Position numbers and translations under genes: made by a program
The notes under the pieces: model-generated
What the model was told of the DNA's origin: nothing
Database searches by the model: none
What the model saw: only the letters and a program-made list of their open reading frames with translations
In this document: positions 1-64,000 of the stretch, one piece after another
Layout of the letters: each line of letters opens with the position of its first letter
Numbering within the stretch: the stretch's first letter is position 1
Source of the DNA: a virus
Taxonomy: Duplodnaviria > Caudoviricetes
Reading direction: 5' to 3' (one strand)
Virus record (IMG/VR): IMGVR_UViG_3300021431_000076
Coordinates: 224,001-288,000 of that record
Length of the DNA: 64,000 nt

Positions 1-2
1 AT

Positions 3-1184
3 ATGTATCCATCTGAAGATGATACCGATATTACAGATCCCAATTATCTAGCAAATGATAATTCTACATACCATATAGAAATGACTTTGGTTCAAAACAT
101 ACCAACAGATTATGACATAATAAAATATGATGATGATGGAGCTATAGAAGAATGTAGATTGTCTGTATATATAGTATTTTATCAAAAAGATAGTGAAGGA
201 GAAGAATATCCATTTAAATATGTACAAGGAGTATTAACTAAGTTTGATGAGTCTGATTCTTCTTATAATTTTGAGTTTAGATTTAAAACTAGTGATAGAT
301 TTGCTAAACTTGGTTCATATATAGAAATAATCAAAGGATTAAAAAATATAGGAACTGGTGTAGAGGTAAGTAATTATATGCCTCCTAATATTGGAGCTAA
401 ATTCTTTGTATTTGCTAAGTTTGATCAAGAATTTGGAAGAACATACGAATTTAATCATGATGGAAATATTCAAGATTGTGATGGATTAATTCCAAATCTA
501 ACTGGATATACTCTTACTAATATATATGATGCAGGAGAACAAGGAATAGATATTTTCTATGACTATTCTGATCTCAATAATTCTTATTGTGAATTAGGAA
601 AGAATCCAGTTTCTAAAGACAATAACTTTATAATCTATAAAGTTCCTGTAATAAGATATACTTATATGAATACAGAAGCTAAGTGGAGATCTATTATGAG
701 AATGATTGATAGAAGAAGAAAATATATCCAGAATGTATTACTCCTTCTAGAAGATTCATTTGGTATAGATTATAAATTCTATAATACTTATGGTAAATCT
801 CTCACCTACAATATTGAGAAAGAAGAACAGATTGATAGAATCAATCTTAAACTTAAATTTGAGATTAAATTCGTATCTGAATCTGAAAATGTTATTCTTT
901 CTAATATCACTACATCTATCAAGGAATATATAGAAGATATGAACAATGTATCTGATCTTCATATGCCTAACTTGATTACATATATAACTAATCTTTATAG
1001 AGATCATATAGTGTATATTAAATTTATTGGATTGAATGATTACGGATCTTTATATCAGTCTGTCTATAAGAATCCTATCTTATCTGATAACTATTTTATA
1101 GAAACTCAGACTGTACCAGAATTTATCAATGTAAATACTAATAGATACGAATTACCAGATATTGAATATAAAGTAGTAAGTTAA
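3..1184 (+). CDS. 3' part of a large, probably virion structural (baseplate-like) protein; likely truncated by the window edge
   Basis: Open from the window start; Y/N/I-rich like the other late structural genes; followed by a terminator hairpin. Confidence 0.55.
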   Translation: MYPSEDDTDITDPNYLANDNSTYHIEMTLVQNIPTDYDIIKYDDDGAIEECRLSVYIVFYQKDSEGEEYPFKYVQGVLTKFDESDSSYNFEFRFKTSDRFAKLGSYIEIIKGLKNIGTGVEVSNYMPPNIGAKFFVFAKFDQEFGRTYEFNHDGNIQDCDGLIPNLTGYTLTNIYDAGEQGIDIFYDYSDLNNSYCELGKNPVSKDNNFIIYKVPVIRYTYMNTEAKWRSIMRMIDRRRKYIQNVLLLLEDSFGIDYKFYNTYGKSLTYNIEKEEQIDRINLKLKFEIKFVSESENVILSNITTSIKEYIEDMNNVSDLHMPNLITYITNLYRDHIVYIKFIGLNDYGSLYQSVYKNPILSDNYFIETQTVPEFINVNTNRYELPDIEYKVVS

Positions 1185-1193
1185 ACAATAGAA

Positions 1194-1227
1194 TACCAGA
1201 GTACCTTTGGTACTCTGGTAATTTTTT
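1194..1227 (+). terminator. Intrinsic terminator
   Basis: TACCAGAGTACC-TTT-GGTACTCTGGTA hairpin followed by a T run. Confidence 0.8.
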
Positions 1228-1237
1228 AATTTATAAT

Positions 1238-1318
1238 TATATATTATAGCAGTGATAAAGTAAGAGACTCATCATGGTGATGATCTCATGTTTAAAAAAA
1301 GAAAGGAGCTTTATCATG
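1238..1318 (+). promoter_or_regulatory. Early-type promoter plus structured leader (class I cassette)
   Basis: TATATATTAT-N5-TGATAAAG, a hairpin, GAAAGGAG SD and CTTTATCATG; same layout at 15731, 44053 and 44957. Confidence 0.7.
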
Positions 1319-1768
1319 GAAACTAAGAAAAACTTTTTCGAGGAAATCGGACACCCCTCTCACGTATCGGCTTCTATCAAGGATAGAAAGTATATCCTAG
1401 ACAATATTTTTAAATATGGATATACTGATGACCATGATGGCAAAAATTACAGTAAGTATGATATGCCTATTCACATGGTTGGAATCTGGACGAATTATCG
1501 TTCGATCCAGATAATACCGATCTTTGAGAAGACTACATTTTGCTGCAATCCATTCTATGTAGCAAAAGATGGATCTATTCATCTCGATACGTGCTCTTGC
1601 GGGGGCACTGTTATAGGAGGGAATCTCGATAGGTATAATCGAGAAATGTCTCCAAACAACCGAGAAGGATTTCATACCAATGAATTGATTGTACCCTATA
1701 CTGAAGAGGGATGGAAAGCTATAAGAAATTCCAAAATCTTTTCTGTGGATGAAGATGAAGAAGCTTAA
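1316..1768 (+). CDS. Hypothetical protein (stand-alone early gene)
   Basis: SD GAAAGGAG before ATG 1316; own promoter and terminator (1779-1827). Confidence 0.8.
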   Translation: METKKNFFEEIGHPSHVSASIKDRKYILDNIFKYGYTDDHDGKNYSKYDMPIHMVGIWTNYRSIQIIPIFEKTTFCCNPFYVAKDGSIHLDTCSCGGTVIGGNLDRYNREMSPNNREGFHTNELIVPYTEEGWKAIRNSKIFSVDEDEEA

Positions 1769-1843
1769 CTAAACAAAAGATAGGAGCACGAGAGCACGTT
1801 ACTCTGACGTGCTTCTATTTTTTTTTGAGTAAACTTATTTTTA

Positions 1844-1891
1844 GATATATACTATTTATATGAGTATGAGTTGAAGGAGGAATAGTTTATG
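1844..1891 (+). promoter_or_regulatory. Early-type promoter plus leader (class II cassette)
   Basis: GATATATACTAT-N5-TGAGTATGAGTTGAAGGAGGAATAGTT; near copies at 54318, 55712, 55967 and 56646. Confidence 0.7.
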
Positions 1892-2215
1892 TTAACCAAA
1901 GAAGAACTCTCATTATGCAATTCCAAGGAAGATTATTTAGTTCGATATTTATTATGCTCTCTTGCTAAGAGCGATATTGAACTAGGTAAGAAATATAGAG
2001 AAGCTTTAAGATTTTTTGATATCCATTCTAAATCTGAAAGAACAGATACAGAGAAAGAGAAGGTGAAAGAATATGCAACTCTGTTTGTAGATATAAGAAC
2101 TAGTCTATATAGAGCTGTAAGAGAATTAACAAATCACGAGAAAGCGGACTTATTAGAGTATGATAATAAGTTAGATGAGTTTTTAGGGAGTATTAAATTA
2201 GAGGAGAATAAGTAA
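1889..2215 (+). CDS. Hypothetical protein
   Basis: SD AAGGAGG; stop overlaps the next start. Confidence 0.8.
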   Translation: MLTKEELSLCNSKEDYLVRYLLCSLAKSDIELGKKYREALRFFDIHSKSERTDTEKEKVKEYATLFVDIRTSLYRAVRELTNHEKADLLEYDNKLDEFLGSIKLEENK

Positions 2216-2913
2216 TGGAATTCAATTATCTAAATGCTGTGAATGTATTCACAGATGCATCAAATCTACCTGCTATGAATGGTAGAAAAGAAAATATCAT
2301 ATGCCCTGCTTATATAGTATCAATCAATGGATCCGTATTAGAATACGGATCCAGATTAATCAAAAATGCTACTGCAGCATATGGAGAATTATATGCATTA
2401 GCTATGGGAGTTCAAGCAGCTACTAGGTATGCCTATACTGGCATGCCTATTTATATCTATTCTGATTCTGAAATATCTGTATCTGCATGTACTAAATGGT
2501 TAGAGAAATGGTATATGAATGGTAGGGATAATTTCTATCTTACGAAAGGTGATAAGAATCCTGCTGCTAATCAAGAATTAGTTCTAGATATAGTAAGAAT
2601 GGTATGCCAAGCTAATATGAGAATAGGAATAATAAATATACTAGGTCATACTAGAAATGAAGATGTATCTGCTATGGAAAAATTCAGATACTATTTCTAC
2701 AGAGCTAATCATATTAGAGGAAGAGTTCCTATAGAACACTTACAAAATATGGCTCTATTTAATGACAAAGTTGATACTATATCTAGAACTGCATTGAAGA
2801 ATATATGTAATCCTAATCATCCTATAGTAAATCCAAAAGAGCAAGTACCAGGAATCTATTGGTATCCTAAGGATGAAGATATTCAGCTATATTTGTCATT
2901 GGTCAATAAGTAA
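2215..2913 (+). CDS. rnhA: Ribonuclease HI
   Basis: RNase HI motifs FTDAS, GELYAL, IYSDS, GH and NxxVD. Confidence 0.85.
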   Translation: MEFNYLNAVNVFTDASNLPAMNGRKENIICPAYIVSINGSVLEYGSRLIKNATAAYGELYALAMGVQAATRYAYTGMPIYIYSDSEISVSACTKWLEKWYMNGRDNFYLTKGDKNPAANQELVLDIVRMVCQANMRIGIINILGHTRNEDVSAMEKFRYYFYRANHIRGRVPIEHLQNMALFNDKVDTISRTALKNICNPNHPIVNPKEQVPGIYWYPKDEDIQLYLSLVNK

Positions 2914-2999
2914 TTCAAGCATATACTATATCAATGATAGTTTGGAGAGTAATCTCCAAACTGAGATTTAAAAAATTTAGTAAAGGGGAATGTTTTTTT

Positions 3000-5900
3000 A
3001 TGTTTAACAACATGTATGGGCAAACTCAGGTCCAACAACCTGTACAGCAACAACCATTCCAAATGCCACAAATTGCATCATTAGAACAGGAAATGCAGGA
3101 ACAAATGAGAGTTAAATGCACTCCTCATATGTATGTAGTGAATAATCCCAAAGTACAACTTCAAGAACCTGTATTAGAATACAACTATGGAGATGGAAGA
3201 GATTATGTTAGTGCAGTTCCAGATATTTCAAATCCTGCATTTAACCAAGAGATAGCTAATGCTGGAGGATTGGAAAATGTCATTAAGAAATATCCATATC
3301 AACAACTTAAGATTGATGATAACGGAAAGCTGGCACCAGTTGAACAAAATCTGGGATATGATCCTACAATTACTAATGCTTATCATGTTATGTATCATTC
3401 TAATCTTAATAAGCAAAAGCAACAAGAAGAACAAAGAAAAAAGCAAGCTATGGAAGATATAGCTCCTGGATCTACTACTCCTAACATCTTTGTTCCTCAT
3501 TATAATAGACCTGGTGCTATTGCTAAGAAGTTGGTTGATATTGATGATGTAGCTAATCATAAGGAGGAAGAAATGTACGGTCCAAGTTTGTTTAGCTTAG
3601 TTGATATGGGAGATAAACCAGAAGAACTCTATGGATATGAAAAGATAGAGCAAGCATATCATATGGAGCCTGAAAATAAAGTAGCAGATTATAGAGTACT
3701 TCAAGAAAGCAATGTTGTATATAATCCTGCTCAACAAGAAACCTATATGATTGATAACAATCGTATACCTGAATTTATAGATATATCTAATCCTACCAAT
3801 GTAGTATTCAAACATCCAAATCCAGATTATAACAAAGCTCCTCAACAAGTTCAACAGCAGCAATTCCAACAAGCAAATCCAGGATATAGCTATTATGGTC
3901 AACAGCCAATGATTCAGTATCCTCAGGCTAATCAAGTAGGAACAGGATATAGCTATGATAGTGGAATGAATCCTAATATCTTTGGCTGGAATAGAAATGA
4001 TCAAGCAGCTCCGTTTGGTTCTATCCCTACAGCAGATCCTGGTTTAGCAAATCTCTTACTCAGTGTATTCAATCCTGCTACTGGTAAAGATGAATGGGTT
4101 CAATCTGGAGGACAACCACAGCAATCTAATATGGTTAATTTCAGTGATATGAACTCTGCTAAGGGTAAGATTACAAACAATGCTGTCGCTAATAACATGA
4201 GAAATCCAAATATTCAATATGGAGGTAACAATGTAAATTCGTATAATCCTTATCAAGCAAGAAACAATAGTCTATGGTTTAATACTCAAAGCACATATAA
4301 CAATGGATTCTATAGTTCTGGATATTATGGAGGAGGATCTGCAACTCCAGGAAAAAATCCTATTCAACAAACTTTTGCTCATTTAACAGATTTCGACTAT
4401 AAACATGGTCTAGGTATCAAAGTAGCAGTAAGAAATACTGGAAAGAAGGTAGAGACTAAAAGAGAAAGAGATCTTAGAAAGTTTGGTCATACTCCAGAAC
4501 CAAAGAGAAAGCTTACTTATCTTGAAAAGTTAACCCAAGTACCAACAGTTAGAGTTTATACGTTTAAGAATGAAGAACCTGAAAAGAAAGATGAGATTTT
4601 CTGGGATAAGAATAGTATGCAGAAGTATACTGAAGCTATGAAGAAAGCTATAGAACTTAAAGCAACTGATGAAGAAGCTAAGATGATGCAAGATCATCCT
4701 ATGAAATTGTCTGAAGATGATAAGAAGATGGCTGAACAGATTGCAGATCATATGGAGGAATGGGATGAAGTATATGCTACATTGATTAGAATGTATGGTT
4801 CTGATGAAGCAACTGAACACCCTGCTTTGAATTGGATGAGTCAAGAGCATTTCTATGTATTTATGAGACTTGCTAGAGGTAGAATTAAGTGGCTGCAAAA
4901 AATGGATATAATTGACAAGTCTAAGAATTATCATAGAGATTATAGATATCTTCAAATTCCATTGTATAATGTTAATCCTAATGATCCTAATGATCGAAAG
5001 TACATGTATAGAGAAGAAGAGGATGATTATTTTGAATTGAGAGAGGTTGATAAGAATGGTAATATCTATCATGTAGTAGACCATGGTGAGGATATTCCAG
5101 ATGATGTAAGACGAGCATTTATGGATGATATGAATACACAGATCAAATATCGTGTAGAAGCTATGCGTATCTATGAGAAGTCTATGTGGTTAATCAAAGA
5201 AAGAGAAGGGAAGAAATTAAATGATCAAGCTAATAATGATAAAGATTCTAAACGTAGTAATTCAGTATGCGGTTACGAGATTGACGGGTCTAATTACGGA
5301 AAAGATAAGACAGAAGAGAATAGCTCATTCAATAGCATGAATTATAATTATATGAGCTATGGTGCTCGTATGTATTATGAGAAACAAGAACAACAGCGTA
5401 GAGAACATCAGAAGATGGTGGATAATCAAAAGATGGTCTTTAGAAAAGCTTTTGGAAGTTCTATGACAGAGAAACAATTTAATGATTTCTGGTATGGTCC
5501 TCAGAATAATCCAGATAATCAATTGGATCCTGTATGGAAAAGACAACAAGAGCTTGCTGCTGTAACAAGAGCTAATATTGCTACTCTGTATAAAGCTCGA
5601 CCTTATCCTGAGAATTCTGAAGAGATACTTAATAAGTTTGAAATTAAGAGACTTAGAGAGATGGATAAGGGATGTATGGAAGGAGTAACAGATCTTAAAG
5701 AGTATTTCGATAACTTTGGTTATTTGGTGAACTTGTGTGAGATGGATGATTCTAGACAAAAGCAAAAAGAGAAAGGCAGTATTATATATAGACTAAATCA
5801 AAAGCTTAAAACAAATTTGGGATTTGTAAAAGAGAATATGGATAAAGTTGTAGATGTGGCTAAAGAAGCTCTTGGTATAGATCAATCTATATTAAAGAAG

Positions 5901-6074
5901 GTTACAGAAGATTGCTTCAATTGTCTTAGTTCAGATGAGGATGGAAACTCCTATATAGATCTAACTAAAGATGAAAATTGGAATGCAAATCGTAAAACTT
6001 TCATAGAGAAATGCTGTCGTGGTGATCAAGATCCTATAAGAGTTAGATATACTCCATTACCATTCCCAATGTAA
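3000..6074 (+). CDS. Large hypothetical protein with Q/N/Y/G-rich low-complexity N-terminal half
   Basis: Long ORF; SD AAAGGGG before ATG 3000; early motif CATATACTAT near 2920. Confidence 0.8.
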   Translation: MFNNMYGQTQVQQPVQQQPFQMPQIASLEQEMQEQMRVKCTPHMYVVNNPKVQLQEPVLEYNYGDGRDYVSAVPDISNPAFNQEIANAGGLENVIKKYPYQQLKIDDNGKLAPVEQNLGYDPTITNAYHVMYHSNLNKQKQQEEQRKKQAMEDIAPGSTTPNIFVPHYNRPGAIAKKLVDIDDVANHKEEEMYGPSLFSLVDMGDKPEELYGYEKIEQAYHMEPENKVADYRVLQESNVVYNPAQQETYMIDNNRIPEFIDISNPTNVVFKHPNPDYNKAPQQVQQQQFQQANPGYSYYGQQPMIQYPQANQVGTGYSYDSGMNPNIFGWNRNDQAAPFGSIPTADPGLANLLLSVFNPATGKDEWVQSGGQPQQSNMVNFSDMNSAKGKITNNAVANNMRNPNIQYGGNNVNSYNPYQARNNSLWFNTQSTYNNGFYSSGYYGGGSATPGKNPIQQTFAHLTDFDYKHGLGIKVAVRNTGKKVETKRERDLRKFGHTPEPKRKLTYLEKLTQVPTVRVYTFKNEEPEKKDEIFWDKNSMQKYTEAMKKAIELKATDEEAKMMQDHPMKLSEDDKKMAEQIADHMEEWDEVYATLIRMYGSDEATEHPALNWMSQEHFYVFMRLARGRIKWLQKMDIIDKSKNYHRDYRYLQIPLYNVNPNDPNDRKYMYREEEDDYFELREVDKNGNIYHVVDHGEDIPDDVRRAFMDDMNTQIKYRVEAMRIYEKSMWLIKEREGKKLNDQANNDKDSKRSNSVCGYEIDGSNYGKDKTEENSSFNSMNYNYMSYGARMYYEKQEQQRREHQKMVDNQKMVFRKAFGSSMTEKQFNDFWYGPQNNPDNQLDPVWKRQQELAAVTRANIATLYKARPYPENSEEILNKFEIKRLREMDKGCMEGVTDLKEYFDNFGYLVNLCEMDDSRQKQKEKGSIIYRLNQKLKTNLGFVKENMDKVVDVAKEALGIDQSILKKVTEDCFNCLSSDEDGNSYIDLTKDENWNANRKTFIEKCCRGDQDPIRVRYTPLPFPM

Positions 6075-6116
6075 TTCATAGAGAGGAGAAATCCTCTCTA
6101 TGAAAATCAAGGTGAT

Positions 6117-8246
6117 ATGATGAATACTAAAAGATTAGAGAATCTGGATTTCATAATGAGATTTCAATCTGATCAAACTATAGGGAAGTTCTTAAAACCG
6201 TTCTCTATTCAAGATTGGATTGCAATTCAAAGACCTCCTATAGAGTGCTATGTTCCTCAGGTAGGTCTAGATAATCTTAGAGCTCTTGTAAATGATCCTG
6301 TTTGGATGAATAAAACTGCTAAGAAAAAGAAAGAAGCTAGAAAAATACTAAAACAGTTTGGTCTGACTCAGATAGCAGCTGGAACCAATAGAATGTGTTT
6401 TGGTTGTGAGTATGACCCTGGGATAGTATTTAAGCTAGGACTTGATAGAGTTGGAAGGAGTGATAACATTGCAGAGTATTATAATCAATATTTCTTAAAT
6501 GGATTTGGAGCTAAGATTATACATGTGCTTCCAGATGGAATACTTGGTATGTGTGAAAGAGTTCAGACTATGGATCAAGCAACATATGCAGAGTATTCTG
6601 ATATAATCTATAGACTTATAACACATTGGGCAGTAAATGATAATGTGTTGATTGAAGATATAGGTTGTAACTTCTTTAAGAATTGGGGAGTAAGATTAGG
6701 TTTTGGTCCAGTACTATTAGACTATCCTTATGTGTATAAAGTCAGTCCATTCAAATTAGTTTGTCATAGAAAAGACCCTATGACACAACAAGAATGTATG
6801 GGACATATTGATTATGACCCAGGATTAAATCAAATTGTATGTGATAGATGTGGTGTTAGATATGGTATATCTGATATTGCAGATATGGGCATAGAGGAAT
6901 TAGTGAAGAAAGCAATTAGCTTGAAAGGAAAGGTGTTATCAATGGCTTTGGTAAATACGAATGTGAAGGTTAGCATTAAGAGAGGTAATAAGATCGTAAA
7001 CAGATTCTATAGTGAATCTGATAATAAGTTAGATAAGGATAAGATTATAGGTGGTAAGATTGTTACTTCTAAGAAGATTGATAATCTTCCTAAGGATTTA
7101 CAAGATGGAGCTAAGAAGCTTTCTCAAAGCTTGATTAAAGATAATAATCAAGCTAAGGAGAATAAAACTGAAGAGAAAAAGGAGAAACATTATCACTTCT
7201 ATCCTAGAGCAGTCAAGAATGATATAATCTACTTCCTTAAGAGAATAGAAAGAATTCATGGTGCAGATATGGCTCTTGAATTGGCTGATCGTTTACAGAT
7301 AAAGTATAATGTGATGAATTATGAACAAGACAAGCAGGAAGAAGTACCCAGCAAAGAAGAGAAAACGGAAGATATCAAAGCAGAAGAGCATAGTGAAACC
7401 AAACAAGAAGAAAAAGTTGAAACCAAAGAAGAGACTATAGAAGAGGAACCTGTAGTTATTGGAGGAAACAAAGAAGCTACAGTATCTGATGATGGCACTA
7501 AAGAAACCGATAAACCTAAAGATGGTTTGTTTGTTGCTAGAGCTTTGACTGCTGCTGAAATTGAGGCTATGAATCAAGCTAATAGTAAAGAAAATGCTAT
7601 AATGGGTTTTCCTGGTGAACCTTTAGTAGATACTATGAAGTTTAAAGAACTCATGCCTCGTATTCAGGAACTTGTATTAAAGAAGTTTGATAACTTTGCT
7701 ATGGCTACTCAAGATATAGACGATATCTGCAATGATCTGTCTATGAAGATCAAAGACTATATCTATGAAGATGTGAAATCTATTATGCAGGGTGATGTAG
7801 AAGCTCTAAAAGTAGATGTAGTAAAGACAGTAGATACCAGAAACAAAGACTGCTATTCTGTTAAAGCAGATAATAGAGGTACTGAGTTGTTTGATATTCT
7901 TCTCTATCCTAAATCTGATGAAGATGAAGCATCTGATGGTGAATACAAGTATGATGAACTCATTGCAGATGAAGATAAGCTGAATGCATTCTTTGATAAG
8001 ACTTTAGAAGATATGGGTATTACTTCATTAGGAAAGACTATAGATGGTTATACAGATATCAATGAAGCAAAGAATGATATGATCGGTCTCTTGTTTGCTG
8101 CTCTTATGGATACTAGAGATAAGAATATCAACTATGGGCTGCAACATAATCCTGCTATGGAAGCAGCAAAGAAGTATGTTGAAGAGAACTATAAGTTCAA
8201 AACAGAAAAAGTAGAAACCGAAGCTACAGTAGCAGATGAATTGTAA
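6117..8246 (+). CDS. Protein kinase-like domain plus Cys cluster plus acidic C-terminal region
   Basis: AAGTNR loop, VFK, E, DIGxxxxKNWG and LLDY resemble a minimal kinase fold; C..C..CDRC follows. Confidence 0.6.
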   Translation: MMNTKRLENLDFIMRFQSDQTIGKFLKPFSIQDWIAIQRPPIECYVPQVGLDNLRALVNDPVWMNKTAKKKKEARKILKQFGLTQIAAGTNRMCFGCEYDPGIVFKLGLDRVGRSDNIAEYYNQYFLNGFGAKIIHVLPDGILGMCERVQTMDQATYAEYSDIIYRLITHWAVNDNVLIEDIGCNFFKNWGVRLGFGPVLLDYPYVYKVSPFKLVCHRKDPMTQQECMGHIDYDPGLNQIVCDRCGVRYGISDIADMGIEELVKKAISLKGKVLSMALVNTNVKVSIKRGNKIVNRFYSESDNKLDKDKIIGGKIVTSKKIDNLPKDLQDGAKKLSQSLIKDNNQAKENKTEEKKEKHYHFYPRAVKNDIIYFLKRIERIHGADMALELADRLQIKYNVMNYEQDKQEEVPSKEEKTEDIKAEEHSETKQEEKVETKEETIEEEPVVIGGNKEATVSDDGTKETDKPKDGLFVARALTAAEIEAMNQANSKENAIMGFPGEPLVDTMKFKELMPRIQELVLKKFDNFAMATQDIDDICNDLSMKIKDYIYEDVKSIMQGDVEALKVDVVKTVDTRNKDCYSVKADNRGTELFDILLYPKSDEDEASDGEYKYDELIADEDKLNAFFDKTLEDMGITSLGKTIDGYTDINEAKNDMIGLLFAALMDTRDKNINYGLQHNPAMEAAKKYVEENYKFKTEKVETEATVADEL

Positions 8247-8307
8247 GAACTGAAGGACTGCTCCACATTATAGTGGAGCAGTCTAATTATTCAAGAGGTG
8301 ATAACTT

Positions 8308-9081
8308 ATGAATGTACCAACTCAATATCCACCAGTAATGGATGGATTATTATATGCTACCATAGATATGGGAGCAGTTAAAGATGCATTACAAAGAGGA
8401 TGGATAGTTGCCATGGTATCTGAAACTATGCCAGTACAACATCCTAATTGTGGATCTCTATCTATGCTTTTACCACCATTTCCTGTATTAGAAGCATATT
8501 CTAATCAACAACCCCAAATGGCTAGAGCTATATATTTAGAGTATCTGAATTCTATAGAACTAGATCAAACTATATCTAAAGTTTTAGGATGTCTTAGAAA
8601 CTTTAAGAGAGTTCTGTTATATATAGAACCAGATCCTAATAAAGAGTTTCATATATTAGATACCATAGCAGAGTTCATGCTTAATGTATTTGGTCTTAGA
8701 ATAGGCATGTATAATCATCCTGATATGCCTGCTGGTATCTTTGCTAGTCCTATGACTAACTTCAATATAGCAGATTGTCTGTTTAGAAATGGTGCTATAT
8801 CTAAAGAAGAGTATGCATTTATGATTCCTCCAGAATGTGTTCCTTCTAATGCATCCTGTGCTCTTCTGTTACAATCTATAAACTTTGGTATGGGTAGTAT
8901 AGAAGAAGTATTAAAAGTAACTTGTCAGTTATTACACGAGATAAGACAAACTGTTACTACAGGAAGACAGTCTCCTGTAATGATAATAAATGACAAAGAT
9001 ATTGCTCAACAAAAAGCACAGATAGATTCTATAGTGCAGAACTCTAAGACTATCTATGGCGATCAAGATAAACCAATATGA
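8308..9081 (+). CDS. Hypothetical protein
   Basis: SD AGAGGTGA; 257 aa; weak resemblance to 11478-12008. Confidence 0.8.
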   Translation: MNVPTQYPPVMDGLLYATIDMGAVKDALQRGWIVAMVSETMPVQHPNCGSLSMLLPPFPVLEAYSNQQPQMARAIYLEYLNSIELDQTISKVLGCLRNFKRVLLYIEPDPNKEFHILDTIAEFMLNVFGLRIGMYNHPDMPAGIFASPMTNFNIADCLFRNGAISKEEYAFMIPPECVPSNASCALLLQSINFGMGSIEEVLKVTCQLLHEIRQTVTTGRQSPVMIINDKDIAQQKAQIDSIVQNSKTIYGDQDKPI

Positions 9082-9179
9082 TAAAAAGGAGTGCCAAAAA
9101 TGACACTCCTAAAAAATTAAATAAGCATATATTATAGAACTGTAGATTAATCTATCATGTAAAAAGGAGAAATGTAGAC

Positions 9180-9968
9180 ATGAAAAAATTCGAAGAATTC
9201 AACAGTGGTAATGTTACTGAGGTTAAGAGTGCGATAAATAACGGTCGTGCTTTAATCATCACGTATTGCAACTGCAGCAAAAAGACCTGCATCAAACCTG
9301 AAATTGTAGAGAAGGAAGATATATATTCTCTCTACGATCATAAGTCTTTGATTATCGTTCGGGTCGAAGACAGCATCCGTGTTTGCCAGCTCAAGAAGTT
9401 CTACAATAGAGACGGTAATTATATTGTTATTGTGGAACATGTTGGTCGTAATATGATTTTAGATCAGCTGATAGATGCCGGTATCGGAGAAGGTTCACCG
9501 ATCTATGAACAGGCTGAAGCTGTCTTTGATAAAGCGGTAGACTTTGAAAAGCAAATCGAAGAAGCCAATAAAAAGGAGGAGGACGAAGAAGAATTTTCCG
9601 ATGATGTCTTTGATATCTTAAATGGAAAAGTAAAGAATAAGAACAAAAACAGTGATGGCGATATGCAAAGTCCTCTGGATCTGCTTGCCAAACTGTTGGC
9701 TGTTGGCGCTGCTAGTAAAGCAATCAAAACAACAGTAGATCCTGAAAATTATAAGTGGAAGCTGTTCAAAGATTTGGAAGAAAAACTTGGCAGAATGCCT
9801 ACTTTTGAGGAATTTGTCAATTCCGATCCGAATCTTTCCACAGAGGAAAAAGAAAAATTGGTAAATGAACACAAGGATAGAGAGGCCATTGGAGATTCCT
9901 TCCAGGGATTAATGGCCAAGATGTTGGAATCACTTGAAAAAGACTTGGAGAAAATGAATAAGAGATAA
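9180..9968 (+). CDS. Hypothetical protein (stand-alone early gene)
   Basis: Early motif near 9126, SD AAGGAG, terminator 9994-10024. Confidence 0.8.
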   Translation: MKKFEEFNSGNVTEVKSAINNGRALIITYCNCSKKTCIKPEIVEKEDIYSLYDHKSLIIVRVEDSIRVCQLKKFYNRDGNYIVIVEHVGRNMILDQLIDAGIGEGSPIYEQAEAVFDKAVDFEKQIEEANKKEEDEEEFSDDVFDILNGKVKNKNKNSDGDMQSPLDLLAKLLAVGAASKAIKTTVDPENYKWKLFKDLEEKLGRMPTFEEFVNSDPNLSTEEKEKLVNEHKDREAIGDSFQGLMAKMLESLEKDLEKMNKR

Positions 9969-9993
9969 GACAATCGTTAGATTGTCATAAATG

Positions 9994-10024
9994 AAAGGAT
10001 GCTCTCTATGAGCATCCTTTTTTT
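9994..10024 (+). terminator. Intrinsic terminator
   Basis: AAAGGATGCTC-TCTAT-GAGCATCCTTT plus T run. Confidence 0.8.
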
Positions 10025-10078
10025 ATTTTTAGAAACAGACCTTTGTATTTAAGAAAAAGACTTAAGGAGACGATTATT

Positions 10079-10906
10079 ATGGCATCAGAAGTATTATTTT
10101 CCAAACCCGTTTATGACTACAATAAACCTTTATTAGAAAAGATTAAGACATATGAACTTAAAACAAAAGTAAACAAAATAACAATTCCTCAAGAAAATAT
10201 ATTTGCATACTATAATGATGAAGAGCATCCTATACTAATAACATATCTTCCTGATTATAATAACTATAGAATTGGTTATGAGATGGAAATAGATGATGAT
10301 ACAGAAACTATTACATTATCTTACATAGATAAGAAGTTTAATTATGTATTCTGCCCTACAGAAAAAGACTTTGCTAAACTTAACTTATTCTTTAACAAAG
10401 TATCTTCTGGAATTAAAGAACTTCATGATCTTAGAAATAAAAGAGTATATTCTACTAGTGCTATAAGAGCTTTCTATGTAGATAAGTCTATGTGGATCAA
10501 CAATAATGGTTTCTATGATATATATGTAGATATATTCATTTCTGGTACTGATAAAACATTTGGATTATATAGAAAATTCTTAGGGATGAACAATAGACAA
10601 CTGTTCTATCTTGTGGATGAGTTAGATGACGTTGATAAAATGCTTATGAAAAATCATCTCTTAAGAATATATCCTAGTGATAAACTTGGAATGAATGTAT
10701 ATAATAAGGAAATTGTCTTGGATGCGTCGGCAGTATTCTTATATGAGATAGGTCAATTCAGAAAAGACAATACAGCTTATAATAAAATTAAAGAAGAATA
10801 TTTAGATGATGTGCACAATTCAGTAGATGCTGAACAGCAACAATCATTTGATTTTCTCGTTGCTGAAGAAGCCAATAAAGATGCGGATTCAGACATTCCA
10901 TTTTAA
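10079..10906 (+). CDS. Hypothetical protein ending in an SSB-like acidic tail (DADSDIPF)
   Basis: SD AAGGAG before ATG 10079; AACA-N6-TG at 10034-10045. Confidence 0.75.
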   Translation: MASEVLFSKPVYDYNKPLLEKIKTYELKTKVNKITIPQENIFAYYNDEEHPILITYLPDYNNYRIGYEMEIDDDTETITLSYIDKKFNYVFCPTEKDFAKLNLFFNKVSSGIKELHDLRNKRVYSTSAIRAFYVDKSMWINNNGFYDIYVDIFISGTDKTFGLYRKFLGMNNRQLFYLVDELDDVDKMLMKNHLLRIYPSDKLGMNVYNKEIVLDASAVFLYEIGQFRKDNTAYNKIKEEYLDDVHNSVDAEQQQSFDFLVAEEANKDADSDIPF

Positions 10907-10918
10907 GGAGGATTCTCT

Positions 10919-11218
10919 ATGACTATTGAAGAAGCACTAAATATTTTATGTAAAAAATCGTATCTTGTAGATAAATCAAATAATGATAATATAGTTCCGC
11001 TAGATCAATTCTATGGAGTAGATTGTACAGCTGATGATACCTATATTATATTTGATTGTGATATAAAGGATGGTGTACCAGATATATATAGACTTCTTCC
11101 ACCAATAGAAACAGAAACTATGGGTTTAAATGTAGAAAAAGTTACAGATTCATGTGAATATGAATCAGTATATTGGCGTTACACCACATTAGAAAAAGAG
11201 ACTAATTCTCAAAAGTAA
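10919..11218 (+). CDS. Hypothetical protein
   Basis: SD AAGGAGG. Confidence 0.75.
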   Translation: MTIEEALNILCKKSYLVDKSNNDNIVPLDQFYGVDCTADDTYIIFDCDIKDGVPDIYRLLPPIETETMGLNVEKVTDSCEYESVYWRYTTLEKETNSQK

Positions 11219-11246
11219 ACTAAAAAATAGATATATACTATATAAG

Positions 11247-11445
11247 TGTAGAAACAGGTATTAGTTAGTCAAACCTCCGCATGATAGGTTAAATTATGCA
11301 CAAATATACAAAAATACATGAGTATTGAAAATACACCGATTGGCTAATACCTGCGACTACATTGAGCTTGTTGCTCTGGTTGAGGAATACTTATACAGAA
11401 ATAACTATAGGACGAGTCCCTCTAGGCTCGTCCTATAAGTTATTC
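11247..11445 (+). ncRNA. Candidate structured non-coding RNA or leader
   Basis: Starts at an early promoter; 16-bp stem 11255-11270/11338-11353 with three G-U pairs; no ORF; long hairpin 11399-11445. Confidence 0.5.
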
Positions 11446-11477
11446 GAATTCACAAAATTTTTTAGAAAGGTGATAAT

Positions 11478-12008
11478 ATGAAACTTACGTTTATTGATGT
11501 AACTGGTAAGCCTGAACTTGTAGAATGGGTTCAGAATAAGGAAACTGGTGGTAAAGCTTCCATATTCAGATTCTATGCTTTAGAAATGTTAGGCACTCCA
11601 TTAAAAGCATTGATGCCATTGGCTGATACTATGATGTATCTCAATCCAACAATAGATGGAGATGAAAACTCTAGGATATTTGATGAGAAGTATGCAGATC
11701 AATTATCCAATTTCCCAGCAACCAAGTTTGATCTAGCAGTTCTACTGGAACAACTTCAGTTAAAGGATGAAGTATATGTAGTATGTAACTATACTCATCC
11801 TACAGTAGGTCCTATTGTAGATAGTCTCTCTAAGTATATCCAACAGAAATATACTTTTCAAGGTATATATCTGGTAAATGATCTTGAAGATATTGATGAA
11901 TTTGCCACATCTGAATTTGATACAGATGAAGGATATGCTGCCTTTGTCAAAGATGTTGAGTGGATGACTGGTCAAAGAGATGAAATGGCAACAGCTCTTA
12001 AGAAGTGA
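11478..12008 (+). CDS. Hypothetical protein
   Basis: SD GAAAGGTG; 176 aa. Confidence 0.8.
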   Translation: MKLTFIDVTGKPELVEWVQNKETGGKASIFRFYALEMLGTPLKALMPLADTMMYLNPTIDGDENSRIFDEKYADQLSNFPATKFDLAVLLEQLQLKDEVYVVCNYTHPTVGPIVDSLSKYIQQKYTFQGIYLVNDLEDIDEFATSEFDTDEGYAAFVKDVEWMTGQRDEMATALKK

Positions 12009-12013
12009 TTTAG

Positions 12014-12790
12014 ATGTTATATGAGAGAACACTGTATTCAGCTCCATATCAATATCTAATCAATAGGAATATACAAGAGTATGATATATCCAAAGCAAAT
12101 ATATCTATATTACTAGATATAGGATATATTACTAAAGAAGAATACGATTATCTGTATAGACTTCCCAAACAACAAAGAGAAGTCAAAGTTGGTTGGAAGA
12201 TGAGAAGTGATCAGAATATGATAAAAGCATTAAATTATGGTTTCATAGAAGCAAGGAAGACGTTCTTTGAGTTAAATGAGATCAATGATATGAATGTATT
12301 GTATATTGATAAAGATTCTATCACATTGATAGATACTAATATCAAAACTACAAAAGTATCTGATCATGTAGAATTTATCCCAAAAAGTAGATATACTAGT
12401 TTATACCGATTGGGTCAAGTTCATTTTCTATATCTTAATGACAACACATACAGATTTAAGTATGTAAATCAAGAGATGCTAGAATCTTACCATTCTGGAT
12501 TCTTTATAGACTTTCTATTGTTCATAGCAGAAGAAGCTCAAACTAATTCTGCTAATGAATGTATTGGTTATGTCAGAAGCTTCTATAACCAATATGTATC
12601 TAGAACTTTGGATATAAGATACTATAGGGAATTCAATCAGATGTGTAAGTATAAGATTCTCAACAGTGGTTATTATTTAGCTATTGATAATCCTAGTGCT
12701 ATAGAGATAGTGGATATATCCTATAATGCTAGGATTATTCAGGATATATACAAATCATTAGCTAATGAGTATTTCAAAGGTGTTAAATAG
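12014..12790 (+). CDS. Family B DNA polymerase-like catalytic fragment
   Basis: EYDISKAN (motif A-like) and YIDKDSI (motif C-like); small split-polymerase pieces occur in phiKZ/AR9-like phages. Confidence 0.5.
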   Translation: MLYERTLYSAPYQYLINRNIQEYDISKANISILLDIGYITKEEYDYLYRLPKQQREVKVGWKMRSDQNMIKALNYGFIEARKTFFELNEINDMNVLYIDKDSITLIDTNIKTTKVSDHVEFIPKSRYTSLYRLGQVHFLYLNDNTYRFKYVNQEMLESYHSGFFIDFLLFIAEEAQTNSANECIGYVRSFYNQYVSRTLDIRYYREFNQMCKYKILNSGYYLAIDNPSAIEIVDISYNARIIQDIYKSLANEYFKGVK

Positions 12791-12802
12791 GAGGAATTCA
12801 AA

Positions 12803-12892
12803 ATGTTTACTTGGTTTCTTAGTTGTTTCTGTGCAGCAATTGTTACTTGTGTAGTATTGCACATTCGTAATGATTTAGCGTTCAATTTCTAA
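12803..12892 (+). CDS. 29-aa hydrophobic peptide MFTWFLSCFCAAIVTCVVLHIRNDLAFNF
   Basis: Not in the ORF track; strong SD GGAGGAATTCAAAATG. Confidence 0.6.
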   Translation: MFTWFLSCFCAAIVTCVVLHIRNDLAFNF

Positions 12893-12905
12893 GGAGGAGT
12901 TCAAA

Positions 12906-13058
12906 ATGTTTGGTTCGATTTTAGGTTTCTTTGCAAAAACTATTGTTCAGGCAGTTGTTACTGCTGCTGTTACTATTGCCGGTATGCTTGTGGTTGCTCA
13001 ACAGATGGTAAACAGAATTCAGGATAATTACTACACTGATTTTGAGCCGGTTTATTAA
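12906..13058 (+). CDS. 50-aa single-TM membrane peptide MFGSILGFFAKTIVQAVVTAAVTIAGMLVVAQQ...
   Basis: Not in the ORF track; strong SD GGAGGAGTTCAAAATG. Confidence 0.7.
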   Translation: MFGSILGFFAKTIVQAVVTAAVTIAGMLVVAQQMVNRIQDNYYTDFEPVY

Positions 13059-13159
13059 GCATTATATGTTGTTTTAATTATCTAATATCGACCCACTTGG
13101 TAGGTGTGGTTAGATATTAAGACAGTTAGATATGCATTATTGTATCCAAAAAGGAGTGG

Positions 13160-13486
13160 TTGGATTTGATATCCAAAACCAAAGCCCTTGAACTATATGA
13201 TCAAGTGGCTAAAGATGAGTCTGATGTTAAGGAGGCGATAAATAGACTCAGAATTCATCCTAGATGTGTTTTATCTATAGAAACACTGGATATGATATGG
13301 GATGGATTGCTAATGGCTGCTAATGACTTTCATAGAGAAGTATTGGCAGATCCCTTGAGTGATGCTATGGTACCGAAGGCAGAGCTCGTACGTTATTATA
13401 AGAAAGTATTCTTTAATAACGTTGTGTTCCGAGAGGTTTACTGCAATTGCAGTTACCTACCAGATCTTTCGGAATACTCCCATTAG
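13160..13486 (+). CDS. Hypothetical protein
   Basis: SD AAGGAG before TTG; followed by GTGCCC-TTCG-GGGCAC hairpin. Confidence 0.65.
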   Translation: MDLISKTKALELYDQVAKDESDVKEAINRLRIHPRCVLSIETLDMIWDGLLMAANDFHREVLADPLSDAMVPKAELVRYYKKVFFNNVVFREVYCNCSYLPDLSEYSH

Positions 13487-13555
13487 AGAAAGTTCCTCAC
13501 AAAAGGTGCCCTTCGGGGCACTCTGGACTTTTTGTTTAAAAAAGAGGTTTTAAAT

Positions 13556-14356
13556 ATGAAAGCAGAACAAATGTATAGATGTCTCAATGCTCAAATCAAA
13601 ACACAGACTAGCTTTATAGCAATGGTCGGTTCTCACAATTATAATCTTGCTGATGCCAATTCAGATTATGATTTTAAGTTATTTATCTATCCTACATTTA
13701 TGGATTTATATAATGGAGCTAAAAAGAATGGATTTGATGTTAAGGTAAAAGAATGTGATCTTAAGACCACAGATATAAGAAAGCTCAAAGATTGTTTAGT
13801 AAAATCTAGTTTTAATTTTGCTGAAACTTTCTTCTCTGATGATATCTATATTCCTACCAATGAGGATGAAAATTTAGATAAAGCTAATAGAGAAATGGTT
13901 AATTTCTTTATTCGTAATAGAGAATCTATGGCTGCACTGAATATAAGATACCTTATCAAAACAAGTAAAGGTATGATTCAATCTAGAACTAATGCATTTA
14001 CTAACAATGGTAAGTATAAATCAGCAGCTGAAGCATATAAAACTGGAATTATGCTTGGAAGATATCTTACAAATCTTATGAAGCAAGAAGAAGATCCTTT
14101 CTTAAATGCTATAAAGTTTAGCAAGTCTGATGCTATGAGAGAACCATATTTTCAGATGAGACAGAAAGCTATTACTGATAGAAAGATACTTAGTTATATA
14201 GATTTGGCTAATAAAGATCTTGATAAGATAATAGAAGAAGGAAAATTTGAGGATAGAGAAAAAGATCATGTGATGACATATGCAATGGAAAAAGTTCTCC
14301 ATAAATCTTTGGCTAAACGTATTCAAGTGGAATTGAATAATAAGTATACCAAATAA
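13556..14356 (+). CDS. Pol-beta superfamily nucleotidyltransferase
   Basis: GSxxYxL...SDxD motif (VGSHNYNLADANSDYDFK). Confidence 0.75.
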   Translation: MKAEQMYRCLNAQIKTQTSFIAMVGSHNYNLADANSDYDFKLFIYPTFMDLYNGAKKNGFDVKVKECDLKTTDIRKLKDCLVKSSFNFAETFFSDDIYIPTNEDENLDKANREMVNFFIRNRESMAALNIRYLIKTSKGMIQSRTNAFTNNGKYKSAAEAYKTGIMLGRYLTNLMKQEEDPFLNAIKFSKSDAMREPYFQMRQKAITDRKILSYIDLANKDLDKIIEEGKFEDREKDHVMTYAMEKVLHKSLAKRIQVELNNKYTK

Positions 14357-14360
14357 ATAT

Positions 14361-14392
14361 AAGAGTAGTCCAAATGGACTACTCTTTTTTTT
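14361..14392. terminator. Terminator between convergent genes
   Basis: AAGAGTAGTCC-AAAT-GGACTACTCTT plus T run. Confidence 0.75.
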
Positions 14393-14999
14393 AGTTCATA
14401 TTTGGTACTTTAGCACTATAGATTTGTTTATTATTATTAGCAACAAAGAGAGATACGAATTGATAGCACATTCTCCCTAAAATTATATCAGTTCTTCCTT
14501 GCCCATAATACATATCCAGTTTAGTTCTAAGAGAAGGAGACATGTTACTAGCAACAGACTCTAATAATGTATTTAACATTTCTTGTTCATCTTTAGTATT
14601 GATATATTCTTTATCCTGTAATCCTCTAAAGAATAATACATCTCTATCAAAACATTCAGATACATATGAAGTTAATAATACCTTTAAACTTTCTGGACCA
14701 TCATTTAGTCTATCTATATCTATAATAGCAAGTTTATCTTTTTCTCTCTGATATTCCATCTTACGATTAATAAGAATAAAGATATATAAAATAGACCCCC
14801 AAAAAGCATAAGTCCATAGTTCTCCAAGTAATCCCATGATAACTACAAAGATAAATATAGACTGACCCTTATTTTCTATTATATCTTTAATTACATCTTT
14901 TATTCCACTACCTAAAAAGTTCTTAACTGATATAAGATTCATCTTAGCACTATTCTTCCAATCAGTCATCTTATTTGCTACTTTTACTAATACATTCAT
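14391..14999 (-). CDS. Membrane protein of unknown function
   Basis: Hydrophobic segment IFIFVVIMGLLGELWTYAFWGSILYIFILI; overlaps upstream gene stop. Confidence 0.75.
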   Translation of the reverse strand: MNVLVKVANKMTDWKNSAKMNLISVKNFLGSGIKDVIKDIIENKGQSIFIFVVIMGLLGELWTYAFWGSILYIFILINRKMEYQREKDKLAIIDIDRLNDGPESLKVLLTSYVSECFDRDVLFFRGLQDKEYINTKDEQEMLNTLLESVASNMSPSLRTKLDMYYGQGRTDIILGRMCYQFVSLFVANNNKQIYSAKVPNMN

Positions 15000-15685
15000 T
15001 GTACTTTAACCCCTTTCAAACCAGACCAATCTAACAATTCATTATTAAGTTGCAATAGTTTTTGATTTCTATCTTCATAGATTGGGAATTTGTCTTCTCT
15101 TGCTTTCTTAAGATACATCATAAGTTTAAACATGATATCTCTATTAAGCCCTAATTTATATCTTTCTATTAACTCCCACCACTTACCAAAGCACATATTA
15201 GGATGAATATATAAATAGTTGTTATGGTATTGCTGATGGCAAGTCTTACATAGCATAACAATTGGTATTCTATTCTGTGCATGTTCGCACTTAAGTATTT
15301 CAGCTAAGTCATATTCTGTAATAGCCCCTATAGTATTAAGAACATGCTCAGTTATCATAATGGCAATATCATATATATTAAGCATACAATGATGCATTTC
15401 TAAGATAGTGTCTTTATCATCTTCAGTATCTTGAATATATGGATGGAATTGACAACAGTTCATTCCTATAGAATATAAGTATGCTTTATAATGTGAATAT
15501 GTTCTACTATGTCTAAATAGACGTATAGCAGAGTCTAGGAATGCTTTATATTCTTCTAAATCATAAGTACCTTCTCTTGTAAGTGCAAATTGAATAGCAT
15601 AGTCAGCATTGGGAGATAGTATTTCTGGATTTCCAGTATCATTCTTTAATATAATATCAGGATAGTTTACATTAGTAAGATTCAT
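14996..15685 (-). CDS. HNH-like (His-Me finger) protein
   Basis: CCQFH...LEMHH...LCKTCHQQYH; SD AAGGTGGT before ATG 15685. Confidence 0.6.
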   Translation of the reverse strand: MNLTNVNYPDIILKNDTGNPEILSPNADYAIQFALTREGTYDLEEYKAFLDSAIRLFRHSRTYSHYKAYLYSIGMNCCQFHPYIQDTEDDKDTILEMHHCMLNIYDIAIMITEHVLNTIGAITEYDLAEILKCEHAQNRIPIVMLCKTCHQQYHNNYLYIHPNMCFGKWWELIERYKLGLNRDIMFKLMMYLKKAREDKFPIYEDRNQKLLQLNNELLDWSGLKGVKVQ

Positions 15686-15814
15686 TGTTTTCACCACCTT
15701 TATATTTTTGTAAAACTAAGATATTTCAAATGTATATTATTGCCGTGATAAAGACAAGATCTACATCCAGGAGATTAGGGTGTAGACATGTAGAATTGAA
15801 AGGAGTCCTTTATC

Positions 15815-16099
15815 ATGTTAGTTTACATCAAAGAAAACCAGCTCGGTCGTGCTAATTTCGTTAACGCTGAAATCGGGAAAGATTGGATAAGCGTCACGAT
15901 CAAAAATCCTGAGAATGGTGAAGTTATTGAGTTTTCTCATGAATTAGAACTTGAGAAGAAATTCAATAAAAAAGCATTGATGATCATTTTCGAACGCGTA
16001 AAAAATGTCGAAAATGATCATCGAAATATATTGGATGAGGAGTACGTCGAAGAGACAGCAAAACTCATCCAAAAGAAAGCCGACAACGAATGGTTCTGA
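15815..16099 (+). CDS. Hypothetical protein (stand-alone early gene, class I leader)
   Basis: SD GAAAGGAG; own promoter and terminator (16105-16160). Confidence 0.8.
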   Translation: MLVYIKENQLGRANFVNAEIGKDWISVTIKNPENGEVIEFSHELELEKKFNKKALMIIFERVKNVENDHRNILDEEYVEETAKLIQKKADNEWF

Positions 16100-16215
16100 G
16101 AATAAAAGGGGGTAGCAAAAAGCACGGGAGTATGCATAGTGCTACTCCCCTTTTATTTTTTCCTAATTTAATGTCTTCAGCCTGAATCTGGATATCTGGA
16201 TATAATGATATGGAA

Positions 16216-16227
16216 AACATTTGGGTA
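16216..16227 (+). promoter_or_regulatory. Late-type promoter AACA-N6-TA
   Basis: AACATTTGGGTA just upstream of a structural gene; matches the late consensus known for phage AR9. Confidence 0.5.
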
Positions 16228-16255
16228 AGATATTAGGAAGGAAGGAGAGATATGT

Positions 16256-19200
16256 GTGAGTTTAAGGTTTAGTGATGAGCTATTAAACACAGAAAATCCT
16301 TTTATTGATCTATTAATGTACAACCTAAAAATACTAGCATTTAACTGTGTTATTAAGAATGAGTATGATGCAAATGAAGCTGAAACAGAAGAGTCTCTAA
16401 AGAACTCTTCTATATATATCGCTTGTTTAGAAAATAAAGCTCATATTGAGTTATTTGATGAAATTCCTGTTTCTTTTTTGCAACAAGTTGGAATGCCTCA
16501 ATCACAAATAGATCTGTATGTAAATAATGGATATGATAAATATTATATACCTAAAGATATAGTATGGGATTATAATACTAAAGATTATGTTCCTAGTGGA
16601 ACTACTTATGAAGCAGACTTAAAACCATTATTACAAAATTGGTTTATAGCTAAATATGAAAATAACCATTATGAAGGAGAATTAAATAACTATTATAGAA
16701 AGATATTAGGTATACCTCCAGTAGGAGACTGGGGAATACCTATGGTTGAGTATGAATATTTATTTCCTTCTTATTTTACATATACTGGAGATTTTTTACA
16801 TGAGATAGGTCCAGATGCCTGCAAAACTCTTGATAGATTAGGAATACTAGATATAATAAAAGCAGATTATCCAGATGCTGATTATCTAGACTATGTTACT
16901 TGTGGTATTACTGCATATGATGCTAGAAATAAAATGGATATGCAGATATTATGGCATCCTAGTGTAGAAGAATTATCATATGACAATGAAGAATTAAATG
17001 TTAATACATTTAAAGCTATGATTCAAGAATTTGAAGATAAATATATTCAAAATAGAGAATTTATGCAAACAGCAGTATATTCTCAAGCAATGGAGATAGC
17101 ATCTACAGAATATCATTCTTTTATGATTCTATATACACTAATGATTACTATGATGGATATTCTTACAGAGATTCAATCTCATATTATCAAAAAAGATATC
17201 TTAAATAGAAGATGTGTACAATATATTTTATCTATGTATGGTATTCCATTCTATAGAAAGATACCAGAAAAGTTTCAAGAAAGAATAGCAAAGAACTGTC
17301 ATACTCTTATAAAGTATAAAGCTTCTCCACAAGGAATGGAGAACATAAAAGATATTTTTGATGCTCAAGATATTCAATTATATAAATATTATATCTTAAA
17401 AGCTAGAAAATTTGATTCATATGGAAGCTTTGCTTTTTCCGAATCTGATAAATTAGTATGTGGATATAATGATATAATTCTTCATGAAACTCTTAAAGAA
17501 ACAGTTGGTAATCCACCTCCAGCTCAACCTGTTCCTACTAATCTAAATTATACAACAAAATACCTATATGAAGATAGTGTATTAAACATGCCGCTAGATG
17601 GAACATATACATCTGGTATAGATGATCAAGTATTGACTGCTAACGCTACTAGTGATGCTCTTATTGGTGGAACTTATGCTGGTCAAGCTGCTGCTAACTT
17701 TACTGCTTTGACAGCAACAGACTATGTTCAGAGATATATACGTTGGCCTTTTCAATATTTTTTACAGAAAGGAAATGTATTCTTTGTTAAAATAGGAGAT
17801 TATATATTAAAGGAAGGAACAGACTTTGTTGTATATAACTATAACAAGATAAGAATTAAGAAGTCATTAATGACAAATCCAAATGCTGTTATTACATATG
17901 AATTCTATTATGATAAAGATACAATAAATGAGCCTTTTGATATTACACTAGATTATTCTTTGGTTACAAAAACCAAGAAAATTATAGGTACAACTTCTAA
18001 AACATATAGTCTAAAACCGTTACCATTTCCTACTTATCTTACTGAAGGAAATCAGGTTATTATATCTATTGGTTCTGTATGGTTAGCTGAGAATATGTAT
18101 ACTATAGATGTGAATAACCAAACTGTTACTATAACAGATAATTCTCTAGATCTAAATGGTAGAGAGATATATGCTATTCTTATATATTCTAAATTGATGC
18201 GATCAAAGTATGAGAAACATTATGTAGCAGTAACTTCTAACAACCAAAAGAAGTTCTATATACCAGAACCATATCAAAATTACGTAATAAATGAAAACTC
18301 ATTTTATGTAACTGCTGGTGATACATATATAGCACCAGAAAGATATAATATTGTTCCTTCTACAACTCAAGGTCAATCATATATAGAATTTAATGATAAT
18401 AGTAAATTTATTACAAGAAGAGGATTGTTATTCAACTTCATTTATAATCAAAATGCTATATTAAATAAGATAGATCTTAAAAGAAAATCTATCATAGTTA
18501 CAGTACAAGAACACTATCAATCTGAATTTGATATTACTTGGCCTACTAAAAATTATATAACTTCTGGTTATTTAGTATTTGTTAAATTATTTGGATGGTA
18601 TCTACCAAAAGAATCTTTCAGTTGTACTAATAAGAAACTATTATTACTAGATGAATCTTTGGCATTACCTGCTGGAACTCAAATAGAATTGGTGTGCTTC
18701 TATTGTAATAAAGATAGAACAACTGATGCTCATGATAACATTCGTATAGATAAAGATTATAGAATAGCAACTTCAGATAGACAAAAAACATTTAACTTCA
18801 AAGTTCCAGTAAAGCATTATGATACCAAATTTAATAAGATTATAGTAGATATAAATGGCAATGTATTGGAGTCAAATCAATATACAATAGATCTTAATCA
18901 TGTTAATACTGGTGCTGTTTTAAATATCACTTACTATTACCAAAGACCAATGAAAGACCAAAGGGTTAATCTTACCTTTGTATATAACCAAGATGCTGAA
19001 TATATACCTGTGATTAAACAACAGCATATTCCTATTACATCTACTAATCATAATACATTTGATTTAGATTTCCCATTCTTCCCATATTTACAATCAAATC
19101 ATGACTTCTTAGTATCTGTTGGTTCTACATTGATAAATAAGTCTAGAATACACATGAAAGATCAATTTACTTTCGAAGTAGAAGGATTGAATACTAAAGT

Positions 19201-20770
19201 AGGAAGATGTCTTACTATTTTATATATCTACTGTAGTTGGTATAAAGATAATCCTAAACAAGGATTAATAGTAGAATGGAAAGATGTTCCTAGAAGTAAA
19301 GCTATAGATCAAGGTATAAATATGCCTACCCCATTCAAAGAATACGTTCAGCACGGATGGGATTATTTTGTATCTTATAATAATCGTATTGAACTAGCAG
19401 AATCTAAATATGATGTGTTTGATGAGACTTTCTATACATATCCATCTTCCGATTTAGAAAAAGGTAAATATGGAAACACGATAACATTTACTTTCATATA
19501 CTTAATAAAACCACCATGGGTTCGTGCTATAACAGAAGAAGATTATGACCAAGATCAAGACCTCTATTTCTGTAGAATGCCAGTATTAGATTTATATTCA
19601 TCTAAATATTTGAGAGATGAATCTAAATGGTTAGGATATGATCCTGTTACTTTAGAAGATGGATGGTGGGATGGTTATCAATATAAGAAAGATTCCCATA
19701 AATTGATTAAAGAAAAGATTTATGATGAAAAATGGAACTATGCTAGATCTAAATACTATTCCATTTATCATGAATATGATGTATCTACATATGCAGCTTA
19801 TATGGGTTATTTCTATTCTATGCTATACGATTCTGTATTTTTAGAAAAAGAAATAAACTTAGAAATACCTTCTCTTGGTCCTGATCGCAAATTTAATATA
19901 GCACATCTATTTATTTTTATGAATATATTAACCAATATCTATTATGGTCTTGATGATTTTACTATAGATTATGCAACTAATCAGAAAAAAGTAGTAGGAT
20001 TTAATTTCAAAACAAATCTAAATACTCTAAAACTATGGATGAAAGAAAGACATTTTGATCCTAAACTATATAATATATGGGATTTCATTATTCCAACTTC
20101 TCAAATCATGTCTATGAGTAATTTCGCTAATATCTATATGAATAATATGAAAGTATATGAAAGAGTAATAGATAATATGGTCAAAGCAGAAACATTTAAA
20201 GACTATCAAATATGGAGACATATCAAAGAAACTTTATTTGAATGGGATTTTGATTTCTCTTACTTTAAAAAGAATAATGGTGTGAAAGCTACAACATATT
20301 CTGAATTTCTTAGAGATAAAGACTATCCTTTATATTTAGTGGCAGATAGTATTAAGAAAATTAAAAATGAAGAGACTAGAATAGATATGATAGTGTCTTA
20401 TATTGATGATATTTGTTACATCTTAGAAGGATATCTTGATAAAGAGATAGTAAGAATATTAGCAAGTAGATTCCCTGGTAGATCTTCTCTTCATATTTTA
20501 AAGTATATGAAATATATTTTAGAATTCTTCAAATCTTATAAAATAATCTTTAGATCTAATGGAGAGCATATGATATTTGGTGCTAATGGAAAAGAAACTG
20601 AAGATACTGTAATAAGATTTAATGATATTATGCATTCAGTAGAAAGATTCCAAAGAGATGAATATTATACAATGGTAGAGAATCCTACTACACTAGAACA
20701 TAAAGAAATTCATGATTATGGACCATGGTTAAAGGAAGATGTTGATATAAAGGAGATACATGTACAATGA
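16256..20770 (+). CDS. Large virion structural protein (baseplate/tail-like) with internal beta-rich repeats of about 90 aa
   Basis: 1504 aa; recurring PFxxY...FVxxG...Y.I units in the middle; late-type promoter. Confidence 0.65.
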   Translation: MSLRFSDELLNTENPFIDLLMYNLKILAFNCVIKNEYDANEAETEESLKNSSIYIACLENKAHIELFDEIPVSFLQQVGMPQSQIDLYVNNGYDKYYIPKDIVWDYNTKDYVPSGTTYEADLKPLLQNWFIAKYENNHYEGELNNYYRKILGIPPVGDWGIPMVEYEYLFPSYFTYTGDFLHEIGPDACKTLDRLGILDIIKADYPDADYLDYVTCGITAYDARNKMDMQILWHPSVEELSYDNEELNVNTFKAMIQEFEDKYIQNREFMQTAVYSQAMEIASTEYHSFMILYTLMITMMDILTEIQSHIIKKDILNRRCVQYILSMYGIPFYRKIPEKFQERIAKNCHTLIKYKASPQGMENIKDIFDAQDIQLYKYYILKARKFDSYGSFAFSESDKLVCGYNDIILHETLKETVGNPPPAQPVPTNLNYTTKYLYEDSVLNMPLDGTYTSGIDDQVLTANATSDALIGGTYAGQAAANFTALTATDYVQRYIRWPFQYFLQKGNVFFVKIGDYILKEGTDFVVYNYNKIRIKKSLMTNPNAVITYEFYYDKDTINEPFDITLDYSLVTKTKKIIGTTSKTYSLKPLPFPTYLTEGNQVIISIGSVWLAENMYTIDVNNQTVTITDNSLDLNGREIYAILIYSKLMRSKYEKHYVAVTSNNQKKFYIPEPYQNYVINENSFYVTAGDTYIAPERYNIVPSTTQGQSYIEFNDNSKFITRRGLLFNFIYNQNAILNKIDLKRKSIIVTVQEHYQSEFDITWPTKNYITSGYLVFVKLFGWYLPKESFSCTNKKLLLLDESLALPAGTQIELVCFYCNKDRTTDAHDNIRIDKDYRIATSDRQKTFNFKVPVKHYDTKFNKIIVDINGNVLESNQYTIDLNHVNTGAVLNITYYYQRPMKDQRVNLTFVYNQDAEYIPVIKQQHIPITSTNHNTFDLDFPFFPYLQSNHDFLVSVGSTLINKSRIHMKDQFTFEVEGLNTKVGRCLTILYIYCSWYKDNPKQGLIVEWKDVPRSKAIDQGINMPTPFKEYVQHGWDYFVSYNNRIELAESKYDVFDETFYTYPSSDLEKGKYGNTITFTFIYLIKPPWVRAITEEDYDQDQDLYFCRMPVLDLYSSKYLRDESKWLGYDPVTLEDGWWDGYQYKKDSHKLIKEKIYDEKWNYARSKYYSIYHEYDVSTYAAYMGYFYSMLYDSVFLEKEINLEIPSLGPDRKFNIAHLFIFMNILTNIYYGLDDFTIDYATNQKKVVGFNFKTNLNTLKLWMKERHFDPKLYNIWDFIIPTSQIMSMSNFANIYMNNMKVYERVIDNMVKAETFKDYQIWRHIKETLFEWDFDFSYFKKNNGVKATTYSEFLRDKDYPLYLVADSIKKIKNEETRIDMIVSYIDDICYILEGYLDKEIVRILASRFPGRSSLHILKYMKYILEFFKSYKIIFRSNGEHMIFGANGKETEDTVIRFNDIMHSVERFQRDEYYTMVENPTTLEHKEIHDYGPWLKEDVDIKEIHVQ

Positions 20771-21612
20771 TTACAGATGATAAAATACATTTAGGAGAAG
20801 ATGTAGTGCTTGATAGTGCTGCAGAATATGTGTCTATTCAAGATGGTCATCCAAATGGTTTAGATACTTTGGTTACTATTCAAGATAAAAGAACTGGTGA
20901 GATAGTATTCAAAGGAAAAAATCGTACTATGATTTCTGGGTCTGAATTTATGGCTTATCATACATTTAGACTCAATGGCTTTGCATTTACTACCCCAACA
21001 TATAATACTCAATTAGGATTAGATCATACAGTATCTGGAACACAGAATAGTTTAGGAGCTAACTATGTCACACAAGTATTTTGTGTTGGCACTTCTGGTT
21101 GTAATAGAGAATCTGCTATATGGTATCCTGTATCTAATAAAAAATGGATAGCTCCAACAGAATTAGTACCATTCAGATATGTTCCATTTAATAATGATTT
21201 GACCAATCTTCAAAGAGAAATATACTTTGGCAGAAAAACTATATCCAATGTACAGCATTATGCATATTATTTTAAGAAGTTTGATTCTAATCCAGTATAT
21301 AAGAAACAATACGAAGATGGAACTCCATGGAATGCTGGTATTTTTACAGATAATTCTTCTGCTAATGCTCAGATGAGTGTTACTACTACAATGACTATTA
21401 CTAAAGATGATTGCAGAGATTACTTTATTGAAACTACTGGTATTAATGATGGCAGATTCAATTGCTTATCATTATGCTTATCATGGACTGATGTATTCAA
21501 TGGATTTACATACTATCAAGATATCAGACCTCTAACCAGAATCAATTTCCCAAATAAATTCTTAAATGATCTTACTTGTGAATGGTTAGTAACTTATCAT
21601 ATTTATTTCTAA
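20767..21612 (+). CDS. Probable virion structural protein
   Basis: ATGA overlap with the previous gene; beta-rich composition. Confidence 0.6.
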   Translation: MITDDKIHLGEDVVLDSAAEYVSIQDGHPNGLDTLVTIQDKRTGEIVFKGKNRTMISGSEFMAYHTFRLNGFAFTTPTYNTQLGLDHTVSGTQNSLGANYVTQVFCVGTSGCNRESAIWYPVSNKKWIAPTELVPFRYVPFNNDLTNLQREIYFGRKTISNVQHYAYYFKKFDSNPVYKKQYEDGTPWNAGIFTDNSSANAQMSVTTTMTITKDDCRDYFIETTGINDGRFNCLSLCLSWTDVFNGFTYYQDIRPLTRINFPNKFLNDLTCEWLVTYHIYF

Positions 21613-21620
21613 TTTAATTT

Positions 21621-21648
21621 ATCCCTAGGGTTTAAAACCCTAGGGATA
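21621..21648. terminator. Hairpin between convergent genes (CCCTAGGG family)
   Basis: ATCCCTAGGGTTT-A-AAACCCTAGGGAT. Confidence 0.65.
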
Positions 21649-21651
21649 ATA

Positions 21652-22896
21652 TTATAATCCAAATATCTTTTTATAACCAAAATCGCCCATATCAGATACC
21701 TTAGTAGTTGAATCATGGAAATTTTTCATTGCTAAATTTTTGAGATCACTCATAAGCTTGTATGATACTACACCTACATTCTTTAGTTTTAGTTTTCTGA
21801 ATAGGGAGCCAGCACATGCTTCACATACACCATGATCACATTCACAAAATCCAGTAAATCTAAATTGGATAGTTTTTCCAATATATTTATTTGAATTAGA
21901 TGGGTTTAATTCTACTAATTTTCCACCTATAACCATATTAGAATACATCCAGAGATCTAGATTATCATTTGTGAGTTCTACAGTTTTATATCTCTTAGTA
22001 CCACAATCTTCATCAAATTGCACAGAGATATGTTCTAATCCTTTAACGAATAGCTTCTCCCAGTAACCACCAACCATTGTCTTATTAGCACGAGAAAATG
22101 GTCCAAGTGTTAATGACTCACAGAAATCAGCATATTCTTCTTTAGACATTCCATCCATATAATTACTAGTAATCATAGAGTATTGGCCTCTAGATTGATC
22201 TGCTAGTTTAGATACACCTTTCATAATAAACATATTCTTTAGGTTATTACCTTTATCTGCACCAACAGAAGAATCTAGTATATCTGCAGATGGATCTTCT
22301 TTAAGTTTTTCATCTACTTCTTTTATCAGATCTTTTTCTATTTTTTGAATAATTACTGGGTCAGGTTCACTATCCGTATTGACCTGACTCTTTTTTATTA
22401 ATTCTTCTTTCTTCTTTTTTATCTCTGCTGACATGCCTAATAGTCCTTCAGAAAGAGAAGGAGATAAAATATTGCAATATGGTTGGAATTTTTGTGATTT
22501 TAGTGTATACTTCTTAAGCTCTTCTATATCTAATCTATCTTCCATTACTGCATAAGATATTTGCTTATTGAGTTTCTTGAATAACTTTTTATTTATAGTA
22601 TCATTCACATATCCAGTTATAGGAAATACTCCGCATTCTGTAAATGCTTTATTAAATACCCATAGTCCTACAGTAGTCATGAATCCTTTCTTATTCTTAT
22701 GACCTTCTAAACCAAATGTATCAGGAGGTACAGATATAATGTCATATGGATTAAATCTTCTCTTATCTCCAAACTTACCAAAACATTCCATCATAGTAGA
22801 CGTTCTACATGCTAAATCTTCATTAAGAGAAAAAAGATAGTCTAAGTCTTTTGGATTGCTAACAAATTTAGCTTGACGCTTAGGTTGTTTTATCAT
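21652..22896 (-). CDS. Phage multisubunit RNA polymerase, beta' C-terminal fragment (probably virion RNAP)
   Basis: SNYMDG, bridge-helix-like SRANKTMVGGY, EDCGT and Zn site C..VCEACAG; late-type motif at 22934-22945 on the minus strand. Confidence 0.8.
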   Translation of the reverse strand: MIKQPKRQAKFVSNPKDLDYLFSLNEDLACRTSTMMECFGKFGDKRRFNPYDIISVPPDTFGLEGHKNKKGFMTTVGLWVFNKAFTECGVFPITGYVNDTINKKLFKKLNKQISYAVMEDRLDIEELKKYTLKSQKFQPYCNILSPSLSEGLLGMSAEIKKKKEELIKKSQVNTDSEPDPVIIQKIEKDLIKEVDEKLKEDPSADILDSSVGADKGNNLKNMFIMKGVSKLADQSRGQYSMITSNYMDGMSKEEYADFCESLTLGPFSRANKTMVGGYWEKLFVKGLEHISVQFDEDCGTKRYKTVELTNDNLDLWMYSNMVIGGKLVELNPSNSNKYIGKTIQFRFTGFCECDHGVCEACAGSLFRKLKLKNVGVVSYKLMSDLKNLAMKNFHDSTTKVSDMGDFGYKKIFGL

Positions 22897-22954
22897 GTTT
22901 CATTCTCCTTCTATATAATATAGAAACTTGTCTTATATGATTGTTTTTGGCATA

Positions 22955-23085
22955 AAACCACCCTGGAGTCGATAGACTCCAGGGTTAGAATTATTCTAGA
23001 AGGAGAGAAAATGAATCATTTTAAAATGTATTAATATCAATATTATGCTAAAAATAGCAGTGGGATAACCACTTCTATTTCATTA
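22955..23085 (-). ncRNA. Candidate anti-SD small RNA A
   Basis: No ORF; contains UUCAUUUUCUCUCCUUCU; ends in hairpin 22960-22985. Confidence 0.4.
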
Positions 23086-23174
23086 CTTTATGTTAGCCTA
23101 TTACATTATTAAAAACATTTATATATTAAACAAAATTTCAGTTATATACTATTTAAGTGAAGGGGGAATGAAAA

Positions 23175-23423
23175 GTGAATAATAATTTAAAAATTTCATT
23201 CAAAGGAAAATCTGGTCAAGAAAATTGGGTAGAGGCTCGTATAACAAACGAACACAATACCACTCGTGTATGGAGGCATAATTTAGAAAGAGGCTCATCT
23301 GCATTAGCTAAACAGATGAATAGAAGAGTGTTTGGTCAAATGCAGGAAGCCATTGAAACCATAAAGTTAGAATTCGAAAATGGTTCATGGGATGATCCTA
23401 GATTTTATAATCAAGTAGTGTAG
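23175..23423 (+). CDS. Hypothetical protein
   Basis: Early motif near 23144; SD AGGGGG; terminator 23444-23475. Confidence 0.75.
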   Translation: MNNNLKISFKGKSGQENWVEARITNEHNTTRVWRHNLERGSSALAKQMNRRVFGQMQEAIETIKLEFENGSWDDPRFYNQVV

Positions 23424-23593
23424 TGTAAACTACACATTTGATTTAAAAGACATCCTTCAATGGATGTCTTTTTTTATTTTGATCTCCACTTATTTATTAA
23501 GGAGGTGAGTAATTTGTAGTAATAAATATATTTGTGTATCCAGTATACTGGATACACTAAAAACTAATCTGTTATATAAGAAAGGAGAAAGAA

Positions 23594-25183
23594 ATGAGCG
23601 AACAACTTCCAAACTTTAAGGTTAAGCTTAATTATCCTAACAATGAAGAGTATGATTACTTTACAAAGTTAGAAAGGATTAACTTAGACAAGGAGTGCGA
23701 TAAAGATCTCAGCCTGAATCACGGATTTATATGCGATGATCCACAAAGTATTAATAAACAAATTAAGTCTGAAAATGGTATCTTCTCATCTAAATTTGGT
23801 AGATCCTTACAGGATAAAGATCCATATATCAATCGCTATAGCTGCAAGTGTGGATATACTCAAGGATCTTTTAGATCTGTTCCTGATGATGCTAACTTTA
23901 ATTGTCCTATATGTCATACACCAGTAAAGCTTATTGGTGATGATTTTACTTACTTTGGTTGGATTAAGCTAAAGGATCAATATTGTGTTATTCATCCATT
24001 AATGTATAAGAGTTTGGAATCTCTTATTGGTGCTAGTAATTTGGCTGCTATTATTGAACCAGAAGTGGAGCTGGATGGTAATGGTAAACCAATGTCTAAT
24101 TATGATAAGAGAATCTTTAAAAAACAAAATGCAAGAGCATTTAAAAAGAAAGGAAAGATTGACCAAACATATGCTGGTATAGGAATGTTGGATTTTAGAG
24201 ATCATTTCCAAGAAATCATAGACTATTTCTATAGTAAGAAACCTGCTAAAAAAGATGTATATGATGATATCATGGAGAATAAGGATATTATCTTTACTCA
24301 TTCTATTCCAGTATATACTACTCAGTTACGAATAGCAAAAGTAGAGAATAAGAGATTTACATTTGAATCTACTAATGCAGATTTCAACTTATTGACCAAA
24401 TTAGCAGCTCAGGTTAATAAAGATAATCTCTATATCTATCGTAATAGAAAATATCAGAATCAGTTACTCTGGGATATGCAGTCTAAGATATCTCATCTTA
24501 CTACAGAGATAATTAATATCTTAGCAGGTAAGAAAGGCATTATCAGATCTACAATATCTGGTAGAATTGCATTCACATCTAGAACTGTTATCACTCCTGG
24601 AGCTAAATTACATATGGATGAAATTTGGATGCCATACTTTGCTCTTTGTATCTTGCTGGAACAGGTTATAATCAATGTATTACAGAAATCATATAATATA
24701 ACCTATGCTAAAGCATATAAGATTTGGTATTATGCTTCTATGCAAGAAGATCCTAGAGTAAGAGCTATAATAGAGAATCTTATAGCAGCAGGAAAAGTTT
24801 CTGGGTTGCTGAATCGAAATCCAACTATCTCTTATGAGTCTATGTTATATGTGAGAGTAACAAAATGTACCAGTGGATTTAGTTTGACGATCAATTCTTG
24901 GTGTCTTTGCGGCCTAGGGGCCGACTTCGATGGTGACACACTCAACTTCCTTATGATATATAATGAAGCATTTAGAAAGCAATGTGAACAGATATATTCT
25001 CCTAGAAATGCTTTCTGTATATCTAGAGATGATGGTATGTTGAATAGAAATGTAAATATATTTAAAGATACCATGATTAATATGAGTACTTTGGTTGATA
25101 TGTGTCGAGAAAACTATTCGCAAGATCAATTAGCTAAGATTAAAGCATTAAAAGAAAAGTATAGAGGTAAGATGATATGCTAA
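23594..25183 (+). CDS. Phage multisubunit RNA polymerase, beta' N-terminal/catalytic fragment (probably non-virion RNAP)
   Basis: Zn ribbon CKCG..CPIC, GKKGIIR, SRTVI, LNRNPT and catalytic GADFDGD. Confidence 0.9.
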   Translation: MSEQLPNFKVKLNYPNNEEYDYFTKLERINLDKECDKDLSLNHGFICDDPQSINKQIKSENGIFSSKFGRSLQDKDPYINRYSCKCGYTQGSFRSVPDDANFNCPICHTPVKLIGDDFTYFGWIKLKDQYCVIHPLMYKSLESLIGASNLAAIIEPEVELDGNGKPMSNYDKRIFKKQNARAFKKKGKIDQTYAGIGMLDFRDHFQEIIDYFYSKKPAKKDVYDDIMENKDIIFTHSIPVYTTQLRIAKVENKRFTFESTNADFNLLTKLAAQVNKDNLYIYRNRKYQNQLLWDMQSKISHLTTEIINILAGKKGIIRSTISGRIAFTSRTVITPGAKLHMDEIWMPYFALCILLEQVIINVLQKSYNITYAKAYKIWYYASMQEDPRVRAIIENLIAAGKVSGLLNRNPTISYESMLYVRVTKCTSGFSLTINSWCLCGLGADFDGDTLNFLMIYNEAFRKQCEQIYSPRNAFCISRDDGMLNRNVNIFKDTMINMSTLVDMCRENYSQDQLAKIKALKEKYRGKMIC

Positions 25184-25386
25184 ATAAGTCATTCTTTAAA
25201 GGAACGATTCCTGATAATGTGGTATGGGTATATCTTGATAAAATTGAAAAGCATCATCTTAAGAATCTTATCCATGAATACTATATGTACTATCTGGATG
25301 ATGGCCAATATATGTATTATTTCAATGAAGCAAAGGAAATAGGTTTTGTGATCAAATTACATAAAGAAGAGGGTAAAGATCAATGA
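25177..25386 (+). CDS. Hypothetical protein
   Basis: SD AGAGGT; overlaps both neighbours. Confidence 0.65.
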   Translation: MLNKSFFKGTIPDNVVWVYLDKIEKHHLKNLIHEYYMYYLDDGQYMYYFNEAKEIGFVIKLHKEEGKDQ

Positions 25387-25748
25387 GTGAAATGAATTTT
25401 GGGGATGCTAGTAAATATATTATGGGTAATTGTATTGATACCTTTGAGGAAACTGTACTCTTTGAACTGGGTATCGAATACACTAAGAAAGAGTATACTG
25501 AAGTTGATGAAGATGCTAAGATAGTCGTAATAGATTTTAAAACAGACTATTCATCATTATACTTCAGAGGTAAAGTTGATGAGGCTACTCTTGATCAAAT
25601 GAAAGAGTTTATTCAGGACTACTTTAACTCCTGTAGAAAAATACAGAATGTATTGGCAGGAGAATGTTCTACACAGTTCGAGTGTCAATCTAAAGATAAG
25701 AGTATGTATATCTCATACTCCTCGAATAATCTTGATATAAACGAATAA
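25383..25748 (+). CDS. Hypothetical protein
   Basis: ATGA overlap; operon context. Confidence 0.75.
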   Translation: MSEMNFGDASKYIMGNCIDTFEETVLFELGIEYTKKEYTEVDEDAKIVVIDFKTDYSSLYFRGKVDEATLDQMKEFIQDYFNSCRKIQNVLAGECSTQFECQSKDKSMYISYSSNNLDINE

Positions 25749-25758
25749 TAGGGAGGCA

Positions 25759-26157
25759 ATGGCAATGTCATTTACTAAGGTTAGAAACAATCTGAGAATC
25801 AATATTCCTTTCATTAAGGAGATTGATGAGAAGAGTTCTGATTTCCTTCAAGATAGAGTTATTGGTCATACTCTTAATAGCTTCTATCTTCTTGGTTCAG
25901 AAAAGATTGAAGAAAATGCTCCTTCTAGAAAGGTAGATCCATTTAAGATTGAGATAATACTTGCTAGTTCTAGATTTATATTGAACTTGTATGACGTTTC
26001 TATGGAATATGAAGATATCATGCTTATGGTTAAGAACTTCTTCAAAGATATTCTTGCTCATAATAAGAGTTCAGTTAAAGGAGGAGTTATCTCTAAAGCA
26101 TATCACAATAAATTGACGTCTGAATATGCTACTTTCTCTGTTACAAATGGCCATTAA
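25759..26157 (+). CDS. Hypothetical protein
   Basis: SD GGGAGG. Confidence 0.75.
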   Translation: MAMSFTKVRNNLRINIPFIKEIDEKSSDFLQDRVIGHTLNSFYLLGSEKIEENAPSRKVDPFKIEIILASSRFILNLYDVSMEYEDIMLMVKNFFKDILAHNKSSVKGGVISKAYHNKLTSEYATFSVTNGH

Positions 26158-26233
26158 TATACACATTTAAAGACAATAAGGTGTTGGAATGAATCCAACA
26201 CCTTAATTTATATCTATTTAGGAGGAATTTAAA

Positions 26234-26629
26234 ATGGAAATCAAAACTGCAAAAGAAATTAGAAAAGCTATGAAAGATAAATTTGAAAATAATAGCCAGC
26301 TTGCTTTTGAAACTGTTTGTGATACTATAATGAAAAAGATAGAGAGGTCAGCATTAAAAGATGCCCTCTTCTCTACTGAATATGATTTTGAAAAACAATT
26401 AGACTATCTTAAACTCTCAACAATTAAAGGAGAAGAAGAAAAAGTAATTGGGTATTTGAAGTTTATAATCAATTCTTATAAAAACAAATCGGATAAAGAG
26501 TTATATAATGCTTTTGAGTCTCAGGTAGTAAATCTTCTTATAACAAAAGGATATACAGTTGAGAAAGAAGAAGGTCTTTTAAATAGATTCAAAATTACTA
26601 TTAGATGGGATAAAGAGGTAGATGAATAA
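26234..26629 (+). CDS. Hypothetical protein (paralog 1 of the TAxE...IxW family)
   Basis: SD AGGAGG. Confidence 0.8.
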   Translation: MEIKTAKEIRKAMKDKFENNSQLAFETVCDTIMKKIERSALKDALFSTEYDFEKQLDYLKLSTIKGEEEKVIGYLKFIINSYKNKSDKELYNAFESQVVNLLITKGYTVEKEEGLLNRFKITIRWDKEVDE

Positions 26630-26985
26630 TGGCAACTTATACCATAAACGTTAAAGATGTAGACTATCTTATTACTAAAGATTATAAAATAGAGCCAGAT
26701 GTGATTGCAAATGCTTTTAACTCAAAAGTTAAGATAGAAACTGCATTTATTGAAAAATATAATGCTCTTATTATACGATCATCTAAATCTGAGTTGTATA
26801 TAAGATATGGTAAAGATTTAAATATTGTAAAAGTTAGTGAGTTTACAAATAGTTTTATGGAAACATGCAAAGATGTATGTTCTATGTTAAATAATCCTGC
26901 TATTAATCTAGAGGTGAAATCTAGAGAAATAGATATCTATGCAAACTATAATACTGACAAATTTGGAGGGTATGAAAATGATTAA
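26629..26985 (+). CDS. Hypothetical protein
   Basis: TAATG overlap; SD AGAGGT. Confidence 0.75.
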   Translation: MATYTINVKDVDYLITKDYKIEPDVIANAFNSKVKIETAFIEKYNALIIRSSKSELYIRYGKDLNIVKVSEFTNSFMETCKDVCSMLNNPAINLEVKSREIDIYANYNTDKFGGYEND

Positions 26986-27352
26986 CAAGAAAACTGCTCA
27001 AGAATGGTCTAAAATGGCTAAAGAACAAATGGAGAAAAACTGGAAAATTGATGAGATAGTAAAAACAAAAGTAACCATACCAGAAGATATTTTAAATGCT
27101 GTTGTAAAATATGTAGATAAGAAGATTTCTGGATATGCTAAAGTTACTGGTAATACTTCTGTCGTTATTGATCTTACTAAGATTAGAAAAAGTATCACTG
27201 CCAATGAGAATGCTCTTGCTATATTAGGTAAGCATAATCTTAATATAGACTCATATATATTGGGTTCTATCAAAAAGAATCTATCTGATAATAAATTTAA
27301 AGTTATTGATCTGACTTCAGAAAATAAATTTATTGTTGATTGGTCTAAGTAA
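26978..27352 (+). CDS. Hypothetical protein (paralog 2)
   Basis: SD GGAGG before ATG 26978. Confidence 0.75.
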   Translation: MINKKTAQEWSKMAKEQMEKNWKIDEIVKTKVTIPEDILNAVVKYVDKKISGYAKVTGNTSVVIDLTKIRKSITANENALAILGKHNLNIDSYILGSIKKNLSDNKFKVIDLTSENKFIVDWSK

Positions 27353-27437
27353 AGAATTATTTAAATATATACTATTAAAGTGTAGGTGTCTTATGGCACC
27401 TACATATATTATTGTTTTATTAGAAAGGAAGAACAAG

Positions 27438-27884
27438 ATGAGTGGTAAAGAAAACAATCAAACAACCTATTTTACAGCACTAGATTTCAGAGAATTAGCT
27501 GAGGGTAATTTAGATGAGGTAAAAGAAAATGCCATTGTCAATAAATGTTTGATGGCTAAGCTTATATCTAATATACGCTTTGAAGTTGCCAGTTGTAGTC
27601 TAGCAGGTATTAGTAACTGTAATGTATCTGTGAATTATTCAACTGTACCTGTACCTAGAGATTTATTGCCTAACATAATGAAATATCTTAAAGATTATTT
27701 CGAAGATGATAAGTTTGAGGTATCTATAGGAGAAAATATGATATCTCTCGATTGGTCTAAGGAAGGACCATATGGAGATATTAGTGACGAATATGATGAT
27801 GCTGAAAATTATGAAAATATGCACAAGCAAAAAAATAAGAAACAGCATGCTCCAAGAAAACATAATTTGAAGGTGGTGAAATAA
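27438..27884 (+). CDS. Hypothetical protein (paralog 3)
   Basis: Early motif near 27367; SD GAAAGGA before ATG 27438. Confidence 0.75.
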   Translation: MSGKENNQTTYFTALDFRELAEGNLDEVKENAIVNKCLMAKLISNIRFEVASCSLAGISNCNVSVNYSTVPVPRDLLPNIMKYLKDYFEDDKFEVSIGENMISLDWSKEGPYGDISDEYDDAENYENMHKQKNKKQHAPRKHNLKVVK

Positions 27885-27973
27885 AAATATTATCCCTTTA
27901 GTTTCTAAATCTTATAGTACTATATTATAAGGTTTTATGAATAGTATATGTATACTATAAGGAGGATTTAACA

Positions 27974-28273
27974 ATGAACAAGAAAGAATTATCTAAGAAG
28001 GTAGCTGAGAAAGCCAATGTTACTGCTGCAGTCGCAGGGGAATGCGTTACTGCTACTTTTGATGTTATCAAAGAAACAGTAGTAACTGGTGAGAAAGTAG
28101 ATATTGCTGGGTTTGGTTCCTATGAAGCAAAGACTCGTGAAGCTCGTGTTGGTCGTAATCCATTGACTGGTGAGCAGATTCAGATTCCTGCTTCTGTTGT
28201 TCCTTCCTTTAAAGCATCTAAGACCTTCAAAGACTATTTGAAAGAAAATGGTAAAAATCTGTTAAAGAAATAA
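27974..28273 (+). CDS. hup: Histone-like DNA-binding protein HU
   Basis: MNKKEL, GFGSY, ARVGRNPLTGE and PSFKA; strong SD. Confidence 0.95.
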   Translation: MNKKELSKKVAEKANVTAAVAGECVTATFDVIKETVVTGEKVDIAGFGSYEAKTREARVGRNPLTGEQIQIPASVVPSFKASKTFKDYLKENGKNLLKK

Positions 28274-28410
28274 ATTATTATAAATCTAGAGAGGAGTAAT
28301 CCTCTCTAGATTTTATAAATTGAAATAAAGATGGTGATTTTTTGTTTGCTTCATTTAATCATCTATTAACAGATTGCAAATCATCAACTAAAAATAAGGA
28401 GGGAGATATA

Positions 28411-30378
28411 ATGATGAAGTCCATCAATCATGATGATATAGAAATAATCGAAAGTATAGATCTTTCAGCTGATGAAACATACATTATGACAAGTTGGCTA
28501 AAACCATTAATATATGGATTAAATCCTAAAAAAATTAGAGATGAATTATCAATAGACTTAAAAGATGTTGTCTCTATTGATATTGATGGAGCACAACCAA
28601 TATTTGCACATTTAGAAGCTGGCCCACCTAATAAAGATAAAGATATTACCTTTAGCATGAAGAATGATTATGATAGTAAAATATATGATTATCCTATAAT
28701 CTATCCTATCAATAAATCTGCTTTAAAAGTAGCTAAATGGTTAACTTTACAATGCCTATTTACTAAAGGTTTAATCAGATATCCTACTTATAGTAATAGC
28801 TTATTTAATTATTTCTATATAGATGTATACGACAGAAATAGTAGTTGGCATGGTATACAAAGTTATCAAATTTGCTGTAAAAATGATCATGAAATATGCT
28901 ATAAATTTAGCGCTGATACAGAAAAAGACTTATTCACATTAACAAAAGATGATGTACTTTGTGTTAGTAATTTCTTAAACAATCCAGAATCACCACTCCA
29001 TAGTCATGTTTCTGAAGATTATAATAAAGGAGGTGAAGGTCCTATGTTTAATACTAGAACTGTATTAAATAGACTCAATGATATAATATCTACTAATATT
29101 GAAGCTGAAGGATATTTATTCCCAATTACATTTAATGAAATAGCAAAATATGTTGATATAGTGGATTTAGATAGAGAAACGAGTAGATCTATTTTATTTA
29201 AAAGTACTATTAATGGTGTAAGTAATAGAACCATAGATATATTTAAATATAGAGATGATGATAAATTTAAAGAACTTGATAAAAATATTGTAATATACCC
29301 ATATAGTACTTTGGCTGTGGATATAGTAAAATTTGTAGTCTTGCAAGAATTATATGCAAGAAATTATCTAAAATTTACACACGATAAAATAAATTATACT
29401 AATGGAATTGAATCTTACTGGAAATTAAAATATGAAGAAGATGAATATGTAATTCTCAATTCTGAAAACAAGGTTCGCTTCAAACTTCAGACACTGCCTG
29501 ATCAGTCTATTTTAAAATTTCCAGTAATTGAAATTAGAAATGGGTATGTTAAAGGTAAAGATGTTGTTCATGACACAAAGGACATTAGTTCTTGTGATTA
29601 TGATGATAAAAAAGAAGAAAAAGAAAAGGAGAGAAGAGGTATGTTTAATCACAAATTTGGTAAGGTAAGAGGTTCTGTATTGGCATTGTCTTATGATGGT
29701 AAGATTGCTGTTAAGAAAGCTAATACGGAAGATTATGTTCGCTACAATGCAGAAACTTCTACTGTAGAGAATATTAAAGATTTGGTTATCAATGATAACA
29801 AATGGTTCTTTATGATTCCTGCTACTGAAGTAGAGGTAGGAGATATCATCAAGTATAATGATGGTTTCTATCAGGTAATCAAGGTTAATGAAGAAAATAT
29901 CTCTGCTATTAATCTTATGAATTCTACTATGACTACTATTGTTAAAGAGACTATCTTTGGTTTGTCTTGCTATGCTAAGGTTATTAGCCTGATTGATCCG
30001 AGCACTTTTGGTGATGGTAATAATGGTATGATGGCTATGATGATGTTGGGAGATGATAATATGGATATCAAAGAACTGATGATGCTGCAGATGATAACGA
30101 ATGGTAATAAGAGTGGCCAGACCAATCCGATGATGATGCTTCTCATGAATGATGACATGGGTGGTGATGACGATATGTTCAGCACTATGCTCATAATGAA
30201 CATGATGAATGGTGGTAATGGTTTCGACATGAACAATATGTTCCAGAATCCCATGATGATGATGATGTTGCTCAAAGATGGTGACGGTAAGATGGATAAG
30301 ATGATGAAGTTCATGCTCATAAACCAGATGATGAACAATCAGAAGGCTGTTGAACCTGCTAAAGAAAAAGAAGAATAA
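28411..30378 (+). CDS. Multimodular hypothetical protein with Met-rich C-terminus
   Basis: SD AAGGAGG; NPMMMLLM-type repeats; two internal in-frame SD+ATG sites. Confidence 0.8.
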   Translation: MMKSINHDDIEIIESIDLSADETYIMTSWLKPLIYGLNPKKIRDELSIDLKDVVSIDIDGAQPIFAHLEAGPPNKDKDITFSMKNDYDSKIYDYPIIYPINKSALKVAKWLTLQCLFTKGLIRYPTYSNSLFNYFYIDVYDRNSSWHGIQSYQICCKNDHEICYKFSADTEKDLFTLTKDDVLCVSNFLNNPESPLHSHVSEDYNKGGEGPMFNTRTVLNRLNDIISTNIEAEGYLFPITFNEIAKYVDIVDLDRETSRSILFKSTINGVSNRTIDIFKYRDDDKFKELDKNIVIYPYSTLAVDIVKFVVLQELYARNYLKFTHDKINYTNGIESYWKLKYEEDEYVILNSENKVRFKLQTLPDQSILKFPVIEIRNGYVKGKDVVHDTKDISSCDYDDKKEEKEKERRGMFNHKFGKVRGSVLALSYDGKIAVKKANTEDYVRYNAETSTVENIKDLVINDNKWFFMIPATEVEVGDIIKYNDGFYQVIKVNEENISAINLMNSTMTTIVKETIFGLSCYAKVISLIDPSTFGDGNNGMMAMMMLGDDNMDIKELMMLQMITNGNKSGQTNPMMMLLMNDDMGGDDDMFSTMLIMNMMNGGNGFDMNNMFQNPMMMMMLLKDGDGKMDKMMKFMLINQMMNNQKAVEPAKEKEE

Positions 30379-30475
30379 GTAATAACTTCATACAAAAGTA
30401 AATATATACCACTGGGATTTCATTCCCAGTGGTATATATTTTTAATGAAAGGAAAGAAAAGGAGGCTAACCTAAA

Positions 30476-31318
30476 TTGAAAACATTTGATGTGCCTTTAA
30501 GAACTGCTGTATCTGAGATCAATAAATTCAGATCAAACTACACATCCATTATTGTTAAAGGAAAGAATAAAAACACAGACTTCGAAGAAGTATTTAGAAA
30601 TATATTCAAAATAGTAGTAAATAATGAATCAGAACTGAAAACGAACCTGAAATACTTGGAAATTGATGATGACTCAGAGTACACTACTTCAACCGCATTT
30701 GAGAAGTTCGCAGAAGAACTTAAAGATATAACCAATAATATTATACCTAGTGCGGGTGTAAGAGATACTGAATGGTATTTCACTTCCAGTGATGGTTGTG
30801 TTGAGGATTATGTTTCACGTCATTTAGATAATCCATTAACCAAATATTATATACCACGTTTACTAGAATCCAGATTTGCTGTTGCTTGGGTAGTAATATA
30901 TAAGCTTTGCAAAGTACATAAGTTGGATAGAACCAAGATAGAAAACCTGGTTTTCTACTACTATCCTAGAAAAGATTTCGTGCGTATAGTTATAACCATT
31001 GATGGTAAAGATTATAAATTTGGATTTGCTGATGCCAGAAATAAAAATGTGTTTGATATGTTTTGGTGGCATGATTGCACAACATGTAATGCAGCTGATA
31101 GTGGATGTATATATATCAGTAAAGATGAAGAAGACGATACAGATACAACCTCAAAAGAGGAGATTAAAGATGGATTTGATGGCAAAATCATCAATCAAGA
31201 TGGATTTATAACATATGATTCTTTGGCTTTGAATAAACCAACAGAACAAAAGAGAGATAAGAGTAAGAAGCTTCTGAAAATGATGCTTATGTATCAAATG
31301 ATGAATGGTCAGAAGTGA
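30476..31318 (+). CDS. Hypothetical protein partly paralogous to 28411-30378
   Basis: SD AAGGAGG plus TTG; ends KMMLMYQMMNGQK, compare KFMLINQMMNNQK. Confidence 0.75.
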   Translation: MKTFDVPLRTAVSEINKFRSNYTSIIVKGKNKNTDFEEVFRNIFKIVVNNESELKTNLKYLEIDDDSEYTTSTAFEKFAEELKDITNNIIPSAGVRDTEWYFTSSDGCVEDYVSRHLDNPLTKYYIPRLLESRFAVAWVVIYKLCKVHKLDRTKIENLVFYYYPRKDFVRIVITIDGKDYKFGFADARNKNVFDMFWWHDCTTCNAADSGCIYISKDEEDDTDTTSKEEIKDGFDGKIINQDGFITYDSLALNKPTEQKRDKSKKLLKMMLMYQMMNGQK

Positions 31319-31394
31319 TTAGAAAAGATAGCCTATATCATTAGGCTATCTTTTTATTCATCCATATACTATATATTAGAAGGAGGAATGTAAA

Positions 31395-31682
31395 ATGTAT
31401 GTAAGACCTTATGAAGCTCTAGAGAAACTCGGTAATGAAATAATGTATATTGACGAGTTATCTGGTGAAACAAGAACAGGATTGGTTGTAGGAAAGGAGA
31501 GAATAGGTGAAAAAGCAGTAATGGTATTTGTTGCATCACCATATGATGATGAAAATGATAAAACGGAAGGGATGATTAAATATCGAGATATCATCATGTT
31601 TGATGATATGCCTATTGATGTGCATGGTTGGGGACGAGATGCTGTCCTTAAAGAATATGGTAAGTATATAGGAGTAGAATGA
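31395..31682 (+). CDS. Hypothetical protein
   Basis: Early motif near 31363; SD AGGAGG. Confidence 0.8.
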   Translation: MYVRPYEALEKLGNEIMYIDELSGETRTGLVVGKERIGEKAVMVFVASPYDDENDKTEGMIKYRDIIMFDDMPIDVHGWGRDAVLKEYGKYIGVE

Positions 31683-32119
31683 TGTTGTATTATGTAATTC
31701 AAGTCAAATCATATCAATTAGTTAGACAACAGAATTATGAATACAAAGAAGTATTCATGGAATCTCGAAATGAGAAGAAAGCTAAAAACAAAGAACAGAT
31801 GTTAGAGATACTCAAAGAGATGCTGGTCAATGAGATATATATCACTGAGAATGGTGGAAAGTTTAATAAGCTTACTCTGTTCAATGATGATAGTGGTTGC
31901 ATAATGGAATCCAAATATATAATAGCATATCATCCACTTCTGAGAATAGATAGAGTCTTTATCAAGTGTACTGACCATAAAAGACCTATAACTGATGATG
32001 ATATGTCTCTCAAAGGAATATCCTATAGTGACTACAAATACTTCACTCATCAGCTAAAGATGTTCCTAAAAACTATAAATTACGATAGAGGAGGAGAGAA
32101 GGTTGTATTATGTAGTTAA
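31679..32119 (+). CDS. Hypothetical protein
   Basis: SD AGGAG; overlap. Confidence 0.75.
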   Translation: MMLYYVIQVKSYQLVRQQNYEYKEVFMESRNEKKAKNKEQMLEILKEMLVNEIYITENGGKFNKLTLFNDDSGCIMESKYIIAYHPLLRIDRVFIKCTDHKRPITDDDMSLKGISYSDYKYFTHQLKMFLKTINYDRGGEKVVLCS

Positions 32120-32387
32120 TAGTAAGTATATCAATAGCAAGTCAGTTTACGATATTCTATATGAAGCTGCTACTATAAGAGATGCTTATGATTTTCTATA
32201 TAATAATGGATACAAGCCTAATGTTCAAAGTGAATACAAAACACCCCATTATCATAATGGGGTGTTTAACAATGCTTCAATATGGAAAGAATCAGATTTA
32301 GAGCAGATTCTAATAGACTATGTAAATTTAATAATTAATCAAAAGGAGGATTATCTTGGATACAAAGTTAATGGATTCGAAGAGTGA
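32103..32387 (+). CDS. Hypothetical protein
   Basis: SD GAGGAGG plus TTG. Confidence 0.7.
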   Translation: MYYVVNSKYINSKSVYDILYEAATIRDAYDFLYNNGYKPNVQSEYKTPHYHNGVFNNASIWKESDLEQILIDYVNLIINQKEDYLGYKVNGFEE

Positions 32388-32826
32388 AGAAACTCCTATG
32401 GCTGATGGAAAATGGGGTCAAATTAAATATGACAAAGTCCAGATAGTTATTAATCAATATAACTATATAACCTTACCAAAAGACTTAGTAGAGTTCTATA
32501 TGGACTATAAATCTCTAAGATGGTTAATAAAGTTACCAGAAGAGAAATGGTCTAGAATGTGTATAGAAAAACATTTTGGTGGTTCTAATTCAAATATATT
32601 AAGATGGCAATATGAATGTTACGTTAAAGACGAAGTTCGTTATAATAAGAACTGGTGCTTTGGCATTTTGCTTAAAGATAATTCAATTGAAGGAGGATAT
32701 CTTCTTTGTGCTCTTAAAGCAATCAACAAAGTTGATTTCATAAATTTTGCTATGTTCTTAATCAATCAAGCAAAACTGATTAGCTCTAAAAAGGAGGAAA
32801 AGTTAGTTGAATTACTTAAAATTTGA
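32356..32826 (+). CDS. Hypothetical protein
   Basis: SD AAGGAGG plus TTG. Confidence 0.7.
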   Translation: MDTKLMDSKSEETPMADGKWGQIKYDKVQIVINQYNYITLPKDLVEFYMDYKSLRWLIKLPEEKWSRMCIEKHFGGSNSNILRWQYECYVKDEVRYNKNWCFGILLKDNSIEGGYLLCALKAINKVDFINFAMFLINQAKLISSKKEEKLVELLKI

Positions 32827-33274
32827 AGATGAAGAAGAAAAATCTAAAGATATTTATACAGATAAAGAATGGGTTAAATTATCTCAAGATGGAGTTACTT
32901 GGTACGGGTATATTAAAGAACAAGAATTTAAGATTCCTCAATGTGAGTTATTCTGTAATGTAAATGGTAGAGATATATTGCTCCACGATCAAACTGAAGA
33001 GTTTAAAGAAGATGATAGTTGGTTTGAAGGAACAATAAGAGAGAGATTTGTTGAACCAGGAGTAGATAATCTGGCTGAAATGAGAGAATGGTTTGAAGAA
33101 TACTCAGCTCCATTTACTACTGGTATTGGTTTTGAACAATGGTTACCAGACCAAAAAGTATTGTTCCCAACCTATTATGTGATTAAATTTAAAGATTTTA
33201 GTACTCATAATAGATGGATACAATACGCCATACTCAAGTCATTAGAATCAATCAAAGGAGAAGAAGTCAAATGA
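32807..33274 (+). CDS. Hypothetical protein
   Basis: SD AAGGAGG plus TTG. Confidence 0.75.
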   Translation: MNYLKFEDEEEKSKDIYTDKEWVKLSQDGVTWYGYIKEQEFKIPQCELFCNVNGRDILLHDQTEEFKEDDSWFEGTIRERFVEPGVDNLAEMREWFEEYSAPFTTGIGFEQWLPDQKVLFPTYYVIKFKDFSTHNRWIQYAILKSLESIKGEEVK

Positions 33275-33996
33275 CTAAAAAAGTATTGATTAGTTTAGAA
33301 GAAGGAATCAAAATATTATCTGATGATATAACAGATGAGATGATCAATAAATACAATCAGACAATAAACTTCATACCTATGCGTACAAGTAATGTCACAG
33401 ATGCTGAAGTACTTACTGTTGAGGATATCAACTCTTTTAATACTAGAAAAATAAGTGAAGAGGTTAATACTTTATTTAATGAAGGATGTGTTCCAACAGT
33501 AGAAGTTAAAATACCAGAAATGGATATACTTGGATGGGATAAGGATCTTAAACTAAAAGATTCTAATTTTCATCTCTCATTCTATTCAATGGATAACTTC
33601 ATAAACAATAATCAGTTATCAACCGTCATCTCCTATATGCCAGATTATAATAAACAGAGAGTTGATTATGCTGGTACAGTAAATGTTTTACACGCCTGTG
33701 ATAATCGTTATATAAAGATAGGCTCTAATGCGTATAGAAGAGATTGGGGTACTATGTTTGATCATAGAGTCTCAATCTTAGATAAGTATAATAGTCTAAA
33801 AGATATGGATGATATATTTACAGACATAGGTACTTGTATGAGAGTCTATAAAGCTTTTGTTAAGCAACTTCGAGAAACATATAATGTATCTCTCTTTAAG
33901 AAGATTGTAGATGAGACTATACCTAAAATTGAAGAAATACTAAACAAAGATGAGAACTTTGACTATGAAGCTCTAGAAGCAAATGATGAGTTTTAG
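33271..33996 (+). CDS. Hypothetical protein
   Basis: SD AAGGAG; ATGA overlap at 33271. Confidence 0.8.
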   Translation: MTKKVLISLEEGIKILSDDITDEMINKYNQTINFIPMRTSNVTDAEVLTVEDINSFNTRKISEEVNTLFNEGCVPTVEVKIPEMDILGWDKDLKLKDSNFHLSFYSMDNFINNNQLSTVISYMPDYNKQRVDYAGTVNVLHACDNRYIKIGSNAYRRDWGTMFDHRVSILDKYNSLKDMDDIFTDIGTCMRVYKAFVKQLRETYNVSLFKKIVDETIPKIEEILNKDENFDYEALEANDEF

Positions 33997-34018
33997 AATT
34001 GAGTAAGGAGAATGTAAA

Positions 34019-34762
34019 ATGAAAAGCAAATCTGTCTATATACCAGAAGAATATAGTTACGAATTGAGTAATGCTGAAGAACTTATATTCGAGTGCGAAG
34101 AAGATGCTAAGAAATATATAGAACTTCGTTATATATTTGATGATGAAGTATCATATAACCCAGTAGAGTCTTTCCGGTTTAGTATAAATGAAGAAAAACC
34201 TAAACCAACTAAATTCGTCATTATCCCTAAAGGCCATCAGCCTCCTATATTAGAGGAAGAGCTTGAGTTTGGCCCTAACTACTGTAAAAATATAGCCTAT
34301 CTCAAATCTTTCAAACTTGTCATAGATGGAGAAGGATTAAAAACCTATGTTGATCCTGGATGCCATATTACTAGTATACCAAATCTGGATAAGTTTACTC
34401 AAGGAGGAGGCCAATTAAATTATAATTTAACCGATAATAATGAGTTCAGACTAATAAGAACTATTAAACTGGACGATAAAGAAGATGATCATGCTTGGCA
34501 TGACTACATTATGTTGAGATATACAGAAACGCCAGCATTTAAATCAAAGACAGTTGATATTGTTATATTCCGAGTATTTGATAAAGATACGTTTAAAGAA
34601 ACTCATAAAGGAATGAGCAAAGTACAAGTTGCTGATGATTGTAAGAAACTCACTGATACTTTTGAAGGTTGGTATAAAGACAAAATCTCTTTCTATGCTG
34701 GTGAATGTGTTGGTAAAGTTCAAAAACTTAGAAGAAGTATTAATGATATTCTGAATGACTAA
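34019..34762 (+). CDS. Hypothetical protein
   Basis: SD AAGGAG. Confidence 0.8.
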   Translation: MKSKSVYIPEEYSYELSNAEELIFECEEDAKKYIELRYIFDDEVSYNPVESFRFSINEEKPKPTKFVIIPKGHQPPILEEELEFGPNYCKNIAYLKSFKLVIDGEGLKTYVDPGCHITSIPNLDKFTQGGGQLNYNLTDNNEFRLIRTIKLDDKEDDHAWHDYIMLRYTETPAFKSKTVDIVIFRVFDKDTFKETHKGMSKVQVADDCKKLTDTFEGWYKDKISFYAGECVGKVQKLRRSINDILND

Positions 34763-34825
34763 TTGCTAAAAGTGGAAAGGTGAGTATTCTCTCTCACCTT
34801 TCTTTTTTATAAGGAGGATAAAATC

Positions 34826-35317
34826 ATGGTATTAGTATATTCTATTCCTATAGTGGTAACTCCAGTAAACTATTCTTTTAGTAAAGATAAATCTCATTAT
34901 GGAGCATTTGAACACAATGAAGTGTATTGCTCTATGCTTACTAAAGAATATGAACAAGTAGTTCCAAATCTTAAAAATATTGGGGTAAATGAAACTAATT
35001 ACTTAACAGATCCTGATAGATTAGTAGGCACTAGAATATTTACAGATCTTGGTGTTCATGGTGATGGTGATATATTTGATTATAGTATGAAAGATAGCAT
35101 TACTATCTATAAATTCCCTGAGAATACATCTATATCTTCTACATGGTTATATTTAGTTCCACAGAAAGATGAAGTAACTGATGAAGAGATAGAAACAGAA
35201 ATAGATAAAGTATATAATGATCTTCTTAATGATGGTCCTATTGATAATGCTATAATTGAAAATCATCTAAAATACTTAGAAGTTCTGGCAATATCAGCTA
35301 AGAATAAGTTTATCTAA
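34826..35317 (+). CDS. Hypothetical protein
   Basis: SD AAGGAGG. Confidence 0.8.
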   Translation: MVLVYSIPIVVTPVNYSFSKDKSHYGAFEHNEVYCSMLTKEYEQVVPNLKNIGVNETNYLTDPDRLVGTRIFTDLGVHGDGDIFDYSMKDSITIYKFPENTSISSTWLYLVPQKDEVTDEEIETEIDKVYNDLLNDGPIDNAIIENHLKYLEVLAISAKNKFI

Positions 35318-35400
35318 TATAATAATCCCCTAGAGCATATTCTCTAGGGGATTGACTTTTTAATAAGAATAATATTTATTTTAAAGGAGGTTAATATAAA

Positions 35401-35856
35401 ATGCCTGATACTAGAAAGGGTTATAAAGTTCCTGCTACAGTTATCCCAGGACATGATTCTTTTCCTGTAGTAGATTCTAATGATGTTGCAGGAAATATTA
35501 TGTTTTTTGATTCTCCAGATAAGCTTACTACTATTCCTGCTTCTAAGCGTAAATTAGGTATGTTTGTTTATATATCTAATGAAGGAAGACACTATAAGCT
35601 TATCAATAATAAAGCTGTTTTAGATGCTTCTTGCTGGGAACCATACGAATTAGTAAGCAAAGATTATATTGATAATGTGACTAGCAATTTTGTTACTAAA
35701 GAATCATTTGAACAAATAATTTCTTCTATTCCTAAAACACAAAGTAAATCTTTTGCAATAAATGAAAATACTACATACCCAGCTTCATTTGAAATTGAAT
35801 TACCAGAAGGAGCTTCAATAGTTCAAGTAAATGCAATAGCTGAAATAGATGAATAA
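35401..35856 (+). CDS. Probable virion fibre/decoration protein, N-terminal module
   Basis: IPASKRKLGMFVYI..W resembles N-terminal anchor modules of phage fibres; SD AAGGAGGT. Confidence 0.55.
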   Translation: MPDTRKGYKVPATVIPGHDSFPVVDSNDVAGNIMFFDSPDKLTTIPASKRKLGMFVYISNEGRHYKLINNKAVLDASCWEPYELVSKDYIDNVTSNFVTKESFEQIISSIPKTQSKSFAINENTTYPASFEIELPEGASIVQVNAIAEIDE

Positions 35857-35871
35857 AGGGAGTGAAATAGT

Positions 35872-36498
35872 GTGAAAAAATTAGTTCCAATAAGTTCTGA
35901 ATATATATCATATACAGTAACTACTCAGACTAAACCAGTTCCTAAATTAGACCCAATTACTAATTTGCCAATTTGGGTAAATGCAGAAACAGGGGAGCAA
36001 ACATCTTCACAGTCTAATCCAAATCCTGCTAGTAATCTTTGGGTTTCTGTTATGGAAAATAAAGAAGTTCCTGTAGTAACTATAACAGTGGCTCAAGAAG
36101 GTATTCCAGAAGGAGCTAAAAGTATAAAGCTATTATATCTATATATAGATAAAGAGGATGAAGAAACAGATGAGCCAGATGCAGAACAACCTGCGCCTGG
36201 TGTTAGTGCAGTTGGAGCTGAAATAAATATAGATGAAAATACAACTTATCCATTAACAGGTGAATTTATTATAGATGGAACTCCAGAATCTATAGAACCA
36301 ATCATAAATAAGAAAGTACAATATGAGAAATTCCAGTCAGGTTATTATTGGTATGGTTTTAATAACCAATTTAATGATTTAAATACAGATGAGAACTCTC
36401 AATTAGAAGTCATAGATGCTAACCTTTATTCATCTTATGGTGGAATTTCTATAAGAGGATCAAAGATTGGAATTCCTGTTATAGAAGGAGGTGAATAA
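35872..36498 (+). CDS. Acidic beta-rich protein, probably virion-associated
   Basis: SD AGGGAG plus GTG; shares ENTTYP with the previous gene. Confidence 0.65.
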   Translation: MKKLVPISSEYISYTVTTQTKPVPKLDPITNLPIWVNAETGEQTSSQSNPNPASNLWVSVMENKEVPVVTITVAQEGIPEGAKSIKLLYLYIDKEDEETDEPDAEQPAPGVSAVGAEINIDENTTYPLTGEFIIDGTPESIEPIINKKVQYEKFQSGYYWYGFNNQFNDLNTDENSQLEVIDANLYSSYGGISIRGSKIGIPVIEGGE

Positions 36499-36499
36499 A

Positions 36500-37534
36500 A
36501 TGCATCATTTAAGTTTTCAATTATTAGATGTTACTAAAGTTCTAAATAGTATAGATGAACATAGATATACTCCACCAACAGGTGCTGTAAAACCTGTAAC
36601 AAATGGAGAATATGATAATACAGAAAATATTCTTAATAGATTATCGACTTTAGGTGGTACTGCTCAACTTGGATTTGGATGTGCAATTGGTTATATCTTA
36701 GAATCATATAAATTTAATGATTTGGTTAATAATAATAATCAGTTTGATTTCTATAATGATGATCTATTTTCTTTCCATGAATTCTACGATCCATCTATGC
36801 TTTGCCAATGTATTTCTTCAATAGAAAATTATAATAATATAGGTGGAAAAACGTCTATTTTTTCTTTACCTTTAGACAGTTACTTTTTCAAAGGAGTAAA
36901 TATTCAATTAGGTGATACAATTGATTTAGATGGTAAATCTAGTAAAAATGATTTTAATTTAGAAAATTCTATTGGGTGTTTTAATGCATATATTGATGCA
37001 GCTTTAAATGCAGTTTCTAATAGTGATATGGAAGAAGATAAAAAGAATATACTATTACGAGACTTAAAATTACTAAAATCTGGAAACAATGAATATATAC
37101 CATCAGAAGAATTTTTGCAACAAATAGGCGGTAATTATACTGTATATCATGGTCAAACTGCTGGTCCTAGATTAGTTTCATCTTTTTGGAGTCCAGTTGC
37201 TGGTAAATATGAAGCCAGTATTTATTCTGGTTTTAATTCAGAATTGTTAAAATCTATCAATTTAGATGAAGGATATTTAGAGAATAATCTTCAGTTTAGA
37301 TTATATGCACTTTTTGTTTCATTTGGAGAAGAAGGAGTAGATGATAATTGTACATTGATAAAAACAAATTTAGGAAACCCTTCTTATTATGAAACTATTA
37401 TTCCAGAAACTGCAGATGAAACAAATGTATCAGTAATAATAGAGACTTTGCCAAAGAATAGAGTTAATGTTAAATATACTATAAAAGCAGTTCCAGATGG
37501 AACAGATTCGATCTCATTTAAAGTAAACTATTAA
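36500..37534 (+). CDS. Hypothetical protein, probably virion-associated
   Basis: SD AAGGAGGTGA before ATG 36500. Confidence 0.7.
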   Translation: MHHLSFQLLDVTKVLNSIDEHRYTPPTGAVKPVTNGEYDNTENILNRLSTLGGTAQLGFGCAIGYILESYKFNDLVNNNNQFDFYNDDLFSFHEFYDPSMLCQCISSIENYNNIGGKTSIFSLPLDSYFFKGVNIQLGDTIDLDGKSSKNDFNLENSIGCFNAYIDAALNAVSNSDMEEDKKNILLRDLKLLKSGNNEYIPSEEFLQQIGGNYTVYHGQTAGPRLVSSFWSPVAGKYEASIYSGFNSELLKSINLDEGYLENNLQFRLYALFVSFGEEGVDDNCTLIKTNLGNPSYYETIIPETADETNVSVIIETLPKNRVNVKYTIKAVPDGTDSISFKVNY

Positions 37535-37579
37535 ACACAATAATTTCACCCTAGGGATTTCTCCCTAGGGTGAATTACA

Positions 37580-37790
37580 CGGAAAAAAAATTTAATTTGA
37601 GCTGGACGATAGACAACTCAATCAGGTTTATCTAAGGGACTCGAACCCATAGATAATAAGGCTTCCTTATTTATACGTACCATAAGGAATAGATTCTTAT
37701 CAAGAAAGTGTTACGAGCCAATCTTAATAAGAAGATTTTGAATGTTTTTTGAAGCGTTTTAGGCCATTAAGGTGCCAACATAATGGTTAT
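37580..37790 (-). ncRNA. Candidate multi-hairpin ncRNA with a tRNA-like T-loop
   Basis: About six tandem hairpins, GGG-UUCGAGU-CCC at 37636-37648, terminal U run, no ORF. Confidence 0.45.
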
Positions 37791-37904
37791 ATCTATGTGC
37801 AAACAATAATATATCACTAGGGACCTCCATCCCTAGTGATATACATATATTGTTTTGTCCAAAAACAATAGAACCAGACCAACTGACTCTTATTATATAG
37901 TTAT

Positions 37905-38010
37905 AACAAAAATAATCCACTACAGGTGGCAGCCTGTAGTGGAACGTTCAAGGGGAATACTTAAACGATTAAGAGGAATGTAAAATGAAAAACAAAAAGC
38001 TTTTCGGCCT
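37905..38010 (-). ncRNA. Candidate anti-SD small RNA B
   Basis: GACA-N6-TA at 38010-38021; contains UUUCAUUUUACAUUCCUCUU; terminator hairpin 37916-37943 with minus-strand U run. Confidence 0.45.
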
Positions 38011-38114
38011 ACTATATTGTCTATACTTAATTAAAATTATAATAACTCTCTAGTAACTTTTATTACATTTATATACTATTTATATGGAGGATTATAAAAG
38101 AAAGAAGGAGACAT

Positions 38115-38606
38115 ATGAAAATTGATAGACCTTCCATTATATTCAATGGATATTTCAAGGGAACTATTGATAGAGAAGCTAATCTAAGAACATTTACATC
38201 TCTTTCTGGAAATGCTGCTCTATCTGTTCTTGAGAATGAAGACGCTGTATATCATTCATATAAGAGAGATAATAATCAATCTGCTCTTAGATATATGAAT
38301 AATGTTCTCATGGTGAGAAATATGATGAGAATTTATAATGAAGAAGACGGTAGTATAACTTTCATTACTGTAAATTGCAGTAAGAGTGGTGCTAAGAATA
38401 GTCAATGGCATTATACATATTCTGTATCAATAGTGATTGTCAAGTTTGATGACCCTTTAAAATATCTCTATAAACCAGCTAAGGTTAAGGAGATGTGTTT
38501 CTATGCTGTGTCTAATGTCTTTGATAAGTATAGAACCGAGATCAATAACTTTAGAGATATTGGTTTCGATACTATAAAAAAGAAAGATCAAGAGGAGGAA
38601 TTGTAA
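38115..38606 (+). CDS. Hypothetical protein
   Basis: Early motif near 38070; SD AAGGAG. Confidence 0.8.
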   Translation: MKIDRPSIIFNGYFKGTIDREANLRTFTSLSGNAALSVLENEDAVYHSYKRDNNQSALRYMNNVLMVRNMMRIYNEEDGSITFITVNCSKSGAKNSQWHYTYSVSIVIVKFDDPLKYLYKPAKVKEMCFYAVSNVFDKYRTEINNFRDIGFDTIKKKDQEEEL

Positions 38607-38607
38607 A

Positions 38608-39267
38608 ATGAAGTTGATTGTAGTAGTAGATTTACAGAATGAATTCCTTGGTTGGCAACCTGAAGAGATTAAGAAATCTCTTCCAAAGAAAGTGGTGGAT
38701 TATCTAAAAAATCAAATGGAAAAGAGTGATCATACAAGAATAATATGTACTCGTGATACACATCTTGAAAAAGATTATAATGAATATTTTGAATCTTGGA
38801 CTTATCCAATTCATTGTGTTCGTGGTACTTGGGAATGGGAATTAGCAGATGAGCTTGAGGCATTCATGAATGATAGAGCCTATAAAAAGTGCTGGGTAGT
38901 CAATAAACCTACTTATGGAGACTATTCTGATATACTGGGACTTAAAAGACTCTTTAGATGGGAATTTGACGAAATTGAAGTAGTTGGTCTTACAACAGAT
39001 ATTTGTGTATTGGCTACTATGGTTATGCTCAACTGCCTATTCCCTAAAGCAGAATTATCTGTTATTGATGAGCTTACTTATGGTACTTCTGAAGAGAAGA
39101 AACAGCATGCTTATCAAATAATTAATTCTATGGGATTCCATATCAAGACACTTCAGGGATTTGATTATAATACTCCTGAAGCATGGGAAGATGAAGCTAT
39201 CGAAAATAAAGTTATTGATAAGTGTTTTGAGATGGCTGACAATCTTAAAGAGAAGGATGATGAATAA
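38608..39267 (+). CDS. pncA: Nicotinamidase / isochorismatase-family cysteine hydrolase
   Basis: VVDLQNEF, TRDTH, HCVxGT, K and GLTTDICV catalytic motifs. Confidence 0.8.
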   Translation: MKLIVVVDLQNEFLGWQPEEIKKSLPKKVVDYLKNQMEKSDHTRIICTRDTHLEKDYNEYFESWTYPIHCVRGTWEWELADELEAFMNDRAYKKCWVVNKPTYGDYSDILGLKRLFRWEFDEIEVVGLTTDICVLATMVMLNCLFPKAELSVIDELTYGTSEEKKQHAYQIINSMGFHIKTLQGFDYNTPEAWEDEAIENKVIDKCFEMADNLKEKDDE

Positions 39268-41870
39268 TGAGAAAAATGATCATCATGAGGGGCTTACCTG
39301 GTTCTGGTAAGTCCACATGGATTAGACAACATGACCTAGAGGACTATACTCTATCTCCTGATAATATTAGAAAGATTGTTGCTAATCCTGTCATGAGAAT
39401 AGATATTCCATACTTCACTGTAGATCAGACTAGAGATTTCATTGCATGGGGTATTCTGTTTGATGTTCTGGAGCAGAGAATGCAGAGAGGTAACTTTACT
39501 GTTATTGATGCTACAACTCTTACTGCAGACCAGTTCAATAGATATAAAAAGCTTATTGAGAGATATAAGTATAGAGCATTGATAGTAGACTTTACTGATA
39601 TGCCTCTAGAAGAGATCAAGAAGCAGAATGCAGAAAGAGCTAATACAGTAGGTTATGTTCCTGAATGGGCTATTGATAGGCTCTATACCAGATGGGAGAA
39701 TACTGAAGAGTTTATTAAGTCTAATAAGTTTAAGATTATTAAGCCTACCGACTTCTATGAGTTTGATAAGTTCATGTCTATGAAACCTCTTCAGCTAGAT
39801 GAAATGGGTTTCAAGAAAGTAGTATTCATTGGTGATATTCATGGTTGCTGGTCTGCATTGAATAACTACTTTAAGGATACTACTCCTAATGATCATCCTG
39901 ATACATTCTATATATTCTTAGGTGATTATTTGGATAGAGGCCCTGAGAATGTGGAGACTTTCAAACACTTATACGATTGGAGGGAATGCAAGAACGTCTT
40001 ATTACTGCAAGGTAATCATGAAGATCATTGGAAGAATTTTGTTCATGATAATATACCAGATGATGCTTATGAGAAGATTGATTTCTTTAAAGAAACTCTT
40101 CCTCAGTTAACTGAAGCTGGTATCACTAAGAAAGATATCGCTAGATTAGCTGATAGACTTGGTCAGTGTGCTTACTTGCAGAATAAGTTTACTCAAATTT
40201 TAGCTACTCATGCTGGTATCAATGGTATGATTAAAACTTATGAAGATGGTAAGAAGATAGCTACTAGCTTCTATGATTCTTATTTCCTTACTAAGATGAA
40301 TACCTATCAAATGGTACATGGTGTTGGTGGATATGGTGATGTAAATAAGATTGCTGAACAGTGGGAAGAATTCATCAATGTTTCTAAAGGTCAAATCAAA
40401 GGTGGAGAATTCAAATTCTACCAAATCTTTGGTCATAGAAATGATGATAAACTTCCTGTTCAAGTATCTGAACATGTCTTCAATTTAGAGGGTGGAGTAT
40501 CTATCCTTCTCAATGAGAATGCTAGACTTAGAATAGTAGAGTATGATGTTGAGAATGATACTATGACTCCTGTGGAGGTCATAAATCCTAAGTGGAATAT
40601 AGGTTATGAGAATACTCCTAATCCTCATACTGCTCTTATCAAAGATAGAATGATTAGAGCTAAGGGTCTTATCAATGTGAAGAGATTGCATGATAATGTA
40701 TGTGCATTCAACTTCTCTCATGATGCTTGGTATTCTAAAGGGTGGAATAGTCTTACTTGTACTGCAAGAGGATTGTTCATAGACGTGGAAAAGAATGAAG
40801 TAGTTGCTAGATCTTACGATAAGTTCTTCAATTACAAAGAAAGAAGAGAGACAAAAGATCTTGATCAGATGCTTAGACATATCAAGTATCCTGTAAGTGT
40901 ATATGAAAAATATAATGGCTTCCTTGGTATTCTTTCTACATACAATGGAGAATTACTGTTTTGCAGTAAGTCTGAGGATCATTTATCCACTTACAAGAGT
41001 AATAGCGATTATGTACCTCCTCTTGGTAAGAAGATTGAGTATGCCATTAAGGATGGTCTGCGGGCTATTATCCCAAAAGAGAAGCAAGAAAAGTTAAAGC
41101 ATTGGTTTGATGAGCATGAATATTATTCCATGTCTAGAATAGTAAATAAACATCTTATCGACCATAGACAACCATCTAACTGCATGGCTCTTCTCTTCAA
41201 AGAGAACTTTGAAAAGCTTGTTCCTATAGAAACTCAGGAGAAGATTAAGAAGTTCTTACTAGAAAAGAACTGCTCTATGCTATTTGAAGTAATTGATCCT
41301 GAAAGAGATCCTCATATCGTTGTATATGATAAACCTAGAGTAGTATTACTTGATATCGTATATAATGATATTGAGAAGCCAGCAACTCTCTTCAGTTATA
41401 AGAATCTGCAGAATCTAAATAATGGTGTCTTCCATATTGATCTCAAAGAGCAAGTAGAAGTCATTAAAGATGAAGAACATTTTAGAGCATTTGTAGAAGG
41501 ATTCTATGGTTCTACTCATCTTAACAAAGAAGGATTTGTATGTAAAGATGCTGAAGGATTCATGCTCAAGTTCAAGACAGCAGATTATAAGTTCTGGAAA
41601 TGTATAAGAACTATGCTTGATAGTATCAATGATAGTGAGTATGGAGCTGTTCCTACATTCAAGCATACTTGTCCTTACTTATCTGCTGAATTTGATTCTA
41701 CTGTGGTTCAATACTATAGTGAAAAGTTTGATAATCTACTAGAATTCTTATTAGAAAAGTTTGGTCAAGAGAGAAGAGATGAACGTATAATATTACCTCC
41801 TAACTTCTTAATCAAACCAGATGGTAGTAGATACAATCTTATCGAAATTCGTAAAATGGCAAACATGTAA
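39267..41870 (+). CDS. Trifunctional RNA repair enzyme: polynucleotide kinase, metallophosphoesterase and RNA ligase (Pnkp-like)
   Basis: GLPGSGKS P-loop; GDIHG, GDYLDRG, GNHE, HAG, FGH; ligase motifs EKYNG, FE, EGFV and KxK. Confidence 0.9.
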   Translation: MRKMIIMRGLPGSGKSTWIRQHDLEDYTLSPDNIRKIVANPVMRIDIPYFTVDQTRDFIAWGILFDVLEQRMQRGNFTVIDATTLTADQFNRYKKLIERYKYRALIVDFTDMPLEEIKKQNAERANTVGYVPEWAIDRLYTRWENTEEFIKSNKFKIIKPTDFYEFDKFMSMKPLQLDEMGFKKVVFIGDIHGCWSALNNYFKDTTPNDHPDTFYIFLGDYLDRGPENVETFKHLYDWRECKNVLLLQGNHEDHWKNFVHDNIPDDAYEKIDFFKETLPQLTEAGITKKDIARLADRLGQCAYLQNKFTQILATHAGINGMIKTYEDGKKIATSFYDSYFLTKMNTYQMVHGVGGYGDVNKIAEQWEEFINVSKGQIKGGEFKFYQIFGHRNDDKLPVQVSEHVFNLEGGVSILLNENARLRIVEYDVENDTMTPVEVINPKWNIGYENTPNPHTALIKDRMIRAKGLINVKRLHDNVCAFNFSHDAWYSKGWNSLTCTARGLFIDVEKNEVVARSYDKFFNYKERRETKDLDQMLRHIKYPVSVYEKYNGFLGILSTYNGELLFCSKSEDHLSTYKSNSDYVPPLGKKIEYAIKDGLRAIIPKEKQEKLKHWFDEHEYYSMSRIVNKHLIDHRQPSNCMALLFKENFEKLVPIETQEKIKKFLLEKNCSMLFEVIDPERDPHIVVYDKPRVVLLDIVYNDIEKPATLFSYKNLQNLNNGVFHIDLKEQVEVIKDEEHFRAFVEGFYGSTHLNKEGFVCKDAEGFMLKFKTADYKFWKCIRTMLDSINDSEYGAVPTFKHTCPYLSAEFDSTVVQYYSEKFDNLLEFLLEKFGQERRDERIILPPNFLIKPDGSRYNLIEIRKMANM

Positions 41871-41925
41871 ATGTTAAGAGTAGGGATCATTAGATCCCTA
41901 CTTATTTTATTAAGGAGATGATAAT

Positions 41926-42498
41926 ATGATAGAAGCTATAATTATAGATAAACTTATCGGAATGGCCAAATGGTTTAATTTCATTGGCTGGGTTATATCT
42001 ACATTGATATTTATATGGACACTTTCACGAGGAATAAGAGATACAGGTTATGGTGGAGAAGAATGGTCTATAGATTATTATAATATAGCTCAAAGAGAAG
42101 ATAGATTTACAAATCTTACAATTCTTTTCTGTATCATACAAACAATCATTTTATTTAATCCATTAACATTAAATGGATTTCCTCACACACAAGCTATTTA
42201 TGATGCATTTGAAGGGGTGTATTGTTATCTAGTTATGTTTAGTATAAATCATATACCATATAGGATTTTCAGTATACCAATGCTAGCATTATTATTACTA
42301 CACTATAGATCTATTCTTTCTAATAATAAGGGTAAAGGAACATGTTATGATTATGAAGAACAAATAACCAGATCTAAGTTTATAAATACTACAATGATCA
42401 TAATAGTAGCGCTATTCATTCAAGTAGCAGCATATTTGTTAGTTCCATCAAATGATTTTATAATACACAATATAGCTGGAATAGATTTAGAATTGTAA
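41926..42498 (+). CDS. Multi-pass membrane protein
   Basis: Four to five hydrophobic segments; SD AAGGAG. Confidence 0.75.
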   Translation: MIEAIIIDKLIGMAKWFNFIGWVISTLIFIWTLSRGIRDTGYGGEEWSIDYYNIAQREDRFTNLTILFCIIQTIILFNPLTLNGFPHTQAIYDAFEGVYCYLVMFSINHIPYRIFSIPMLALLLLHYRSILSNNKGKGTCYDYEEQITRSKFINTTMIIIVALFIQVAAYLLVPSNDFIIHNIAGIDLEL

Positions 42499-42581
42499 AA
42501 AGCTACATTTATGCAGACTAATATTTAGAACAGTTATATACTATATACATGTAAAGTTTAAACGTATAGGAGGTTTGTATT

Positions 42582-43283
42582 ATGGCTACTAAAGAAGTGC
42601 TTACTATTGCTCAGATTATTGCTGAGTGTAAGTCTACACAAAATAAAATCTTCACTGTCATTGGTGATAGAGATTTTCGTCTAGTAGAATATTATATTAA
42701 GGCTAAGCCTTATATTGGTGCTCGTAACATTGCAGAAGAAGAAGAAAGAATCACTTCTGATGCTGATAAGATCTCTGATCTTATGGTTCGCCTTGATGCT
42801 CTTACTAAAGCTCGCATTAAGGCTAATGCTGAAACTATGGTTAAAGTTCCTGAGCAGCTTTCCCTCAAAGATCTCTTTGCAGGTAAAGAAGCTAAGGTAG
42901 AAGAGATCAGCATTGCTGAAGCTATTAATCGTAAGAAGTACTATATAAACTTCATGAAGTCTATTATAGCTAACTTCGAACGTCAGCTTTCTAATGCATC
43001 TTCTCGGAAAGGTCAGCTTGAATATGAGGCTGCTAATCTTGTCAATCATGACCTTGACCAGCAGTTCCCTCGCGATGTTCAAAAGAACTGGTCTACGGAT
43101 GCACAGAAAAAAGCTCGTGAAGAGCTTGAAAAGAAGTATGAAGTAGTTCGTCTTGATCCTAAAAACATCATTTCGAATGACTCTATTAATAAGCTCAAAA
43201 CTTCGGTAATGGACTATATTGATAAGATAGATACTACTCTGTCTATCATTAATGCTAAGACTGAAGTCACCATTGAGTACTAA
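42582..43283 (+). CDS. Coiled-coil protein, pattern similar to DIP1984-like proteins
   Basis: LTIAQ...ARIKANAETMV...SIAEAINRK...DTTLSIINAKTEV; early motif near 42536; SD AGGAGGT; CGT/CTT/GCT-rich codons like hup. Confidence 0.8.
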   Translation: MATKEVLTIAQIIAECKSTQNKIFTVIGDRDFRLVEYYIKAKPYIGARNIAEEEERITSDADKISDLMVRLDALTKARIKANAETMVKVPEQLSLKDLFAGKEAKVEEISIAEAINRKKYYINFMKSIIANFERQLSNASSRKGQLEYEAANLVNHDLDQQFPRDVQKNWSTDAQKKAREELEKKYEVVRLDPKNIISNDSINKLKTSVMDYIDKIDTTLSIINAKTEVTIEY

Positions 43284-43289
43284 TATCTG

Positions 43290-43820
43290 ATAAGTTTATT
43301 GCTTGGGAGACCAAAATATAAAATCAATCAACCCTTTTCTTTACTTGAGAAGTTGGTTCTTTTGGGGTTATAAAAGAACTTAAATTCTCTTAATGAATTC
43401 TTTAGAAAAAAAGAATCAGCGACTCATAATCGCTACATAATAAGGCAGATAAAGCAACGATCTTTTAAATCGTGTTAGCTTATCACATCTGGCATTAATA
43501 TAAAGATATGCCACCAGGAGACTTTAAACCTTTAAAGATTTAAATTTATAAAGTCTAAACTTTTAAACCTTTAAAAAGCCCCTCCAGAATTGACAGGCTC
43601 ATATAGATACCTAATAGCAAAGGGGCACTTTAACTTTATAAACTTTTATAAACGATTGGCAATAATATAATTTAAAACTTCCAATCATTATAAACCTTTA
43701 AAGATTTAAACTTATAAACCAAATCCTATACTAGCAACACTGTTACTCGAAGAGGGTCACTGAGGTGTTTGATTGACCTCAAATATCAGTTATAGGTGAT
43801 TAACCTGAGCATAAATTTAT
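43290..43820 (+). ncRNA. Candidate large structured ncRNA with internal TAAA repeats
   Basis: 17-bp terminal stem 43290-43307/43804-43820, second long-range stem 43331-43339/43749-43757, many internal hairpins, no ORF. Confidence 0.7.
43522..43720 (+). repeat. Three tracts of 7-9-nt units ending in TAAA
   Basis: CTTTAAA CCTTTAAA GATTTAAA TTTATAAA GTCTAAA CTTTTAAA CCTTTAAA; 20-mer TAAACCTTTAAAGATTTAAA exact at 43525-43544 and 43691-43710. Confidence 0.85.
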
Positions 43821-44000
43821 AAATAAAATGAGATTGCAATTTATTATCATCTTTGTAGCGAATCAAATGCTGCATGGTAGCTACGGTAATTTTTCCAGAA
43901 CCTAGCTCTAGTTTACATTTAAATTTAATCTCATTGATTTGCCGTTAAATTAAATTATTGATTGGATGGCAAAGTCGCGTAACTTAAAAAATCATACACT

Positions 44001-44048
44001 AAATACAGGTAGACTCCTTGTGAGTCTACCTGTATTTTTTCTTTTTTT
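44001..44048 (+). terminator. Strong intrinsic terminator closing the protein+RNA unit
   Basis: AAATACAGGTAGACTC-CTTGT-GAGTCTACCTGTATTT plus T run. Confidence 0.85.
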
Positions 44049-44105
44049 CAAGCATATATTATAGTAGTGATGAATGAATGTATTAAAAGAAAGGAAGGAT
44101 TCATC

Positions 44106-44450
44106 ATGATGGAAAACAAAGTAGTCGTAAACCTCTGCCCGCATCCGATTAACATTATTGCTTCTGATGGGAGCATCCGTAACTTTCCTAAATGTGAGGT
44201 ACCTGCAAGGGTATCCCAGTCTGAGGAAGTGGTTGGAAACATCCTTGGGGTGGAAATCACTCGCCAGAAGTTTGGCAAAGTTGAAAACCTTCCCGAGCCA
44301 CAGGAAGGTACTTATTTGGTTGTATCTCGCCTGGTTGTTGCGGCAGCTCAGGCAGAAGGGAGGGATATATCTGATCTGCTAATTCCTGGTCCTGGTGTAC
44401 GGGACGAAGAGGGACGGATAATAGGAGCCAAAGGCTTCTCCGTCCTGTAA
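44106..44450 (+). CDS. Small NLxPH-motif protein; candidate Crn4-like ring nuclease
   Basis: VNLCPH, PARV, LPEPQEGTYLVVS and VRDEEGRIIG; own early promoter and TTCG terminator; family link is from memory. Confidence 0.5.
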   Translation: MMENKVVVNLCPHPINIIASDGSIRNFPKCEVPARVSQSEEVVGNILGVEITRQKFGKVENLPEPQEGTYLVVSRLVVAAAQAEGRDISDLLIPGPGVRDEEGRIIGAKGFSVL

Positions 44451-44548
44451 TTTACTCGGGGGCTTCGGCCCCTTTATTTTTTCTTTTTAATTTCAATTAT
44501 ATATTATATTAGTGATCCAATCAATTTATTTCAATGGAGGATGATATT

Positions 44549-44908
44549 ATGTATCAAAATTTAAATTCAAATCAAAACACGTTTGGTTATTCTTATCAGG
44601 ATAATCAACAATATGTGTCTGCTCCTTTGGTAGAGCAAACACTTGTCCATGATCAGCAACAACAAATGTATGGTTATGGAATGCATAATGTAGAATCAAA
44701 TAACAATCCTGTTCCAATACAGATGCAACCAAGTTATACTATAAACTATTATAATACTTATAATATAACAAATTCTGGCAATACATACACTAATACTAAC
44801 TGTAATAATAAGAATCTTGATCTGAGTATAGAGTTTTTTAAACCTTTAGCTAAAGGTGCTGGTATCGCAACTTTAGCTTTTATAGGTAGAAAACTACTTA
44901 AATTGTAA
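44549..44908 (+). CDS. Q/N/Y-rich protein with C-terminal hydrophobic helix
   Basis: Early motif near 44498; SD GGAGG; terminator after the stop. Confidence 0.7.
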   Translation: MYQNLNSNQNTFGYSYQDNQQYVSAPLVEQTLVHDQQQQMYGYGMHNVESNNNPVPIQMQPSYTINYYNTYNITNSGNTYTNTNCNNKNLDLSIEFFKPLAKGAGIATLAFIGRKLLKL

Positions 44909-45036
44909 TTTACAAAACAAGGGCTAAAAGCCCTTGTTTTTTTATATTTTTTTATCTATATATTATAACTATGATAAAGTCAAAGACCTGCATCATGGTG
45001 GTGCAGGCATGTTTATTTTGAAAGGAGGACTTTATC

Positions 45037-45687
45037 ATGGAAATGTTCGTATTCTCGAAAAAGGTTGATCAGAAATTAGTTGAATTAGGAGGTGTATTCA
45101 CGCAAGCAATTGTTTCTTGGCAGGAAACAGATTGGTACTGGAGCAAGTACCATGATAACTTTGAGGTTCTCGGTCACACGAGAAAATCAAAGAATGGATT
45201 CAAATTTAATGAGGGTAGAGTAGCCCTCTACCAGCCTGAAAAAGGCAAAGTCATGCTATTCAATAAATATGACAAAGAAACTGAAATGGAGGTGACTAAA
45301 GAGGAGTTTTTCTCTGATCCTGAAGTATGGATCGAATTAATGGATTCAGAAAAAGGAAAAGAGAAATTTAGGGAAGAACAAGAATATCTAGAAAAAAGAA
45401 GAAAGGAGGCTGAAGAAAAAGCTAAGCAATTACAAGCTTTAGCAGATAAATTGAATGAAGCACTCAAAAAGAAAGGAGGATTTAAATTTAAAGATAGTTT
45501 CTATGGAAGTGAGTATACTATTGAATATGTCACTGCTATAGGCAGTGCTTACATAGAAGCCACCGTGTGGAATGGTGGCTACGCCTACGGTCACAAATCT
45601 TGTTATGAATCGCTATTGTCGAAAATAGCAGATGCAACAAAAGAATACGGTTCTAAACAGGAATTGATTGAGGCAATACTCAAATAA
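45037..45687 (+). CDS. Hypothetical protein (class I leader)
   Basis: SD AAGGAGG; TTCG terminator at 45694-45722. Confidence 0.8.
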   Translation: MEMFVFSKKVDQKLVELGGVFTQAIVSWQETDWYWSKYHDNFEVLGHTRKSKNGFKFNEGRVALYQPEKGKVMLFNKYDKETEMEVTKEEFFSDPEVWIELMDSEKGKEKFREEQEYLEKRRKEAEEKAKQLQALADKLNEALKKKGGFKFKDSFYGSEYTIEYVTAIGSAYIEATVWNGGYAYGHKSCYESLLSKIADATKEYGSKQELIEAILK

Positions 45688-45777
45688 TGCTGTGGGGGCT
45701 TCGGCCTCCTTTTTTCTTTTTTAAATTTATTTTTATTTATATATTATATAGGTGTAGATGGAAGGAGGTGAAAGTTT

Positions 45778-46269
45778 ATGATTGATAAAGAGTCATTGTT
45801 TGATCTTTTTGAACAAATTAATGGTGTTAAACCACCAAAGAAGGTTGTCAAATCCGTTTCTAAATATTGCAAAGATAGAAAGAAACAATTATATGAAAAT
45901 AAGAGTTCAGAAATTGCTAATATAGTCTATAAGACTAAATTGAATTCTTATTATCTAAATAATGACAACCAAAAGGTTTCCGTTAAAGTAAATATAGAAT
46001 ATACGAACCATGCGTACAACCGCATAGCTTTACGGGAACTTAATCGCTTAGATCTAGAAACTGCTATTAAGAGGGGAATAAGCAAACTTTTTAGACTAAG
46101 TGATCGACTAGAAAGCGATTTTCAAATCTACTCTTCAAGATACTTTACTGTAATACCAGGTGCAGTATACTTTGATAGAGATAGACGGGTAATGAGAATA
46201 GTTATTAAGACTGCATTCACAGCTCCTAAACCTAATTTCAATATCCAAGATAAGCTGATCTATGTCTAA
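45778..46269 (+). CDS. Hypothetical protein with DUF4258/RelE-like RNase signature
   Basis: YTNHAYNRIALR...IVIKTA; early motif; SD AAGGAGGTGA. Confidence 0.55.
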   Translation: MIDKESLFDLFEQINGVKPPKKVVKSVSKYCKDRKKQLYENKSSEIANIVYKTKLNSYYLNNDNQKVSVKVNIEYTNHAYNRIALRELNRLDLETAIKRGISKLFRLSDRLESDFQIYSSRYFTVIPGAVYFDRDRRVMRIVIKTAFTAPKPNFNIQDKLIYV

Positions 46270-46443
46270 AAAGTATGCTTGCTTAATCCTCAACCAGAGC
46301 AGCATTCTTTTTTGTAATTTTGATATTCTTTGCTTATATATTATAGGGTTGATATTTACCATTAGTGGTAGGCCTATGAGCCTACACTTACAGCTTTTTG
46401 TTTTTTTAGCGCCACATTCATATAATGAGAAAGGAGGACTATT

Positions 46444-47868
46444 ATGGATCCTAATACTATTAAAGTTCTATCTACAGAGGATCTTATCAATAGATTTGGA
46501 AGAACTGATTTATTACCTATACAGATAGATAGAGATTTCTATAAGAAAATGAGAACTAACTTAGTTGTACCTTCTACTAATCAATCATTCTCTATGGTAG
46601 TAGAATATATGACTAAATGGTTTTATGATAAATTCCCAGAGAAGTTCTTTAGAACTAAATATCTAGAAGCATCTCATATAATGGATTCATTAAGATCTAT
46701 AACACAAAAACAATTAGTAGGAAATGTAAAACCTGCAGCTACTATTGTGGCTGATCTAGATATGTCTTATACTAGAGAAAATCTAGACCTATATAATATG
46801 GGTATGCTCTTATATCAAAATAAATGCCATTATAAGGATGCCTTTTTTATAGATAGAGACAAACATCTCTTTGTTTCTCTTGCTACTGAATTGATACTGA
46901 TGAATTTTACCTTTAAGATAAGAGTGGATACTAGATCTATGCAAATTGATGTAGCTAAAATGTGTCAGTTAGCATTTAGAGCTGGAGGATCAGAGAAGCA
47001 TTATAATGATATAGACTTTCCTATTCCTAATGAGTTAATAATGCAAATAGCAGATGATGCTGGTTTTTGTCCTTGTACTTGTATGATGGATAACATTGAG
47101 TTGATGAAATACTTAAACTCTCATTCCAAACTACCATTCTTCTACAAACTAAATACTGCTACACAAAATATGGAATGGTTCATTAAGATTCCCCAATCTA
47201 TAATACATATCAAAGTAGGAGATGTACAGATTGGTTCTGGTATAATGAAAGGAATGATTAATGTTGACCATGATATTACATTTGATGCACAAGTTAGGTT
47301 CCCAGCGCCTAAGTTCTATGCGTATTACTCTATTATTGCTAGAGAAAACGTTAAGTCTATACATCAAATCAGCTCAGGTATGTATATACAGACTGTTACT
47401 AACCTATCTAGAGTTCCAGAGAAAGATGAGCATGGATGGCAATGGACAGTCCATACCGAATATGCTTTTAATGAAGAAAAAGAAATTGATGATATCAAAC
47501 ACGGAAGATATGAAGGATTAAAGATCTGTTTTGATGAGTTAATAGGAGATCTAAGAACAGTAATAGATTATACTAAGTCTATTGCTATATCTCCAGAGGT
47601 ATTCTTAAATATAAGGCTCTATAGTTTTGATAAGTTGGTTAAGACTCATATAGATTGGCAGACTTATACTATTCATATAGATGAACCTATAGAGTCTGCT
47701 AATTGTTATCTGATTATCTATATGGATAATAATTATATGAATGAACAGATATCCAATATTAAAGAGTATAGTAAGAATAGAATACAACCATCTGATAATC
47801 AGATTGGTCCTAATATAACTCCTAGAACAAGAACTCCTCAGTCTTCTAGTAGTTTAAGTAATCTATAG
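46444..47868 (+). CDS. Probable virion structural protein
   Basis: 474 aa; variant late motif CACA-N6-TA at 46413-46424; SD AAGGAGG. Confidence 0.6.
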   Translation: MDPNTIKVLSTEDLINRFGRTDLLPIQIDRDFYKKMRTNLVVPSTNQSFSMVVEYMTKWFYDKFPEKFFRTKYLEASHIMDSLRSITQKQLVGNVKPAATIVADLDMSYTRENLDLYNMGMLLYQNKCHYKDAFFIDRDKHLFVSLATELILMNFTFKIRVDTRSMQIDVAKMCQLAFRAGGSEKHYNDIDFPIPNELIMQIADDAGFCPCTCMMDNIELMKYLNSHSKLPFFYKLNTATQNMEWFIKIPQSIIHIKVGDVQIGSGIMKGMINVDHDITFDAQVRFPAPKFYAYYSIIARENVKSIHQISSGMYIQTVTNLSRVPEKDEHGWQWTVHTEYAFNEEKEIDDIKHGRYEGLKICFDELIGDLRTVIDYTKSIAISPEVFLNIRLYSFDKLVKTHIDWQTYTIHIDEPIESANCYLIIYMDNNYMNEQISNIKEYSKNRIQPSDNQIGPNITPRTRTPQSSSSLSNL

Positions 47869-48512
47869 GAGGTGAAATTAGTTGTCATATCTTTCTATCC
47901 AAAAAGATGATTTATTTAAAAGAATAAAACAAAGAAATCAAGAACTTAATCATTATGATTATGGGTTTATCTATAAAGGAAAAAAAGAATCAGAAAATTT
48001 CGATCATTATAGAACCATATCACCTGAAGATTTTGAAAAACATAAACTTGGAGTTTGTTGGGATTATGTAGAACAAGAAGCTAGAGATTTTAAATCTTTT
48101 GGATTTAAGAATACTAATAAACCATTAGAAGATATGCAATTCTCACTTTACTATATTTGCCATACTACAGAGGATGGAATAAATCCAACTCATACATGGC
48201 TAGGATTTAAATATAATGGAAATGTATATGCATTTGAATCTTCATGGTTGTCACATCAAGGAATTCATAAATTTAAAGATGAAAAAAGCATGATATCTAC
48301 TTATGCTAAATGGCATAAATCTGGTATAAAATCCAAAATAATTAACCAGTATATTATAAAGTATGCCCCTAGGATTAAATTCGGTAAGACTCCTCAGCAA
48401 TATATGAATGACATACATTATTCTTCTGGTATATATTATAGCACTACTGATCCTAAATATAAAAATAAAATTAAATATAGATTATAGGAGGTGAAATTAG
48501 TTGTCATATCTT
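47864..48512 (+). repeat. 30-bp exact direct repeat (47864-47893 and 48483-48512) spanning stop, SD and TTG start
   Basis: TATAGGAGGTGAAATTAGTTGTCATATCTT twice. Confidence 0.9.
47882..48487 (+). CDS. Transglutaminase/papain-like Cys-His-Glu protein
   Basis: GVCWDYVE, THTWL and FESSW. Confidence 0.6.
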   Translation: MSYLSIQKDDLFKRIKQRNQELNHYDYGFIYKGKKESENFDHYRTISPEDFEKHKLGVCWDYVEQEARDFKSFGFKNTNKPLEDMQFSLYYICHTTEDGINPTHTWLGFKYNGNVYAFESSWLSHQGIHKFKDEKSMISTYAKWHKSGIKSKIINQYIIKYAPRIKFGKTPQQYMNDIHYSSGIYYSTTDPKYKNKIKYRL

Positions 48513-49595
48513 AAATTTAATGAATCTAATTCTCCTTGGTCTACAAGAATGAATACTTTTATATCAGAAGATGATATTGGTGTAAATTTATCTAGTTGGA
48601 ATTCTGGCGAGATTAATACATTATTCATCACTGGTATTTCTGGATCTGGTAAAACTACTCTTGCTAGAAAATATGCTAAAGATTTTAAATGTACTAAAGT
48701 ACATCTAGATACATTTTGGCATATGGGATATTTATCTTTAGATAAGATTAAAGCTTGGTGTCCATTAATATACCAATATATAGATGAAGGTAGAGTAGAT
48801 AAAAATTGGCTAAAACCATATTTAGCGAAGAAAAAGAAATCTTGTATTTCTATTTCCGATTATAAGGAAATAAGAAATACTCTTTATAAATTTTTAGATT
48901 GGTGTCTTAAAAAGAAAGAAAGAAAAGTAATAGAGGGTGTAGATGTTCCTGAATATATTATAATTAGACAATTATTCGAATATCCTATAATACTTAAAGG
49001 AACTTCTAAATATCATTCTTTGGCTAGACGTTGGTCAAGAGATTGGGATAGAATAAAGAAAGATGATAAATCTATTTTAGATCAACTAATAGACGATAAA
49101 ATTGTTTATGATATATGGGAAACTGAGCAAAATCATCTAAGACAAATCATACTTAATAGGAATGCAGAAATGACAACCTTAAAAGAATCTGTAGGAACCT
49201 ATCAAGATTCTTTGGTTATTTATAACTCTCTTACAGATCAAGAAAAACATTGGTGTTCTCCTTCTGGTAGATTTATAGATTCTCCTATATTGATCAGTAG
49301 GCAAATAATCTATGATAGAAATAAACCTGCAGCATTTGGTGAAGTATATAAATGGAATGGTAAATCTAAAAATGTTGGATTCATAGTATTAGCTGTACAT
49401 AAAAATCATAGAGGAAAAGGTTATGCTAGACAAGTCATAGATAGATGTATAGCCGAGATAAAACAATTAGGTTATAGTAAGCTTATCTATAGAGTGGATA
49501 TAGAAAATACTGCATCTATTAGACTTGCTGAAAAATATGGATTTGAACTTACTAAAGAGAGTAAAGGCTATAAGTCTTATAAATTAGATATTTAA
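48501..49595 (+). CDS. P-loop kinase fused to GNAT acetyltransferase
   Basis: GISGSGKTT; HRGKGYA and ENTASIRLAEKYGF. Confidence 0.8.
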   Translation: MSYLKFNESNSPWSTRMNTFISEDDIGVNLSSWNSGEINTLFITGISGSGKTTLARKYAKDFKCTKVHLDTFWHMGYLSLDKIKAWCPLIYQYIDEGRVDKNWLKPYLAKKKKSCISISDYKEIRNTLYKFLDWCLKKKERKVIEGVDVPEYIIIRQLFEYPIILKGTSKYHSLARRWSRDWDRIKKDDKSILDQLIDDKIVYDIWETEQNHLRQIILNRNAEMTTLKESVGTYQDSLVIYNSLTDQEKHWCSPSGRFIDSPILISRQIIYDRNKPAAFGEVYKWNGKSKNVGFIVLAVHKNHRGKGYARQVIDRCIAEIKQLGYSKLIYRVDIENTASIRLAEKYGFELTKESKGYKSYKLDI

Positions 49596-49742
49596 GATAA
49601 ATTATACCTATATATAAAAAGAATAGGTTGGTGCCGGATAATCTATTCTATGAAGAGTAAATCTGAATAACATGAAACCGAGTATTTAGATTTGCTGTTA
49701 AATATACCTCCTTAAAGGTAGACAAGTATATAAATTAACTGT

Positions 49743-49928
49743 CTAATTATGAGTCTTCATGAAATCATGAATATCATTAAGAACAGCTAATTTGATAAAC
49801 TCTTCAGCAATGCCTGATGATTCAGCTTGGTGGGTTGGACCAAAATTGAATACTTCAGGCATTTCATACTCTTTATCTAATACAGACAAAGGGTTCTTAC
49901 GTCCACTTAGGACAAACCGATTGTACAC
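49743..49928 (-). CDS. Small hypothetical early protein
   Basis: Minus-strand early-like motif near 49981-49990; SD AAGGAGGTGA; GTG 49928. Confidence 0.7.
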   Translation of the reverse strand: MYNRFVLSGRKNPLSVLDKEYEMPEVFNFGPTHQAESSGIAEEFIKLAVLNDIHDFMKTHN

Positions 49929-50039
49929 AGTTATCACCTCCTTTAGTTTCAGAGGTTATTCTTATTCATTCTTCGTGTATATAGTATATATCTGAAACTA
50001 AAGATTCCCTAGGGTATAAATACCCTAGGGAAAAATTAA

Positions 50040-50164
50040 ACTAAAACTACCCCTAGATCCATATGGATCTAGGGGTATTAAAAAAGAAAGGAAGAAATAA
50101 AATGAATGTAATAATGTGGAGAAATTTATGAGAAATCATAGAAAGGAATTGATTAAATATAAGT
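50040..50164 (-). ncRNA. Candidate anti-SD small RNA C
   Basis: AACA-N6-TA at 50164-50175; three anti-SD segments; terminal hairpin 50049-50077. Confidence 0.45.
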
Positions 50165-50182
50165 ACAACTCTGTTTACTTTT

Positions 50183-50602
50183 TTATTTTTCTAATTTATA
50201 AACATTACTTTTTCCATTATCTTTCTTCCAAGCAAAATTAAACCCATTATGTTTGGCTAATTTATTACTAGCTACATTGTTTATATCACAAGGCCAAAAT
50301 AAAAAGTCAAATTCACTTTTCTTAAACCACGATATTCCAGACTTTACTAGTTGACTAGCAATTCCTTGTCCTCTAGCTTCTGGAGATACAGCTAGTATAA
50401 CATAACTATCTTTATACTTACTACTAGGATCTTTCTTAATAGCAAAAAATCCTACTGGTTTATTTTGAAGATAATGAACTTTAAGAAACACTAAATTTTT
50501 TGATGTCAAACTATCAACATCTTTTTTCTCTTCAGAAGATAAGGATTTGCATACTATATTAGCATCTTTTAATTTTGCAGTATTAAAAGCTAAATAGCTC
50601 AT
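50183..50602 (-). CDS. GNAT acetyltransferase
   Basis: ARGQGIA and NNVASNKLAKHNGF. Confidence 0.85.
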   Translation of the reverse strand: MSYLAFNTAKLKDANIVCKSLSSEEKKDVDSLTSKNLVFLKVHYLQNKPVGFFAIKKDPSSKYKDSYVILAVSPEARGQGIASQLVKSGISWFKKSEFDFLFWPCDINNVASNKLAKHNGFNFAWKKDNGKSNVYKLEK

Positions 50603-51339
50603 TCTCTATGCAATCCTTTCTGTTCTGCATTTTGTTTCTTCAATGTTCTTGGTAAGAAGTAATCTGTGTTTACCAAGTTAGATTGAATATGTGCAGATAA
50701 TAAATATGCTGATATAAGATTTCTTGCTATGGAATCAGAATTGGTAATTTCTACTTCTTTCATACTAACCTGACCTTTAGCATTGATTTCATTGTAGAAT
50801 TCATTCTTTGCATTCATTGCATCTGCACGGACTGTTATCAATTCATCCATAGTATTATCTAGATTCATGACTGCTAATGATTCTACTTCTCTATCTGATA
50901 GCTGTGAGTTCTTATCTGTATCAATAAGATTACCAGTCTTATAATCTCTCTTAGATATATCAGTAGAGAATGCTGATTTCTTTACAACCATCTGTTTCAT
51001 TCTCTTAAGAGGTAAATATACTACACAGACTTTCTGACTCTTTACTGGTACACCATCAGAGTTGGTGTATAAGAATGGCATATTTACTTCTTCATTTATT
51101 GGTACATTAATATATTGTAAAGCTTTCATAATAGTATCCATAGTAGGATCTATCTCAAATGGTTTATACTGGAACTTAAGAGGGAAGTCTTGCTTAAAGA
51201 AATCATAGAATTGTTTATCATTCATCTTAGCAAACTTCTTCTTATAGTATTCAGTGTTTTGACCAGTTGGATCCATAATATTCATAACATCATAGATCTT
51301 CTTCTCTACTTTTAATCTCTTATCTTTTGTTATAGCCAA
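50599..51339 (-). CDS. Phage multisubunit RNA polymerase, beta C-terminal fragment (probably virion RNAP)
   Basis: YLPLKRMKQMVVKK, SQLSDREVESL and ELITVRAD align by eye with the RpoB C-terminus (YMLKLxHMVxDK, QRFGEMEVWAL, EMLTVKSD). Confidence 0.7.
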   Translation of the reverse strand: MAITKDKRLKVEKKIYDVMNIMDPTGQNTEYYKKKFAKMNDKQFYDFFKQDFPLKFQYKPFEIDPTMDTIMKALQYINVPINEEVNMPFLYTNSDGVPVKSQKVCVVYLPLKRMKQMVVKKSAFSTDISKRDYKTGNLIDTDKNSQLSDREVESLAVMNLDNTMDELITVRADAMNAKNEFYNEINAKGQVSMKEVEITNSDSIARNLISAYLLSAHIQSNLVNTDYFLPRTLKKQNAEQKGLHRE

Positions 51340-51351
51340 TGATAATCACCC

Positions 51352-52392
51352 CTAATATCTAACAAAATACCCATTAGTCTTTCTTATATCTGCTATCTTC
51401 TTATTCATTGCTGTAGGATCAGCCAACTTAGCAGAGTTATTATTACTAAAATAATTAGATGGAAGATAACCTTCAATCTTATTATAGTAAAACTTAATGA
51501 TACTATCTCTAACACTGTCATCTTTTGTATTGAATACTTGGTCTACATATCTTTTACATGCAATAATATTACTCTCTAATTCTTTTTTACTTTTAGATGA
51601 TAAAGAAGGATCATTCTTAAGATCAGATTCCATTTGTCTGATTTGAACCATTAGTCTTTCTTTTGTATTAGGATGACAATCCATATCAGTAATAGATTTA
51701 GCAGCTGCCCAAATTACTTGTTTAACTGCTCCTAGTATATTTAATACAGGTACATCTTTAAATGTTCTATCTAAAGCACTAGTATTCATTCTCTTAAGAA
51801 TATCGCCATTCATAGTTACTACTTCCATGATCTCTTTACTATATCCATACATTCCTGCAAATTGATCTGCAAACTTTTCATCTACTCTATCGGTTAGTTT
51901 TTCTTTATTTAATAAGAATGGAGAAAATGCATGTCCTATTTCATGCATTAAAACAGCAACTATTTGAGCTGGACTAAATGTTAGTTTTCCATCATCTCGT
52001 GGGAAAAATAATCCTAATGTAGCTAAAATAACAATATTCATTTGCATTGTATTTTTATCAAACGAAAATCCATACTTGCTTACATTTACTCTAGTAGCAG
52101 GTTTGTTTTGTTGTTCTTTTATTGGATATACTATACTAGATGCATTTATGGAAGTTGTTCTATGAAGTCCTAATGCTACATCATTAAAACCAAATGTTTT
52201 TACCAAACATTCTGGTATTTTCTTCATTAATACTTCATCTCTAAGAAGTTCTTTATATTCTTCATTATGAGTTACTAAATACTTAGATGAGTATGGATAT
52301 CTAGCTCTTAATTCTGTTATATAATCTTCTAAATCTAATAATGCTTGTGTCTTACCAAAATACGCTTCATTAAGTGATTTTAATTCTTCCAA
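51352..52392 (-). CDS. Zinc metallopeptidase-like protein, probably a head protein
   Basis: HEIGH, EKFAD and HPxxxERL; N-terminal LNEA. Confidence 0.7.
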   Translation of the reverse strand: MEELKSLNEAYFGKTQALLDLEDYITELRARYPYSSKYLVTHNEEYKELLRDEVLMKKIPECLVKTFGFNDVALGLHRTTSINASSIVYPIKEQQNKPATRVNVSKYGFSFDKNTMQMNIVILATLGLFFPRDDGKLTFSPAQIVAVLMHEIGHAFSPFLLNKEKLTDRVDEKFADQFAGMYGYSKEIMEVVTMNGDILKRMNTSALDRTFKDVPVLNILGAVKQVIWAAAKSITDMDCHPNTKERLMVQIRQMESDLKNDPSLSSKSKKELESNIIACKRYVDQVFNTKDDSVRDSIIKFYYNKIEGYLPSNYFSNNNSAKLADPTAMNKKIADIRKTNGYFVRY

Positions 52393-52508
52393 ATTTCATC
52401 ACCTTCTTATTTTTACCATATATGTGCTCCAGAAGTTCCCACCCTCGGGAACTTCTGATCGTCTCATTTCTCAAAAACGAGTTTAAACGACTATGCGTGT
52501 ATACTTCC

Positions 52509-53714
52509 TCACTTATTAGCTGCTATAATTGTTAAAGTGAAATAAGTAAGAAGAGATTTAATATAACTCTGTTTGGTAGCTTCTCTAGACTTTCTCTTTC
52601 TAAATCTAACAGAATTATCTTCTAATAATTCCATTACTATATCTTTAATTCTGTTAATGGTTTCATCTTTAGAATTTGGTTTAGGTCTAGTAGCATAAGA
52701 AAAAAATGCAGTTGATACTACATCTTTATTTGTAGATTGGTTCATATAAGATCCAATCATACTAGTTACCAACTCTCTTATTAGTTTTATATTATCTCTA
52801 TTATTCAATATAGACTCTACAATTTGTTTAACTTCTTCTGTCTTTACATTAGCATCAGCAGAATATTTGCATGTTTTATAATCTACTTGAGAGGTGTTTA
52901 TTCTTTCCATTGCCTTCTGAGTATACTTCTGTAACTTAAACATGTCATTATCTGTTAAGTGGTATGCTCCTCCTGATTCTCCTTCAGGTATAGCATCATT
53001 ATCATAAGTAATATACTCCTTATTATCATATGCTTCATAATAAAGAGTAGCTATGTTCTTCATGAAAGATTTAATACGATTATGGATCTGCTGAACCACA
53101 TAAACTACATCTTCATCATCAAAATCCATAAATTCTTTCTTATATGAATCTACCCATAATAATGATATAGTCTTTATAGCACCTATTACAGTTCCTGATC
53201 TCTTTAACTCATACTTATTCGTTAATCTAGTATTTACTACATACTCCATTATGTGTCTATACTTAGTAGGAGCAAAAGTAAATGATCCAGAATGAATAGA
53301 TGGATATAGTTTACCAGAAAAAGAAAGATAGATTACTGCTAGATCTAGATTTTTCTGATCTTTCTTAATAAGAAAATATCTTACTACACAAAGAGCTACT
53401 ATTGTAGTAGAATCTTTAGCAGCTTGTGGATTAAACTTCTTTATATCTGCATAGTATGTATGCTTCATGCAGGTATTTATATCTTTCATATCTAATCCCA
53501 ACGCATCAAAGAGTATTTCCCTATCAGAATCATGATAATATATTCTATCTACTGGCATAGAATCAAATAATGCTTGAGATCTATCATGAATGAATCTAGA
53601 TATACACTGTTTCCATTGAGCTAGTCTTTTAGATAATCCTTGCTCTATTTTAGGATATATCTCTTTAAGAACAGCCTCAGAATTATAATTAGACTTCTTA
53701 TGTCCTACAGCCAT
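52509..53714 (-). CDS. Hypothetical late protein
   Basis: 401 aa; SD AGAGGA; AACA-N6-TA at 53752-53763. Confidence 0.8.
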   Translation of the reverse strand: MAVGHKKSNYNSEAVLKEIYPKIEQGLSKRLAQWKQCISRFIHDRSQALFDSMPVDRIYYHDSDREILFDALGLDMKDINTCMKHTYYADIKKFNPQAAKDSTTIVALCVVRYFLIKKDQKNLDLAVIYLSFSGKLYPSIHSGSFTFAPTKYRHIMEYVVNTRLTNKYELKRSGTVIGAIKTISLLWVDSYKKEFMDFDDEDVVYVVQQIHNRIKSFMKNIATLYYEAYDNKEYITYDNDAIPEGESGGAYHLTDNDMFKLQKYTQKAMERINTSQVDYKTCKYSADANVKTEEVKQIVESILNNRDNIKLIRELVTSMIGSYMNQSTNKDVVSTAFFSYATRPKPNSKDETINRIKDIVMELLEDNSVRFRKRKSREATKQSYIKSLLTYFTLTIIAANK

Positions 53715-53781
53715 ATTTCACATTCCTCTCTATAAAATCCTTGATTTTGCTTACCTTATTGTTTTCCCAAGCAGTATTCAG

Positions 53782-53898
53782 AAAAAAAAATAACTAGAAA
53801 GGGATATCAAGTCAATCTAGTTATTTTCGTTTGTAGGAAGCCTAGATACCATAAGTTAGTTTTTATAGTATAATACGAATCTCCTACCGACTCATATC
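53782..53898 (-). ncRNA. Candidate early small RNA
   Basis: Early motif at 53897-53914 (minus), no ORF, GUAGGA/UCCUAC stem, terminator hairpin with U9. Confidence 0.5.
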
Positions 53899-54362
53899 AT
53901 TATAATAATATATAAATGAAATTTTGTTTACTTTTCAAAATTTAATAATTTATTATTGAACGTACACTATAGTACAAGATAAAGTCGCGAGGGTTAAGAT
54001 GTACATAGTATAACTATGGATATCGAAGACTATAAAAACCCTTGATTCATACGAATCAATTTTCTTATGTTGTTAAGTCAAACATAGGCGGCATCAGAGA
54101 CATAATTGCTTTGGTGATTCACACATGAAGATTGAATTAAAACTCAATTTTTATGTGTGACCGGGGGAAGATAGGGTAGAGGGGGGTCACCCTTTGTTTT
54201 TTTCAGGCTTTTGGAAATTCAATCAAATTTCTCTAGGAGAATATCTCTCCTAGAGAATATTTTTGTTTTATAAACTTTAATCCTATTAATATATTCTTAT
54301 TAAACTAAAAAATAGAAATATACTATTCTATTGAGGGTGAGTTAGAGAGAGGAGTAGTTAAA

Positions 54363-54686
54363 ATGATTATTGGGAAAGATTCAGAAGAAATGAAATTACT
54401 AGGAGAAAGATTAGATAATATTCTAGAAAGAGCTAATACTATCTATTGGATTAAATCTAAGAAATATAATCAAGAAAGAGATATACTCAATGTAGTAAGA
54501 TATAATCTAGTTATATCTAATACAGATTATACTAAGATAGATTCTATTTTTGATATGACTAAACCTAAAGAGTTATATGATATTTGTATTAAATCTCTAG
54601 ATGAGATTATACAAGATGCTATAAATGATAGAAAAAGAGAGATTATTCTAGGAAGAGATACTGTATCTGATAGGAGGATAAAGTAA
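54363..54686 (+). CDS. Hypothetical protein
   Basis: Class II early cassette; SD GAGGAG. Confidence 0.75.
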   Translation: MIIGKDSEEMKLLGERLDNILERANTIYWIKSKKYNQERDILNVVRYNLVISNTDYTKIDSIFDMTKPKELYDICIKSLDEIIQDAINDRKREIILGRDTVSDRRIK

Positions 54687-54944
54687 ATGGAAAAAGTTAA
54701 GTTACTCAAATTAAAAGATATGAATAAAGATATCTTCAAGGAAATAATGAATACCTGTATGAAGATAAATAATGAGATAGTAACTATCAAAGAATATTCT
54801 AAATCTGATCCTAGTAATCCAATATTCAGAATAGATGAAGATAAATTGATTGATAGATACTATGAAGTGATAGAGTTATTGTTTATAATGGATAATTCTA
54901 TAAATTATCAACTAAATAAGAAAGAGGAGAATGAGAATGAGTGA
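54687..54944 (+). CDS. Hypothetical protein
   Basis: SD AGGAGG. Confidence 0.75.
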   Translation: MEKVKLLKLKDMNKDIFKEIMNTCMKINNEIVTIKEYSKSDPSNPIFRIDEDKLIDRYYEVIELLFIMDNSINYQLNKKEENENE

Positions 54945-55215
54945 TAATGTAATTAACTTCAATGCAATATTACAAAAGAAAAAGAAAGGAATGACTAGAG
55001 AACAAGCTATAGAGTTATGTATGCATATGTATGAACTCTCTGATGATTTATCCTATGGATTAACTAAACTTACAGATTACATAGAAGAAGATATAGGACA
55101 TGATGAATTTGTTAAAACAATGAAATTGATAGGTGCTAAACAATATATTCTTACTAATGGTATTCAATTGAATAACGTTCTGAATATTATAGGAGAATAT
55201 GTAAAAGGAGAATAA
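54937..55215 (+). CDS. Hypothetical protein
   Basis: SD GAGGAG. Confidence 0.75.
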   Translation: MSDNVINFNAILQKKKKGMTREQAIELCMHMYELSDDLSYGLTKLTDYIEEDIGHDEFVKTMKLIGAKQYILTNGIQLNNVLNIIGEYVKGE

Positions 55216-55219
55216 AATA

Positions 55220-55450
55220 ATGGATATAAAAGAAGACTATGAAGAATTAGAAAAGTCATATAGTAATTTTCTAGATCATCTATTTCAATTACAGAAAAAT
55301 TGTAATGATAAGATGACATTTCTAGAAAGTTATACTATACGACTTCAGATAAATACTATTGGTAATTCTATGAAATCTATTAGAAATGTATTAGGTAATT
55401 ATATTACTAGAGAGAATGGTATATATGATAAAAGAAGAAGTATTGAATAA
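55220..55450 (+). CDS. Hypothetical protein
   Basis: SD AAGGAG. Confidence 0.7.
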   Translation: MDIKEDYEELEKSYSNFLDHLFQLQKNCNDKMTFLESYTIRLQINTIGNSMKSIRNVLGNYITRENGIYDKRRSIE

Positions 55451-55643
55451 TATGAGTAAAGAAGAGCTTATAAAAAAGATTAGAGAATTAGAAGAAAAGA
55501 ATGAAATACTAGAAATAAGAGTCAATAACTATTCTAATTCATATTTCTCTATATTATATACTCTAGATAATATACTTCAACAAACAGGATATAGAAGAAT
55601 GACAGATGTATCTAGAATATCTTCAAATAACTTCTATATGTAA
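55416..55643 (+). CDS. Small coiled-coil hypothetical protein
   Basis: Operon context; terminator 55656-55690; start uncertain. Confidence 0.65.
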   Translation: MVYMIKEEVLNNMSKEELIKKIRELEEKNEILEIRVNNYSNSYFSILYTLDNILQQTGYRRMTDVSRISSNNFYM

Positions 55644-55756
55644 ATCTAGTATAATAAGAGTAGAGAATATTCTCTACTCTCTATTTTTTGTAAAGTAAAA
55701 ATTTTTTCAGTTATATACCATTCCTATGAGTATGAGTTCGAGGAGGAATAGTTAAA

Positions 55757-55909
55757 ATGAATAATGAATATACCAAAGAGAGTTTAGAAAAGTTATCTAA
55801 AAAAGAATTGATATCTATTATTTTAGAATTACAAGAAGAATATGAAGAGTTAGATAAAGATTTTACAGAATATATGGATAATGATCCATTTTCTAATTTA
55901 TCTACTTAA
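55757..55909 (+). CDS. 50-aa acidic coiled-coil peptide (LEKLSKKELI, similar to LNNMSKEELI of the previous gene)
   Basis: Not in the ORF track; own class II promoter, SD AGGAGG and terminator. Confidence 0.7.
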   Translation: MNNEYTKESLEKLSKKELISIILELQEEYEELDKDFTEYMDNDPFSNLST

Positions 55910-56064
55910 GTATAAAAAGTATACTCTAAATAGAGTATACTTTTTTTGAGTAAAAAATTTTTTAGTTATATACTATTCTATTGAGTGTGAGTGTGAGAGA
56001 GGTATACTCTCTACACCTCATATTCATATATCTAATTTATTTTCTACTAAAGGAGTTTTGTTAC

Positions 56065-56574
56065 ATGACAAAAGAACAAAAGTTACTGAATCAGATGGTT
56101 AAGGTCACTAATAAGTATTGTAACCTTTTGGAAGAGTTCCATAAGACTATGGACGAGAGAGATTACGAGTATACTGAGGAACAATTACAGAAATTGGAAA
56201 CTCTCAGAGATTATACTGATACTATCTATGACAACATGAGTGTTATCAAAGACCATCAGGATATCATAGTCAAGACTCTTGAAGATATCAAGACTGCTAT
56301 TGGTTATGAAGAAGAGAAAAAATATCTGTACATCGTTGATGGTTGTGATAAGGAAAATCTTACTAAGGACTACAAACTTTGTAGAACCTTGGAAGAGAAG
56401 TTCAGCAAAGATGGTGTGAATGCCATGGTAGTAGTTTCAGGCATGCTTGAAGATATAATTAAAAGCATTGAAGAACAGAATAAGAGAGGTGCAGAGTTAT
56501 TCAAGAATCTGATTAAAGAGAGAGAAGAAAAACACATTACTCATGACCAGCTTGTAGAGATGGTTAATAACTAA
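56065..56574 (+). CDS. Hypothetical protein
   Basis: SD AAGGAG before ATG 56065; hairpin leader after early promoter. Confidence 0.8.
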   Translation: MTKEQKLLNQMVKVTNKYCNLLEEFHKTMDERDYEYTEEQLQKLETLRDYTDTIYDNMSVIKDHQDIIVKTLEDIKTAIGYEEEKKYLYIVDGCDKENLTKDYKLCRTLEEKFSKDGVNAMVVVSGMLEDIIKSIEEQNKRGAELFKNLIKEREEKHITHDQLVEMVNN

Positions 56575-56690
56575 TTTCTATTATTCTACTATTATAAAGA
56601 TAGACTATATTAGTCTATCTTTTTTTGAGTAAAAGAAAAAATAGAGATATACTATCTATATGAGGTCAGGTTGAGAGAGGAGTATTTAAA

Positions 56691-57254
56691 ATGAACAAAA
56701 TTTTATGTAAGTATATTAAAGACTATATCAAGAGATTAGAACATCAAGTTCTAACCTCTAATGAAAGTAATCTTAGAGTACACTTTGTATTTTTTCCTAA
56801 AGAGATAGAAAGATTAAAAATGAAATGGGAATATGCTAAAACTATAGGAAACTATACTACTGATAGAGGATTGATCTATTGTGATATGTATTTCAATATT
56901 CCTAAGATATCTAAGTTCTTATCTAGTGCTTATAAATATAATAATATATTAGAAAAAGAAGTAGTAGATTCATTTATAGAGAGAATATTCTATCATGAAT
57001 ATAGACACTATCAACAACTGAACTATATTAAGACTCTTCATAAACTAATAATGATACCAGATAAGATGAATGAAGTATTAGAAACAGATGCTGATAATTA
57101 TGCTATGATGAAGATAAAGAATAATCAAGATATATCAATAGAAGTACCAGATAAGATGATAAAGGATATGAAAGACTATATAAAAATCCTATATCATAAA
57201 AACCTCAATATAACGAGTTTAAACGTGTATAAGGGTACAACCATACTGACATAG
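56691..57254 (+). CDS. Zincin-like metallopeptidase-motif protein
   Basis: YHEYRHYQQ...ETDADNYA. Confidence 0.6.
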   Translation: MNKILCKYIKDYIKRLEHQVLTSNESNLRVHFVFFPKEIERLKMKWEYAKTIGNYTTDRGLIYCDMYFNIPKISKFLSSAYKYNNILEKEVVDSFIERIFYHEYRHYQQLNYIKTLHKLIMIPDKMNEVLETDADNYAMMKIKNNQDISIEVPDKMIKDMKDYIKILYHKNLNITSLNVYKGTTILT

Positions 57255-57354
57255 TCGTATGAGAACGTTTTTAGCATATAAGGGTATCCAGAAGTTACCG
57301 ATAGTGGGAAGATCTGGAGACACATATATGAAAAATTTAATAGGAGGAGAAAAA

Positions 57355-59730
57355 ATGAAAGAGAATATTGAGAATGTCAATATTGAAGTTCAATCTAGAG
57401 AGGATATGAAAGCATATGCTATTTATGTAGCAAGATGTAGAGCAATACCAGATGCTATAGATGGATTGAAACCAGTAATTAGAAGAATACTATGGTGTGT
57501 TGCTCATGACTTTAAAGGACAAGGTAGTGTTAAGACTGCAGCAGTATTAGGTGAAGTTATTAAGTCATATAATCCACATGGTGATACTTCAGTACATACA
57601 GCTATAAGAAATATGATTAATGATTTCAGTACTAAGTATCCTACAATGGTTGGTGTTGGTGGTTGGGGAAGTAAAGTAAATCCTAATATAGCAGCACCAC
57701 GATATTCTCATTGTGGAATATCTAAGTTTTCATTAGATGTATTCATGAGAGATATCATGGATGATAGAAGAGCAACAGACTGGATGAATAACTATTCTAA
57801 TACTAAACAAGAACCAGTATATCTTCCAGCTAAGATTCCTACATTACTTATATTAGGTCAGATGGGTATAGGTGTAGGAATGAAATCTTCTATTCCATCT
57901 CATAATCTAGGAGAAGTAATAGATACTACTATTAAGCTTATACAGAATCCTAGAGCTAAGTTCTGTTTGATTCCAGATGAGTGTATGCCATGTGAAATCA
58001 TAGATACAGATTGGCAAGCAATAAATGATAAAGGAAAAGGAAACTATATTGCTCAAGGGATAGTTGATATAGGGGAATATAACAACCATCCAGCATTATA
58101 TGTAAGATCTCTTCCAGACTTTACATTCTATGAATCTATCAAAGAAAATATATGCAAATTAGTAGAATCTAAGAAGATGCCATATATAATAGATTTGATT
58201 TCTAGAACTAAGACTGATCTTAAGTCTTTAGATAATAAGACTAAGTTTGAAGAGATTATAGTTCTTAAGAAAGGAACAGATCCTAACTTTGTAAAAGAGT
58301 TCTTATATGCTAATACACAGATGAGACAAACTAGACAAGTATCTGTGATTGTATTAGACCATAATCATCTTAAGGGATATAATTATAGACAGTATCTTTT
58401 AGGATTCATAGAATTTAGAAGAGCTTCTATAGCAAGATCTCTAAATGCTAGATTGCAGAAATGCAATACTATCATTCATCAGAAGATTCCATATCTTAAG
58501 TTATTGAACTCTAAAGATTGTGATAAGATTATATCTGCAATCAGATCTCAATCTGGAACAGATGATCAGAAACTTATAGATTATCTGATTAAGAAACTTA
58601 ATATAACTCCATTACAAGCATCTTATCTTATAGATCTTAAATTAAAGAACTTATCTAAAGGATATCTACAGAAAGCAGCAGAAGATGTAAAAAGATATCA
58701 AGCAGAAGCTAATCGAATAATGGATATCTTGTTAGATCCTAAGAAGATAGATAAGGTAATGATAGATCAGATGCTAGAGATAAAAGCTAAGTATAATTCT
58801 CCTATACTTAGAAAGATGATATCTAAAGGTCAAGCATCTGGTATAGCTCCTGGTACATTCAAACTTGTATTTACTAAGAAGAACTTTATAAGAAAAATAG
58901 GAGAGAATGAACTTATAGGTTCTCTTGGTAATGATGAGTATAACTTCTCTTTGATATCTGAAAATCAAGATAATATTATGGTCTTTAGTGTATTAGGAAA
59001 AGTATTCAAGATTCCTACTCATAAGATTCCTATAACAGCTAAAGGATCTAATGGTATGGATATAAGATTACTCAACAAGTATGCTACGAGTAATATGTGT
59101 TGTGCTGCTACTGAGAGTTTATTAACTGCTTTCAGTAAAAAATCTAAGATGCATAATTTCATATTCGTATGTACTAGAAATGGATATATTAAGAAGATAG
59201 ATATAGCAGATATATTAACAGCTCCCACTAGTGGAATAATATATTCTAAAGTAGAAGAAGGAGATTATGTACAATCTATCTTGTTTGGTCCAGATAAGAT
59301 GGATCTCTTAGTATTAATGGGAAATAAAGTATTAAGAGTTCCTGGTAAACAAATTCCATATCTTAAGAGATCTACCAGAGGAGCTAGAATATCTACTGGT
59401 ACTTCATTAATAGATTCTATGAGCTTTATTAATCCTAATTGCATAGATTTGGTTGTAGTAACTAAATCTGGTATGGTTAATAAGTTAGGGATTAATACAA
59501 TAGAACCTAGTAATAGAGGTAGAGCAGGTATAAAAGTGATCAAATTAAAGAAAGATGATCAAATTATATCTGCTATTCCAGCATTACCTAATTCTAGTTT
59601 AGTAGTATATGAAGGTGGAAGAAGCAATACTGTTATAAAGCTTGATAATATTCCTTATGGTACTACTGCTAGTGCTGGAGTTAAGTTATTAAAGAATCCT
59701 ATAAGAGTGATGGTAAGTCAGAATCAATAA
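57355..59730 (+). CDS. gyrA: Type IIA topoisomerase subunit A (GyrA/ParC-like)
   Basis: AIPDAIDGLKPVIRRI, YNPHGD, active-site AAPRY, IPSHNL and C-terminal pinwheel blades; SD AGGAGG before ATG 57355. Confidence 0.9.
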   Translation: MKENIENVNIEVQSREDMKAYAIYVARCRAIPDAIDGLKPVIRRILWCVAHDFKGQGSVKTAAVLGEVIKSYNPHGDTSVHTAIRNMINDFSTKYPTMVGVGGWGSKVNPNIAAPRYSHCGISKFSLDVFMRDIMDDRRATDWMNNYSNTKQEPVYLPAKIPTLLILGQMGIGVGMKSSIPSHNLGEVIDTTIKLIQNPRAKFCLIPDECMPCEIIDTDWQAINDKGKGNYIAQGIVDIGEYNNHPALYVRSLPDFTFYESIKENICKLVESKKMPYIIDLISRTKTDLKSLDNKTKFEEIIVLKKGTDPNFVKEFLYANTQMRQTRQVSVIVLDHNHLKGYNYRQYLLGFIEFRRASIARSLNARLQKCNTIIHQKIPYLKLLNSKDCDKIISAIRSQSGTDDQKLIDYLIKKLNITPLQASYLIDLKLKNLSKGYLQKAAEDVKRYQAEANRIMDILLDPKKIDKVMIDQMLEIKAKYNSPILRKMISKGQASGIAPGTFKLVFTKKNFIRKIGENELIGSLGNDEYNFSLISENQDNIMVFSVLGKVFKIPTHKIPITAKGSNGMDIRLLNKYATSNMCCAATESLLTAFSKKSKMHNFIFVCTRNGYIKKIDIADILTAPTSGIIYSKVEEGDYVQSILFGPDKMDLLVLMGNKVLRVPGKQIPYLKRSTRGARISTGTSLIDSMSFINPNCIDLVVVTKSGMVNKLGINTIEPSNRGRAGIKVIKLKKDDQIISAIPALPNSSLVVYEGGRSNTVIKLDNIPYGTTASAGVKLLKNPIRVMVSQNQ

Positions 59731-59744
59731 GAGGAGATTTCAAT

Positions 59745-60059
59745 ATGGAGTATATTTATAAAGAAGAGATAATGGATATACTTGGTTTAGACAAGAACAA
59801 AGCAGGAGATTGGAAAACATATTTTGAGTTATTTGAAACAGCATCAGATGATATCATATATGGGAAACCAAAATTTATACAAAAAGATATAGGATATAGC
59901 TCTTCAGAATATATAAAAAAGAGAAAGAAGTATAAGAGCAATGAACTTCCAACTTTATTAAAAGGATATGAATATCTAAGTAAAGCTATGGTAAAACTTA
60001 TGATCATGAGAGCAGATACAGAAAAAGCTAGAAAACAAAGATTGAAATCAGTGTTTTAA
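59745..60059 (+). CDS. Hypothetical protein
   Basis: SD GAGGAG. Confidence 0.75.
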   Translation: MEYIYKEEIMDILGLDKNKAGDWKTYFELFETASDDIIYGKPKFIQKDIGYSSSEYIKKRKKYKSNELPTLLKGYEYLSKAMVKLMIMRADTEKARKQRLKSVF

Positions 60060-60132
60060 TAATCAATATCAGTAGAAGAGAAATCCTCTACTGATTTAAT
60101 TATATACTATATAGATGAGGAGGAGATGCAAA

Positions 60133-60528
60133 ATGGAAAAGCAATCCATATTGAATGAATTATATCTTTTAGATAAGGGGGTTAGAGATTGTTTCTGTGA
60201 GACAGTTATAGATCCTGAAGATTTAGACTTCATCATTGAAGAAGCTGTACATCATAATTACTATGTATATACTCATGAATTTGAGGATAAGTGTGATAAA
60301 AAAACAATCTATATTGCTTATGTATGTAAATACAACTATCAGAAGATTATGCTGCATAAAATGTATACAGACTCAAATATAGACAAATTCACCAAAGAGT
60401 ATATAGAAGGAACTTTATTAGGCTATTCTGCTCAATCAATGGAAGAATATCTAATAAAAATGATAGTAAATGATAGTATTGATCCTGTTGAAAGTGGGAA
60501 ACCTGTTAAAATATCTGCTCCAGTATAA
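60133..60528 (+). CDS. Hypothetical protein
   Basis: Early motif near 60101; SD GAGGAGGAG. Confidence 0.75.
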   Translation: MEKQSILNELYLLDKGVRDCFCETVIDPEDLDFIIEEAVHHNYYVYTHEFEDKCDKKTIYIAYVCKYNYQKIMLHKMYTDSNIDKFTKEYIEGTLLGYSAQSMEEYLIKMIVNDSIDPVESGKPVKISAPV

Positions 60529-60663
60529 TAACTAAATAGCAGAGGACTTCTCCTCTGCTATTTTTTTTGATATTGATAATAAACATACTAACTAACACTT
60601 AGGTGTCAGAGACAAAACAATAACTAAATGGTATCTAATTATTTAAGAAGGGATGATGATAAG

Positions 60664-63408
60664 ATGAAGAAACCGATTAAGAAAAAATTGGCATTGGCAG
60701 TAGCTCTTAGTCTTATGACTAGTGGTACTTGCTTCGCTTTGCCAAAAGGAGAGAATGTTCGATCTGGTGATGCAGTCATAACTAGAGTTGGTAATGATAT
60801 GAATATTACCCATACTGGTAAAACTGCTATTGATTGGACCTCTTTCAGTATTGGTGCTGGAGAAAAAGTAAACTTTATTCAAAATGGAGGTATAGCTCTT
60901 AATAGAGTTATTAGTAATAATCCTTCTAATATCCTTGGTCAATTAAATGCTGATGGTACTGTAATACTTCTCAATCCTAATGGTATTCTTTTTGGTAATG
61001 GTGCAGTTATTAATGCTGGATCTTTCTATGCATCTACTGCAAAAGTATCTGATGATTTCATGGACAAATTTAGTACTATGAATTTAGATATGAGTAAATA
61101 TAAAGACGTTATGTTTACTTATGTAACAGATACTGATGGTAGTGTAATCAATGTAGATGGTATTGTTAAAGCAGATAAGCTAGAAATCTCTAACAATGGT
61201 AAGCTCTATTTGAAGAGTGATGGCAAAGTAGAAACCTCTGGTCTTATTAATACTACCAATCTTGCTATTGGTGGTACAAAAGACGTAGATATCAATTCTC
61301 AGATAGAAAATACTGGTGAATTAGTATTAGGATCTAAGAGAAATCTTAATGTTAAGAATACTTTAACTTCTACTGGTGATATCACTCTTATTGGTGATCT
61401 TGATAAAGATGGTAAAGGTATGGTTGACCTTGAAGCCGATGTTAAAACTGGTGGTAATTTTGTATCTTATGCTCCTTCTACTGGTACTTATGCTAAGTAT
61501 GAAGGTGGTGAAGGTAAGATTGATGCAGAGAATGGTACTACTACTTTCTATGGTAATGTTGCTGTAGATAATAGTACTATGAATATTACTACTAAAGATT
61601 TTAAAGTTGTTAGTGGTAATGTAGATTCTGCTAACTCTTATAAGATTCTTGCTAATATTAATAGAAATGGAACTTTTGTAAAGGATAATCCAGATATCAA
61701 GAACATCGCTAAGTATTATTATGATGGCAATCTTAAAAATGTAGTATATAAAGATTTTGAAGATCTTACTGAAGCAGAATACAATACTATCAAAAATAGA
61801 TGCCTTGATACTTATCAGGGATATAAACATAGAACTCTTCCTACTACAGAAGAAGCTACTAGAGAAGCAGTAAAGGCTTATTTCAATACTTATGTAAAGA
61901 TTAATGGTCTTACTGAAGCTACAGATTTTGATAATCTGACTGATACTCAGTATACTCAGTTAGCTAAACATATTCTAGATACTCATAACTATACTGAAAC
62001 TGACAATAGAGAATCTATTCTCAATAACTGGGGTAATGCTGTAGAATCATCTAAAGAAGGATCTGCAGGTGGAGCAGATGTTGGTGATAAGTACTTATCT
62101 ACTATTACTGATTCTCTCGAAAACTGGAGAGTTACTTCTATGATTGAAGATCAAGGTCTAAAAGGATATGAATATCTTCTTGGTGGCAGAACAGCTATAG
62201 TTGGCAAAAATGTTAAAGATGGTAGAGAGTTCTATTGGCTTACTGGTATTGAAGGTGCAAAGAATAATGGTGCTGGTACTAAATTCTTCACATCTTCTGG
62301 TATAGGTAAAGGTACAACTCATACATATGCTGCTTGGTCTAAAGATCCTAAAGGATTATTCAATTATTTATTTGATGAACCAAATAACAATGGTACATAT
62401 GATCAACCTTATGTAGCTATTGGTTGGCATGATATTACTGGTAATGGTTGGGCTGATGTAGATCAGCAGAAAAATACTGTTAGAGGTCTTGTTCAGGAAA
62501 ATAACAATGTACGTTCAATTATCAATGTTACTTTAACTGGCGATACTGAAACTGGTACTATTGATGGCAAAGTTGGTGATTCTGTTCCTATAACTATCAA
62601 TTATTTTAGACCACAACAGGATCCTGAGCCTGTTAACCCTGAACCTGTAAATCCAGAACCTCAAAACCCAGATCCAGTGAATCCTGAACCAGTCAATCCT
62701 GATCCAGTGAACCCAGAGCCTGTAGATCCTGAACCTCAAAATCCAGAGCCTGTAGATCCAGAACCACAAAACCCAGATCCAGTGAATCCTGATCCTCAAA
62801 ATCCTGAACCTGTAAATCCAGAACCACAAAACCCAGATCCAGTGAATCCTGAACCAGTCAATCCTGATCCAGTGAACCCAGAGCCTGTAGATCCTGAACC
62901 TCAAAACCCCGAACCAGTAAATCCAGAGCCTGTAGATCCAGAACCTACTCCTGGTCCAGTAGATCCAACTCCAACTATTCCAGAAAAACCATATACTAAT
63001 GATGATAACAATAATGGTCCTTCAGTTCCTGAAGAAAAAGGTGTTATCATCCTCAATGAAAAGAATGGTAATATTGAAGCTCAAGGTAAATATGAAGTCT
63101 TTGTAGATGATAGCAATCATATTACTATGAGACAACTTCAAAAGAAACCTTCTGTTTCTTCTAATCTAAATGAAGGAACATTGGTTAAACAGACTGTTAC
63201 TGTTGATGGTGGTAAATATGAAGTAGGTTATAATGGTTCCCTACTTAGTATTGAACCTATTAACAAAACTGCACAGAAGACAGTTCAGCAAGGAAACGAC
63301 GACGTTAAGCATAATGTGGATGTTATTCTTAAGGTGATGAACGCTTCCTTTAGCGATACTGGCTTAGATGTAGAAACACTCAATTATATTTGCATTCATA
63401 TTAAATAA
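60664..63408 (+). CDS. Secreted adhesin-like protein: signal peptide, filamentous-haemagglutinin (TPS) N-terminal domain, C-type-lectin-like domain, Pro-rich stalk
   Basis: MKKPIKKKLALAVALSL..CFA/LP; IDWxSFSI, LNRV and LLNPNGILFG; YAAW..EPNN..WxD. Confidence 0.85.
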   Translation: MKKPIKKKLALAVALSLMTSGTCFALPKGENVRSGDAVITRVGNDMNITHTGKTAIDWTSFSIGAGEKVNFIQNGGIALNRVISNNPSNILGQLNADGTVILLNPNGILFGNGAVINAGSFYASTAKVSDDFMDKFSTMNLDMSKYKDVMFTYVTDTDGSVINVDGIVKADKLEISNNGKLYLKSDGKVETSGLINTTNLAIGGTKDVDINSQIENTGELVLGSKRNLNVKNTLTSTGDITLIGDLDKDGKGMVDLEADVKTGGNFVSYAPSTGTYAKYEGGEGKIDAENGTTTFYGNVAVDNSTMNITTKDFKVVSGNVDSANSYKILANINRNGTFVKDNPDIKNIAKYYYDGNLKNVVYKDFEDLTEAEYNTIKNRCLDTYQGYKHRTLPTTEEATREAVKAYFNTYVKINGLTEATDFDNLTDTQYTQLAKHILDTHNYTETDNRESILNNWGNAVESSKEGSAGGADVGDKYLSTITDSLENWRVTSMIEDQGLKGYEYLLGGRTAIVGKNVKDGREFYWLTGIEGAKNNGAGTKFFTSSGIGKGTTHTYAAWSKDPKGLFNYLFDEPNNNGTYDQPYVAIGWHDITGNGWADVDQQKNTVRGLVQENNNVRSIINVTLTGDTETGTIDGKVGDSVPITINYFRPQQDPEPVNPEPVNPEPQNPDPVNPEPVNPDPVNPEPVDPEPQNPEPVDPEPQNPDPVNPDPQNPEPVNPEPQNPDPVNPEPVNPDPVNPEPVDPEPQNPEPVNPEPVDPEPTPGPVDPTPTIPEKPYTNDDNNNGPSVPEEKGVIILNEKNGNIEAQGKYEVFVDDSNHITMRQLQKKPSVSSNLNEGTLVKQTVTVDGGKYEVGYNGSLLSIEPINKTAQKTVQQGNDDVKHNVDVILKVMNASFSDTGLDVETLNYICIHIK
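62620..62982 (+). repeat. 15-nt coding repeat giving P(E/D)P(V/Q)(N/D) pentapeptides
   Basis: About 20 units; a block of about 100 nt is near-identical at 62638-62741 and 62803-62906. Confidence 0.9.
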
Positions 63409-63509
63409 TTCAAACACTTAAAAATCAGTAGGGAGAAATCCCTACTGATTTTCTAATATTAAAAATAAGCATATACTATTTTAATAGATAGAGAAAGGAG
63501 GTGATAAGA

Positions 63510-64000
63510 ATGAATATAACTTTTAGACAGCATTTAATAGAGAATATAGGATGTACTTGGTTTTGGTTTCCTAAACATAGAATAGATGCATTTCTTAAAA
63601 ATGAAATATTTCTAGATTTTATATTAGGATATCAAAGAATAAGTGGAGATAAAGAATTATGGAGAATGCATAGAGAGGGACTTAAACATGAATGCGAAAA
63701 AATATTAAACATCTTAGATCCAATTGTAAATAATGAAGAAGATTACGATAACTGTAGAAAAATAGATATAGGAATGCTTAAATCCATCTTCTGCGTAAAT
63801 TTATATCCTATTCTTAAAGATGAAGAAAAATATAATGTATTAAAGGAGTTGATGACTGCTTATATACGAGAATTCTCTGATGCTGGATTTCTTTATTATG
63901 AAATGGGTAGATGCTTGATGAATAGTGATAATGATACTTATGAAAAATTGCTATATAAATCAAGACAAATATACCCATATAATCATTCTGAAAGCAGAAG
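63510..64000 (+). CDS. Hypothetical protein, truncated by window end
   Basis: Early-like motif near 63470, SD AAGGAGGTGA, frame open to the end. Confidence 0.75.
   Translation, partial: MNITFRQHLIENIGCTWFWFPKHRIDAFLKNEIFLDFILGYQRISGDKELWRMHREGLKHECEKILNILDPIVNNEEDYDNCRKIDIGMLKSIFCVNLYPILKDEEKYNVLKELMTAYIREFSDAGFLYYEMGRCLMNSDNDTYEKLLYKSRQIYPYNHSESR

What the first reader, a model, noticed from the sequence alone, without database searches (positions are those of the whole stretch)
37905..38053. Anti-RBS small RNA with exact complementarity to start regions of two genes in this window
Seen: the minus-strand unit has GACA-N6-TA (38010-38021), then UUUUUCAUUUUACAUUCCUCUU, a hairpin CGUUUAAG/CUUGAACG with a C-rich UAUUCCC loop, and a terminator with a U run. 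Its plus-strand image shares GAGGAATGTAAAATG (15 nt) with the start of gene 31395 and GAATGTAAAATGAAAA (16 nt) with the start of gene 34019, and is close to the start of 38608. Alternative reading: a plus-strand 22-aa peptide MKNKKLFGLLYCLYLIKIIITL (37985-38053) with a cis-antisense RNA, like a type I toxin-antitoxin pair.
Basis: partly seen in the sequence, partly recalled or inferred. Interest (0 to 1): 0.7.

Follow-up and report, generated by a model that had tools for sequence, protein, structure and literature searches.

The report
Late anti-ribosome-site small RNA, jumbo phage
A gene-free gap in an uncultured giant phage related to Bacillus phage AR9 most likely holds a conserved gene for a roughly 105-base RNA, read against its neighbours, whose exposed stretch mirrors a ribosome start site; the two target genes first proposed fit no better than chance, and the small-toxin reading fails.

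Summary
The window lies in a 333-kb IMG/VR jumbo phage with AR9-type multisubunit RNA polymerases and AR9-type early and late promoter motifs.

A minus-strand RNA gene of about 105 nt (38010 to about 37905) is well supported:
- It has a late-type promoter, GACA-N6-TA, inside a conserved island.
- It has an invariant 30-nt unpaired segment, an 8-bp hairpin with a UAUUCCC loop, and a terminator whose U tail exists only on the minus strand.
- The hairpin has a G·U pair that works only on the minus strand, and one compensatory pair.
- Two sister phages keep this stretch at 78-95% identity, against 40-70% in the flanking genes.

The 22-aa ORF is cut to 13 aa in one sister and frameshifted to 16 aa in the other, so the type I toxin reading is rejected.

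The 15- and 16-nt matches to genes 31395 and 34019 are not special. 6-8% of gene starts in this genome share as much with another start, and the duplex energies are average for the antisense of any start site. So an anti-start-site RNA is plausible, but its targets are unknown and no transcript data could be obtained.

This scan has already noted similar late anti-ribosome-site RNAs in other AR9-like phages.

The parts
38008..38025 (-). Late-type promoter GACA-N6-TA (38021-38010) inside an invariant island. The predicted start is the A at 38010.
   Evidence: The motif class VACA-N6-TA is enriched 3-5 fold upstream of genes and peaks 20-50 nt before the ATG. It matches the AR9 late consensus AACA-(6N)-TA/G, whose last base is the start site (PMC5312081). 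The island CCTACTATATTGTCTATA is identical in three phages while both of its flanks vary.
37904..38010 (-). Predicted small RNA ('RNA1'), about 105 nt.
   Evidence: Bounded by the promoter and the terminator. Fold -31.7 kcal/mol, z -6.0. Consensus fold of three sequences. Single copy in this genome and in its sister. No Rfam family matches.
37999..38010 (-). Variable 5' end of the RNA. The weak A-U hairpin here is not conserved.
   Evidence: AGGCCGAAAAGC, AGGCCGAAAAAGC and AGGUCGAGUGCU in the three phages; pairs are broken in L005.
37969..37998 (-). Invariant unpaired 30-nt segment UUUUUGUUUUUCAUUUUACAUUCCUCUUAA. It is the complement of GAGG, an 8-nt spacer, AUG and AAAAACAAAAA.
   Evidence: Identical in all three phages. 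A 6-nt insertion in L005 lies just beside it. It is unpaired in the window's fold.
37945..37967 (-). 8-bp hairpin presenting the loop UAUUCCC (an unpaired UCCC motif).
   Evidence: The U·G pair is kept in all three and would be a C·A mismatch on the plus strand. The outer pair changes from C-G to U-A in L005, a compensatory change.
37905..37943 (-). Intrinsic terminator: an 11-bp stem (37943-37916) plus the tail UUAUUUUUGUU.
   Evidence: The tail matches this genome's usual terminator tails (TTTTTGT / TTATTGT) only on the minus strand; the plus side reads ACGTTCAAGG.
37985..38053 (+). 22-aa ORF, judged not to be a gene.
   Evidence: 13 aa in L005 and 16 aa after a 1-nt insertion in L008; only MKNKK is shared, and that part overlaps the invariant RNA segment.
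38054..38090 (+). Promoter of the next gene (38115): AGTAAC, a spacer, then TATATACTAT. It faces away from the RNA1 promoter.
   Evidence: TATATACTAT at 38070. The same 10-mer occurs 23 times in the genome, mostly 30-100 nt before gene starts and often with an upstream GTAAA box. It is conserved in the sisters.
34004..34030 (+). Best predicted pairing partner: the start region of gene 34019. It is not shown to be a target.
   Evidence: -29.1 kcal/mol; 21 pairs including one G·U. A 21-pair duplex also exists in the sister, although the proteins are only 37% identical. It is within the null range.
31383..31397 (+). 15-nt exact match at the start of gene 31395. It is not shown to be a target.
   Evidence: -23.7 kcal/mol, ranked 4th. 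The sister has one A-to-G change, which would give a G·U pair.

Best explanation
The stretch is a stand-alone small-RNA gene on the minus strand of an AR9-like jumbo phage.

Proposed mechanism, step by step:
1. The phage's non-virion RNA polymerase starts at the late-type promoter GACA-N6-TA (start at A38010). This is inferred from the motif and its conservation.
2. Transcription stops at the hairpin with a U tail at 37943-37905. This is inferred.
3. The RNA of about 105 nt carries a variable 12-nt 5' end and an invariant, unpaired 30-nt U/C-rich segment that is the exact complement of a canonical translation start (SD GAGG, 8-nt spacer, AUG, A-rich codons). It also carries a conserved hairpin displaying UAUUCCC, and the terminator. 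All of this is shown by the sequence and by comparison with the sisters.
4. It most likely pairs with ribosome-binding start regions of messenger RNAs, phage or host, and keeps the 30S subunit off them late in infection. C/U-rich-seed small RNAs of Firmicutes work this way. This step is inferred by analogy only.

Which messages it binds is not determined. Genes 34019, 26234, 31395 and 38608 score best, but no better than expected for any start-site antisense.
For: Phage type:
- Two Rpb2-like ORFs and one Rpb1-like ORF.
- An early-type motif ATATATTAT-N6-G and a late-type VACA-N6-TA, as in AR9 (PMC5312081).

Promoter:
- GACA-N6-TA is the most enriched gapped motif upstream of genes, at 5.3-fold.
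- The site lies in an 18-nt island that is invariant in three phages while both neighbours vary.

Strand:
- Hairpin 2 has a U·G pair, which would be C·A on the plus strand, and one compensatory change.
- The terminator tail is T-rich only on the minus strand. Elsewhere in the genome, co-oriented tails outnumber opposite-only tails 44 to 12.
- The minus-strand fold has z -6.0 against -2.8 for the plus strand.

Constraint:
- 78-95% identity across 37800-38080, against 40-70% in the flanking coding DNA.
- The 30-nt segment is invariant.

Not coding:
- The ORF is cut or frameshifted in both sisters.

No plus-strand message:
- Gene 38115 has its own promoter downstream of the ORF.
- No early, type-B or late motif lies on the plus strand between 37845 and 37984.

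Class support:
- A second unit of late promoter, anti-start-site tracts and terminator at G000:216336-216510 is almost 100% conserved in the sister.

Mechanistic precedent:
- Unpaired UCCC motifs of staphylococcal small RNAs bind SD sequences and block initiation complexes (PMC2790875).
Against:
- Only three closely related genomes carry the locus, so covariation rests on one pair.
- The late motif is short (about 0.7 matches per kb per strand). A second match in the gap, at 37859-37848, is not conserved, so a motif match alone proves little.
- Complementarity to gene starts is average for any start-site antisense. The invariant segment could therefore be conserved for another reason, or for its plus-strand reading as a real ribosome-binding site.
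- In L005 the lowest-energy fold pairs the anti-SD bases with the RNA's own 5' end.
Confidence: 0.45

Rival explanations
1. The minus-strand RNA is real, but it does not act by masking start sites. It could be a protein-binding or decoy RNA. It could be one member of a convergent transcription and termination block that insulates the upstream plus-strand operon from the next one. Or it could be a cis-antisense RNA against transcripts that read through from upstream.
For: - Target complementarity is no better than the null.
- The gap holds several hairpins with minus-oriented tails and a bidirectional one at 37810-37843.
- The upstream operon's first hairpin (37545-37574) lacks a plus-strand U tail, so plus-strand read-through into the gap is plausible.
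- A neighbouring minus-strand unit of about 250 nt and an RNA-repair enzyme gene lie nearby.
Against: - An insulator needs no invariant 30-nt unpaired segment that happens to be a perfect SD-spacer-AUG complement.
- It also needs no conserved UCCC loop.
- A second late unit elsewhere in the genome again carries anti-start-site tracts.
Confidence: 0.25
2. The functional strand is the plus strand. Under this reading there is a genuine ribosome-binding site and start codon of a short, sequence-free leader ORF, or the remnant 5' end of a lost gene, preceded by two plus-strand hairpins. The minus-strand promoter and terminator would be look-alikes.
For: - The SD-spacer-ATG geometry is ideal.
- The identical 21-mer heads real genes in eight unrelated bacteria.
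- A hairpin followed by an RBS is the usual plus-strand layout at gene boundaries. The RNA model weakly hits the antisense of such a boundary at 26168-26248.
Against: - Hairpin 2 has a C·A mismatch on the plus strand in all three phages.
- No plus-strand promoter motif lies upstream, and the next promoter lies downstream of the ORF.
- The ORF's length and frame differ in all three phages.
- A decayed remnant would not be the best-conserved stretch in the neighbourhood.
- The island conserved inside the ORF coincides with the minus-strand promoter, not with codon positions.
Confidence: 0.15
3. This is a type I toxin-antitoxin-like pair: a plus-strand 22-aa hydrophobic peptide, held in check by the overlapping minus-strand antisense RNA.
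For: - The window's peptide MKNKKLFGLLYCLYLIKIIITL is hydrophobic with a basic N-terminus.
- The antisense RNA would cover its SD and its first nine codons.
Against: - The peptide is 13 aa in L005 (MKNKKALDLLYCL, with an in-frame TAG) and 16 aa after a frameshift in L008 (MKNKKLFRPTILSILN).
- The hydrophobic tail is therefore not conserved, while the RNA elements are.
- No plus-strand promoter was found.
Confidence: 0.04

Closest known systems
C/U-rich-seed base-pairing small RNAs of Firmicutes (RsaE/RoxS, other Rsa RNAs, RNAIII loops, LhrC)
   Same: A short stand-alone RNA that ends in an intrinsic terminator. It has unpaired UCCC/CCUC motifs complementary to Shine-Dalgarno sequences. The proposed action is blocking of the 30S initiation complex (PMC2790875).
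   Different: It is encoded by a virulent-type jumbo phage and driven by a phage-polymerase late motif, not by a host sigma promoter. Its seed extends over the start codon and about four codons, 30 nt in all. There is no sequence or Rfam relationship to any of these RNAs.
Late antisense/orphan transcripts of Bacillus phage AR9 from AACA-(6N)-TA/G promoters
   Same: The same promoter grammar. In AR9, seven late promoters drive antisense transcription, and one such start (75478, minus strand) is listed as abundant (PMC5312081 text and supplementary file 4).
   Different: The AR9 transcripts are described only as antisense to annotated genes, with no function, seed or structure assigned. There is no detectable sequence similarity: the gap finds nothing in 50,697 phage records.
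Bacillus subtilis sRNA ncr1241 (Rfam RF02451)
   Same: A weak likeness on the minus strand: a loop AGUAUUCCCC followed by a terminator hairpin.
   Different: 21 bits against a gathering score of 60, E = 0.6. It is a chromosomal RNA of unknown function between yugI and alaT (PMC2965217). RNA1 is not a member.
Type I toxin-antitoxin pairs with 5'-overlapping antisense RNA (SymE/SymR-like layout; small toxins such as Ibs)
   Same: An antisense RNA would overlap the SD and start of a short hydrophobic ORF.
   Different: The ORF is not conserved in length, frame or hydrophobic character, and no toxin promoter is present.

Membership tests
AR9-type late (non-virion RNAP) transcription unit | The phage encodes multisubunit RNAP beta/beta'-like proteins. 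| tested here: met
   Rpb2_6 matches in ORFs of 831 and 1488 aa, and Rpb1_2 matches in an ORF of 540 aa.
AR9-type late (non-virion RNAP) transcription unit | Promoter AACA-(6N)-TA/G, with the last base as the start site. | tested here: inconclusive
   The site reads GACA-N6-TA, with G rather than A at the first position. In this genome GACA-N6-TA is the most enriched variant upstream of genes, and the site is invariant in three phages. No start site has been mapped.
AR9-type late (non-virion RNAP) transcription unit | The transcript appears late and depends on phage protein synthesis. | not testable with these tools
Trans-acting anti-SD small RNAs of Firmicutes (RsaE/RoxS type) | A stable non-coding transcript with its own promoter and terminator. 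| tested here: inconclusive
   The promoter motif, terminator, conservation and broken ORF all support it, but no transcript has been observed.
Trans-acting anti-SD small RNAs of Firmicutes (RsaE/RoxS type) | An unpaired, conserved C-rich motif complementary to SD sequences. | tested here: met
   CAUUCCUC lies in an unpaired invariant segment, and UAUUCCC lies in a conserved loop.
Trans-acting anti-SD small RNAs of Firmicutes (RsaE/RoxS type) | Specific mRNA targets whose pairing exceeds the background. | tested here: not met
   The best duplexes fall at the 24th-25th percentile of the null made from the antisense of every gene start. The shared-word null gives 6-8%.
Rfam families (all 4227) | A score at or above the family's gathering threshold. 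| tested here: not met
   No match in the window at gathering thresholds. The best sub-threshold hit is ncr1241, at 21 of 60 bits.
Type I toxin-antitoxin system | A conserved small hydrophobic toxin ORF. | tested here: not met
   22 aa, 13 aa and a frameshifted 16 aa in the three phages.
Type I toxin-antitoxin system | A toxin mRNA with its own promoter, overlapped by the antisense RNA. | tested here: not met
   No early, type-B or late motif lies on the plus strand upstream of the ORF. The nearest plus-strand promoter lies downstream of it.

The most novel reading that the evidence does not exclude
AR9-like jumbo phages make, from late promoters, a small set of RNAs that carry generic mirror images of translation start sites. 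In this genome these would be RNA1 and the unit at G000:216336-216510. Together they would act as a broad, RNA-based translational switch late in infection, turning down host or earlier phage messages. That would be an RNA counterpart of protein repressors such as T4 RegA, rather than a regulator of one gene.
Probability: 0.15. Interest if true: 0.75.

Novelty: new variant of a known kind. Interest (0 to 1): 0.45.

Why it matters
Small regulatory RNAs of virulent and jumbo phages are barely charted. The jumbo-phage transcription papers read here (the AR9 study) list late antisense or orphan transcripts without assigning them a function.

A conserved, late-promoter-driven RNA that displays a perfect anti-start-site segment would be a concrete, testable candidate for RNA-level control of translation during jumbo-phage infection. 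It would also give a defined short transcript for studying initiation and termination by the non-virion RNA polymerase.

The negative results matter too. Exact 15-16-nt matches between start regions are routine in an AT-rich genome and should not be read as sRNA-target evidence.

Tried and rejected
- **Rfam:** the whole window at gathering thresholds, and the gap at E up to 10. Nothing usable was found; ncr1241 scored 21 of 60 bits.
- **ARAGORN:** no tRNA in the window.
- **Phage GenBank:** the gap by blastn and the flanking 163-aa protein by tblastn gave no match. The Pnkp-like protein finds only relatives at 35% identity or less.
- **Viral-contig scans:** the two flanking proteins alone found no relative. 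A three-sequence alignment of the 163-aa protein found only the sister already known.
- **Exact-pattern scans:** these gave one sister phage (L005/L007/L010, all the same contig) and one short contig (L008). Two further metagenome hits (L009, L011) are chance matches inside a coding region.
- **Genome-collection scan for the 21-mer:** eight unrelated gene starts; no host clue and no homologue.
- **Covariance model R1:** no paralogue in this genome or in its sister.
- **Sigma-70 type promoter scan:** fewer hits in the region than in shuffled sequence (3 against a mean of 6.1), and none at a position that would serve RNA1.
- **Target class test:** genes behind type-B promoters pair slightly better on average (-16.3 against -13.7 kcal/mol), but no class stands out.
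- **'Three tandem RNA genes':** the middle promoter match (37859-37848) is broken in both sisters, so only two units are credible.
- **TAG recoding as a way to rescue the ORF in L005:** TAG ends only 11 of 268 called genes, so recoding cannot be excluded. The frameshift in L008 breaks the peptide in any case.
- **PHROGs and Pfam on the putative target genes and their neighbours:** no annotation.

Full report
**Setting.**
- The window is bases 224001-288000 of a single 332,775-bp IMG/VR virus record with 31% G+C.
- The record encodes two Rpb2-like ORFs and one Rpb1-like ORF, so it is a jumbo phage with its own multisubunit RNA polymerases.
- Nearly all genes around the finding lie on the plus strand.
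- The finding sits in a 580-nt gene-free gap (37535-38114). On one side is a 347-aa gene. On the other are a 163-aa gene, an isochorismatase-like gene and an 867-aa kinase-phosphatase-ligase (Pnkp-like) gene.

**Promoter grammar of this phage.** A search for gapped motifs enriched upstream of 268 crudely called genes put GACA-N6-TA (5.3-fold), AACA-N6-TA (3.6-fold) and CACA-N6-TA (2.8-fold) among the strongest enrichments, with GACA-N6-TA first. The sites peak 20-50 nt before start codons and often follow a terminator directly. Inspection of leaders showed two more classes:
- ATATATTATA-N3-GTGA (type A).
- GTAAA, a spacer, then TATATACTAT (type B).

The AR9 transcriptome paper reports the early consensus AAATATATATTAT-(6N)-G and the late consensus AACA-(6N)-TA/G, with the last base as the start. 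It also reports that seven late promoters drive antisense transcription (PMC5312081; supplementary table). Type A and the VACA-N6-TA class therefore correspond to AR9 early and late promoters. The phage is AR9-like in its transcription signals.

**Checking the observation.**
- GACA-atatag-TA at 38021-38010 on the minus strand.
- The U/C-rich stretch.
- The hairpin at 37967-37945 with loop UAUUCCC.
- The hairpin at 37943-37916 followed by UUAUUUUUGU.
- The exact 15-nt and 16-nt repeats at 31383 and 34010.
- The 22-codon ORF.

**Is the complementarity meaningful?** Against shuffled DNA it looks striking, but that is the wrong null, because the sequence is a textbook SD-spacer-ATG.
- Among 268 start regions of this genome, 8% share an exact word of 15 nt or more with another start, and 6% share 16 nt or more.
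- I used the antisense of every gene's start region (-16 to +14) as a mock sRNA. The mock best and second-best duplexes average -27.3 and -25.0 kcal/mol.
- The real segment gives -29.1 (34019) and -26.8 (26234), which is the 24th-25th percentile.
- The same 21-mer heads ordinary, unrelated genes in eight bacterial genomes from several phyla.

The specific-target claim is therefore unsupported. This does not exclude start-site masking. It only means that sequence alone cannot name the targets.

**Evidence for a minus-strand RNA gene.**
1. Relatives. A 342-kb sister phage (L005; Pnkp 94% identical) and a 1.2-kb metagenome contig (L008) carry the locus.
2. Conservation. Identity to L005 is 78-95% across 37800-38080, but 40-70% in the flanking coding DNA.
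3. Pattern of conservation. It follows RNA-gene logic:
   - an invariant 18-nt island around GACA-N6-TA;
   - a variable 12-nt 5' end;
   - an invariant 30-nt segment (37969-37998);
   - a 6-nt insertion just beside that segment in L005;
   - a conserved hairpin and terminator.
4. Strand of hairpin 2. It keeps a U·G pair that would be C·A on the plus strand. Its outer pair changes from C-G to U-A in L005.
5. Terminator tail. It is T-rich only on the minus strand and resembles this genome's usual tails, TTTTTGT or TTATTGT. Genome-wide, hairpins with a co-oriented tail outnumber those with an opposite-only tail 44 to 15, and three of those 15 lie in this gap.
6. Fold. The minus strand folds far better than shuffles (z -6.0), the plus strand less so (z -2.8).
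7. Motif count. Three late-motif matches fall on the minus strand of the gap, against 0.35 expected (P = 0.004). The middle one (37859-37848) is broken in both relatives. I therefore accept two units: RNA1 and a unit of about 250 nt from 37788 to about 37536.

**The ORF.** The window gives MKNKKLFGLLYCLYLIKIIITL. L005 gives MKNKKALDLLYCL and then TAG. L008 has a 1-nt insertion and gives MKNKKLFRPTILSILN. Only the part that overlaps the invariant RNA segment and the promoter island is shared. The next gene's type-B promoter (TATATACTAT at 38070) lies downstream of the ORF and faces away from the RNA1 promoter. No plus-strand promoter motif precedes the ORF. The type I toxin reading is rejected. 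A plus-strand leader-ORF reading is weak.

**Mechanism.**
- Shown: RNA1 has the anatomy of a Gram-positive base-pairing sRNA. It has an unpaired conserved C/U-rich segment containing CCUC and CAU at SD-to-AUG spacing, a second unpaired UCCC motif in a loop, and a terminator.
- Precedent: in staphylococci, unpaired UCCC motifs bind SD sequences and block the initiation complex (PMC2790875).
- Inferred: RNA1 is made late and masks translation start regions.
- Candidates: the best are 34019 (21 pairs with one G·U, and 21 pairs also in the sister although the proteins are only 37% identical), 26234, 31395 (the sister's single change gives a G·U) and 38608. None of them exceeds the null.
- Class support: a genome-wide search for orphan start-site images with a late motif and a terminator on the opposite strand returned only RNA1 and one other unit, at G000:216336-216510. 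That unit carries several anti-SD tracts and is almost 100% conserved in the sister. The lineage therefore seems to keep at least two such RNAs.

**Comparison with known systems.**
- No Rfam family matches. The sub-threshold likeness to B. subtilis ncr1241 (21 of 60 bits) reflects only the loop plus the terminator.
- There is no paralogue and no match in GenBank phages.
- By function the closest systems are the C-rich-seed sRNAs of Firmicutes. By transcription signal the closest are AR9 late antisense or orphan transcripts.
- Earlier notes of this scan describe similar late anti-ribosome-site RNAs in other AR9-like phages, and a follow-up on a look-alike stretch in another genome reached a similar view. 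These are unchecked AI notes and were not used as evidence. One of them gave me the lead to the AR9 supplementary table, which I then read myself.

**Verdict.**

| Question | Result |
|---|---|
| Observation | Confirmed |
| Minus-strand sRNA gene | Probable, about 0.7 |
| Action by start-site masking | Plausible, about 0.4-0.45 overall |
| Named targets (31395, 34019) | Not supported |
| Toxin-antitoxin alternative | Rejected |

No expression data could be obtained.

Noticed in passing
window 37536-37799 (minus strand): A second credible minus-strand unit of about 250 nt. It has CACA-tagata-TA at 37799-37788, in a block that is invariant in L005. It ends at hairpin 37574-37545, whose tail AUUAUUGUGU exists only on the minus strand. 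It contains GGGUUCGAGUCCC (37653-37641), a tRNA T-arm-like hairpin kept in L005, but ARAGORN and Rfam find no tRNA. L005 has a 20-nt insertion near the 5' end.
   Followed up: partly
G000:C1:216336-216510 (+), which is window coordinate -7664 to -7490, outside the window: Another late-promoter unit. AACA-tatata-TA is followed by a 5' hairpin, then about 90 nt of U/C-rich RNA with the tracts CAUAAUGAAUCCUCCU, ACUCCUUUCAUG and CAUAAAACUUCCCU, and then the terminator CTCCCTAGGTAGAAATACCTAGGGAG. It is about 100% identical in the sister phage from the promoter to the terminator, with divergence right after it.
   Followed up: partly
window 37810-37843: A 14-bp hairpin (CACTAGGGA/TCCCTAGTG core) with T-rich tails on both strands, 95% conserved. 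It is likely a bidirectional terminator that stops plus-strand read-through from the upstream operon, whose own hairpin at 37545-37574 lacks a plus-strand U tail, as well as minus-strand read-through from RNA1.
   Followed up: partly
window 37881-37908: The block CAACTGACTCTTATTATATAGTTATAAC between the two terminators is almost invariant in all three phages. It matches none of the three promoter classes. Its function is unexplained.
   Followed up: partly
genome-wide, e.g. window 1846, 23143, 38070, 42535, 55967, 60101: A third promoter-like class: GTAAA box, a spacer of about 10 nt, TATATACTAT, a few more bases, then ATGAG/TTGAG. TATATACTAT occurs 23 times and ATATACTAT 53 times, mostly 30-100 nt before gene starts. 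The AR9 paper describes only early and late classes, so this may be a middle class or a variant.
   Followed up: partly
window 39267-41870: An 867-aa fusion of a P-loop kinase, a metallophosphoesterase and a T4 Rnl1-like ligase (Pnkp-type RNA repair enzyme; PHROG 8238, E = 7e-170). It lies two genes downstream of the non-coding RNA cluster. In the sister phage an extra 383-aa gene is inserted between the 156-aa gene and the isochorismatase-like gene.
   Followed up: no
window 34019 vs L020:2265: The orthologues of gene 34019 are only 37% identical as proteins, yet the short intergenic region and start (GAATGTAAAATG plus A-rich codons) are kept. Start regions seem to evolve more slowly than the proteins here.
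   Followed up: partly

What the first reader, a model, noticed from the sequence alone, without database searches (positions are those of the whole stretch)
42536..44048. Candidate undescribed ribonucleoprotein system: coiled-coil protein co-transcribed with a large structured ncRNA
Seen: one early promoter motif (about 42536) and a strong SD precede a 233-aa helical ORF. About 720 nt with no ORF follow, in an otherwise tightly packed genome, and a single strong terminator closes the unit at 44001-44048. The RNA starts 6 nt after the stop codon. The gene uses CGT/CTT/GCT codons like the HU gene, unlike its AGA-rich neighbours, suggesting high expression. From memory, the protein pattern (T/S-IAE/Q-A..., A...AN..T.V, D..LS..NA.T.V) resembles DIP1984-like coiled-coil proteins of unknown function. 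Inference: the protein oligomerises on the repeat-bearing RNA to form a scaffold or filament, possibly a counter-defence or RNA-protection device. A Pnkp-type RNA repair gene lies just upstream.
Basis: partly seen in the sequence, partly recalled or inferred. Interest (0 to 1): 0.9.

Follow-up and report, generated by a model that had tools for sequence, protein, structure and literature searches.

The report
Phage protein with partner structured RNA
A 332-kb phage carries a gene for a small helical protein followed by an abundant, intricately folded non-coding RNA of about 500-700 nt studded with evenly spaced A-rich repeats, and this protein-plus-RNA pair, whose function is unknown, recurs in many phages including the classic phage T5.

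Summary
ORF 42582-43283 (233 aa) has a promoter-like motif, a strong SD and a deviant CGT/CTT/GCT codon bias. About 780 ORF-free bases and a strong terminator (44001-44037) follow.

The ORF-free stretch is a real structured RNA.
- A model of its 3' domain finds it directly behind the homologous gene in 21 loci. There 93.6% of pair cells are paired against 62.4% in shuffles, and 18 of 20 pairs change on both sides.
- A closing stem joins 43300-43307 to 43804-43811 and covaries. A 5' pseudoknot is read by eye.
- Gut metatranscriptome contigs from four studies cover the RNA.

No Rfam family matches it. Only a distant relative's 5' domain reaches the orphan motif RAGATH-27.

Two tracts of 7-8-nt UAAAC/G units fill the middle. 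The same lineage-specific words sit beside the SD of the protein's own gene. The protein has a DIP1984-like fold and is predicted to form a homodimer.

The best reading is a ribonucleoprotein with autogenous translational control. Binding and function are untested.

The family occurs in 747 GenBank phage records (T5.085, PVP-SE1), mostly mislabelled 'tail fiber'. This scan found the same module earlier on a related 342-kb phage (e1-5656819).

The parts
42534..42551 (+). promoter-like motif TTATATACTATATACATG of the unit
   Evidence: Read. Near-identical motifs lie upstream of the homologous gene in L001, L003, L017 and L037 and after the terminator at about 44053-44073. Its function as a promoter is inferred.
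42551..42563 (+). two repeat units (GUAAAG, UUUAAAC) in the mRNA leader, just 5' of the SD: candidate translational operator
   Evidence: Only 2 of 320 SD-preceded ORFs in the whole genome have two phased TAAA[CG] cores in the leader.
42568..42573 (+). Shine-Dalgarno AGGAGG
42582..43283 (+). 233-aa helical protein: phrog_1491, DIP1984-like fold, predicted homodimer
43300..43307 (+). 5' strand of the closing stem P1 (UGCUUGGG), pairing with 43804-43811
   Evidence: cognate helix score 18.0 against 9.6 for non-cognate pairs of lineages, p 2.8e-7. The strands are GGAUUAUG/CAUAAUCC in distant lineages.
43311..43311 (+). apparent 5' end of the abundant RNA
   Evidence: contigs of two studies (X1, X6) begin here, and in X6 an Illumina adapter abuts this base. 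This is a weak hint.
43331..43379 (+). 5' pseudoknot domain: H1 43331-43335 (ACCCU) with 43364-43368 (GGGGU), which lies in the loop of hairpin H3 43356-43363/43372-43379
   Evidence: RNAalifold finds H1 in the close relatives of the window. Compensatory variants were read by eye. The automated test is weak (p 0.034).
43418..43434 (+). hairpin AGCGA[CUCAUAA]UCGCU with an anticodon-loop-like 7-nt loop
   Evidence: interpretation speculative
43457..43473 (+). hairpin ACGAU[CUUUUAA]AUCGU with an anticodon-loop-like loop, conserved with covarying stems in the close relatives of the window
   Evidence: Contig X3 starts at 43464, inside the loop.
43519..43578 (+). repeat tract 1: about 7 units of 7-8 nt with a UAAAC/UAAAG core
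   Evidence: Spacing across lineages has its mode at 8 nt (36 cases), then 7 nt (18 cases).
43578..43626 (+). central hairpin closed by GCCCCU/AGGGGC, between the two tracts
43627..43722 (+). repeat tract 2, interrupted by hairpin 43654-43686
43721..43811 (+). 3' domain. Pk 43725-43730/43791-43796. Pj 43739-43742/43787-43790. Hairpin Pa 43745-43757 with a GAAGA loop kept in all but one lineage (L037 has GAUGA). Hairpin Pb 43761-43781. P1 3' strand 43804-43811.
   Evidence: Model R1, its matches and pair counts. Independent duplex tests.
43812..44000 (+). variable 3' extension of the transcript, absent in L012-L014
   Evidence: Covered by contigs X1 and X3. An X6 variant lacks 67 nt here.
44001..44047 (+). 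intrinsic terminator: 16-bp stem, 5-nt loop, T run

Best explanation
One transcription unit runs from the promoter-like motif to the terminator. It makes a small helical protein, probably a dimer, and directly behind it an abundant non-coding RNA.

The conserved core of the RNA is about 510 nt, and the transcript extends to about 730 nt as far as the terminator. It has these parts:
- a closing stem;
- a 5' pseudoknot domain;
- a variable region, which carries hairpins here and complete tRNA genes in other lineages;
- two tracts of about seven 7-8-nt UAAAC/G units around a central hairpin;
- a 3' three-way-junction domain.

Inferred mechanism. Copies of the protein bind the phased units, so the RNA nucleates a multi-copy ribonucleoprotein. 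The same units next to the SD of the protein's own mRNA would let surplus protein repress its own translation. This is the logic of ribosomal-protein feedback, and of TRAP, HutP or CsrA on phased short motifs.

Shown: the RNA is real, structured, expressed and coupled to the gene across phages.
Inferred: binding, autoregulation and any downstream role. My leading guess for that role is something in tRNA or RNA metabolism or counter-defence.
For: 1. Coupling. Every homologue examined in the loci fetched is followed by a non-coding stretch of 400-870 nt. This holds down to members that the profile search finds at E 1e-14 to 1e-30. Upstream neighbours differ between loci.

2. Structure.
- Model R1 was built from 5 close sequences. 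It finds the 3' domain directly behind the gene, on the + strand, in 21 loci.
- On that alignment 93.6% of cells are paired against 62.4% in shuffles (0 of 500 reach it). 18 of 20 pairs change on both sides. The covariation score is 0.742 against 0.213, and slid controls reach 0.13 at most.
- Cognate against non-cognate helix tests that do not use the model: P1 p 2.8e-7, Pa p 9.7e-7, Pb p 1.2e-4, Pk+Pj p 3.9e-5.
- Many U-G pairs fit only the + strand.
- The single-sequence fold has z -3.24.

3. Expression.
- RNA-library contigs from four studies cover the RNA.
- An X9 contig bridges the ORF's 3' end and the RNA.

4. Repeats have a 7-8-nt phase in all lineages. The unit differs by lineage: UUUAAAC here, AAACUGUUAAAC in L039/L040, GUUCAAAG in PVP-SE1, AUUAAG in L046.

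5. The same words lie next to the SD of the protein's own gene.
- Cognate leader-RNA sharing is 3.88 against 2.01 for non-cognate pairs, p 0.0024.
- In this genome only 2 of 320 leaders have two phased cores.

6. Homodimer. The score is 0.74 and the best of 3 controls 0.00. That mark was reached by 20 of 30 proteins solved as pairs of one chain and by 1 of 23 solved as single chains. The runs share at least 93% of their contacts and the partner's pLDDT is at least 87. The model supports binding; it does not show it.

7. Codon bias fits high expression.
Against: - No direct test of protein-RNA binding is possible with these tools.
- The protein is not basic (pI 5.7-8.5) and has no recognised RNA-binding domain.
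- A/U-rich sequence upstream of an SD can be a general translational enhancer. TATAAA/TTTAAA words are common in this AT-rich genome, and the non-cognate sharing score is already 2.0.
- The pair counts were made on an alignment fitted to the model's own structure.
- The apparent 5' end at 43311 lies 3 nt after the 5' strand of P1. The mature RNA may therefore lack that strand, which the model does not explain.
- Contigs cannot give strand, true ends or levels.
Confidence: 0.6

Rival explanations
1. RNA-only machine. The RNA works by itself, like the ROOL and GOLLD phage RNAs that assemble into RNA-only cages. The repeats would mediate RNA-RNA contacts or folding. The neighbouring protein is only co-expressed, or acts on the same pathway without coating the RNA.
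For: - Same niche as ROOL/GOLLD: phage, rumen/gut, tRNA-adjacent, about 500-600 nt, ornate (PMC5737381; loci).
- UUUAAA units are self-complementary, and the two tracts can pair in the single-sequence fold.
- The protein is not basic.
Against: - Units such as CUGAUAAC or GUUCAAAG in other lineages are not self-complementary and occur as direct repeats on both sides of the central hairpin.
- This reading does not explain why the lineage-specific units recur at the SD of the protein's gene.
- It does not explain the strict gene-RNA adjacency over very large divergence.
Confidence: 0.13
2. Sponge or timer. The protein is a translational repressor of its own and perhaps other phage mRNAs. The abundant RNA, with about 15 sites, is a decoy that titrates it (CsrA/CsrB logic), or it titrates a host RNA-binding protein such as S1.
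For: - Many phased short sites on an abundant RNA, plus sites at an SD.
- A second leader in the genome, the ORF at genome 330227, has four phased units.
Against: - Only 2 of 320 leaders carry phased units, so a regulon is at best tiny.
- The conserved pseudoknot and three-way-junction domains are more than a sponge needs.
- A host target would not call for lineage-specific units.
- This rival overlaps with the best explanation, because binding is common to both.
Confidence: 0.12
3. tRNA-related decoy or carrier. The RNA is a scaffold that presents tRNAs or anticodon-arm mimics. It would serve as bait for host anticodon nucleases or as a protected tRNA precursor, working with the phage RNA-repair enzymes.
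For: - Complete tRNA genes, several with changed or suppressor anticodons, are embedded at the same place in L021, L023, L025, L034, L035 and L037.
- The window has hairpins with CUCAUAA and CUUUUAA loops there. The second is conserved with covarying stems in relatives.
- Contig X3 starts at 43464, the position equivalent to the wobble base of that loop.
- Pnkp-ligase or RtcB genes and tRNA clusters lie nearby in several lineages.
Against: - It rests on one contig end in one run.
- ARAGORN and Rfam find no tRNA in the window RNA.
- Anticodon-like 7-nt loops are only modestly enriched overall (27 of 178 hairpins).
- L017 has CAUUUAA at this spot.
- Many lineages have neither a tRNA nor an obvious mimic.
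- This reading does not explain the repeats.
Confidence: 0.1
4. DNA-level element. The AT-rich repeats are iterons of a replication origin or another protein-binding DNA site, and the protein is its DNA-binding partner.
For: Clustered short direct repeats in an AT-rich non-coding region next to a small protein gene.
Against: - The 8-nt phase does not match the DNA helical repeat.
- Helices covary with many G-U pairs that fit one strand only.
- There is a closing stem across about 500 nt.
- RNA-library contigs are confined to this stretch.
- The unit ends in an intrinsic terminator.
Confidence: 0.03

Closest known systems
RAGATH-27 RNA motif (Rfam RF03100), an 86-nt orphan candidate motif
   Same: In Dulem virus 39 the motif lies directly after the stop codon of a homologue of this protein (L016 3650-3733, 77.2 bits against a gathering score of 76.1). 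Its consensus shares the order of elements of the window's 5' domain: UUGcUU, an A-rich stretch, GuCUUU, a hairpin, AAAGAA.
   Different: The window RNA does not match the model even at E <= 10. RAGATH-27 covers only the 5' 86 nt, while the unit here is 510-730 nt with repeat tracts and a 3' domain. No function or protein partner is on record, and no paper holding the term 'RAGATH-27' was found.
ROOL and GOLLD large ornate RNAs of phages and prophages
   Same: Size class (about 500-800 nt), complex folds with pseudoknots and multistem junctions, phage and rumen/gut origin, and frequent position next to tRNA genes (PMC5737381).
   Different: There is no match to either Rfam model in the window or in ten relatives. 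ROOL and GOLLD have no dedicated neighbouring protein and are reported as RNA-only complexes (bioRxiv 10.1101/2024.12.08.627333, listed). This RNA has phased 7-8-nt repeats and an invariant partner gene.
Oligomeric RNA-binding regulators that read phased short repeats (TRAP on (G/U)AG repeats, HutP on UAG repeats, CsrA with CsrB/RsmZ), and ribosomal-protein autogenous control. This comparison rests on my own knowledge.
   Same: Many short, evenly spaced motifs on one RNA. The same motif at the ribosome-binding site of an mRNA. An oligomeric protein (dimer predicted).
   Different: The protein has no sequence or fold relation to these. The RNA also carries large conserved structured domains. 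Binding is not shown.
DIP1984 of Corynebacterium diphtheriae (PDB 3KDQ) and the DIP1984/DUF6847 family (PF20935), function unknown
   Same: It is the best structural match: Foldseek E 4.8e-3, probability 1.0; VIA-align Z 9.9, rmsd 6.6, all 152 residues of the chain aligned. An Atlas cluster named 'putative DIP1984 family protein' matches with TM 0.52 by the query and 0.70 by the match.
   Different: No Pfam or NCBIfam match by sequence. The phage protein is about 80 residues longer. For helical proteins a Z under about 13 can mean only a common arrangement (note).

Membership tests
RAGATH-27 (RF03100) | covariance-model score at or above the gathering threshold (76.1 bits) | tested here: not met
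   No match in window 43200-44100 even at E <= 10, nor at gathering over the whole window. It is met only by the distant relative in Dulem virus 39 (77.2 bits).
RAGATH-27 (RF03100) | position directly downstream of a phrog_1491-type gene, with the same order of 5' elements | tested here: met
   L016 gene 2998-3639, motif 3650-3733. Window gene ends at 43283 and the RNA starts at 43299.
ROOL (Rfam) / GOLLD (Rfam) | match to the family covariance model | tested here: not met
   No match at gathering. None at E <= 10 in the window RNA or at E <= 1 in ten related loci.
ROOL / GOLLD | large ornate RNA of phages, often beside tRNA genes | tested here: met
   Covarying multi-helix fold. tRNAs are embedded or adjacent in relatives. 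This is a likeness in kind, not homology.
tRNA / tRNA-like | cloverleaf recognised by ARAGORN or Rfam RF00005 | tested here: not met
   None in the window. Relatives carry true tRNAs inside the RNA.
DIP1984 / DUF6847 (PF20935) | match to the Pfam or NCBIfam profile | tested here: not met
   No such family at E <= 0.1 in Pfam or at E <= 1 in NCBIfam. None in ten distant relatives.
DIP1984 / DUF6847 (PF20935) | shared fold with 3KDQ | tested here: inconclusive
   It is the top match in three searches. But Z 9.9 with rmsd 6.6 and TM 0.52 are in the range where helical bundles match by arrangement alone.
PHROG 1491 ('tail fiber protein') | profile match | tested here: met
   E 2e-18 over residues 7-232.
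PHROG 1491 ('tail fiber protein') | a tail fibre function | not testable with these tools
   Nothing supports the label. The gene lies among early, RNA-metabolism or tRNA genes. The fold is a helical dimer. PVP-SE1's own GenBank record calls it a conserved hypothetical protein.
Self-cleaving ribozymes (twister, hammerhead, hatchet, pistol, HDV-like) | match to an Rfam ribozyme model | tested here: not met
   None. The discrete end at 43311 leaves processing of some kind open.

The most novel reading that the evidence does not exclude
The module is a phage counter-defence ribonucleoprotein. A protein-coated scaffold RNA would display tRNAs or anticodon-arm mimics as bait for host anticodon nucleases, or protect phage tRNAs from them, and would cooperate with the phage's heal-and-seal RNA repair enzymes. 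The window's mimics are the CUCAUAA and CUUUUAA loops. One metatranscriptome contig begins exactly at the wobble-equivalent base of the CUUUUAA loop.
Probability: 0.1. Interest if true: 0.92.

Novelty: categorically new. Interest (0 to 1): 0.86.

Why it matters
Large, intricately folded non-coding RNAs are rare in bacteria and phages, and each known class has opened new biology. This one has three features that make it unusually tractable.

- It has a dedicated, co-evolving protein gene. That gives an immediate handle for pull-downs, reconstitution and cryo-EM.
- It has a built-in hypothesis for recognition, because the same phased 7-8-nt units lie in the RNA and at the protein's own ribosome-binding site.
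- It is present in hundreds of cultured phages, including T5-like and PVP-SE1-like phages of E. coli and Salmonella, where genetics is routine.

The family is currently mislabelled 'tail fiber protein' in hundreds of GenBank records, and the RNA is unannotated. If the ribonucleoprotein reading holds, it defines a widespread phage system of unknown function in some of the best-studied phages. It would also give a first context for the orphan Rfam motif RAGATH-27 and for the DIP1984-like fold.

Tried and rejected
- blastn of the unit against GenBank phages found no match.
- Rfam gave nothing at gathering over the whole window. At E <= 10 it gave only chance-level hits such as LhrC and miRNA models.
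- Pfam, NCBIfam and a PDB sequence search of the protein gave only sub-threshold hits (DUF896, a lytic transglycosylase N-terminus at E 0.0075), taken as chance.
- MAFFT plus RNAalifold on the 3' domain recovered only the GAAGA hairpin. On the 5' domain it recovered only H1. Helices differ in register between lineages, so I turned to anchored duplex tests and a covariance model.
- Loose-window helix searches for Pk and Pj were not significant until the windows were anchored.
- The automated search for the 5' hairpin H3 picked the wrong hairpin in about 5 of 11 lineages. The H1 pseudoknot test is therefore weak (p 0.2, then 0.034) and rests mainly on reading by eye.
- I did not build a 5' domain model, because the outer stem H2 has three different registers among five seeds.
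- R1 did not find the 3' domain in L040/L041 (which have an inserted hairpin) or in the most distant loci L044, L046, L015, L016 and L049. Their likeness rests on layout and repeats read by eye.
- The one extra R1 hit, window 1938-2042 at E 7.9, is taken as chance.
- Parts of the 7 kb without contig cover in the RNA runs are not evidence of silence.
- Overall enrichment of anticodon-like 7-nt loops is modest, 27 of 178.
- Alternative genetic codes were considered but not tested, because neighbouring genes read normally under code 11.
- Literature searches found nothing on the function of T5.085/T5p083, RAGATH-27 or DIP1984.
Full report
**What is there**

The window is part of a complete 332,775-bp, 31% G+C phage genome. 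It has split multisubunit RNA polymerase genes and a kinase-phosphatase-RNA-ligase fusion at 39267-41870.

The finding's ORF is real: 42582-43283, 233 aa. It is preceded by AGGAGG (42568-42573) and by the motif TTATATACTATATACATG (42534-42551). That motif recurs in front of the homologous gene in relatives and, as a variant, after the terminator.

No + strand ORF above 32 aa follows until 44067/44106. The stretch ends in the best terminator-like site of the region, a 16-bp stem at 44001-44037 followed by a T run.

The codon claim is correct. CGT makes up 50% of Arg codons, CTT 69% of Leu with no TTA, and GCT 82% of Ala. Almost all of the other 31 ORFs are dominated by AGA and TTA.

**The gap is conserved with the gene**

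- Sequence searches found 22 close relatives.
- A profile search found 1,233 representative clusters at E <= 0.001, almost all 205-240 aa and unnamed, many on contigs of 200-500 kb.
- In every locus I could fetch, the gene is followed by 400-870 nt without a called gene. This holds whether the upstream neighbour is the Pnkp-like ligase, NrdD/radical-SAM genes or something else.
- In the genome itself both the gene and the RNA are single-copy.

**The gap is a structured RNA**

Alignment of the gaps shows blocks that are better conserved than the protein. By anchoring on these blocks I delimited a core of 437-586 nt in 16 loci. It starts 7-28 nt after the stop codon, except in L021, where a further 92-aa ORF lies between.

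Helices found:
- **P1**, a closing stem: 43300-43307 with 43804-43811. It reads UGCUUGGG/CCUGAGCA here and GGAUUAUG/CAUAAUCC in distant lineages.
- **Pk, Pj, Pa, Pb**, which form the 3' domain at 43721-43811. Pk and Pj are two stacked stems. They lead into a three-way junction with hairpin Pa (GAAGA loop in all but one lineage) and hairpin Pb.

Tests that pair the 5' strand of one lineage with the 3' strand of another gave these results:

| Helix | Measure | Cognate | Non-cognate | p |
|---|---|---|---|---|
| P1 | helix score | 18.0 | 9.6 | 2.8e-7 |
| Pa | helix score | 9.8 | 5.9 | 9.7e-7 |
| Pb | helix score | 14.7 | 11.2 | 1.2e-4 |
| Pk+Pj | duplex energy, kcal/mol | -8.4 | -4.8 | 3.9e-5 |

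A covariance model was built from only five close sequences with my structure. It found the domain in 21 loci, always on the + strand directly behind the gene, with E down to 1e-3 at 28% protein identity. Pair counts on the resulting alignment:
- 93.6% of cells are paired, against 62.4% in shuffles (0 of 500 shuffles reach it).
- 18 of 20 pairs change on both sides.
- The covariation score is 0.742 against 0.213.
- Slid controls reach 0.13 at most.

The caveat is that this alignment is fitted to the model. The frequent U-G pairs fit only the + strand.

The 5' domain reads as an H-type pseudoknot. ACCCU (43331-43335) pairs with GGGGU (43364-43368), which lies in the loop of hairpin 43356-43363/43372-43379. 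Other lineages have compensated versions: ACUCC/GGAGU, AUCUU/GAGGU, GGAGAG/CUCUUU, GGCC/GGCC, CUUC/GAAG. I read this mainly by eye, and the automated test is weak. The single sequence folds with z -3.24.

**The repeats**

Two tracts (43519-43578 and 43627-43722) flank a GC-closed hairpin (43578-43626). They consist of units of 7-8 nt with a UAAAC/UAAAG core. Across lineages the spacing has its mode at 8 nt (36 cases), then 7 nt (18 cases).

The unit differs by lineage:
- UUUAAAC in the window;
- AAACUGUUAAAC in L039/L040;
- CUGAUAAC in L021;
- GUUCAAAG in Salmonella phage PVP-SE1;
- NUUAAAG in Dulem virus 39;
- AUUAAG in L046;
- NNUCAAG in L044;
- UUCUAAAC/G in the T5-like phage DT57C.

**The variable region**

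Between the 5' domain and the repeats, several lineages carry one or two complete tRNA genes. Some have unusual or suppressor anticodons: gaa, tta, tga, ata, tca, aga.

The window has hairpins there instead. Two of them have anticodon-loop-like 7-nt loops: CUCAUAA at 43423-43429 and CUUUUAA at 43462-43468. The second is conserved with covarying stems in close relatives.

**Expression**

Twenty RNA runs from ten studies of gut and rumen metatranscriptomes hold part of the stretch. I laid four runs from four studies on 7 kb.

| Run | Contig on the window | Contig depth | Note |
|---|---|---|---|
| X1 | 43311-44009 (699 nt) | 40.9 | identical to the window; the only contig in the 7 kb |
| X3 | 43464-44009 | 134.7 | small contigs on neighbouring genes have depths 2.3-3.7 |
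| X6 | 43311-43754 | 7.7 | an Illumina adapter abuts 43311 |
| X9 | 42965-43811 (978-nt contig) | 505 | a related strain; bridges the ORF's 3' end and the RNA |

Because the flanks are absent or very thin, contaminating DNA is an unlikely source. Contigs cannot give strand or levels. The shared start at 43311 and the shared stop at 44009 are therefore only hints. The start lies 3 nt after the 5' strand of P1, which suggests processing between mRNA and RNA that I cannot explain.

**Link between protein and RNA**

The lineage-specific repeat words also lie immediately 5' of the SD of the protein's own gene.
- Window: GUAAAG UUUAAAC GUAU AGGAGG.
- L040: AAUUAAACUGUUAAACUGCUAAAUUGGAGG.
- L037: UAUAAACUUAUAAAC.
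- PVP-SE1: UUCAAAAUUAAAUGAGAGGAG.
- L046: GGUUAAGCUAUUAAUUGUUAAAUUGGAGG.
- DT57C: CUUUAAACAAAUUCAAAUCUUAAAC.

Leader words that are repeated in the cognate RNA score 3.88, against 2.01 with the RNAs of other lineages (p 0.0024). Other 48-nt windows of the same loci score 0.93. In this genome only 2 of 320 SD-preceded ORFs have two phased TAAA[CG] cores in the leader: this gene and an ORF at genome position 330227. This is the signature of an operator that mimics the main binding site, so it is indirect evidence that the protein reads the units.

**The protein**

- AlphaFold gives a confident model (pLDDT 87.8) of long helices with a small sheet.
- The best PDB match in two searches is 3KDQ, DIP1984 of C. 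diphtheriae, of unknown function: Foldseek E 4.8e-3, and VIA-align Z 9.9, rmsd 6.6, 152 of 152 residues.
- An Atlas cluster named 'putative DIP1984 family protein' (PF20935 on 25% of its members) matches with TM 0.52 by the query and 0.70 by the match.
- No Pfam or NCBIfam model matches by sequence.
- PHROG 1491 matches at E 2e-18. Its label 'tail fiber protein' has no support.
- A homodimer is predicted with score 0.74, and the best of three controls scores 0.00. That mark was reached by 20 of 30 proteins solved as pairs of one chain and by 1 of 23 solved as single chains. The runs share at least 93% of their contacts and the partner's pLDDT is at least 87. The model supports binding; it does not show it.
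- The protein is not basic (pI 5.7-8.5). Eight positions are K or R in at least 11 of 12 aligned sequences.

**Spread**

tblastn with the PVP-SE1 member finds 747 GenBank phage records. They include T5-like phages (T5.085), PVP-SE1-like phages, and Bacillus, Pseudomonas, Vibrio, Erwinia and Lactococcus phages. Most are labelled 'tail fiber protein' or hypothetical.

In PVP-SE1 the gene sits inside the tRNA cluster. In Dulem virus 39 it lies between tRNAs and is followed by the Rfam motif RAGATH-27, which corresponds to the 5' domain of the RNA. In DT57C a 443-nt unannotated gap with about 11 phased units follows T5.085.

**Comparison with what is known**

- No Rfam family matches the window RNA. 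ROOL and GOLLD share its niche but not its models.
- RAGATH-27 is an uncharacterised 86-nt motif that only a distant relative reaches.
- I found no paper on T5.085, RAGATH-27 or DIP1984 function.
- An earlier follow-up in this scan, on a related 342-kb phage (e1-5656819), reached the same core reading. My tests were made independently on this window and agree with it.

**Verdict**

The RNA is real, structured, expressed and coupled to the gene. The ribonucleoprotein reading is the best-supported explanation (about 0.6) but rests on indirect evidence, and the biological role is unknown. I rate it categorically new as a system, while noting that its 5' part has a cousin in Rfam as an orphan motif.

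Noticed in passing
window 43462-43468 (loop) and 43464: Metatranscriptome contig X3 (546 nt, depth 134.7) starts at 43464. That is the base equivalent to the wobble position of the tRNA-Lys-like loop CUUUUAA, the place where PrrC-type anticodon nucleases cut real tRNA-Lys (own knowledge). It is one contig end in one run, so only a lead.
   Followed up: partly
L021 3672-3757, L023 1047-1129, L034 1506-1591, L035 1768-1852, L037 1761-1938, L025 1112-1276: Complete tRNA genes are embedded inside the RNA in several lineages. Near-identical class II tRNA bodies carry different anticodons in close relatives (tga in L034, gaa with C33 in L021, tta ochre suppressor in L023). L037 carries a tca (opal-reading) tRNA.
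   Followed up: partly
genome position 330227-330622 (outside the window, which is genome 224001-288000): This is the only other gene of the genome whose leader has phased units. It has four: GUUAAAG, CUGUAAAG, ACUUAAAG and AGUUAAAG, directly before the SD. It may be a second target of the same protein.
   Followed up: no
window 39267-41870: An 867-aa fusion of polynucleotide kinase, metallophosphatase and T4-Rnl1-type RNA ligase domains (phrog_8238, E 7e-170). It lies upstream of the module here and in L001, L003 and L012, but not in the lineages with NrdD upstream.
   Followed up: partly
GenBank phage records (e.g. NC_016071 gp82, NC_027356 gp120): The protein family is annotated 'tail fiber protein' in hundreds of records. 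The label seems to have been propagated without evidence. The downstream RNA is unannotated in those records.
   Followed up: partly
window 43853-43919: A strain in run X6 lacks 67 nt of the 3' extension, replaced by CAAC. L012-L014 lack the whole extension. So 43812-44000 is a dispensable, variable part of the transcript.
   Followed up: no
window 44106-44450: The next gene (114 aa) is GC3-richer (0.44) than its neighbours. It matches only PHROGs of unknown function (phrog_21731, phrog_30542). Another first-stage note proposes a ring nuclease, which I did not test.
   Followed up: no
whole genome (332,775 bp): The genome has only one tRNA gene (Arg-tct, genome 132161-132235), although the module is tied to tRNA clusters in other phages.
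   Followed up: yes
window 44053-44073: A variant of the promoter-like motif (ATATATTATAGTAGTGATG) lies directly after the terminator. Close copies stand after the RNA in L003, L012, L013 and L018, so it is probably the promoter of the next early gene.
   Followed up: no

What the first reader, a model, noticed from the sequence alone, without database searches (positions are those of the whole stretch)
43290..43820. Roughly 530-nt RNA closed by long-range stems, with a possible pseudoknot
Seen: AUAAGUUUAU(U)GCUUGGG (43290-43307) pairs with CCUGAGCAUAAAUUUAU (43804-43820), giving 17 bp with one bulge and three G-U pairs that work only on the plus strand. ACCCUUUUC (43331-43339) pairs with GAAGAGGGU (43749-43757). 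Hairpin UGAGGU/ACCUCA (43761-43781) has a loop containing UUGAUUG, complementary to CAAUCAA (43325-43331), which suggests a pseudoknot. Internal hairpins include GUUCUUUU/AAAAGAAC, AGCGA/UCGCU, UGGCAU/AUGCCA, GCCCCU/AGGGGC and GAUUGG/CCAAUC. This nested architecture suggests a real large ncRNA. I cannot match it to tmRNA, RNase P, SRP or an intron.
Basis: seen in the sequence. Interest (0 to 1): 0.8.

Follow-up and report, generated by a model that had tools for sequence, protein, structure and literature searches.

The report
Large knotted phage RNA with partner protein
Directly behind a small helical-protein gene, this 333-kb rumen/gut jumbo phage encodes a real, conserved non-coding RNA of about 535 bases that carries some 14 evenly spaced 8-base units; it is the largest version so far of a poorly catalogued phage gene-plus-RNA pair whose function is unknown.

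Summary
Window 43290-43820 lies in a 783-nt ORF-free gap of a 333-kb jumbo phage. It is a real plus-strand structured RNA.

- **Conservation:** I recovered 13 further distinct homologues (16 loci in all) from rumen/gut metagenomes. Each lies directly after a homologue of the 233-aa gene at 42582-43283.
- **Covariation:** on 14 sequences, 93.7% of cells in the terminal stems, pseudoknot and two hairpins are paired, against 36-52% when partners are slid. 14 pairs change on both sides.
- **Strand:** 91 G-U cells against 8 A-C cells fix the plus strand.
- **Anatomy:** three tracts carry about 14 units at an 8-nt period.
- **Known families:** no Rfam family matches (ROOL, GOLLD, tmRNA, introns).
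- **Distant relatives:** protein homologues in Salmonella phage PVP-SE1, Xanthomonas phage XaC1 and Dulem virus 39 sit in tRNA clusters. They are followed by smaller closed RNAs with roughly 7-nt units. One is catalogued as RAGATH-27.
- **Earlier scan reports:** this scan has already reported the same gene-plus-RNA family on other phage DNA. This is an enlarged 8-nt-period variant.

The most likely reading is a co-transcribed ribonucleoprotein in which the dimeric helical protein binds the unit array. Its biological role is not established.

The parts
42582..43283 (+). Partner gene: a 233-aa helical protein of no Pfam family. It is always found directly upstream of the RNA.
   Evidence: ORF. 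No Pfam family at E<=0.01; at E<=1 only sub-threshold chance-level matches. PHROG 1491 matches at 2e-18; its 'tail fiber' label is doubtful. Homologues down to 43% identity are each followed by a 700-870-nt ORF-free gap. AF2 model has pLDDT 87. Homodimer model scores 0.75 against a best control of 0.00.
43290..43313 (+). 5' strands of the closing helices: outer P1 43290-43298, P1 43299-43307, P1b 43309-43313.
   Evidence: Pairs with 43797-43820. Covariation at A2 columns 17/662, 19/660, 24/654 and 25/653. The outer stem has a different sequence in each lineage but still pairs.
43325..43331 (+). 5' strand of the pseudoknot.
   Evidence: Complementary to loop 43769-43775. Two positions change on both sides in 5 of 14 sequences (columns 40/626 and 41/625).
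43332..43339 (+). Uncertain or alternative state.
   Evidence: 87% of cells are paired, but only one pair changes on both sides. It competes with hairpin 43742-48/43754-60. Forcing it open costs 5.7 kcal/mol.
43347..43389 (+). Hairpin H1: outer stem 43347-51/43385-89, inner stem 43355-64/43371-80, with a conserved loop.
   Evidence: Found in all homologues with different stem sequences. 10 of 14 predicted pairs have two-sided changes.
43397..43434 (+). Hairpins H2 (43397-403/43410-416) and H3 (43418-22/43430-34). H3 has a 5-bp stem and a 7-nt loop that reads like a CAU anticodon loop.
   Evidence: H3 is present in the window, L005 and L017. The L024 clade has a shorter stem with the same central loop letters.
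43448..43484 (+). Hairpin H4: a 5-bp stem and 7-nt loop inside an outer stem. The loop reads like a UUU anticodon loop.
   Evidence: All 5 pairs show compensatory changes in 8 sequences.
43490..43513 (+). Hairpin H5.
   Evidence: The stem is kept and the loop varies between the window and L005.
43521..43578 (+). Unit tract A: about 7 units ending in A-A-A-C/G, at roughly 8-nt spacing.
   Evidence: The autocorrelation peak at lag 8 has z 3.0 here and 3.5-4.7 in six of the eight other homologues tested (1.9-2.1 in L021 and L023).
43578..43626 (+). Hairpin H6, with a conserved internal loop.
   Evidence: All 6 stem pairs change on both sides across the 14 sequences. C-G becomes U-A already between the window and L005.
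43628..43653 (+). Unit tract B (3 units).
43654..43686 (+). Hairpin H7.
   Evidence: A hairpin sits at the same place with unrelated stem sequences in other clades.
43688..43727 (+). Unit tract C (4 units) and a conserved single-stranded box at 43721-43727. Tract C repeats 28 nt of tract A at 96% identity.
   Evidence: A similar box is seen in the distant relatives.
43742..43760 (+). Local hairpin with a 5-nt loop; the alternative to P2.
   Evidence: Three pair types at columns 595/608 and two at 598/604.
43761..43781 (+). Hairpin P3. Its 9-nt loop forms the 3' strand of the pseudoknot (43769-43775).
   Evidence: 100% of cells paired. G-C becomes A-U in 6 sequences.
43797..43820 (+). 3' strands of P1b, P1 and outer P1.
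43850..44000 (.). Variable 3' tail, not part of the conserved RNA. It holds a 60-nt scrap of a phoH-like gene in antisense orientation (43852-43911).
   Evidence: Absent or different in L005 and all other homologues. 87% identical to G000:C1:171660-171719.
44001..44047 (+). Intrinsic terminator (16-bp hairpin plus U run); the likely 3' end of the primary transcript.
   Evidence: The hairpin is identical in L005 and conserved in L024-26 and L014.

Best explanation
Window 43290-43820 encodes a plus-strand structured non-coding RNA.

**Shown:**
- The core is about 535 nt. It is closed by a bipartite terminal helix, locked by a pseudoknot, and holds about eight hairpins.
- The RNA always lies directly after the 233-aa helical-protein gene.

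**Inferred from gene order and signals:** it is made as the tail of the transcript of that gene. The closing stem starts 7 nt after the stop codon, no terminator lies between, and a strong conserved terminator follows at 44001-44047.

**Inferred mechanism:** gene and RNA form a ribonucleoprotein. The protein is predicted to be a symmetric homodimer. It would bind the roughly 14 short units spaced 8 nt apart in three tracts, and the G-C-clamped hairpins and the knot would hold those tracts in a fixed geometry.

**Speculative role:** distant relatives of the pair sit in phage tRNA clusters or beside RNA-repair genes. That points to a role in RNA or tRNA-centred host takeover or counter-defence.
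For: **It is a real RNA on the plus strand**
- 13 further distinct homologues (16 loci in all) were found by following the partner protein.
- The gap DNA is homologous at 87% to 56% identity. That equals or exceeds identity at 4-fold sites of the ORF in most comparisons.
- Every homologue, folded alone, closes its two ends.
- 41 pairs are 93.7% paired against 36-52% when slid. 14 pairs change on both sides against 2-6 when slid. The covariation score is 0.366 against at most 0.097.
- In H4, all 5 pairs are compensatory.
- There are 91 G-U cells against 8 A-C cells.
- Each reading frame holds 7-14 TAA codons.

**Linkage to the protein**
- The ORF-free gap follows the gene in every contig with enough DNA, even where the upstream genes change from Pnkp-ligase to NrdD/NrdG.
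- Distant protein homologues in PVP-SE1, XaC1 and Dulem virus 39 are also followed by closed RNAs with periodic units.

**Unit array**
- Lag-8 autocorrelation has z 3-4.7 in seven of the nine homologues tested.
- Units keep their A-A-A-C/G core while the rest drifts between the window and L005, and no compensating change appears in the tract they would pair with.

**Protein dimer**
- Score 0.75, best of 3 controls 0.00.
- The mark was reached by 20 of 30 proteins solved as pairs of one chain and by 1 of 23 solved as single chains.
- Runs agree in at least 89% of contacts, and partner pLDDT is at least 86.
Against: - No transcript data exist for this uncultured phage, so the RNA ends, any processing and its abundance are unknown.
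- No tool here can test protein-RNA binding. The RNP rests on conserved adjacency alone.
- The protein has no recognisable RNA-binding domain. The best PDB match is a protein of unknown function (3kdq, E 7e-3).
- The tracts are built from self-complementary letters and can also pair with each other in the energy model, so they need not be single-stranded binding sites.
- The unit period differs from that of the distant relatives (8 nt against 7), which is awkward for one conserved reading mode.
- The tRNA link is absent here: the genome has a single tRNA, 135 kb away.
Confidence: 0.55

Rival explanations
1. An RNA-only machine or assembly. Like ROOL and GOLLD, the RNA would act without a dedicated protein, perhaps multimerising through its self-complementary A/U tracts. 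The upstream gene would be linked only by co-transcription.
For: - Its size and ornate architecture are in the ROOL range, 581 nt on average (PMC5737381).
- It has phage origin and tRNA-cluster context in relatives, as reported for GOLLD and ROOL (PMC5737381).
- ROOL and GOLLD form RNA-only multimers (bioRxiv 10.1101/2024.12.08.627333, abstract seen).
- The tracts are built of palindromic hexamers, so they could pair between molecules.
Against: - Gene adjacency is strictly conserved across 43-100% protein identity and in very distant phages. Co-transcription alone does not predict this.
- ROOL and every other Rfam model fail to match.
- Tract A changes between the window and L005 are not compensated in tract C.
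Confidence: 0.15
2. A cis-acting 3' untranslated element. The structure would stabilise or autoregulate the mRNA of the 233-aa gene, for example as a nuclease-resistant cap or an operator that titrates its own product. It would have no function as a free RNA.
For: - It starts 7 nt after the stop codon with no terminator between.
- It always accompanies the gene.
Against: - About 535 nt with a pseudoknot, eight covarying hairpins and a 14-unit array is far more than known 3' stabilisers need.
- In Dulem virus 39 and PVP-SE1 the equivalent RNA is followed directly by tRNA genes. That suggests it is released from a precursor like a stable RNA.
Confidence: 0.15
3. A DNA-level element (replication origin, iteron array, packaging or promoter cluster) rather than an RNA.
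For: - The stretch is A/T-rich with direct and inverted repeats.
- Both strands fold equally well (z -4.09 and -4.05).
- Promoter-like hexamers are slightly above expectation (12 against 7.9).
Against: - Conserved helices rely on G-U pairs that would be A-C mismatches in DNA or on the other strand (91 against 8).
- Compensatory changes occur across 450-nt distances.
- An 8-nt spacing is out of phase with the DNA helix.
- There is no composition or GC-skew turn at the site.
Confidence: 0.03
4. A decayed gene remnant (pseudogene) that merely looks structured.
For: A 60-nt scrap of a phoH-like gene lies at 43852-43911 on the minus strand.
Against: - The scrap is outside the conserved RNA and is specific to this genome.
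- The rest shows no protein similarity to the phoH-like gene.
- The gap is kept at 700-870 nt, with conserved blocks, in all relatives.
Confidence: 0.02

Closest known systems
RAGATH-27 RNA motif (Rfam RF03100; orphan candidate sRNA from Weinberg et al. 2017, PMC5737381)
   Same: - In Dulem virus 39 it starts 11 nt after the stop of a distant homologue of the same protein.
- Its conserved but 'unpaired' first 46 positions share short boxes with the 5' end of the window RNA.
- In the full Dulem RNA those positions pair with the 3' end.
- That RNA is also closed and carries a periodic unit array.
   Different: - The Rfam model covers only 86 nt and does not score the window locus, even at E<=10.
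- The window RNA is about 535 nt against about 300 nt.
- It has five or more extra hairpins.
- Its units are spaced 8 nt apart, not 7.
ROOL and GOLLD large ornate RNAs (Rfam; PMC5737381; bioRxiv 10.1101/2024.12.08.627333)
   Same: - Size class of 500-800 nt.
- Many stems and pseudoknots.
- Phage or prophage origin. The homologue contig names point to rumen and gut metagenomes; ROOL was first found in rumen data.
- Association with tRNA genes in relatives.
- Unknown function.
   Different: - No sequence-structure match.
- ROOL and GOLLD have no obligatory partner gene and no periodic short-unit array.
- They are known to form RNA-only cages, which has not been tested here.
Protein-titrating or protein-wrapping RNAs with repeated short sites (CsrB/RsmZ with CsrA; trp leader with the TRAP 11-mer). 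Recalled from established knowledge, not tested here.
   Same: Many copies of a short motif at regular spacing, presented between hairpins.
   Different: - The motif, period, partner fold and genomic setting are unrelated.
- The array here is enclosed in a knotted, closed RNA and is encoded next to its presumed partner.
tmRNA with SmpB
   Same: - The 5' and 3' ends pair to close the molecule.
- It has pseudoknots.
- It works with a dedicated small protein partner.
- It has a tRNA-related context and anticodon-arm-like hairpins.
   Different: - ARAGORN and Rfam find no tmRNA.
- There is no acceptor/T-arm and no tag reading frame.

Membership tests
RAGATH-27 (RF03100) | Scores at or above the Rfam gathering score (76.1 bits) with the covariance model. 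| tested here: not met
   There is no match at the locus at E<=10. The best match anywhere in the genome is 16.6 bits, and it lies elsewhere. The positive control, Dulem virus 39, scores 77.2 bits.
RAGATH-27 (RF03100) | Lies immediately 3' of a T5.085-like (PVP-SE1 gp82-like) helical-protein gene. This context was observed here, not taken from Rfam. | tested here: met
   The window RNA starts 7 nt after the stop of the 233-aa gene. The Dulem motif starts 11 nt after the stop of a homologue with 25% identity over 99% of the query.
Gene-plus-periodic-RNA pair seen in this scan (unpublished; earlier notes e1-5525465, e1-5654177, e1-5670021, e1-5690198) | Closed by pairing of the 5' and 3' ends, with a pseudoknot. 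| tested here: met
Gene-plus-periodic-RNA pair seen in this scan (unpublished) | An array of about 12-14 short units at a 7-nt period. | tested here: inconclusive
   About 14 units are present, but the period is 8 nt (z 3-4.7 at lag 8). PVP-SE1 and Dulem virus 39 peak at lag 7.
ROOL (RF03087) | Match to the 574-position covariance model. | tested here: not met
   No match at gathering score or at E<=10 in the window, the genome or 8 homologous loci. In one search the control genomes also gave nothing, so that call alone is weak.
GOLLD, OLE, HEARO, group I/II introns, RNase P, SRP, 6S and all other Rfam 15 families | Match to the family's covariance model. | tested here: not met
   There are 0 matches at gathering score in the 64-kb window. 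The lenient scans give only chance-level hits to unrelated families.
tmRNA / tRNA | tRNA-like acceptor and T arms detectable by ARAGORN. | tested here: not met
   No tRNA or tmRNA is found in the window. Two 5-bp/7-nt-loop hairpins resemble anticodon arms only.
Type III toxin-antitoxin RNA (ToxI-like) | Tandem repeats of about 36 nt upstream of an endoribonuclease toxin gene. | tested here: not met
   The units are 8 nt long, interrupted by hairpins, and lie downstream of the gene. The protein has no nuclease family match.

The most novel reading that the evidence does not exclude
The 233-aa dimeric helical protein and the knotted 535-nt RNA form a previously undescribed phage ribonucleoprotein particle. 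Protein copies would read the 8-nt units. The particle would act on the host's tRNA or RNA-directed defences or on translation, for example as a decoy or trap for anticodon nucleases. The anticodon-arm-like hairpins, the RNA-repair and tRNA-cluster neighbourhoods, and the spread of the pair from T5-like to jumbo phages hint at this.
Probability: 0.2. Interest if true: 0.85.

Novelty: new variant of a known kind. Interest (0 to 1): 0.68.

Why it matters
Large, highly structured bacterial and phage RNAs are rare, and each class characterised so far has revealed unusual biochemistry. This locus gives a well-delimited, covariation-supported RNA of about 535 nt with an obvious candidate partner protein. 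It also shows that an orphan 86-nt Rfam motif (RAGATH-27) is probably only the 5' edge of a much larger and more varied family of closed, knotted RNAs encoded next to one protein family in many phages, some of them cultured (PVP-SE1, XaC1). That makes the function testable at the bench. The 8-nt against 7-nt unit spacing offers a natural experiment on how the array is read.

Tried and rejected
- **Rfam:** the gathering scan of the whole window and lenient scans of the locus and of 8 homologous loci found no family. Direct searches with RAGATH-27 and ROOL found nothing at the locus. I also searched RF01998 believing it was GOLLD. It is a group II intron domain model and also found nothing.
- **DNA similarity searches:** phage and plasmid collections gave no match.
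- **DNA pattern scans:** these recovered only the sister phage in IMG/VR. In JGI metagenomes they gave one true locus and 17 chance or coding hits, which nhmmer and inspection rejected.
- **Pseudogene idea:** only a 60-nt phoH-like scrap lies outside the conserved RNA. The rest has no protein similarity to it.
- **Coding under another genetic code:** rejected, with 7-14 TAA codons in every frame.
- **Protein function:** Pfam, the PDB sequence search, PDB fold search and the Atlas gave no function. The best hits were 3kdq (unknown function), uncharacterised phage proteins in BFVD, and a weak DUF6847 lead.
- **Literature:** searches for RAGATH-27, T5.085, DUF6847/DIP1984 and jumbo-phage structured RNAs found no description of this pair. 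The supplement of PMC5737381 is not held.
- **L047:** this 43%-identity protein homologue has a downstream region too divergent and truncated to align, so I left it out.
- **Hammerhead-like letters** in the Dulem RNA: no ribozyme model matches.

Full report
**Setting.** The window is bases 224001-288000 of a 332,775-bp IMG/VR virus record with about 31% G+C, a jumbo phage. The finding lies in a 783-nt stretch with no ORF of 40 codons or more (43284-44066). This stretch sits between two plus-strand genes: a 233-aa ORF (42582-43283) and a 114-aa ORF (44106-44450). Further upstream is an 867-aa fusion of polynucleotide kinase, phosphatase and T4-type RNA ligase domains.

**The observation.**
- The plus strand folds better than dinucleotide shuffles (z -4.09).
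- The minus strand does equally well (z -4.05), so thermodynamics cannot identify the strand or prove an RNA.
- Every reading frame holds 7-14 TAA codons, so no stop-codon reassignment makes the stretch coding.

**Homologues.** DNA searches of phage and plasmid collections found nothing. Following the upstream protein was productive. It has relatives from 97% down to 43% identity. In every contig with enough DNA, the gene is followed by an ORF-free gap of 700-870 nt. This holds even where the upstream genes are anaerobic ribonucleotide reductase genes instead of the kinase-ligase.
- Contig labels point to rumen and gut metagenomes.
- The gap DNA is homologous to window 43284-43849 at 87%, 79% and 69% identity. 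In the most distant clades the homology is in blocks at the two ends.
- Identity of the RNA region equals or exceeds identity at 4-fold degenerate sites of the adjoining ORF in most comparisons: 0.89 against 0.83, 0.80 against 0.66, 0.66 against 0.52, and 0.62 against 0.46.
- Conservation ends at about 43849. The next 150 nt are specific to this genome. The terminator hairpin at 44001-44037 is conserved again.

**Structure and covariation.** Each of the 14 distinct sequences, folded on its own, closes its 5' end on its 3' end. RNAalifold recovers the closing helix in two parts, the 3' hairpin and hairpin H6, with compensatory changes.

| Measure | Observed | Partners slid by 1-3 columns |
|---|---|---|
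| Cells paired | 93.7% | 36-52% |
| Pairs changed on both sides | 14 | 2-6 |
| Covariation score | 0.366 | at most 0.097 |

- **Closing helix:** U-G becomes G-C, G-C becomes A-U, and C-G becomes A-U.
- **Pseudoknot:** two adjacent pairs change on both sides in five sequences. This is probably one or two evolutionary events.
- **Outer closing stem:** it has a different sequence in at least six lineages yet always pairs.
- **Internal hairpins:** they recur at the same places with unrelated stems. H4 has all five pairs compensated and H1 has ten of fourteen.
- **Strand:** the helices contain 91 G-U cells against 8 A-C cells, which fixes the plus strand and argues against a DNA cruciform.

The stem 43331-39/43749-57 shares its 3' strand with a local hairpin (43742-48/43754-60, 5-nt loop). 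That hairpin shows three pair types at one position and two at another. The long-range stem shows mostly one-sided changes. Either the local hairpin is the native state or the two alternate.

**The unit array.** Between hairpins H5, H6 and H7 and the 3' domain lie three A/U-rich tracts (43521-78, 43628-53, 43688-722).
- They hold about 14 units ending in A-A-A followed by C or G, spaced 7-10 nt apart with a mode of 8.
- Autocorrelation peaks at lag 8, with z 3.0-4.7 in seven of nine homologues tested.
- Between the window and its sister phage, tract A changes at several positions without compensation in tract C, but each unit keeps its core. This fits recognition of units better than tract-tract pairing.
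- Tracts A and C share a 28-nt direct repeat at 96% identity.

**The partner protein.**
- It has no Pfam family.
- It matches PHROG 1491 over its full length. The 'tail fiber' label traces to a RefSeq annotation of phage PVP-SE1 and is unsupported.
- The AF2 model is confident (pLDDT 87) and mostly long helices.
- It resembles only uncharacterised phage proteins and PDB 3kdq, a protein of unknown function.
- Two copies are predicted to form an extensive symmetric dimer. The score is 0.75 against a best of 3 controls of 0.00. The mark was reached by 20 of 30 proteins solved as pairs of one chain and by 1 of 23 solved as single chains. The runs agree in at least 89% of contacts, and partner pLDDT is at least 86. 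This supports self-association but does not show it.

**The wider family.** tblastn finds distant homologues of the protein in Salmonella phage PVP-SE1 (gp82, noted there as similar to T5.085), Cronobacter phages, Xanthomonas jumbo phage XaC1 and Dulem virus 39.
- In all three that I opened, the gene lies inside a tRNA cluster or beside RNA-repair or translation genes such as RtcB ligase or peptidyl-tRNA hydrolase.
- Each is followed by an unannotated gap of 300-450 nt. These gaps fold into closed molecules and contain the same kind of A-rich units. The period is about 7 nt: z 3.7 and 6.5 at lag 7 in Dulem virus 39 and PVP-SE1, with weaker peaks (z 2.2 at lag 7, 2.6 at lag 9) in XaC1.
- In Dulem virus 39, Rfam's RAGATH-27 model matches the first 84 nt, starting 11 nt after the stop codon (77.2 bits).
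- The 46 'unpaired' 5' positions of that motif share short boxes with the 5' end of the window RNA. In the full Dulem RNA they pair with the 3' end. RAGATH-27 therefore appears to be the 5' edge of a larger RNA of this kind.
- The window RNA itself is not recognised by that model or any other Rfam model.

After I reached this point, the scan's notebook showed that earlier follow-ups on other phage genomes had described the same gene-plus-RNA pair, with 7-nt units and RNAs of 325-455 nt. My results agree with them independently. They add the largest member so far, with an 8-nt period.

**What it most likely is.**
- *Shown:* a conserved, plus-strand, knotted RNA of about 535 nt that always accompanies one protein gene.
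- *Inferred:* it is co-transcribed with that gene and ends at the conserved terminator. Together with the dimeric protein it forms a ribonucleoprotein in which the units are the protein's binding sites.
- *Speculative:* the role concerns tRNA or RNA-directed host takeover or counter-defence. This is suggested by the neighbourhoods in relatives and by two hairpins with 5-bp stems and 7-nt loops that read like anticodon arms (H3 centre CAU, H4 centre UUU). In some homologues the H4 loop breaks the tRNA rule of U at the second loop position, so this mimicry is only a lead.

**Rivals.** These are an RNA-only assembly of the ROOL/GOLLD type, a purely cis-acting 3' element, a DNA element and a gene remnant. 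The last two are effectively excluded by the G-U bias, the long-range covariation and the conserved length. The first two cannot be excluded without experiments.

**Verdict.** This is an unusually large, 8-nt-period variant of a phage RNA-plus-protein pair. The pair is catalogued only as an orphan fragment and its function is unknown.

Noticed in passing
window 43852-43911 (minus strand), matching G000:C1:171660-171719: A 60-nt scrap, 87% identical to the Walker-A part of the phage's own phoH-like gene, sits in antisense orientation in the genome-specific 3' tail of the transcript and carries a 1-nt frameshift. On the plus-strand RNA it would be complementary to the phoH-like mRNA. The sister phage lacks it.
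   Followed up: partly
window 43418-43434 and 43453-43476: Two hairpins with 5-bp stems and 7-nt loops read like anticodon arms (loop centres CAU and UUU). Homologues carry GUU or UAA at the same place in H4, but some break the U33 rule.
   Followed up: partly
window 39267-41870: An 867-aa single-chain fusion of P-loop kinase, metallophosphatase and T4 Rnl1-type RNA ligase domains, a complete RNA heal-and-seal enzyme. It is conserved upstream of the pair in several relatives but replaced by NrdD/NrdG genes in others.
   Followed up: no
window 44001-44047; L005:5373-5420; L024, L025, L026, L014: The 16-bp terminator hairpin is almost identical in phages whose flanking sequence has diverged beyond alignment. 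A weaker look-alike lies near 44471-44515.
   Followed up: no
L048 (Salmonella phage PVP-SE1) 4022-4997: A second unannotated gap of about 975 nt lies inside the tRNA cluster, between tRNA-Ile and tRNA-Leu. No Rfam family matches at gathering score.
   Followed up: no
whole genome G000: This 333-kb phage carries only one tRNA gene (Arg-UCU, C1:132161-132235), unlike the tRNA-rich relatives that carry the same gene-RNA pair.
   Followed up: partly
window 44106-44450: The 114-aa gene after the terminator matches PHROGs 21731 and 30542 (unknown function). It is absent from the sister phage, which has a different gene there, so the region downstream of the RNA is a swap point.
   Followed up: no
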